Below are positions 1 through 64,000 of a stretch of 64,000 bases of DNA, piece after piece. Position 1 is the stretch's first letter, and every line of letters starts with the position of its first letter. Source of the stretch: Corallococcus sp. RDP092CA (GTDB lineage: Bacteria; Myxococcota; Myxococcia; Myxococcales; Myxococcaceae); contig NZ_JAYESI010000001.1 of the NCBI RefSeq assembly GCF_041903675.1, positions 224,643 through 288,642 of the forward strand, in the 5' to 3' direction. The position numbers were made by a program, and so were the translations under genes. The notes under the pieces were generated by a model. That model saw only the letters and a list, made by a program, of their open reading frames with translations. It searched no databases and had not been told where the DNA came from.

Positions 1-644
1 TCTTCGGCTCGGGAGGGAAGGCCCTCTTCGCGGTGCAGCCCTTCGCCCGGGTGCTGGAGGGCGTCGTGGAGCGCTACGGCATCCAGACGCACTTCGGCCA
101 TGACCTGGTCGAGGTGCGCGCGGCCCGCCGCGAGGCCGTCTTCGCGGTGACGCGCGAGGGGCGCCGGGAGGAGGTGACGCTGGGGTATGATCTGCTGCAC
201 GTCACGCCGCCGCAGAGCGCGCCGGACTTCATCAAGCGCAGCGCGCTGGCGCACGCGGACGGACCGAACGCGGGCTGGGTCAAGGCGCACAAGCACACGC
301 TGCAGCACCCGGACCACCCGAACGTCTTCGCCATTGGAGACGCCAGCGACCTGCCCACCTCCCGCACGGGCGCCGCCGTCCGGGCGGAGGCGCCCGTCCT
401 CGTGGAGAACCTGGTGGCGGTGATGGCGGGGCGCGAGCCCACGGCCCGCTACGACGGCTATGCGTCCTGTCCGCTGGTGACGGGCTACGGGCGGATGCTG
501 CTCGCCGAGTTCGACTACGAGGGCCGGCCCGCGCCGAGCCTGCCGCTCATCAACACCTTCGTGGAGCGCCGGGACCTGTGGCTCTTGAAGAAGTACGGGC
601 TGCCGCGCCTGTACTGGGACGGCATGCTTCGTGGGCGCGCGTGA
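1..644 (+). CDS. sqr: Sulfide:quinone oxidoreductase-like FAD-dependent pyridine nucleotide-disulfide oxidoreductase. The 5' end is cut by the window edge and only the C-terminal ~214 aa are present.
   Basis: The frame is open from nt 3 with no upstream stop, to TGA 642-644. The C-terminal sequence FAIGDASDLPTSRTGAAVRAEAPVLVENLVAVMAG...YDGYASCPLVTGYG...LLKKYGLPRLYWDGMLRGRA is typical of the type II SQR C-terminal and quinone-binding region. Confidence 0.8.
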   Translation, partial: FGSGGKALFAVQPFARVLEGVVERYGIQTHFGHDLVEVRAARREAVFAVTREGRREEVTLGYDLLHVTPPQSAPDFIKRSALAHADGPNAGWVKAHKHTLQHPDHPNVFAIGDASDLPTSRTGAAVRAEAPVLVENLVAVMAGREPTARYDGYASCPLVTGYGRMLLAEFDYEGRPAPSLPLINTFVERRDLWLLKKYGLPRLYWDGMLRGRA

Positions 645-700
645 ACACTCGCGCAAGGGACTGCTCGACGGTGGGCCCTGCTCGTGCGACGTTCGCGGCC

Positions 701-1339
<639 letters not shown>

Positions 1340-1436
1340 GGCCGCCGGGCTGACGGGGTGGTGAGCGCCGAGCGCGGCGCAAGGCAATGTCGTGACGCGC
1401 CCTCCACCTCGGTCCGGCGGTCTACGACCTCCGGCG

Positions 1437-1991
1437 CTATCGCTTCCACACCACCCGGTCCCCATCGGCCTGGCAGTGCCCTCGCTGAAGAAGCAAGGTC
1501 AGCCCGGCTTCGAGGACCGGGATCACCGCCCGGGTCAGCCGTTGGATGCCGAAGCAGCGGGCTGTCTCCCGGAGCAGGTCCTCGCGCTCCAGCGAGAGCG
1601 CCTCGGTGAGCACGGCCCCCGCGGCGTTGGCCACCTCCTCGGGGGGAAGGTGGGCGGCCTCGCGGTCCGGATGCGCGCCACGAAAGCCTGTGTACTGCGC
1701 GGGCCCCCGGCTGGGCGACCAGAGGAACTCCCCGACGACCGTCACGGCCCCGCGCTTCGCCAGTGACGGGACGAGCTGCTCGGTGGGCGCGGAGAACGGC
1801 GTGCCCCCAGGTCCGCGTTGGCCGGGCCCGTCGTGTTGCAGCCTATGGCCGTGGCGTAGGGCATGGAGGTGACGGTGTCCGGCGAGTGCACCAGCGCGCC
1901 AGTGGCCGTGGCGTAGGTCTGCTCGTTGGTGTCCACGCTCAAGGTCGCGCGGGCCAACCGGATGCGCGTGAAGTGCGTGCGCCCTTGCCAA
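1437..1991 (-). CDS. Hypothetical protein. Only the C-terminal ~100 aa (..EVANAAGAVLTEALSLEREDLLRETARCFGIQRLTRAVIPVLEAGLTLLLQRG..) look protein-like. The N-terminal part of the ORF is low-complexity and the true start is probably internal.
   Basis: GC3 is high over the 3' ~300 nt. No recognisable motif. Lies between the carbonic anhydrase gene and the 3' end of the megasynthetase gene. Confidence 0.2.
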   Translation of the reverse strand: MARAHALHAHPVGPRDLERGHQRADLRHGHWRAGALAGHRHLHALRHGHRLQHDGPGQRGPGGTPFSAPTEQLVPSLAKRGAVTVVGEFLWSPSRGPAQYTGFRGAHPDREAAHLPPEEVANAAGAVLTEALSLEREDLLRETARCFGIQRLTRAVIPVLEAGLTLLLQRGHCQADGDRVVWKR

Positions 1992-2065
1992 GGTGGCCGC
2001 CCCGGGAGCGTGCCCGTCCTGGCCCCGCGCGCTGGCACCTCCCTGGGGATGCCCTGTCAGTCCTC

Positions 2066-35208
<33,143 letters not shown>

Positions 35209-35969
35209 TGGGTCGGAGACTCCTTGGGAGGGGGCCTCGCGAACGCTCGGGAAGGCGATGTGACGGGTTCCCGGACTCGCGAGCGCGCGGGATAGTAGAC
35301 AGGCCCTCCGACACGGCCGCAGCGATTTGCTCATGGGGACCTGGCGGTCAGCCAACTGGGGAGCGCGGAGGTGCGAGGCGCGTGGACCCTGCGGAAATTC
35401 CGCTCCACGCATGGTGTCTGGTGACGTATTTCAGCGGTGTTTCACCGTGGTGTTGGAACGCTCGCGCTGGACGTTTCCGCTAGACTTTGGGAAGGCCCGA
35501 GCTCTTCCGGATCCGCGAAGCCCACCTCGCCGATGCTGCGCGGAGCTCGCAGGTGCTACGCGACGCCCCGAGTCATCCCGTGGCTGTCTGTATCCACCGT
35601 CCGGCGCGCGCGACAAGGCAGAGGCCGTGATGCGGCGCGAGCTGTCAGATATGGCGGCGCGTTCGTCGCGGAGGCGGAGGGCATCCGCTTCGGCTGCGTG
35701 TTCTTCCATCCGAAGGGAGTGCCCCCGTCCCTGGATCGGCACGTGGCGCTGCCGTTGCACGGGGCCAGGGCATGGCACTGCACCTCATCGAGGAGGTGGA
35801 GACTCGAGCGAGAGAGCTGGGGCAGCGGCGCGCGCGGCTTTTGGTGAGGCGCGCGCTCACGCCGCACCATGCGTGGTACTCACACCTGGGCCGTGCCTTC
35901 CATTCCCATGGCACGCATGCCGGTCATGCGTCGCCGACGTTCCGGGTGTTGGAGAAGATGCTCTGCGCG
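35209..35969. promoter_or_regulatory. Upstream and promoter region of the megasynthetase gene, with the AAGGAG RBS 13 nt before the ATG. It is shared with the 3' end region of the oxidoreductase gene.
   Basis: A non-coding stretch lies between the ATG (about 35208) and the oxidoreductase stop (35970). It contains fragments of a GNAT-like coding sequence in two frames. Confidence 0.4.
35640..35960 (+). pseudogene. Possible frameshifted remnant of a GNAT-family N-acetyltransferase.
   Basis: One frame gives ..GGAFVAEAEGIRFGCVFFHPKGVP..VALPLHGAR.. Another frame gives ..GMALHLIEEVETRARELGQRRARLLVRRALTPHHAWYSHLGRAF.. Joined by a +1/-1 shift near 35765, this resembles GNAT motif A and B (V.P..RG.G.A..L.E.VE..AR.LG.RR..L.V...N..A...Y..LGF). 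No intact ORF with a proper stop exists. Confidence 0.25.
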
Positions 35970-37021
35970 TCAGTCGCGAGGGAGCAGCGGGATGCGGCGG
36001 CCTTCCAGGTCGCTCTGGAGCGCGGCCTGGATGACGCGCACGGTCTCGCTCGCGCTCAGCGCCGTCACGGGCACGGGCGCTCCATGGAGGATGGCGGCGC
36101 CGAGCTGCCGGTAGAACTGGCCGTAGTCGCCGGGCACGGTGGTGACGGTCTCCCCCGAGGCGAGCAGCCGGCCATGGCGCTCCACGGGCTCGCGGCCGAA
36201 GTCCGGATGGCCGGGACGCAAGCCTGCTTCGAGCTGTCCCTCCTGCGGATCCAGTTCGTGCTTCAGGTAGGCATCCCGGTCGCCCTGTAAAACGAAGCGG
36301 GGCCACGGTGCATGCACGACGGAGCCGGAGTGCAGCACCACTCGCAGCGTGCCGTAGCGAAGGACCAGGTGGAACCAGTCTGTCCCCTGCGCGCCCGGGC
36401 GCTGCCGGCCGAGGTCGGCGGTCACGGACTCCGGCAGGCCGAAGAGCTGCACGGCCTGGTCGATGAGGTGCGAGCCCAGGTCCCACAGCGTGCCGCCGCC
36501 GGGCACATTCTGTTCCTTCCAGCGAGCCTTCACCTGGGGCCGGAAGCGGTCGAAGTGGCTCTCCATGCTGTAGAGCGTCCCGAGCCGTCCCTGTTCCAGC
36601 AACTGGCGCACGGTGAGGAAGTCCCCGTCCCAGCGGCGGTTATGGAACACGGAGAGGCACAGCCCACGCTCCTTGGCGAGCGCATCCAGTCGCAGCGCTT
36701 CGTCCGCGTCGAGCGTGACGGGCTTCTCCACCACCACATGTTTGTCCGCGCGCAGCGCCTGTCGCGCGAGCGACGCGTGCGAGTCATTGGGAGTGCACAC
36801 GACGAGCACATCCAGGTCCGGATCCGCCAGCAGTGACTCCACGGTGCCGGTGCGGACGCCAGGCCAGTCGCGGGTCACGGTGTCCACGCGGCTCGATGCC
36901 ACGGCGGCCAGGGTCAACGCGGGCTCCGCGGCGATGAGGGGTCCATGGAAGCGAGAACCAGACAAGCCATAGCCGAGGAGGCCCACCCGCAACGGGGAGC
37001 CAGGGACGCGAGTGGAGGTCA
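35970..37021 (-). CDS. Gfo/Idh/MocA-family NAD(P)-dependent oxidoreductase.
   Basis: N-terminal Rossmann motif MTSTRVPGSPLRVGLLGYGLSGSRFHGPLIAA, then ..VVCTPNDSHASLARQALRADKHVVVEKP.. The ATG is near 37019-37021. The track ORF extends further, to 37142. Confidence 0.85.
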
Positions 37022-37149
37022 TGGCCCGAAAGGGTAGCGGGAAGTGCTCCCGATGCGGATAGACATGAGGACCTGTCCCTGCCACCTTCCCGACATCCGC
37101 CGCCACGAAGGGCATCAGGAGAAGGACGCAGCAGGGGGCCACGACGTCG

Positions 37150-37460
37150 TGCCTGGGTGAATGCCCACACAGGCCCCGGATGGAAGCAGGGGGGAATGCG
37201 AGGTCGTGTCACGGCGGCCGCAAAGGCGAAGCCACAGGGGGAGTCTGCGGCGAACCGCGACGTCACGTTGACGCGGTCGCAGAGGTGAACCACGGATGGA
37301 ATCGGCGGTCCTCTGCGACGTCGTGCCAACGCGGATGCAGAGGCAAAGCCACGGGCGGAGACAGCGATGAACCGCGACGTCGTGCCATTACGAGGCCAAG
37401 GGTAAGGGCACGAATGGAGGTCGCGATAGGTCGGGACACCTTGCCGACGAGGGACAAGCG
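37150..37460. repeat. Degenerate tandem repeat of about five units of 58-60 nt, in an intergenic region.
   Basis: Units resemble gtcgtg(c/t)ca..gcg..gcagagg(c/t)(a/g)aagccac(a/g)gg(c/g)ggag.c.gcg(a/g)tgaaccgcgac, for example at 37197-37255, 37256-37313 and 37314-37372. Confidence 0.6.
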
Positions 37461-37599
37461 CGAAGCCACAGGCAGAGGCCGCAGTGCCTTCCTTCGCGGA
37501 TGCAAAGTGGAGCTGCGAACGGAGGCACCGGTGGGCGCGACTTCATCCCTGCGCGGCCTCAATGATGGGGCACGGACAGGGCCACCTGCCGGGCTCGCT

Positions 37600-38190
37600 T
37601 TCCGGAAACCTGTCCGACAGTCGGACAAGCTTTCGCCACACGGTGCCCGAACTCGAGACCGAGTCCGACAGTCGGCCAGCCCTGCGCCAATTGGGGCCGA
37701 AGTCGCGAACGAGTCCGACAGTCGGACAGGCCCGTGCCAACGGGGGCCGAAGTCGCGAACGAGTCCGACAGTCAGACAGGCCCGCGCCAACCGAGGTTCG
37801 ATCTCGCGAACAAGTCCGACAGTCAGACAGGTCCTCGCCAACTGGGGCCGATTCCGCGAACGAGTTCGGCAGTCGGACAGGTTCGCGCCAACTGAGGTTC
37901 GTTTCGCGAGAGAGTCCGACAGTCAGACAGGTCTGCGCTGCGGGACCAGAGTCAGCAAACGTGTCCGATAGTCGGACTGGTTTTCACAGCCCGCGGTCCG
38001 TGCTCGTGAACGAGTCCGGCAATCGGACGGGTCTACGCTTTGGGGCCAGAGCCAGCGAACCTGTCGGACTGTCGGACTGGGTTTCACACTGAGGAGCGAG
38101 CCCACGCGCCTGTCCGACAGTCTGACTGGGCTTCGCGACCCGCAACCGGAGCTCACGGACGTGTCCGACAGTCGGGCAGGTTTTCGCGCT
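37600..38190. repeat. Intergenic tandem array of about 12 copies with a ~50-nt period. It belongs to the same GTCCGACAGTCGGACAGG palindromic repeat family found inside NRPS module 9.
   Basis: Cores are at about 37620, 37670, 37711, 37762, 37813, 37863, 37913, 37963, 38010, 38062, 38111 and 38161. The inter-core segments are semi-conserved (..cccgcgccaac.ggggccgaagtcgcgaacga..), so they are not unique spacers. Confidence 0.85.
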
Positions 38191-38714
38191 CCGCGGGGCC
38201 GCGCCATATGGGCCGACGCGGACGGCGGGGTCGCGCATCCATCCATGTCAGACCCCCATGGTTGGATGGCGACGCTGAGACAAGGAAGGGGATGGGGATG
38301 GAGCGGGGCGGGCTCGTGGCGTACGTGGAAGCGCAGATTGAGCGCAAGATCGCGCTGGGGCAGATACACCCATCTGGGGAGTTCGCTTCGGAAGCGGAGC
38401 TGGCGCGTCGTGACAGGGTATGCCGGGGCACCATGCGTGAGGCGCTGCGACGGCTGGCGGCTCGAGGTCTGGGACCCTGCGCCGCTTCGCTCGGTGGACT
38501 GCGCGCCTCTGGCGCTTCATGGCCCATTCTCCAGGCCCACGTGCCTCGTGAGCGGCGGCAGCGCTGCGCGCCCACGAAGTTGCCCATGACGCTCCGCCTG
38601 TCCCCGCTTGAGGGGCAACACCGGACCCGGGGCTCTCCGGACGCGTCCTCCCGAGCCTGGTCTCCACTCCGGATTGCTCAACGAACTCCTCATGTCCTGC
38701 ATAGAGTTCGCACC

Positions 38715-39737
38715 ATGGACACCGTGCCCCTCATCGACGTCCGTGCCCTCGTCGACCCCACGTCGAGTCCCCAGTCCCGACGGGAGGTCGCCGCCCACAT
38801 GGGCGCGGCCTGCAGGAACACCGGCTTCTTCTACGTCGTGGGCCACGGCGTGGACGAGGGACTCCAGTCCCGGCTGGATGCGCTGGCCCGGGACTTCTTC
38901 GCCCGGCCGGAGGAGGAGAAGCAGCGCGTGCGCATGGGGCTCGGGGGGAGGGCGTGGCGGGGCTTCTTCCCCGTGGGCGGAGAGCTCACTTCAGGCCGGC
39001 CGGACCGCAAGGAGGGGCTCTACTTCGGGACGGAACTGCCGCCGGATGACCCTCGCGTGCGCGCCGGCACGCCGCTGCATGGTCCGAACCTGTTCCCCCT
39101 GGAGCCGGCGGGACTGGGCTGCGCGGTGCTCGAGTACATGGCGGCGCTGACGTCCCTGGGACACGCGCTGATGTCCGGTATCGCGCTCAGCCTGGACCTG
39201 GAGGCGGACTTCTTCGCCAGGCGGTACATGGCGGATCCAACGGTGCTGTTCCGCATCTTCAACTACCCGCCGGGCCCGGAGGTGGACTCCCAGGGGCTCC
39301 CGGTCTGGGGCGTGGGCGAGCACACCGACTACGGCGTGCTCACCATCCTCAAGCAGGACGACGCGGGCGGGCTCCAGGTGAAGACGCGCCAGGACGGCCA
39401 TACGCGCTGGGTGGACGCGCCTCCGGTGGAGAACGCGTTCGTGTGCAACATCGGCGACATGCTCGACCGGATGACGCGCGGCGTGTACCGCTCCACCCCG
39501 CACCGGGTGCGCAACCGCGCGGGCCGCGACCGGCTGTCCCTGCCGCTCTTCTTCGACCCGGACTGGACGGCGGAGGTGCGGGCCATCGACTCGCCCGCAC
39601 TGAAGGACGCGGGCGCGGACGACCACGCGGAGCGGTGGGACCGCCAGAGCGTCCACGCGTTCCAGGGCACCTATGGGGACTACCTGCTCGGCAAGGTGGG
39701 GAAGGTGTTCCCCGACCTGCGCGCGGAGGTGCTGTAG
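38715..39737 (+). CDS. 2-oxoglutarate/Fe(II)-dependent oxygenase (isopenicillin-N-synthase-like family).
   Basis: ATG at 38715 (MDTVPLIDVRALVD). The HxD...H iron triad is present: GVGEHTDYGVLTIL and TPHRVRN. The RxS motif RLSLPLFF is present. N-terminal DIOX_N-like region: AACRNTGFFYVVGHGV. The track ORF 38040.. has an artefactual N-terminus that translates the repeat array. Confidence 0.85.
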   Translation: MDTVPLIDVRALVDPTSSPQSRREVAAHMGAACRNTGFFYVVGHGVDEGLQSRLDALARDFFARPEEEKQRVRMGLGGRAWRGFFPVGGELTSGRPDRKEGLYFGTELPPDDPRVRAGTPLHGPNLFPLEPAGLGCAVLEYMAALTSLGHALMSGIALSLDLEADFFARRYMADPTVLFRIFNYPPGPEVDSQGLPVWGVGEHTDYGVLTILKQDDAGGLQVKTRQDGHTRWVDAPPVENAFVCNIGDMLDRMTRGVYRSTPHRVRNRAGRDRLSLPLFFDPDWTAEVRAIDSPALKDAGADDHAERWDRQSVHAFQGTYGDYLLGKVGKVFPDLRAEVL

Positions 39738-39743
39738 CGACGC

Positions 39744-40385
39744 TCAGGAGTGCCGGAGCCGCCGGGCCTCCGCGGAGTCCTGGAGGGACCGGGGCGCGGT
39801 CTCCGTGGCGGCCAGGTGCGGCGGCCCCGGGTCCTTCATGGCCAGCACCAGGCACTCCCGCAGGCGCTGGCGCGCGCGGAACAGCAGGATGCGCACGTTC
39901 TCCGGCGACACCCCCAGCAGCGTGGAGACCTCCTCGCCCGGACACTCGTCCAGGAGCCGCAAGCGGATGACCGCCTGCTGCATCTGCGACAGCTGCTCCA
40001 CGCAGCGCACCAGGCTCACCCGCGCCTCCGCCTCCGCCACCAGCGTGTCCGCGGAAGGCAGGTCCGCGGCCACCTCTTGCAGGTCGAACTCCGCCGGCAA
40101 CGCCCGGCGCGCCAGCTTGCGCCGCTGGTTGAGCGCGGCGTGGGCCACCAGCGTCGACAGCAGGCGCTCGACCTCGTTGGAGCGGGCGGACAGCGTCGTG
40201 GCCTCCGGCATCCGCAGGAACGTGACGAACGCGTCCTGGACGCAATCCAGCGCGTCCTCGGGCGGCAGCCCCCGGCGCCTCGCGCTCGTCACCAGGCGCG
40301 CGCGGTGCTGGTGGACGAGCAGGGTGATCCAGGAGAGGAACGCGGCGCGCTCCGTGGCGGAATCCGGAGGGGTGTCTTCAGACAT
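39744..40385 (-). CDS. ECF-type RNA polymerase sigma-70 factor.
   Basis: Region 2: LPPEDALDCVQDAFVTFLR. Region 4 helix-turn-helix: QQAVIRLRLLDECPGEEVSTLLGVSPENVRILLFRARQRLRECL. Length is 213 aa. Confidence 0.9.
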   Translation of the reverse strand: MSEDTPPDSATERAAFLSWITLLVHQHRARLVTSARRRGLPPEDALDCVQDAFVTFLRMPEATTLSARSNEVERLLSTLVAHAALNQRRKLARRALPAEFDLQEVAADLPSADTLVAEAEARVSLVRCVEQLSQMQQAVIRLRLLDECPGEEVSTLLGVSPENVRILLFRARQRLRECLVLAMKDPGPPHLAATETAPRSLQDSAEARRLRHS

Positions 40386-40474
40386 GGCTCCGCCATCCTA
40401 ACCCCCTTCGACGAAATCCGCCGAAGGGGGAAGGCCGGAAAGCCTGGATGACGCAGGACGGCGCGCCTCGTCCG

Positions 40475-40954
40475 CTACTGCGTGAGGTGCGCCCCGCGCG
40501 CGAGCGCCGTCATCAGCTCCTTCTCGTTGAAGCCCAGCGGCGGGAGGGCGGACTGCCTCCCGTAGACGACCTCCCGGGAGGGGGCCAGCAATACGGTGCC
40601 GCTCGGCTGGAGCCTGCCCCAGAGGATGGGCTCCAGCCCCGCCTCCGCGTGCGAGCCGGTGCCGGTGGTGAGCACCGGCACCGCCGCCAGCCCCAGCCAC
40701 GACGCCAGCTCCCGCGCCTCGTCGGGTCCATCCGGCACGACGGAGAGGACCTTCGCCCGGTTCGCCGCGATGTCGCCCTGGCGCTTCGCCAGCGTCTTCA
40801 GGTGGTTGCGACACACCGGACACGCGGCGTTGCGGAGGAAGAAGACCACCGCCGCCTCGCCGCCCATGGCCTCGCCCAGGCGCGTGGGCCTGCCCGCGCC
40901 GTCCCTCAGCTCCAGGTCGGGGAAGCGGGCCCCGGGTTCGAAGGTCGCCGTCAC
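40475..40954 (-). CDS. Thioredoxin-fold redoxin (AhpC/TSA-like peroxiredoxin or thiol-disulfide oxidoreductase).
   Basis: GTG start VTATFEPGARFPDLEL; the GTG overlaps the TGA of the upstream gene (GTGA). Active-site motif FLRNAACPVCRNHL. The track shows it fused into the 355-aa ORF 40475..41542. Confidence 0.7.
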   Translation of the reverse strand: MTATFEPGARFPDLELRDGAGRPTRLGEAMGGEAAVVFFLRNAACPVCRNHLKTLAKRQGDIAANRAKVLSVVPDGPDEARELASWLGLAAVPVLTTGTGSHAEAGLEPILWGRLQPSGTVLLAPSREVVYGRQSALPPLGFNEKELMTALARGAHLTQ

Positions 40955-41502
40955 GCGTGGATTCCGTCGATGACCGCCGCGGGCACCAGGTCCACCGGCG
41001 GGATGTCGATCTCCGTCTGGGCCAGGTGGTTGAGGTAGTTGCCGAAGCTGGTCGCGACGACCTGGGCCAGGATCTCCACCACGTCGCCGTCGCTCCAGCC
41101 CGCGGCGCGCACCGCCGCCAGCTCCGTGTCCGTCACCGCGCCCCGGCGCGCGGCGATCTGCCGGGCGAACTGGAGCGCCGCCTCCACCTTGGCGTCCGGC
41201 GCCTTGCCCGAGCGCGCGTGATCCAGCTCCAGGTCGGAGAGGCCCGCCTTGCGGCCCAGCTGCGTGTGGTGCGAGACGCAGTAGCGGCAGCCCTGCGCGT
41301 TGCCCACCGCGAGCGCGATCTGCTCGCGCACGCGCGGCGTCAGCTGCCCCTGGCCCAGCGTCCCGTGCAGCGCGAAGAAGGCGCTCATCGCCGCGGGCGA
41401 GTTGGCCAGCACCCGGACCGGCGGCGGCAGGTTGGCGCCCAGCTTCTCCTTGATGGGTTTGAGCGTGGCGTGCGAAGCGTCGACAAGGTTCAGACGGGAC
41501 AT
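40951..41502 (-). CDS. Carboxymuconolactone decarboxylase-family protein (AhpD-like alkylhydroperoxidase core).
   Basis: CxxCxxxH motif: GCRYCVSHH. Length is 183 aa. N-terminus MSRLNLVDASHATLKPIKEKL. Confidence 0.85.
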   Translation of the reverse strand: MSRLNLVDASHATLKPIKEKLGANLPPPVRVLANSPAAMSAFFALHGTLGQGQLTPRVREQIALAVGNAQGCRYCVSHHTQLGRKAGLSDLELDHARSGKAPDAKVEAALQFARQIAARRGAVTDTELAAVRAAGWSDGDVVEILAQVVATSFGNYLNHLAQTEIDIPPVDLVPAAVIDGIHA

Positions 41503-41545
41503 GAATACTCCTGAGGCCGCAGGATTGCGGTTTGCCAGTCATTAA

Positions 41546-41743
41546 GGTCGCGACCCCTGGCCGGCGTTACGCTGGACCTGCCGATTCTTCCCGGGATATT
41601 TTCAACCCACTGAAATTGCAGGTGATTTCGTCCTGAATAATCATGCAGAAATTCACCCTGAAATCCCGCGCGAGGTGCGCAAGGAAATCTTGAGAGGAAT
41701 GTGAATCTTTGTTGAAACGCAATGCTTGAGGTGGCATTGTCAA
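41546..41743. promoter_or_regulatory. AT-rich divergent promoter region between the two AhpD-like genes, with short dyad and direct repeats.
   Basis: It is locally AT-rich for this genome. CTGAAAT occurs twice. GGTGATTTC lies about 26 nt upstream of GAAATTCACC, forming an imperfect inverted repeat. GAAATtgcaggtgATTTC forms a dyad. Confidence 0.35.
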
Positions 41744-42358
41744 ATGAATCCGACACTCCAAATCAGGGGAGGGTGTGTCTTGGGGCGACTGAGGATTCAC
41801 ACGATTGAGAGCGCGCCGGAGCAGTCCCGTCCGGTGCTGGCCGCGGTGGAGAAGTCCGCCGGTTTCCGTTCGAACCTGCTGGGGCTCATCGCGGAGTCAC
41901 CGAGCGCGACCCAGGCCTTCGCCCAGATGGGGCCGCTGCTGGGCCAGTCCTCCTTGAGCGCCGTGGAGCGCGAGGTGGTCATCATGACCATCGGCTGGGA
42001 GAACGACTGTTCGTACTGCATGGCCTTCCACAGCTACTTGTGTCGCAAGCTCCAGGTCCCGGACGCGGTCGTGGCCGCGCTCCGCTCGGGGACGGCGCTG
42101 CCGGAGCCCCGGCTGGACGTGCTCGCGGAGTTCACCCGCACGGTGGTCCGTGAGAAGGGGTACGTGGGGGATGACCTCTGGAGCCGGTTCACGGCCCAGG
42201 GCTTCACGGGCGCCACCGCGCTCGACGTCCTCCTGGCCCTGTCGCAGCAGGTGCTGGTGAACTACGCGAACCACCTGGGCGGCGTCGAGCTGGAGCCGGC
42301 CCTGAAGGAGTTCGCGTGGACCCGCCCGTCCGCGACGGCGGCGGCGCGGCAGGCGTAG
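41744..42358 (+). CDS. Carboxymuconolactone decarboxylase-family protein (AhpD-like). This is the second copy, transcribed divergently from the first.
   Basis: CSYCMAFH motif. ATG at 41744 (MNPTLQIRGG..); the track ORF starts at 41726. Stop at 42358. Confidence 0.8.
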   Translation: MNPTLQIRGGCVLGRLRIHTIESAPEQSRPVLAAVEKSAGFRSNLLGLIAESPSATQAFAQMGPLLGQSSLSAVEREVVIMTIGWENDCSYCMAFHSYLCRKLQVPDAVVAALRSGTALPEPRLDVLAEFTRTVVREKGYVGDDLWSRFTAQGFTGATALDVLLALSQQVLVNYANHLGGVELEPALKEFAWTRPSATAAARQA

Positions 42359-42361
42359 CGC

Positions 42362-42383
42362 TCCCGGGGGCCGCGCCCCCCGG
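42362..42383 (+). terminator. GC-rich hairpin immediately after the stop codon. A possible terminator, but it has no U-tract.
   Basis: The sequence is CCCGGGGGccgcgCCCCCCGGG, a perfect 8-bp stem with a 5-nt loop. Confidence 0.3.
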
Positions 42384-42557
42384 GCTTCATCCCAGCCATC
42401 CGAAGTCCCGCGCCCAGGCCCTCCGCGCTGGCGCGCGCGACCGCGCCTCGCGGTGACGGGATTGTCTTGTCTTGAGTCGTGTCCGGCGCGGGCGGTGTCC
42501 GCCTCGCGCTGACGTGGGAACCGGGCCCTTGGGGAAGGGCTGACAGGGGGAACTGCC

Positions 42558-48098
<5,541 letters not shown>

Positions 48099-48100
48099 CC

Positions 48101-51120
<3,020 letters not shown>

Positions 51121-51124
<4 letters not shown>

Positions 51125-54100
51125 GCCACCAGCCGGTTTCCGCAGAGGCGCCCAACCGCGACGAGCTGCTCCAGCGCGCCCTGGAGCGCATCCGCGAGTT
51201 CCGCGGGAAGCTCGACGCCGTCGAGTCCCAGCGCTCCGAGCCCATCGCCGTGGTCGGCATGGCCTGCCGCCTGCCGGGAGGAAACGAGGACCCCGCCTCG
51301 CTGTGGCGCTTCCTGCGCTCCGGAGGCGACGGCATCCGCGCGTTCCCGCCGGAGCGCGGCGTGGCGACGACCCCCGAGGGGCAGCCCTTCCGGGGCGGGT
51401 TCCTGGAGCAGGTGGACCGGTTCGACGCGGGCGTGTTCGGCATCTCCCCGCGCGAGGCCGCGACGCTGGACCCCCAGCAGCGCCTGTTCCTGGAGGTGAG
51501 CTGGGAGGCGCTGGAGAACGCGGCGCAGCCCTTCGACAAGCTCGAAGGGAGCCTGGCCGGCGTGTTCGTGGGCATCACCAACTACGACTACTGCCAGAAG
51601 CTGATGCAGGAGACGCCGCTGGAGCAGCTGGACGCCTACTGCCTCACCAGCAACGCGTCCACGTTCGCGGCCGGGCGCCTGTCGTACTGGCTGGGCCTGC
51701 GCGGTCCCAGCCTGTCCGTGGACACGGCCTGTTCATCTTCCGCCGTCGCCCTCCACCAGGCCTGTCAGGGCCTGCGCGCGGGAGAGTGTTCGCTGGCGCT
51801 GGCGGGCGGCGTCAACGTGCTGCTGTCCCCGGAGTGGTTCGTGGTGCTGTCGCGCGCGGGCATGCTGTCGCCGGACGGCTACTGCAAGACGTTCGACCGC
51901 GACGCCAACGGCTACACCCGGGGCGAGGGCTGCGTCGTCTTCGTGCTCAAGCGCCTGTCGGACGCGGTGGCGGCGAAGGACCACATCCACGCGCTCATCC
52001 GGGGCTCGTGCGTGAACCAGGACGGCCGCAGCGGCGGCCTCACGGTGCCCAACCCGGCCGCCCAGCAGGACGTCATCCGCGGCGCGCTCAAGGCGGCGCG
52101 CGTGGGGGCGGACCGCGTCAGCTACGTGGAGACGCACGGAACGGGGACGCCGCTCGGCGACCCGATAGAGGTCCGCGCGCTGGGCGCGGCGCTGGGCGAG
52201 GGCCGCGCGGAAGGGGACCGGATCCGCATCGGGTCCATCAAGGCCAACATCGGCCACCTGGAGCCGGCGGCGGGGGCCGCGGGGCTCATGAAGGTCATCC
52301 TCGCCCTCCAGAACGAGGAGCTGCCGCCCCAGGTGCAGTTCCGGGAGCTGAACCCGGAGATCGACCTGGAGGCGCTGCCGGTGGCCATCTCCACGCGGCC
52401 GGAGGCGTGGCCGCGGGCCGCGCGTCCGCGCATCGCGGGGGTGAGCTCCTTTGGCGCGAGCGGCACCAACGCCCACCTGGTGGTGGAGGAGGCCCCGGCG
52501 GTGGTGCGCCCGGCGCGCGCCTTCGAGCCCGGCACCCAGCTCTTCACCCTGTCCGCGCGCAGCCCGGCCGTGCTGGCGCGGCTGGCGGGTCGGCACGCGT
52601 CGCACCTGGCGACGCACCCGGGCCTGCTGCTGGAGGACGTGTGCTTCAGCGTGAACACCGGCCGCGCCCGGTTCGCCGAGCGCGTGGCGGTGCCCGCGGA
52701 CGACCTGGAGTCGCTCCAGCACGCCCTGTCCGCCATCGCGGCGGGGGAGCTGCCCGCGGGCGCGTCCGTTGGGCGCGCGCAGGTGGGGCAGGGGCCGAAG
52801 GTGGCCTTCCTCTTCACCGGCCAGGGCAGCCAGTTCCCGGGCATGGCGGTGGAGCTGTACGCCTCGCAGCCGGTGTTCCGGCAGGCGCTGGACCGCTGCG
52901 CGGAGGCGCTGAAGGCCCACTGGGAGGTGCCGCTGCTCACGCTCCTGCGCGGCGAGGGCTTCACGGCGGGGCTGCTGGATCAGACCCGCTACACGCAGGC
53001 CGCGCTCTTCTCCGTGGAGTACGCGCTCGCCATGCTCTGGCGAAGCTGGGGCGTCGTCCCCGCGGCGGTGCTGGGCCACAGCGTGGGGGAGTACGCCGCG
53101 GCCTGCGTCGCGGGCGTCTTCGAGCCCGAGGCCGCCGTGGCGCTGCTCGCCGTGCGCGGCGCGCTCATGCAGGCGCTCCCGGAGGCGGGCGCGATGGCGT
53201 CCGTCTTCGCCAGCGAGGCCCAGGTGCGGGCGGCGCTGGAGGGGAAGGCCGACCGCGTGTCCGTGGCCGCGGTGAACGCGCCGGACAACATCGTCATCTC
53301 CGGCCAGGCCGCCGCCGTGGAGCAGGTGCTCCAGGCGCTGACGGCGCAGGGCCACAAGCACAAGCGCATCAACGTCTCGCAGGCGTTCCACTCGCCGCTG
53401 CTGGACCCGATGCTGGACGCGCTGGAGCAGGCGGCGTCCGGGCTCACGCTCCGCGAGCCGTCCATCCCGCTCATCTCCAACCTGACCGGCCAGCCCGTGG
53501 ACGCCGGCGCGCTGGGGCCGCGCTACTTCCGCGACCACGCCCGCGAGGCCGTGCGCTTCCAGGCCAGCATGGAGTGGCTGTTCGAGAACGGCTTCGACGC
53601 GTTCGTGGAGGTCGGCCCCGCGCCGCACCTCATCGGGATGGTGAAGCGCTACGCCCCCGCCGGGGACCGCGCCTTCCTGCCGTCGATGCGCAAGGGGCTC
53701 CCCCCCCAGCGCTCCATGCTGGAGAGCGCGGGCGCCCTGTTCACGCGCGGCGCCGACCTGGAGTGGGACCGCCTGCACGCGGGCCTCGAGCCACGCCGGG
53801 TCCCGCTGCCGACGTACACCTTCGACCGGAAGCGGTACTGGTACGCCGCCCCCGCGCCCGGCGCGGGGAGCCGGCCCGTGGCGGCCATGCTGGAGGAGGG
53901 AGGCTCGACGACGCTGCTGGGGAGCCGGCTGCCGTCGCCGCTGCCCGCGGCGCAGTTCCGCGTGCGGTACGACGCGGCTCGGCACCCGTGTCTGGCGGAC
54001 TGCCGGATGGGCGGGATGCGGGTGGTGAACGTGGGCGTCTTCCTGGAGGCCGCGCTCCAGGCCTGGCACGCGCTGACGCCCGAGGGGGGAGCCTGCCGCG

Positions 54101-57100
54101 TGGAGGGCCTGTCGGTGCGGCGCGGGCTCCTCATGGACGAGGAGGAGGCGCGCGTCGCGCACCTGGTGGTGGAGCCCCCGGACGCGAGGGGCGAGCGGGG
54201 CTTCGCGCTCCACAGCCTGCCGCCGGGCGCGTCGGAGGACTCCGGCGCCTGGGCGGTGCACGTGGACGGGCGCGTCGCGGAGGCCCGGGAGGAGCGGGGC
54301 CTGGAGCCCGAGGACGCCATCCTCGCGCGGTGCGGGCAGACGCTGGACGGCGCGGAGTTCTACGCGCGCATGGAGCAGCGCCAGCTGGTGCTGGGGCGCT
54401 CGGCGCGGTGGATTGAGCAGGTCCGCTTCCGCGAGGGCGAGGCGCTCGCGACGATGCGGGCGCCCGACGCGAAGGAGGCGGAGGGCTACCGCGTCCACCC
54501 GGGGCTGGTGGACGCGCTCTTCCAGGCGGTCTTCGCGTGCCTGCCGGGGGACGTGCCCGCGGACGCCATCTACATGATCGTCGAGGTCGCGCGCTTCGTG
54601 GTCGGCCCCGCCACGCCGGCGACCGCGACCCGGGCGCACGTGCGGCTGCGGCCCTGGAAGGAAGGGGACACGACGCTCGTCGCGGACGTGGACGTGGCGG
54701 ACGCGCAGGGCCGCGTCTTCCTGCGCGCGGAGGGGGCGCTGCTCAAGCGCACCACGACCGAAGCGCTCCAGAAGGTGACGCGGGCGGAGGCCACGCCGTC
54801 GGCGCGCGCCGCCCGTCCTGCTGCGTCGGGCCTGCGGGACGTGCTCGCGCGCCTGCTGGTGGCGGAGCGCGCGCCCCGGCTCGTCGAGTGGCTGCGCGGA
54901 CAGGTCGCCGTCATCCTCCGCGCCTCCGCGTCGGACGTGGACGTGGACGCGCCGCTGGCGCACGCGGGCTTCGACTCGCTGATGGCGCTGGAGCTCAAGA
55001 GCGCGGTCGCCAACGAGCTGTCCGTGGCGCTGTCGCTCGGCGGGCTGCTGGCGGGCGCGAGCCTCAAGGCGCTGTGCGCGGAGATCCTGGGACAGCTCCC
55101 GCTGGACGCCCCCGCAGCGCTGGCGCCGGCCGCGAGCGCGGAGCCTGCGTCGGTGGAGGTGCTCCGGCATGACGCGGAGGGGCGCCACGAGCCCTTCGGC
55201 ATGACCGACCTCCAGCAGGCGTACCTGCTGGGCCGCACCCGCTCCTTCGAGCTGGGCGGCGTGTCCACGTACTTCTTCCTGGAGGTGGACCTGCTGGGCG
55301 TGGACCTGGAGCGGCTGGGCGCGAGCCTGGACGTCATCATCCAGCGCCACGACATGCTGCGCGCGGTCGTGACGCCGGACGGGCAGCAGCGCGTGCTGCC
55401 CACGGTGCCCCCGTTCGTCATCCGCACCGTGGACCTGCGGGGGCAGGACGCCTCGCGGGTGGAGCACGCGCTCGCGGCCCTGCGCACGGAGATGGCCACC
55501 CAGGTCTTCCAGACGGACCGCTTCCCGCTGTTCGACGTGCGCGCCACGCGGCTGGACGGCGAGCGCACGCGGCTGCACCTGGGCTTCGACGCCCTGGTGG
55601 TGGACGCGTGGAGCACGTCGCTGCTCTTCAAGGAATGGTCCACGGTGTACCGCGAGGGCGCCGGAGCGCTGCGGCCCATCGACATCACCTTCCGGGACTA
55701 CGTGCTGGGCGTGCAGGCGCTGGAGCAGGGCCCCGCGTACGCCGCCGCGGAGAAGTACTGGCGCGAGCGCGTCCCCCGGCTGCCGCCCGCGCCGGAGCTG
55801 CCCCTGGCCCGGCACCCGGGCACGCTGGAGCTGCCGCGCTTCACGCACCGCTCGTTCCGGCTGCCCAGGGCGCAGTGGGCGCGCTTCAAGGAGACGGCGC
55901 GCGAGGCGGGCGTCACGCCCTCCATGGTGATGTGCGCGGCCTACGCCGAGGTGCTGGCCACCTGGGGCCGCAGCCGCGCCTTCACGCTCAACGTGCTGTT
56001 CTTCAACCGCGTGCCGCTGCACCCGCACGTGGACCGGGTGCTGGGCAACTTCAGCGCCACCACGCTGCTGGAGGTGAACGTGGAGCGCGGCGAGTCGCTC
56101 GCGTCGCGGGCGCAGCGGCTCCAGCAGCAGCTGTGGAACGACCTGGATCAGGCGTCGTTCAGCGGCGTCCGCGTCCTGCGCGAGCTCAACCGGCGCGACG
56201 GCGACATGCGGCGCGCCCGCATGCCCGTCGTCTACGCGAGCACCATCAACTTCCACTCGCGCGAGGGCGACGCGGCCCCGGCCGGCCTGGCCCAGCACCT
56301 GCTCGCCCTGGGCACGGGCGGCGAGGAGATCCACAGCAGCATCCGCACGCCCCAGGTGTTCCTGGACCACCAGGTGGTGGAGGACGGCGGCGGGATCGTC
56401 CTCAACTGGGACGTCGTGGAGGAGCTGTTCCCGGCGGGGATGATCGACGCCATGTTCGAGGCCTACTCGGGCCTGGTGACGCGGCTGGCGGAGGAGCCGT
56501 CCGCCTGGACGGAGCGCACGCGGCTCCTGCTGCCCCCGGAGCAGCTGGACATCCGCCGGCAGGCCAACGCGACGGCCGCGCCCGTGCCGCGGGGCCTGAT
56601 GCATGAGCCCTTCGTCAGGGCCGCGGCGCTCCAGCCGGAGCGGCCCGCGGTCATCACCTCGCGCCGCACGCTCACCTACGGGGAGCTGGACGCGGCCTCC
56701 AACCGCGTCGCGCGGTGGCTGCGGGAGCAGGGGGCCCGGCCCAACGCGCTCGTGGCCCTGGTGATGGAGAAGGGCTGGGAGCAGGTCGTCGCCGCGCTGG
56801 GCGTCCTCAAGTCCGGCGCCGCCTACGTGCCCATCGACGCCCACCTGCCTCCGGCGCGCCTGCGCTACCTCCTGGAGAACACGGGCACCCGGCAGGTGCT
56901 CACCCAGTCCTGGCTCCAGCTGGACCTGACGGGCGTGGAGCCCGGCGCGGTGCTGGCCGTCGACGGTCCGGAGGCGCAGCGCCCCTCGGCGGACGCGCTG
57001 CCGAGCGCGCAGCGCCCGGAGGACCTGGCCTACGTCATCTACACGTCCGGCTCCACGGGCCACCCCAAGGGCGTGATGATCGAACACCGGTCCGCGCTCA

Positions 57101-59160
57101 ACACGCTCCTGGACGTCAACGCGCGCTACGGCGTCGACGCGGACAGCCGCGGCTTCGCGCTGTCGGCGATGAACTTCGACCTGTCGGTGTGGGACGTCTT
57201 CGGCCTGCTGGCCGCGGGCGGCGCGCTGGTCATCCCGGAGCCCGGCGAGCTGCGCGAGCCCGGCCGCTGGCTCCAGCTGGTGCGCGAGCACCGCGTGACG
57301 GTGTGGAACAGCGTCCCGGCGCTGATGGAGATGATGACCGACCACCTGGCCGGCCTGGGCGAGACCTGGCCCCAGCTGAAGACGGTGATGATGAGCGGCG
57401 ACTGGATCCCGGTGTCGCTGCCGGAGCGCATCCGCGCGGTGGCCCCGAACGCCGCCGTCTACAGCATGGGCGGCGCCACCGAGGCGGCCATCTGGTCCAT
57501 CGTCTACCCCATCGGCGACGTGGATCCGGCCTGGCCCAGCATCCCCTACGGCAAGGCGATGCTGAACCAGCAGATGCTGGTGCTCGACGGCGCGCTGATG
57601 CCGTGCCCCACCTGGGTGCCCGGGCAGATCTTCATCGGGGGCGTGGGCGTCGCGCGCGGCTACTGGCGGGACGAGGAGAAGACCCGCAGGAGCTTCATCC
57701 GCCACCCGCTGACGGGCGAGCGGCTGTACCGCACGGGCGACCTGGGCCGCTTCCTGCCCTCCGGCGACATCGAGTTCCTGGGCCGCGAGGACTTCCAGGT
57801 CAAGGTCCAGGGCTTCCGCATCGAGCTGGGGGAGATCGAGAACGCGCTCCTCCAGCACCCGGGCGTGCGCGCCGCCGTCGCGTCCGCCGTGGGGGAGAAG
57901 CGGGGCAACAAGCGGCTCGTGGCCTACGTGGTGCTGGACGCGGAGGCGCCCCCGGCGGTGGACGCGCTGCGCGAGGCGCTGCGGACGAAGCTGCCGGAGT
58001 ACATGGTGCCGCAGACCTTCGTGACGCTGGACGCGCTGCCGCTCAGCGCGAACGGGAAGGTGGACCGCGGCGCGCTGCCGGCCCTGGAGGGCACGCAGCC
58101 GCAGAAGCAGTCCGGCGTCCGGGTGCCGCCGCGCACCGAGCTGGAGACGGCGCTGGCCCGCCTCTGGGAGGGGCTCCTGCCCGGGCCGGTGGGCATCCAC
58201 GACAACTTCTTCGAGGTGGGCGGCAACTCGCTGCTCGCGGTGCGGCTGATGGCGCGGCTGCGCCAGGAGCTGGGCCGGGAGCTGCCGCTGGCGACCCTCT
58301 TCGAGATGCCCACCATCGCGCTGCTCGCCGCGTCCCTGTCCGGGCCCGGAGCGCCGCGGCGCGAGGGGCGGGGCGCGCTGGTGCCCATCCAGCCCTCCGG
58401 CACGAGGCCGCCGCTCTTCCTCGTGCACCCGGTGGGAGGCAGCGTCCTCTGCTACGCGGAGCTGGCGCGGAAGCTGGGGTCGGATCAGCCCGTCTTCGGG
58501 CTCCAGGTGCCCCCCGGCGCGCCGCCCCGGTCCATCGAGGCCATGGCCTCCGCGTACCTGGAGGCGCTGCGCGACGTGCAGCCGCGTGGCCCGTACCACC
58601 TGGGCGGCTGGTCCATGGGCGGCGTCGTCGCCTACGAGATGGCGCGCCAGCTCCAGGCCCAGGGTGACACCGTCGCCACGCTCGCGCTCATCGACGTGCT
58701 CGTCCCGCCGGCGGGGCAGGGCGGGGAGGTCATGGACGAGGCCGCGCTGATGGCGCGCTTCGCCGAGGACCTGGGCGCGCTGGCGGCCCGCCGCGTGTCG
58801 GTGGACGCGGGCGCGCTGCGGGACCTGCCCGCGGAGGCCGTGCTGGAGCGCGTGGTGGAGGACCTGCGGGCGCAGGAGGCCATCGCGCCGGAGCTCGACC
58901 ACGCGACGCTGGGGGCGCACGCGGAGGTGTTCAAGGCGAACATGCGCGCGCTCACCGCCTACCAGGCCCGCCCCTACGCCGGCCGCGTCTGGTTCTGCCG
59001 GGGCGCGCAGCCGGGCGGCGCCTCGCGGCAGAACGCGGAGGCGTGGCTGGGGCTCACCTCGGGCGGCCAGCTCGTGGAGCTGGAAGGCAATCACTACACG
59101 CTGTTCAGCCACGGGCTCGACGCGCTCGTGGGCTCGCTGTCGTCCGCCCTGCGCGCGTGA
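51121..59160 (+). CDS. Hybrid PKS/NRPS: KS-AT(malonyl-type)-DH-like-ACP-Cy-A(Cys-type)-T-TE.
   Basis: ATGA start/stop overlap with gene 2 at 51121-51124. KS has IAVVGMACRLPGG, DTACSSSAVALHQACQGL (Cys near 51731), HGTGTPLGDP and NIGHLEPAAG. AT has GHSVGEYAAAC (about 53085) and QAFHSPL. The DH-like region has an atypical first motif, RHPCLADCRMGGMRVVNVGVF, plus HPGLVDALFQ. ACP has LAHAGFDSLMALEL (about 54970). The heterocyclization domain has FGMTDLQQAYLLGR and FDALVVDAWS (DxxxxD, about 55590). A has LAYVIYTSGSTGHPKGV (about 57050), NFDLSVWDVFG, VWNSVPALMEMM, MMSGDWIPVSLP and SMGGATEAAIWS. T has FFEVGGNSLLAVRL (about 58225). TE has LFLVHPVGGSVLCYAEL and GGWSMGG (about 58612). Confidence 0.95.
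55190..56540 (+). other. Heterocyclization (Cy) domain.
   Basis: The DxxxxDxxS motif FDALVVDAWS replaces HHxxxDG. The N-terminal motif FGMTDLQQAYLLGRTRSFELGG is typical of Cy domains. Confidence 0.85.
58400..59157 (+). other. Thioesterase domain (type I, chain-releasing). It is about 65% identical to the TE at the end of the minus-strand megasynthetase.
   Basis: The pairwise motif alignment is PLFLVHPVGGSVLCYAELARKLG...GPYHLGGWSMGGVVAYEMARQLQAQGDTV against PFFCVHPVGGNVLAYAALAKQLG...GPYRLGGWSLGGVVAFEMARQLQARGEAV. Confidence 0.8.
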
Positions 59161-59213
59161 GCCGTCGCCAGGGTTCCTGCCTCGTTCACGTTTCGTTCAC
59201 AAGGAGTGCAACC

Positions 59214-60164
59214 GTGTTTCATCGTCTGAGTCCGTGGATCCTGGGTGCGGCCCTGCTGGGCCTGGCTGGCTGTTCCGATGAAGGGGAGACCGTGGAGGCC
59301 TGTGTCGACAACAAGGTCCAGAAGATCTCCGAGAAGGAGCTGTCCAAGCGGTTGAAGGACGGCGCGTACCGCGGCACGTGCGACCTGATGGAGAACCGCG
59401 TGTCGTTTGGCGACGGCTACGTGCAGTCCATCGTCCACAGGAACGCGGACGGCTCCGTGAAGGCCATTGGCGTCACGGTGGACCAGGCCGCCATGGACAC
59501 GCTGCCCATGCTGCCCCACCAGCCGACGAACGACGGGCAGACGTGCTGGGACATGAACAACGACGGCGTGACGGACCCGGAGAAGGAGTGCAACGGCGGC
59601 CACGAGCGCGTGCTCTGGTTCCCCAAGATGAAGGACGTCCCCTTCCAGTGGATCATGTTCAACTGGCAGGGCAAGGGCCACGGCCCCATCGGGGCGTTCG
59701 ACAAGGGCCACTTCGACCTGCACTTCTTCATGCAGGACTTCGTGACGCGCAACTTCATCCGCACCGGCCCGTGCGGCGTCTACACGGACTGCAACGACTA
59801 CGCGAAGGCCATCAAGGATCCGCCGGCGCCCTTCTACCCGACGGGCTTCGAGAACCAGAAGGGCGTGTCCGCGCGCATGGGCAACCACCTGGCGGACATC
59901 GCCGAGTCGCCCTTCAACGGTGAGCCCTTCACGCAGGCGTTCGTCTACGGCGCCTACGACGGCCACATCACCTACTTCGAGACCGTCGTCGAGGGCAGCT
60001 TCGCCAGGAGCAAGCCCACCGAGGACTGCCGCCCCATCAAGGCGCCTCCGGCGATGGAGGTCTCGGGCCTCTACCCGACGCGCTACTGCATCCGCTACCG
60101 CGAGGACAAGGGCGACTACCTGATGACGCTCGAGGACTTCGAGTACCGCAACGCCCCGAACTGA
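59214..60164 (+). CDS. Putative secreted lipoprotein of unknown function.
   Basis: AAGGAG RBS (59201-59206) is 7 nt before GTG 59214. Signal peptide with lipobox FHRLSPWILGAALLGLAGCSDEG. Cys- and Trp-rich mature part (..CWDMNNDGVTDPEKECNGGHERVLWFPKM..). The track ORF 59043.. overlaps the upstream TE. Confidence 0.7.
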   Translation: MFHRLSPWILGAALLGLAGCSDEGETVEACVDNKVQKISEKELSKRLKDGAYRGTCDLMENRVSFGDGYVQSIVHRNADGSVKAIGVTVDQAAMDTLPMLPHQPTNDGQTCWDMNNDGVTDPEKECNGGHERVLWFPKMKDVPFQWIMFNWQGKGHGPIGAFDKGHFDLHFFMQDFVTRNFIRTGPCGVYTDCNDYAKAIKDPPAPFYPTGFENQKGVSARMGNHLADIAESPFNGEPFTQAFVYGAYDGHITYFETVVEGSFARSKPTEDCRPIKAPPAMEVSGLYPTRYCIRYREDKGDYLMTLEDFEYRNAPN

Positions 60165-60240
60165 AGCGGTCCCCCAGGCGCGGCCGCGTCCCGGAGCGGT
60201 TCCGGGGCGTGGCCGCGCGTTGCCTCGCCGGAGCCACACC

Positions 60241-62766
60241 GTGAAGAAGACATCCGTCCTCCTGTCCTGGAGGCTGCCGCTGCTCCTGTCGCTGTGGGCC
60301 GCTCCGGCGGGGGCCCACTGGGGCATGCCCGACGAGGCGAGCAGCATCAGCGTGCGCAGTGGCCACGAGGACGACTGGATCATGGGCGACGCGTCCGGCG
60401 CGCTCATCTCCCGCGACCACGGGACGACGTGGCGGTGGATCTGCCCGGAGGGGATGGGCATCGCCATCTGGCGTCCCGAGCGCTACTTCTGGCTGTCGGG
60501 CGGGGCCATCCTGGCGGCGACGGGGAGCGCGCTGGTGCGCTCGGACGACAGCGGCTGCACCTGGACGCCGCACGGCTTCTTCAAGGACACCTGGGTCACG
60601 AGCCTGGCGGTGCACCCGGCGGACGAGCGGCTGCTGTACGTCAGCACCGGCCGGCCGTCGCTGAGCAACGGGCTGTACCGCTCCGAGGACGGCGGCGAGT
60701 CATGGCTCCAGGCGCTCGCGCCGACGCCGGGCTCCCAGTACTCCGCCATCCGCGTCGCCGCGTCGGATCCGCTGCGGGTCTACGCCTCCGGCCAGGACGC
60801 GGAGGGGCAGTTCCTCGTCCGCAGCGACGACGGCGGGCGCGCGTGGACGCGGCTGCCCCAGCCGCTCACCGGCTTCAAGCTCCCGTATGACCTCGTGCTG
60901 CTGCGCGTGAGTGACAGCTCGCCCGACGTGCTCTGGGCGAAGATCTCCGCCCAGGGGCGCGACTCGCTGCTCAAGAGCACGGACGGCGGCGCCACGCTGA
61001 CGCCGGTGATGGACACGTATGAGCGCATCTCCAGCGTGGAGGCGTCCCCGGACGGGCGCACGGTCTGGGTCTCCACGACGACGCGCCTGTTCCGGAGCCT
61101 GGATGAGGGGCCCTTCACGGAGCTGGCGGAGCCGAACGGGAACGCCTGCGCGCTGCGGTTCAACGGCAGGCTCTATGGCTGCGGCCCGGGTTGGATCGGG
61201 GGCTGGGCGCTGGCGCGCAGCGAGGACGAGGGCACGACCTGGGAGCCCCTGTTCAAGCTCGGCGACGTGCAGGGCGCGCACCTCTGTCCCGCCTCGACGC
61301 CGGTGCAGCAGCGGTGTCCGACCCTGTGGCCGCAGCTGGCCACGCTCTTCGGCGCGCCCGAGCCGGATGGGGGCGTGGCCCCGCGGCCGGACGCGGGGCC
61401 CGCGGAGCCACCCTCGGCTTCGGACGGCTGTGCCGCGGCGCCGGGGCTGATGCCGGGCGCGTGGCTGATGCTCGCGGTGCTGGGGCGGCGTCGTGCTCGG
61501 CTTCGCGTGAAGCGGGGCATCGGCGCGGGGGCCCTGCTGGCGCTCGTGTCGCTGGTGGCGGTGCTTGGTGGGTGTGGAGCGTCGGACGCGGAGGGGCCGC
61601 TCCAGGTGCCGGAGCTGGAGTACGGCATTGGCGCGCCGTGGCCCGCGCCCGCGCCGCTGCCGCCGGTGGGGCCCGCCGGGCGGCTGATCATCACCAACAA
61701 CCTGGAGGACACGCTCAGCCTGCTGGACCTGGAGGGGATGGAGTCACCCGCCTGGGGGGAGCTGGCGCGCCTCCCGGTGGGGCTCAATCCGGTGGAGCTG
61801 GAGGGGCCGCACCACACCGCCGTCTCGCCGGAGAACGACTTCTATTACGTGGGCATCTCCAACTACGTGCCCGGCTCCGGCTCCGGGCCGCACGGGGCGC
61901 ATGGCTCGGGGAAGGCGGACGGCTACTGCCTCAAGCTGGACGCGACGACCCACGCCGTCGTGGGGTCCGCGCGCGTGGATCCCAACCCGGGTGACGTCAT
62001 CCTGAGCGCGGACGGGCGGACGCTCTACCAGACGCACTTCGACCTGCTGAGGATCGCGGAGGTGGCCCGCCGGGGAGGCACGGAGGCGGAGATGGACGCG
62101 CGGCTGGCCATCCTCGATGCGCGGACGATGACGCGCACGGCGATGGTGCCGGTCTGCCCCGCGCCCCACGCGGTCCGGCTGTCGTTGGACGGGAAGCGCG
62201 CCTACGTCGCCTGCTGGTCCGACGAGGTGGCCATCGTGGACCTGGAGCGGGCGGATCATCCGGTGCAGCGCGTGAAGGTGGCGGACAACGTCGGCACGGC
62301 GGTGGTGCCCATCCACCAGCCCTACGCGCTCACGGTGTCGCCCACGACGGGCGCGGTCTGGGTCAGCTCGCTCGCGAGCCGCGCGGTGCAGTACCTGGAT
62401 CCGGAGACGCTCACCATGGACCCCGCGCGCACGGTCTGGCTGCCGGGCGCGCCGATGTTCGGGGCCTTCACGTCCGACGGACGGACGCTCTTCATGCCGT
62501 ACCAGTCCGTGGACTCCATCGCCGTCATCGACGTGGCCCACCCGGAGGCGGCGCCCGGGGAGATCCCGCTGGCGGCCAGCGGCTGCCTCAACGTGCACCA
62601 GTTGATGCTCACGCCGGACGAGCGCCATGCGCTGGCGGTCTGCGAGGGAGACCACCTGTCGCCGGGCACGCTCCACGTGGTGTCGCTGGAGGAGCGCCGG
62701 GTGGTGAAGACGGTCCAGGTGGGGCTCTTCCCGGACTCGGTGGCGCTGCTGGGGCGGCGGCCATGA
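60241..62766 (+). CDS. Two-part secreted protein. The N-terminal half is a BNR/Asp-box repeat (sialidase or Ycf48-like) domain ending in a MYXO-CTERM-like sorting signal. The C-terminal half starts with a second lipoprotein signal peptide and carries a YVTN-type beta-propeller repeat domain. This looks like an in-frame fusion of two genes.
   Basis: GTG at 60241 (VKKTSVLLSWRLPLLLSLWAAPAGA signal). Six SxDxGxTW-like BNR motifs: SRDHGTTW, SDDSGCTW, SEDGGESW, SDDGGRAW, STDGGATL and SEDEGTTW. The sequence ..ASDGCAAAPGLMPGAWLMLAVLGRRRARL continues in frame into VKRGIGAGALLALVSLVAVLGGCGAS (GTG 61507). Propeller repeats then follow: LSADGRTLYQTHFD, LSLDGKRAYVACWSDEVAIVD and FTSDGRTLFMPYQSVDSIAVIDV. 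Confidence 0.65.
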   Translation: MKKTSVLLSWRLPLLLSLWAAPAGAHWGMPDEASSISVRSGHEDDWIMGDASGALISRDHGTTWRWICPEGMGIAIWRPERYFWLSGGAILAATGSALVRSDDSGCTWTPHGFFKDTWVTSLAVHPADERLLYVSTGRPSLSNGLYRSEDGGESWLQALAPTPGSQYSAIRVAASDPLRVYASGQDAEGQFLVRSDDGGRAWTRLPQPLTGFKLPYDLVLLRVSDSSPDVLWAKISAQGRDSLLKSTDGGATLTPVMDTYERISSVEASPDGRTVWVSTTTRLFRSLDEGPFTELAEPNGNACALRFNGRLYGCGPGWIGGWALARSEDEGTTWEPLFKLGDVQGAHLCPASTPVQQRCPTLWPQLATLFGAPEPDGGVAPRPDAGPAEPPSASDGCAAAPGLMPGAWLMLAVLGRRRARLRVKRGIGAGALLALVSLVAVLGGCGASDAEGPLQVPELEYGIGAPWPAPAPLPPVGPAGRLIITNNLEDTLSLLDLEGMESPAWGELARLPVGLNPVELEGPHHTAVSPENDFYYVGISNYVPGSGSGPHGAHGSGKADGYCLKLDATTHAVVGSARVDPNPGDVILSADGRTLYQTHFDLLRIAEVARRGGTEAEMDARLAILDARTMTRTAMVPVCPAPHAVRLSLDGKRAYVACWSDEVAIVDLERADHPVQRVKVADNVGTAVVPIHQPYALTVSPTTGAVWVSSLASRAVQYLDPETLTMDPARTVWLPGAPMFGAFTSDGRTLFMPYQSVDSIAVIDVAHPEAAPGEIPLAASGCLNVHQLMLTPDERHALAVCEGDHLSPGTLHVVSLEERRVVKTVQVGLFPDSVALLGRRP

Positions 62767-63458
62767 GGTGGCTGGGACTGCTGGCCGTGCTGCTGGTGGG
62801 CTGTGGTGGCCCGACGCCCGCGGCGGAGTTCGGGGAGGCGCTGTTCCAGGATGCGCGGCTGTCGGACAGCCAGTTCAACAGCTTCTCCTGCGCGACCTGC
62901 CACACCGCCAGCACCACGCCCGAGCCGGACCGCATGCTGGCGGGCTACCCGCTGGGGAACGTGGTCTCCCGGAAGACGTGGTGGGGCGGCTACGAGACGG
63001 ACCTGCTGAGCGCGGTGAACTTCTGCTACCTGGGCTTCATGCGCGGCGTGACGCCCCTCACGCGCGAGGAGCCGAAGGCGCGGGCCCTGTACGAATACCT
63101 GGCGCGGATCAGCCCGGCCGCGGACGCGCCCGCGCTGCCGCTCACGGTGGTGAAGGACATCCAGGAGGTGCCTCCGGGGGATGCCGGGCGGGGCGGCGCC
63201 GTGTACCGCGCTGCCTGTCAGACCTGTCACGGCGCCCCGCATACGGGCGAGGGGCGGCTGACCTCCTTCGCGTCGCTGCTGCCGGAGGTGACGGACGACT
63301 ACGACAGGCTCTTCCCCGGCATCCCGAGGCGACTGGTGGTCATCGAGAAGCTGCGGCACGGCAGCTCCTTCGGCGTGGGCGGGACCATGCCGCTCTACAG
63401 CCTCGAGGCCCTGTCGGACGAGGACCTCGCGGCGGTGCTCGCGTTCCTGGGGCTGTGA
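62763..63458 (+). CDS. Di-haem c-type cytochrome lipoprotein.
   Basis: ATG overlaps the upstream stop (ATGA at 62763-62766). Lipobox LLVGCGG. Two CxxCH motifs: SFSCATCHTAS and AACQTCHGAP. Confidence 0.8.
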   Translation: MRWLGLLAVLLVGCGGPTPAAEFGEALFQDARLSDSQFNSFSCATCHTASTTPEPDRMLAGYPLGNVVSRKTWWGGYETDLLSAVNFCYLGFMRGVTPLTREEPKARALYEYLARISPAADAPALPLTVVKDIQEVPPGDAGRGGAVYRAACQTCHGAPHTGEGRLTSFASLLPEVTDDYDRLFPGIPRRLVVIEKLRHGSSFGVGGTMPLYSLEALSDEDLAAVLAFLGL

Positions 63459-63470
63459 GCGCGGGGCGCC

Positions 63471-64000
63471 TCAGCTCCAGAGCGACTGCTCCAGCGAATC
63501 CAGGAGCGCGCTCGCGACCTCGGGAGAGGGCAGCCCGGCTTCCACCGCGAGGCGCGGGTCGAGCGGCACGGCCACCTCCGCGCGCAGCACCGCGAGGGCC
63601 CGCCGCCGGGCCTCGTGCAGTGAGGCGCGAGCCTCGGAGGACAGGCCGGGCATGGCCCAGGCGTCGATGTCCCAGGACAGGCCCGCGTGCCGGGTCTCGT
63701 CGTCGGCGATGCGCGCCATGGCCTCGCGGATCTCCGGGTCGCGGGCGTGCAGCGCCTGATGGTGCGCCACCAGCGCGCCATACGTCTCCCGCACGCAGCC
63801 CTCCACCGCGTTGTCGAGCAGCACCTCGTCCAGTGGGCGCAGCGGCAGGGCGGTGACGGCGGGAGGCACCGGCGTGGCGCCGAAGCGACGGGCCAGCCGC
63901 AGGGTGACCTCGGTGTGTCGGACCTCGTCCGTGGCGCTCGCGAGCGCCGCGTCCTGTAGCCCCGTCCCGGCTCCGTGCAGGGCCAGCTCGTCGCGCAGGC
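63471..64000 (-). CDS. Hypothetical protein, 5'-truncated by the window edge; possibly a helical or ferritin-like fold.
   Basis: The minus-strand frame is open from the window end. The stop is at 63471-63473. Sequence ..ETYGALVAHHQALHARDPEIREAMARIADDETRHAGLSWDIDAW... GC3 is high. Confidence 0.45.
   Translation of the reverse strand, partial: LRDELALHGAGTGLQDAALASATDEVRHTEVTLRLARRFGATPVPPAVTALPLRPLDEVLLDNAVEGCVRETYGALVAHHQALHARDPEIREAMARIADDETRHAGLSWDIDAWAMPGLSSEARASLHEARRRALAVLRAEVAVPLDPRLAVEAGLPSPEVASALLDSLEQSLWS

Follow-up and report, generated by a model that had tools for sequence, protein, structure and literature searches.

Two divergently transcribed genes of Corallococcus sp. RDP092CA, one encoding a GFO/IDH/MocA-family oxidoreductase and the other a 2OG-Fe(II) oxygenase, are separated by a spacer of 1691 nt in which a short palindrome recurs twelve times, and the question raised by this locus is what the repeat is and how it came to be multiplied there. 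The window analysed is the whole stretch of 64,000 nt, to which the coordinates of Table 1 refer. In a preliminary description the spacer was held to contain almost no unique sequence and its arrays to occupy the promoter region of the two oxidoreductase genes. Both statements have to be given up, since arrays 1 and 2 make up only about 56% of the spacer, the rest of which includes a GntR-family pseudogene and a conserved leader, and since the array lies upstream of this third gene, a truncated regulator (38292-38551). Comparison between species shows, at the level of sequence, that the array came about by lineage-specific expansion, in tandem, of a palindromic element that is dispersed in Corallococcus. 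The reading that we favour, with evenly balanced confidence, is that the array represents the expanded operator region of a now-dead regulator cassette, the core of the repeat being probably the candidate binding site of the regulator family.

Table 1. Features of the MocA-2OG spacer, its flanking genes and the related array inside the NRPS gene (L117, orthologous locus of C. interemptor)
Feature	Position	Strand	Description
Sister array in NRPS gene	5798..6727	-	17 units of 57 nt (one of 60), in frame
GFO/IDH/MocA-family oxidoreductase gene	35973..37023	-	Left flank, outside the element; Pfam PF01408, PF02894, PF22725
Array 1	37145..37497	+	Six degenerate 58-59-nt units, consensus GACG|TCGTGCC..GCAAAGGCGA.GCCACGG.TGGA..GCGACG
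Unique lead-in before first core	37567..37611	+	Conserved with C. interemptor; blastn 37567-37631 vs L117 6681-6744, 85%
Array 2	37600..38200	+	Twelve 49-51-nt units, each core GTCCGAC-A-GTCGGAC plus a linker of about 32 nt
Proximal core	38163..38177	+	Position relative to the regulator gene as in all intact paralogs
Regulator leader	38235..38291	+	Conserved, including a Shine-Dalgarno-like stretch; ..CATCCATGTCAGACCCCCATGGTTGGATGG..AAGGAAGGGG
5' regulator remnant (FadR/GntR-family)	38292..38471	+	First 60 aa, helix-turn-helix without the wing
3' regulator remnant	38470..38551	+	Last 82 nt, conserved C-terminal helix, now in a different frame
2OG-Fe(II) oxygenase gene	38715..39737	+	Right flank; Pfam PF14226, PF03171

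Array 2 had been described as about 12 copies at 37600-38190 with a period of about 50-51 nt, and this description stands. Twelve cores GTCCGACAGTCGGAC with 0-2 mismatches span 37612-38177, with starts at 37612, 37663, 37713, 37763, 37814, 37864, 37914, 37963, 38014, 38063, 38112 and 38163 and core-to-core steps of 51, 50, 50, 51, 50, 50, 49, 51, 49, 49 and 51 nt. In TRF the stretch 37612-37938 is called as a 50-nt unit repeated 6.5 times, with 80% matches; the 3' units beyond this call are more diverged, and units 8-12 are of two types in alternation, which gives a higher order of about 100 nt. Within the array the 27-nt cores have a mean pairwise identity of 0.75, and the linkers one of 0.52. 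Over the whole window, 62 core matches (up to 3 mismatches, both strands) were counted versus 4.8 ± 2.4 in shuffles, and none of 100 shuffles reached 62.

Array 1 is the less regular of the two. The preliminary description gave about five copies of a 58-60-nt degenerate repeat at 37150-37460; the repeat is real, but its copies number six, with units of 58-59 nt. The six segments fit a common consensus in the alignment and are highly degenerate; they escape TRF, and the periodicity that stands out most is 117 nt (repeat families D4 and D5; D4-D7 are spaced 116-117 nt). The counterpart in the sister species is a single-copy segment upstream of the cores (6640-6700 in L117, and inside the 134-138-nt units of locus L125), and array 1 is, on this comparison, an expansion of that segment. 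Between 36900 and 38900 the promoter scan gave no sigma-70-like site and the terminator scan one terminator-like site, which equals the chance expectation.

The part of the spacer behind array 2 belongs to the regulator gene. Its leader block is near-invariant over 21 paralog upstream regions and is non-coding, because 1-nt indels occur among the paralogs. The 5' remnant matches the Pfam GntR model PF00392 (E 3e-6, 27.2 bits versus a cut-off of 27) and has 83% nucleotide identity to L117 6850-7076, and its reading frame runs into the 2OG ORF with no stop between. The 3' remnant aligns by blastn with L117 7884-7965 at 76%, and the translations compared over the C-terminal helix are TLRRFARWTARLWRFMAHSPGPRAS and GTLGRLGWWAARLWRSIASSLGARDS, each followed by a stop codon. 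By these alignments the regulator gene of the window has lost about 805 nt from its interior, which puts the two remnants out of frame and destroys the gene. The local annotation changes with it: what seemed an "empty" 1.7-kb spacer holds a dead regulator gene whose frame enters the 2OG oxygenase gene.

The same spacer differs in related species, a comparison with which had been suggested in the preliminary description. The orthologous spacer of C. interemptor is collinear with the window and contains 2 cores and an intact regulator gene; the MocA gene is collinear at 88% with a called 350-aa gene of this species (L117 5504-6556). C. coralloides DSM 2259 has 4 cores and an intact regulator gene, and the spacers of C. 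praedator and C. llansteffanensis have neither cores nor the regulator gene, the MocA and 2OG genes being present. Core copy number in this spacer is thus 0, 2, 4 or 12 across species. These numbers, the internal deletion of the regulator gene and the breaking of draft assemblies at this spacer mark it as a rearrangement hotspot, one of the earlier suggestions. Copy number also differs between C. exercitus AB043A and SDU142, at 2 versus 6, 3 versus 9 and 2 versus 9 cores, although the draft assembly may collapse repeats. In Corallococcus sp. EGB, an array of 7 cores with a period of 50-51 nt lies upstream of a regulator paralog.

Beyond this locus, a logo of 274 cores places the core in the middle of a perfect palindrome of 27 nt, AAACCTGTCCGAC-A/T-GTCGGACAGGTTT. 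The preliminary description had taken the repeat for a genuine DNA family and proposed a genome-wide census. The census bears this out: the core is a dispersed family and not a chance motif, with more than 116 stretches in public genomes, almost all of them from Corallococcus. The 116 loci were ascertained by an exact 18-mer scan, by which the apparent core conservation is inflated, and four loci independent of the 18-mer offset this bias only partly. One complete genome has at least 34 separate 8-kb blocks with cores, and most core copies lie outside coding-like ORFs. Only two stretches with the 18-mer are found in viral contigs. A metagenome scan by the outer-arm pattern returned 8 unrelated GC-rich palindromes and none with the core, and the Rfam scan at gathering thresholds gave no family in the window or in 17 related loci. 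No description of the core or of the repeat family was found in the literature, including work on myxobacterial REP elements and on Corallococcus GntR paralogs, and a review of myxobacterial genomics is silent on it (PMC8538405).

Arrays of 2-13 cores with periods of 50-150 nt occur at dozens of loci, each unit consisting of a core with its linker and all units following one another head to tail as direct repeats. In 17 of 17 arrays measured the linker is less conserved than the core, and the linkers are mutually related. Outside ORFs the periods are 50, 63-75, 83-85, 92, 101-109, 136-140 and 150 nt, and the two in-ORF arrays checked repeat every 57 and 72 nt, both divisible by 3, while their occasional variant units of 60 and 63 nt also stay in frame. 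The period does, as had been stated, vary freely outside ORFs. The array inside the NRPS gene, with 17 in-frame cores, is the coding copy for which a period of 57 nt had correctly been given. It encodes a 19-aa repeat, EPV(R/G)(L/Q)SDRF..., between the A-domain motifs A2 and A3 of an 11082-aa ORF, and its GC3 is 0.67 versus 0.92 for the remaining gene. In C. coralloides KYC2213 a single core of the NRPS ortholog stands in place of the 885 nt of the window, which makes 1 versus 17 cores. The linkers of this array are not derived from the local NRPS sequence, and the units are therefore imported. Translated repeats of 19-24 aa in a loop of an NRPS adenylation domain bear on the annotation and engineering of megasynthases.

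The regulator gene is the sole recurrent neighbour of the cores in the 116 loci, besides NRPS and other large families. All 21 regulator paralogs in the scanned loci have a core that ends 108-138 nt upstream of the GLVAYVE motif, the distance in the window being 133 nt. The protein search gave paralogs 51-80% identical to the query protein, and all four that were chosen from it on protein homology, with no regard to the core, possess a proximal core that departs from the 15-nt sequence at 0-1 positions, so that in 25 of 25 paralogs examined a core lies about 110-140 nt upstream of the conserved N-terminal motif. A second, degraded core is usually present inside the 3' tail. The family has 7-10 or more copies per genome and looks Corallococcus-specific.

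Intact paralogs match Pfam PF00392 with an E-value of 8e-14; for the regulator no cut-off was reached in NCBIfam and no defence family was found by PADLOC. In the AlphaFold model of an intact paralog a winged helix-turn-helix precedes an all-alpha domain, with pLDDT >90, and Foldseek with this model retrieves NanR, FadR, McbR, VanR and DhdR at probability 1.0 over about 230 columns. Arg45, Thr47, Arg49 and Gly66 (R45, T47, R49, G66) are invariant in the paralogs, and in an ungapped alignment they fall on the same positions of E. coli FadR, which we take to be DNA-contacting. As far as the model and these residues indicate, the intact paralogs are DNA-binding regulators of the FadR/GntR type. 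Sites of the FadR subfamily are palindromes with TKGT/ACMA boxes, in which the distance from GT to AC is typically 3 nt (PMC4494728). The core reads TGT-CCG-ACA plus its mirror on the other strand, with 3 of the 4 box positions per half and the 3-nt spacing; it is GC-rich, and its two overlapping GT-N3-AC boxes lie 8 bp apart, unlike the standard FadR site geometry.

Under the operator reading, the core would be the candidate operator of this FadR/GntR-type family, and a dimeric winged-helix protein of the FadR fold is predicted to bind the TGT-N3-ACA boxes of the palindrome. The regulator would control its own gene, and the proximal core of the window is a putative autoregulatory operator. 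In the sister species the regulator is also predicted to control the 2OG oxygenase gene, which starts 10-36 nt past the regulator stop codon in the gene tables of L117 and L125. Slipped-strand or unequal recombination may have given rise to the array, as may gene conversion between cores. As the local regulator gene is dead, any function of the window array would rest on paralogs encoded elsewhere in the genome, for which it would now offer 12 predicted sites. Placed ahead of the surviving promoter, which is directed towards the 2OG gene, it could serve as an operator bank or a decoy, and it may also be a recombination-prone VNTR. The earlier suggestion of an iterated operator thereby gains a concrete candidate protein, predicted from sequence, and no longer concerns the MocA and 2OG promoters as such. 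Should the regulator bind the core, this would be a rare bacterial case of a transcription-factor family and its site expanding together genome-wide, and the arrays of up to 13 copies would be titration banks or architectural platforms. The core family breaks draft assemblies at biosynthetic gene clusters and provides VNTR markers usable in strain typing.

The main rival to the operator reading, possible although we lean against it, is that the repeat is a REP- or MITE-like hairpin, about 70 nt long and not specifically linked to the regulator, which spreads and amplifies alone as selfish or structural DNA. It might act as a bidirectional terminator, as a stabiliser of mRNA ends or as the target of an unseen transposase; regulator genes would carry copies through joint duplication, and the window array would be a neutral, decaying VNTR. 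Such a hairpin is readily seen in the full-length singles of MAG MFD05674, Archangium, Vitiosangium and Hyalangium, which read CCTCCCGGGCGCG..AAACCTGTCCGAC-N-GTCGGACAGGTTT..CGCGCCCGGGAGG, form palindromes of about 70 nt with fold z-scores of -4.8 to -4.95 and have the stem flanked by A and U tracts. The proximal core of L117 is likewise A6-stem-U6 with z = -4.95, and the commonest period in Corallococcus, 69-73 nt, equals the full element length. The units of the window, however, are no more stably folded than shuffled sequences (z -0.1 to -1.7), and most of them have no U tract, yet they keep the 15-nt core. About one third of the non-seed cores are the non-palindromic GTCGGACAGTCGGAC with no compensating change, counts that are confounded by shared descent within arrays.

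Gene context speaks for the hairpin, with 9 arrays and 20 singles in convergent spacers, a single divergent array and further copies in co-directional spacers and ORF interiors (the classes come from a crude GC3-based ORF caller, so that the counts give no more than an indication). All frames of the core are free of stop codons, copies have entered ORFs, and most arrays and single cores have no regulator gene inside their 8-kb block. By its gene contexts the core family is not promoter-specific, and the cores that lie between convergent or co-directional genes or in ORFs, with no regulator nearby, fit a selfish or structural element better than a classical operator. On the other hand, clustering of 749 coding-like ORFs from the 116 loci yielded no recurrent family recognised as a transposase or RAYT, and the arrays are head-to-tail and not inverted REPIN doublets. 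The proximal core, moreover, is near-perfect ahead of paralogs whose DNA has diverged by about 25%, even in divergent spacers; L117 and L125 have their core in such a spacer, where a terminator role would be pointless.

A Corallococcus self-propagating regulator-operator module, in which a gene bracketed by its own 27-nt palindrome multiplies and seeds arrays, some of them translated in NRPS and other genes, seems unlikely; if true, a transcription factor would act as the "transposase" of a REP-like family, or the module would parallel in bacteria the way in which transposons spread transcription-factor binding sites in eukaryotes. Taken as an alternative for this locus, a self-propagating regulator-plus-operator cassette, mobile or copy-spreading, that seeds core arrays and has left a dead copy in the window appears distinctly unlikely. 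At least 10 paralogs are scattered on the C. exercitus SDU142 chromosome, the homologous DNA begins 100-170 nt ahead of the proximal core and stops short of the tail core, the gene is bracketed in 9 loci by cores that are 1.0-1.2 kb apart, and the linkers of the NRPS array are foreign to their surroundings, all of which would suit a cassette. Presence and absence at the same chromosomal site between species would suit it too, but could reflect deletion or replacement and not insertion. The paralogs differ by 6-25% in DNA, which is also consistent with old duplications, and neither a recombinase or transposase nor a target-site duplication or defined ends came to light.

It is very unlikely that the arrays evolved as an iterated operator or nucleoid-protein platform for two divergent "tailoring" oxidoreductase genes of the NRPS cluster. 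They do sit between both genes, and the former regulator promoter faces the 2OG gene, which in the sister species follows closely behind the regulator. The array is nevertheless not needed for the MocA and 2OG genes, because C. praedator and C. llansteffanensis have the same genes with no cores and C. interemptor has only 2. The MocA start lies about 120 nt from the nearest array edge and about 590 nt from the core array, and the family is genome-wide with no tie to biosynthetic clusters. The 2OG gene has homologues 65-77% identical across Myxococcota and Planctomycetes, outside such clusters, and the "tailoring" label given to it in the preliminary description is for this reason doubtful.

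A decayed repeat-protein coding sequence or a CRISPR-like array has next to no probability: long ORFs overlap the arrays and the core is translated in the NRPS gene and in locus L057, but the array ORFs have a flat GC1/2/3 of 0.64-0.66 versus a GC3 of 0.92-0.94 in real genes here and no Pfam matches, no frame is kept through units of 49, 50 and 51 nt, the linkers share 52-80% identity instead of being unique spacers, Rfam is empty, and no Cas family is present among the ORFs of the region. The spacer arrays have no coding signature, as had been proposed.

Several known systems resemble the core family in part. Correia and ERIC elements are terminator-like MITEs, and the likeness lies in the long hairpin of about 70 nt, the A/T-tract flanks, the single intergenic insertions and the occurrence in several genera, whereas here no terminal inverted repeats with target-site duplication were recognised and tandem amplification dominates in Corallococcus. 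With the REP/BIME and REPIN-RAYT systems of Enterobacteria and Pseudomonas the family shares a short GC-rich palindrome that is multi-copy, mostly extragenic and often clustered, and a particular gene flanked by copies of the element. REP palindromes are imperfect and about 20-40 nt long. The flanked gene is there a single-copy HUH tyrosine transposase (RAYT, IS200/IS605-like) and here a multi-copy FadR/GntR-type regulator, and the inverted doublets of REPINs are replaced here by head-to-tail arrays with array-specific linkers, which also have in-frame genic copies. The core family is thus a multi-copy extragenic palindrome as REP elements are, with neither a flanking RAYT in the 116 loci nor inverted doublets or BIMEs.

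The MIRU-VNTR loci of M. tuberculosis are numerous, dispersed and for the most part intergenic; they consist of tandem units of 40-100 nt and vary in copy number between strains. The core family likewise has tandem units of one family at many loci, with variable copy number at orthologous loci, and so has the features of a dispersed minisatellite or VNTR; only here is every unit built around a strictly conserved 27-nt palindrome, with a locus-specific unit length and a link to a regulator family. Plasmid iterons and centromere-like arrays are protein-binding repeats upstream of the gene for their cognate winged-helix protein, which is autoregulated. The arrays described here can also lie directly upstream of the gene for a predicted winged-helix binder, but they are chromosomal and multi-locus, they have no replication or partition gene, and the regulator has a metabolite-sensing fold. 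The operators of FadR, PdhR, LldR, DgoR and NanR (the last with repeated boxes) are similar in having a GT-N3-AC palindrome upstream of the regulator's own gene, and the paralogs have the FadR fold with R45, T47, R49 and G66 at matching positions. Known operators of the FadR subfamily number one to three per promoter and are A/T-rich, whereas the core is GC-rich, 27 nt long and made of two overlapping boxes, and it is iterated up to 13 times and found at dozens of gene-less loci.

In the spacer between the divergent MocA oxidoreductase and 2OG-Fe(II) oxygenase genes, a palindromic element found throughout the genus has undergone a lineage-specific tandem expansion, and this array sits upstream of a dead regulator cassette. 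The centre of the palindrome (core; GTCCGACAGTCGGAC, at most 3 mismatches) has 62 matches on both strands of the window against 4.8 ± 2.4 in shuffles, a number reached by none of 100 shuffles, and the real matches are concentrated in two blocks, the 12-core spacer array and a 17-core array inside the NRPS gene, which confirms the repeats of the preliminary description. In the left half of the spacer array, which is better preserved, TRF reports a 50-nt unit (6.5 copies, 80% matches). Units 8-12 are of two types in alternation, which creates a higher-order period of about 100 nt. Between units, the 27-nt palindrome is more conserved than the linker (0.75 vs 0.52). The second repeat described there, with a 58-60-nt unit, is also present; its strongest signal is a 117-nt periodicity, and it is too degenerate to be detected by TRF. 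The ORFs overlapping the spacer arrays have flat GC over the three codon positions (0.64-0.66, against a GC3 of 0.92-0.94 in real genes nearby) and match nothing in Pfam, so the arrays are non-coding. They fill about 56% of the 1691-nt spacer, and the rest includes a leader and a regulator remnant, so that the earlier statement of almost no unique sequence does not hold. The AT skew is strongly positive (0.3-0.4, A > T on the plus strand) over 36800-37800, which covers the MocA 5' end and the upstream array.

Features of the window and their counterparts in the C. interemptor locus L117
Feature	Window	L117	Remarks
NRPS core array	5798-6727		minus strand; 17 cores, period 57 nt; inside 11082-aa NRPS ORF (2066-35314)
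MocA gene	35900-37068	5434-6602	
Upstream repeat	37145-37497		six segments, one consensus (by alignment)
Lead-in to first core	37567-37631	6681-6744	
Spacer core array	37612-38177		12 cores; spacings 51, 50, 50, 51, 50, 50, 49, 51, 49, 49, 51 nt
Regulator 5' region	38242-38467	6850-7076	
Last 82 nt of regulator gene	38470-38551	7884-7965	
2OG gene	38680-39739	7966-9025	

After the last core, the conserved leader is followed by an ATG at 38292 and 60 codons for the N-terminal end of a GntR-family winged helix-turn-helix protein (Pfam PF00392, E 3e-6, 27.2 bits, cut-off 27). The window is strictly collinear with L117, and by this comparison an out-of-frame deletion has removed about 805 nt from the regulator gene. 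The remnant frame runs open, without a stop, into the 2OG ORF (38292-39737), and a chimera of 141 + 340 aa is formally possible.

Intact versions of the cassette are found in C. interemptor, with 2 cores and a 354-aa regulator gene, and in C. coralloides DSM 2259, with 4 cores and a 405-aa gene. In both, the 2OG start lies 10-36 nt past the regulator stop codon, which suggests that the two genes are co-transcribed. The spacers of C. praedator and C. llansteffanensis have neither cores nor regulator and carry instead a small ORF for a Cys-rich secreted protein. This ORF, which encodes a putative lipoprotein (MKTQKHAF...GCGDE...; L118/L119 ~7310-7935, L120 ~7340-7925), is not called as a gene, and its product ends in a degenerate (A/S)DAG(V/A)-type repeat. 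The window cassette is therefore in a derived state, in which a core-plus-linker unit has grown to 12 copies and the neighbouring 58-nt segment to about six, with the regulator gene destroyed. Core counts in orthologous arrays of two strains of C. exercitus are 2 vs 6, 3 vs 9 and 2 vs 9, one of the assemblies being a low-coverage draft that may collapse repeats. The draft of C. carmarthensis has a contig start inside the regulator gene, so its assembly broke at the repeats. Draft Corallococcus assemblies break at this spacer, with L121 starting inside the regulator gene and L122 at the 2OG gene; in practice, the arrays thus lead to biosynthetic gene clusters being fragmented. In the earlier interpretation, the real repeat family, its free period and the rearrangement hotspot stand, the last with 0, 2, 4 or 12 cores by species and a partly deleted regulator. 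The assignment of the arrays to the two oxidoreductase genes does not; the gene to which they belong is a regulator that had been overlooked and is now dead.

The family is dispersed. A scan of one genome per species for the exact 18-mer GTCCGACAGTCGGACAGG gave at least 116 stretches, nearly all of those listed being from Corallococcus (exercitus, coralloides, interemptor, carmarthensis, terminator, praedator, llansteffanensis, sicarius and aberystwythensis). The matches listed also include many copies in two myxococcal MAGs, isolated ones in Archangium, Hyalangium and Vitiosangium and, as the last two, one in Rhizorhapis and one in a Gemmatimonadaceae MAG, which both lack the extended palindrome and are probably due to chance. 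The complete chromosome of C. exercitus SDU142 alone has no fewer than 34 separate 8-kb blocks with the element, lying between 0.9 and 9.0 Mb. A sequence logo built from 274 cores defines the conserved element as a perfect 27-nt palindrome, AAACCTGTCCGAC-A/T-GTCGGACAGGTTT, which is free of stops in all six frames. Linkers and periods are locus-specific: 50 and 57 nt in the window, most commonly 63-75 nt, and also 83-85, 92, 101-109, 136-140 and 150 nt, so that outside ORFs the period is indeed free. All 17 arrays measured have a 27-mer more conserved than the linker between units, a difference to which ascertainment contributes, since it was the core that served to find the units. No Rfam family matches the element, and no paper describing this Corallococcus repeat family was found in the literature.

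Outside Corallococcus the cores are solitary. In MAG MFD05674 (L006, L008, L010, L012, L013, L019, L022, L028, L030, L053, L066, L090, L114) and in Archangium (L023, L064, L075), Vitiosangium (L044) and Hyalangium (L049), a longer palindrome, about 70 nt in length, is built round the core; its outer arms are CCTCCCGGGCGCG/CGCGCCCGGGAGG, and A/T tracts lie beside the stem. The commonest Corallococcus period thus equals one full element, and the 50-nt and 57-nt units of the window are shortened derivatives of it.

The NRPS array encodes 17 copies of the 19-aa repeat EPV(R/G)(L/Q)SDRF... (EPVRLSDRF/EPVGQSDRF...), which lies between the adenylation-domain motifs A2 (LAVNKAGGAFVPLD) and A3 (LAYVIYTSGSTGAPKG). 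The ortholog of C. coralloides KYC2213 (L097) has a single core exactly at the site of the 885 nt in the window, with flanks 86-90% identical, and NRPS lengths among relatives are 10780-10850 aa against 11082 aa in the window. GC3 of the insert is 0.67 vs 0.92 in the remainder of the gene. The flanking NRPS sequence is not the source of the linkers, so the units were imported or converted from another array and not duplicated locally. A second instance of the core family amplified in frame within a gene is L057 of C. coralloides KYC2213 (7.15 Mb), where 8 cores (1608-2183) in a long coding-like ORF (1-4842, GC3 0.89) are spaced mostly by 72 nt, with one in-frame 63-nt unit and a first gap of 138 nt, and are translated as the 24-aa repeat NLSDSRTGLD... 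The window NRPS ORF has two more tandem repeats, without the core, at 19187-19340 and 20699-20914 (periods 66 and 60 nt, multiples of 3).

The core is tied to paralogs of the regulator. Nine loci have a pair of cores 1.0-1.2 kb apart with a GntR-family gene between them, and a motif search over the compared loci found 21 such genes, including the window remnant. In all 21 the distance from the end of a core to the GLVAYVE motif downstream is 108-138 nt (133 nt in the window). In the aligned upstream regions the core is followed by a variable GC-rich stretch, a near-invariant leader, a Shine-Dalgarno-like stretch and the start codon. These loci had been picked through the core, so an independent sample was needed, and four more paralogs were fetched by protein homology alone. 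Each of them carries a proximal core that differs at no more than one of 15 positions; L125 (C. coralloides DSM 2259) has 4 cores, L126 and L128 have 2 each, and L127 (Corallococcus sp. EGB) has, besides its one proximal core, an array of 7 cores (period 49-51 nt) whose units alternate in type, much like the window spacer array. A frameshifted IS630-like transposase remnant lies between the L127 array and the proximal core and regulator gene (1403-1719; ~1960-2860). Most regulator copies have a second, degraded core in the 3' tail, translated as ..NLSDCRTG... Among 749 coding-like ORFs of the 116 listed loci, the regulator is the sole recurrent neighbour besides NRPSs and a few other large families, and no recurrent family was recognised as a transposase.

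The regulator family comprises 261 protein clusters at E < 1e-5, the best 120 of which are all from Corallococcus. Each complete genome has a minimum of 7-9 paralogs, whose sole annotation is "FadR/GntR family transcriptional regulator". No NCBIfam model matches at cut-off, and PADLOC gives no match. The AlphaFold model of P0121, one intact paralog, has a winged helix-turn-helix (1-70) and an all-alpha domain (80-231, pLDDT > 90), followed by a disordered tail and a C-terminal helix; in Foldseek about 230 of its columns align to NanR, FadR, McbR, PmiR, VanR and DhdR with probability 1.0. The family-invariant residues R45, T47, R49 and G66 fall, in a gap-free alignment, at the same positions of E. 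coli FadR, where these residues have a role in DNA contact. The tail (P0121 232-348; also L011, L074 and others) is long, disordered and fast-evolving, and in some copies it carries separate tandem repeats with a unit of about 24 aa; it includes the translated core, and the amphipathic helix at its end, GRWAARLWRFIA, is conserved.

We see about an even chance that the palindrome is an autoregulatory operator, the arrays multiplied operators and the 12 sites of the window a bank for paralogs encoded elsewhere. A protein of the family would bind the palindrome and autoregulate its own gene, and slippage, unequal exchange or core-to-core gene conversion would multiply the operators into arrays. 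In this strain, the 12 sites could be occupied only by paralogs encoded elsewhere and would act upstream of the promoter that survives and points towards the 2OG gene. Sites of the FadR subfamily are palindromic, with TKGT/ACMA boxes and typically 3 nt from GT to AC (Suvorova et al. 2015, PMC4494728), and the core holds TGT-CCG-ACA plus its mirror image. The operator reading is favoured by this FadR-like box together with the FadR fold of the protein, and by the core being invariably present and near perfect upstream of paralogs whose DNA diverges by up to ~25%, including in divergent spacers, in which a terminator would serve no purpose. The full-length element also resembles a REP/MITE-type hairpin or a bidirectional terminator, with a terminator-like shape and an RNA fold z of -4.8. 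This hairpin shape counts against an operator, as does the fact that most arrays have no regulator gene nearby and many lie within ORFs or in spacers between genes that converge or run in the same direction. The spacer units of the window have a fold z of -0.1 to -1.7, no better than shuffled sequence, and most have no U tract, which makes a terminator role unlikely for the spacer array. It is doubtful that the regulator gene together with its palindromes makes up a module that spreads by itself.

Compared with known systems, the family is like a cross of REP/BIME elements, MIRU-type minisatellites and an iterated FadR-type operator. It departs from REP/RAYT in two defining features, as no RAYT was found and the copies are arranged head-to-tail and not as inverted doublets. 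Descriptively it behaves as a dispersed VNTR family, and the position of the core is that of a FadR-type operator, with putative binding.
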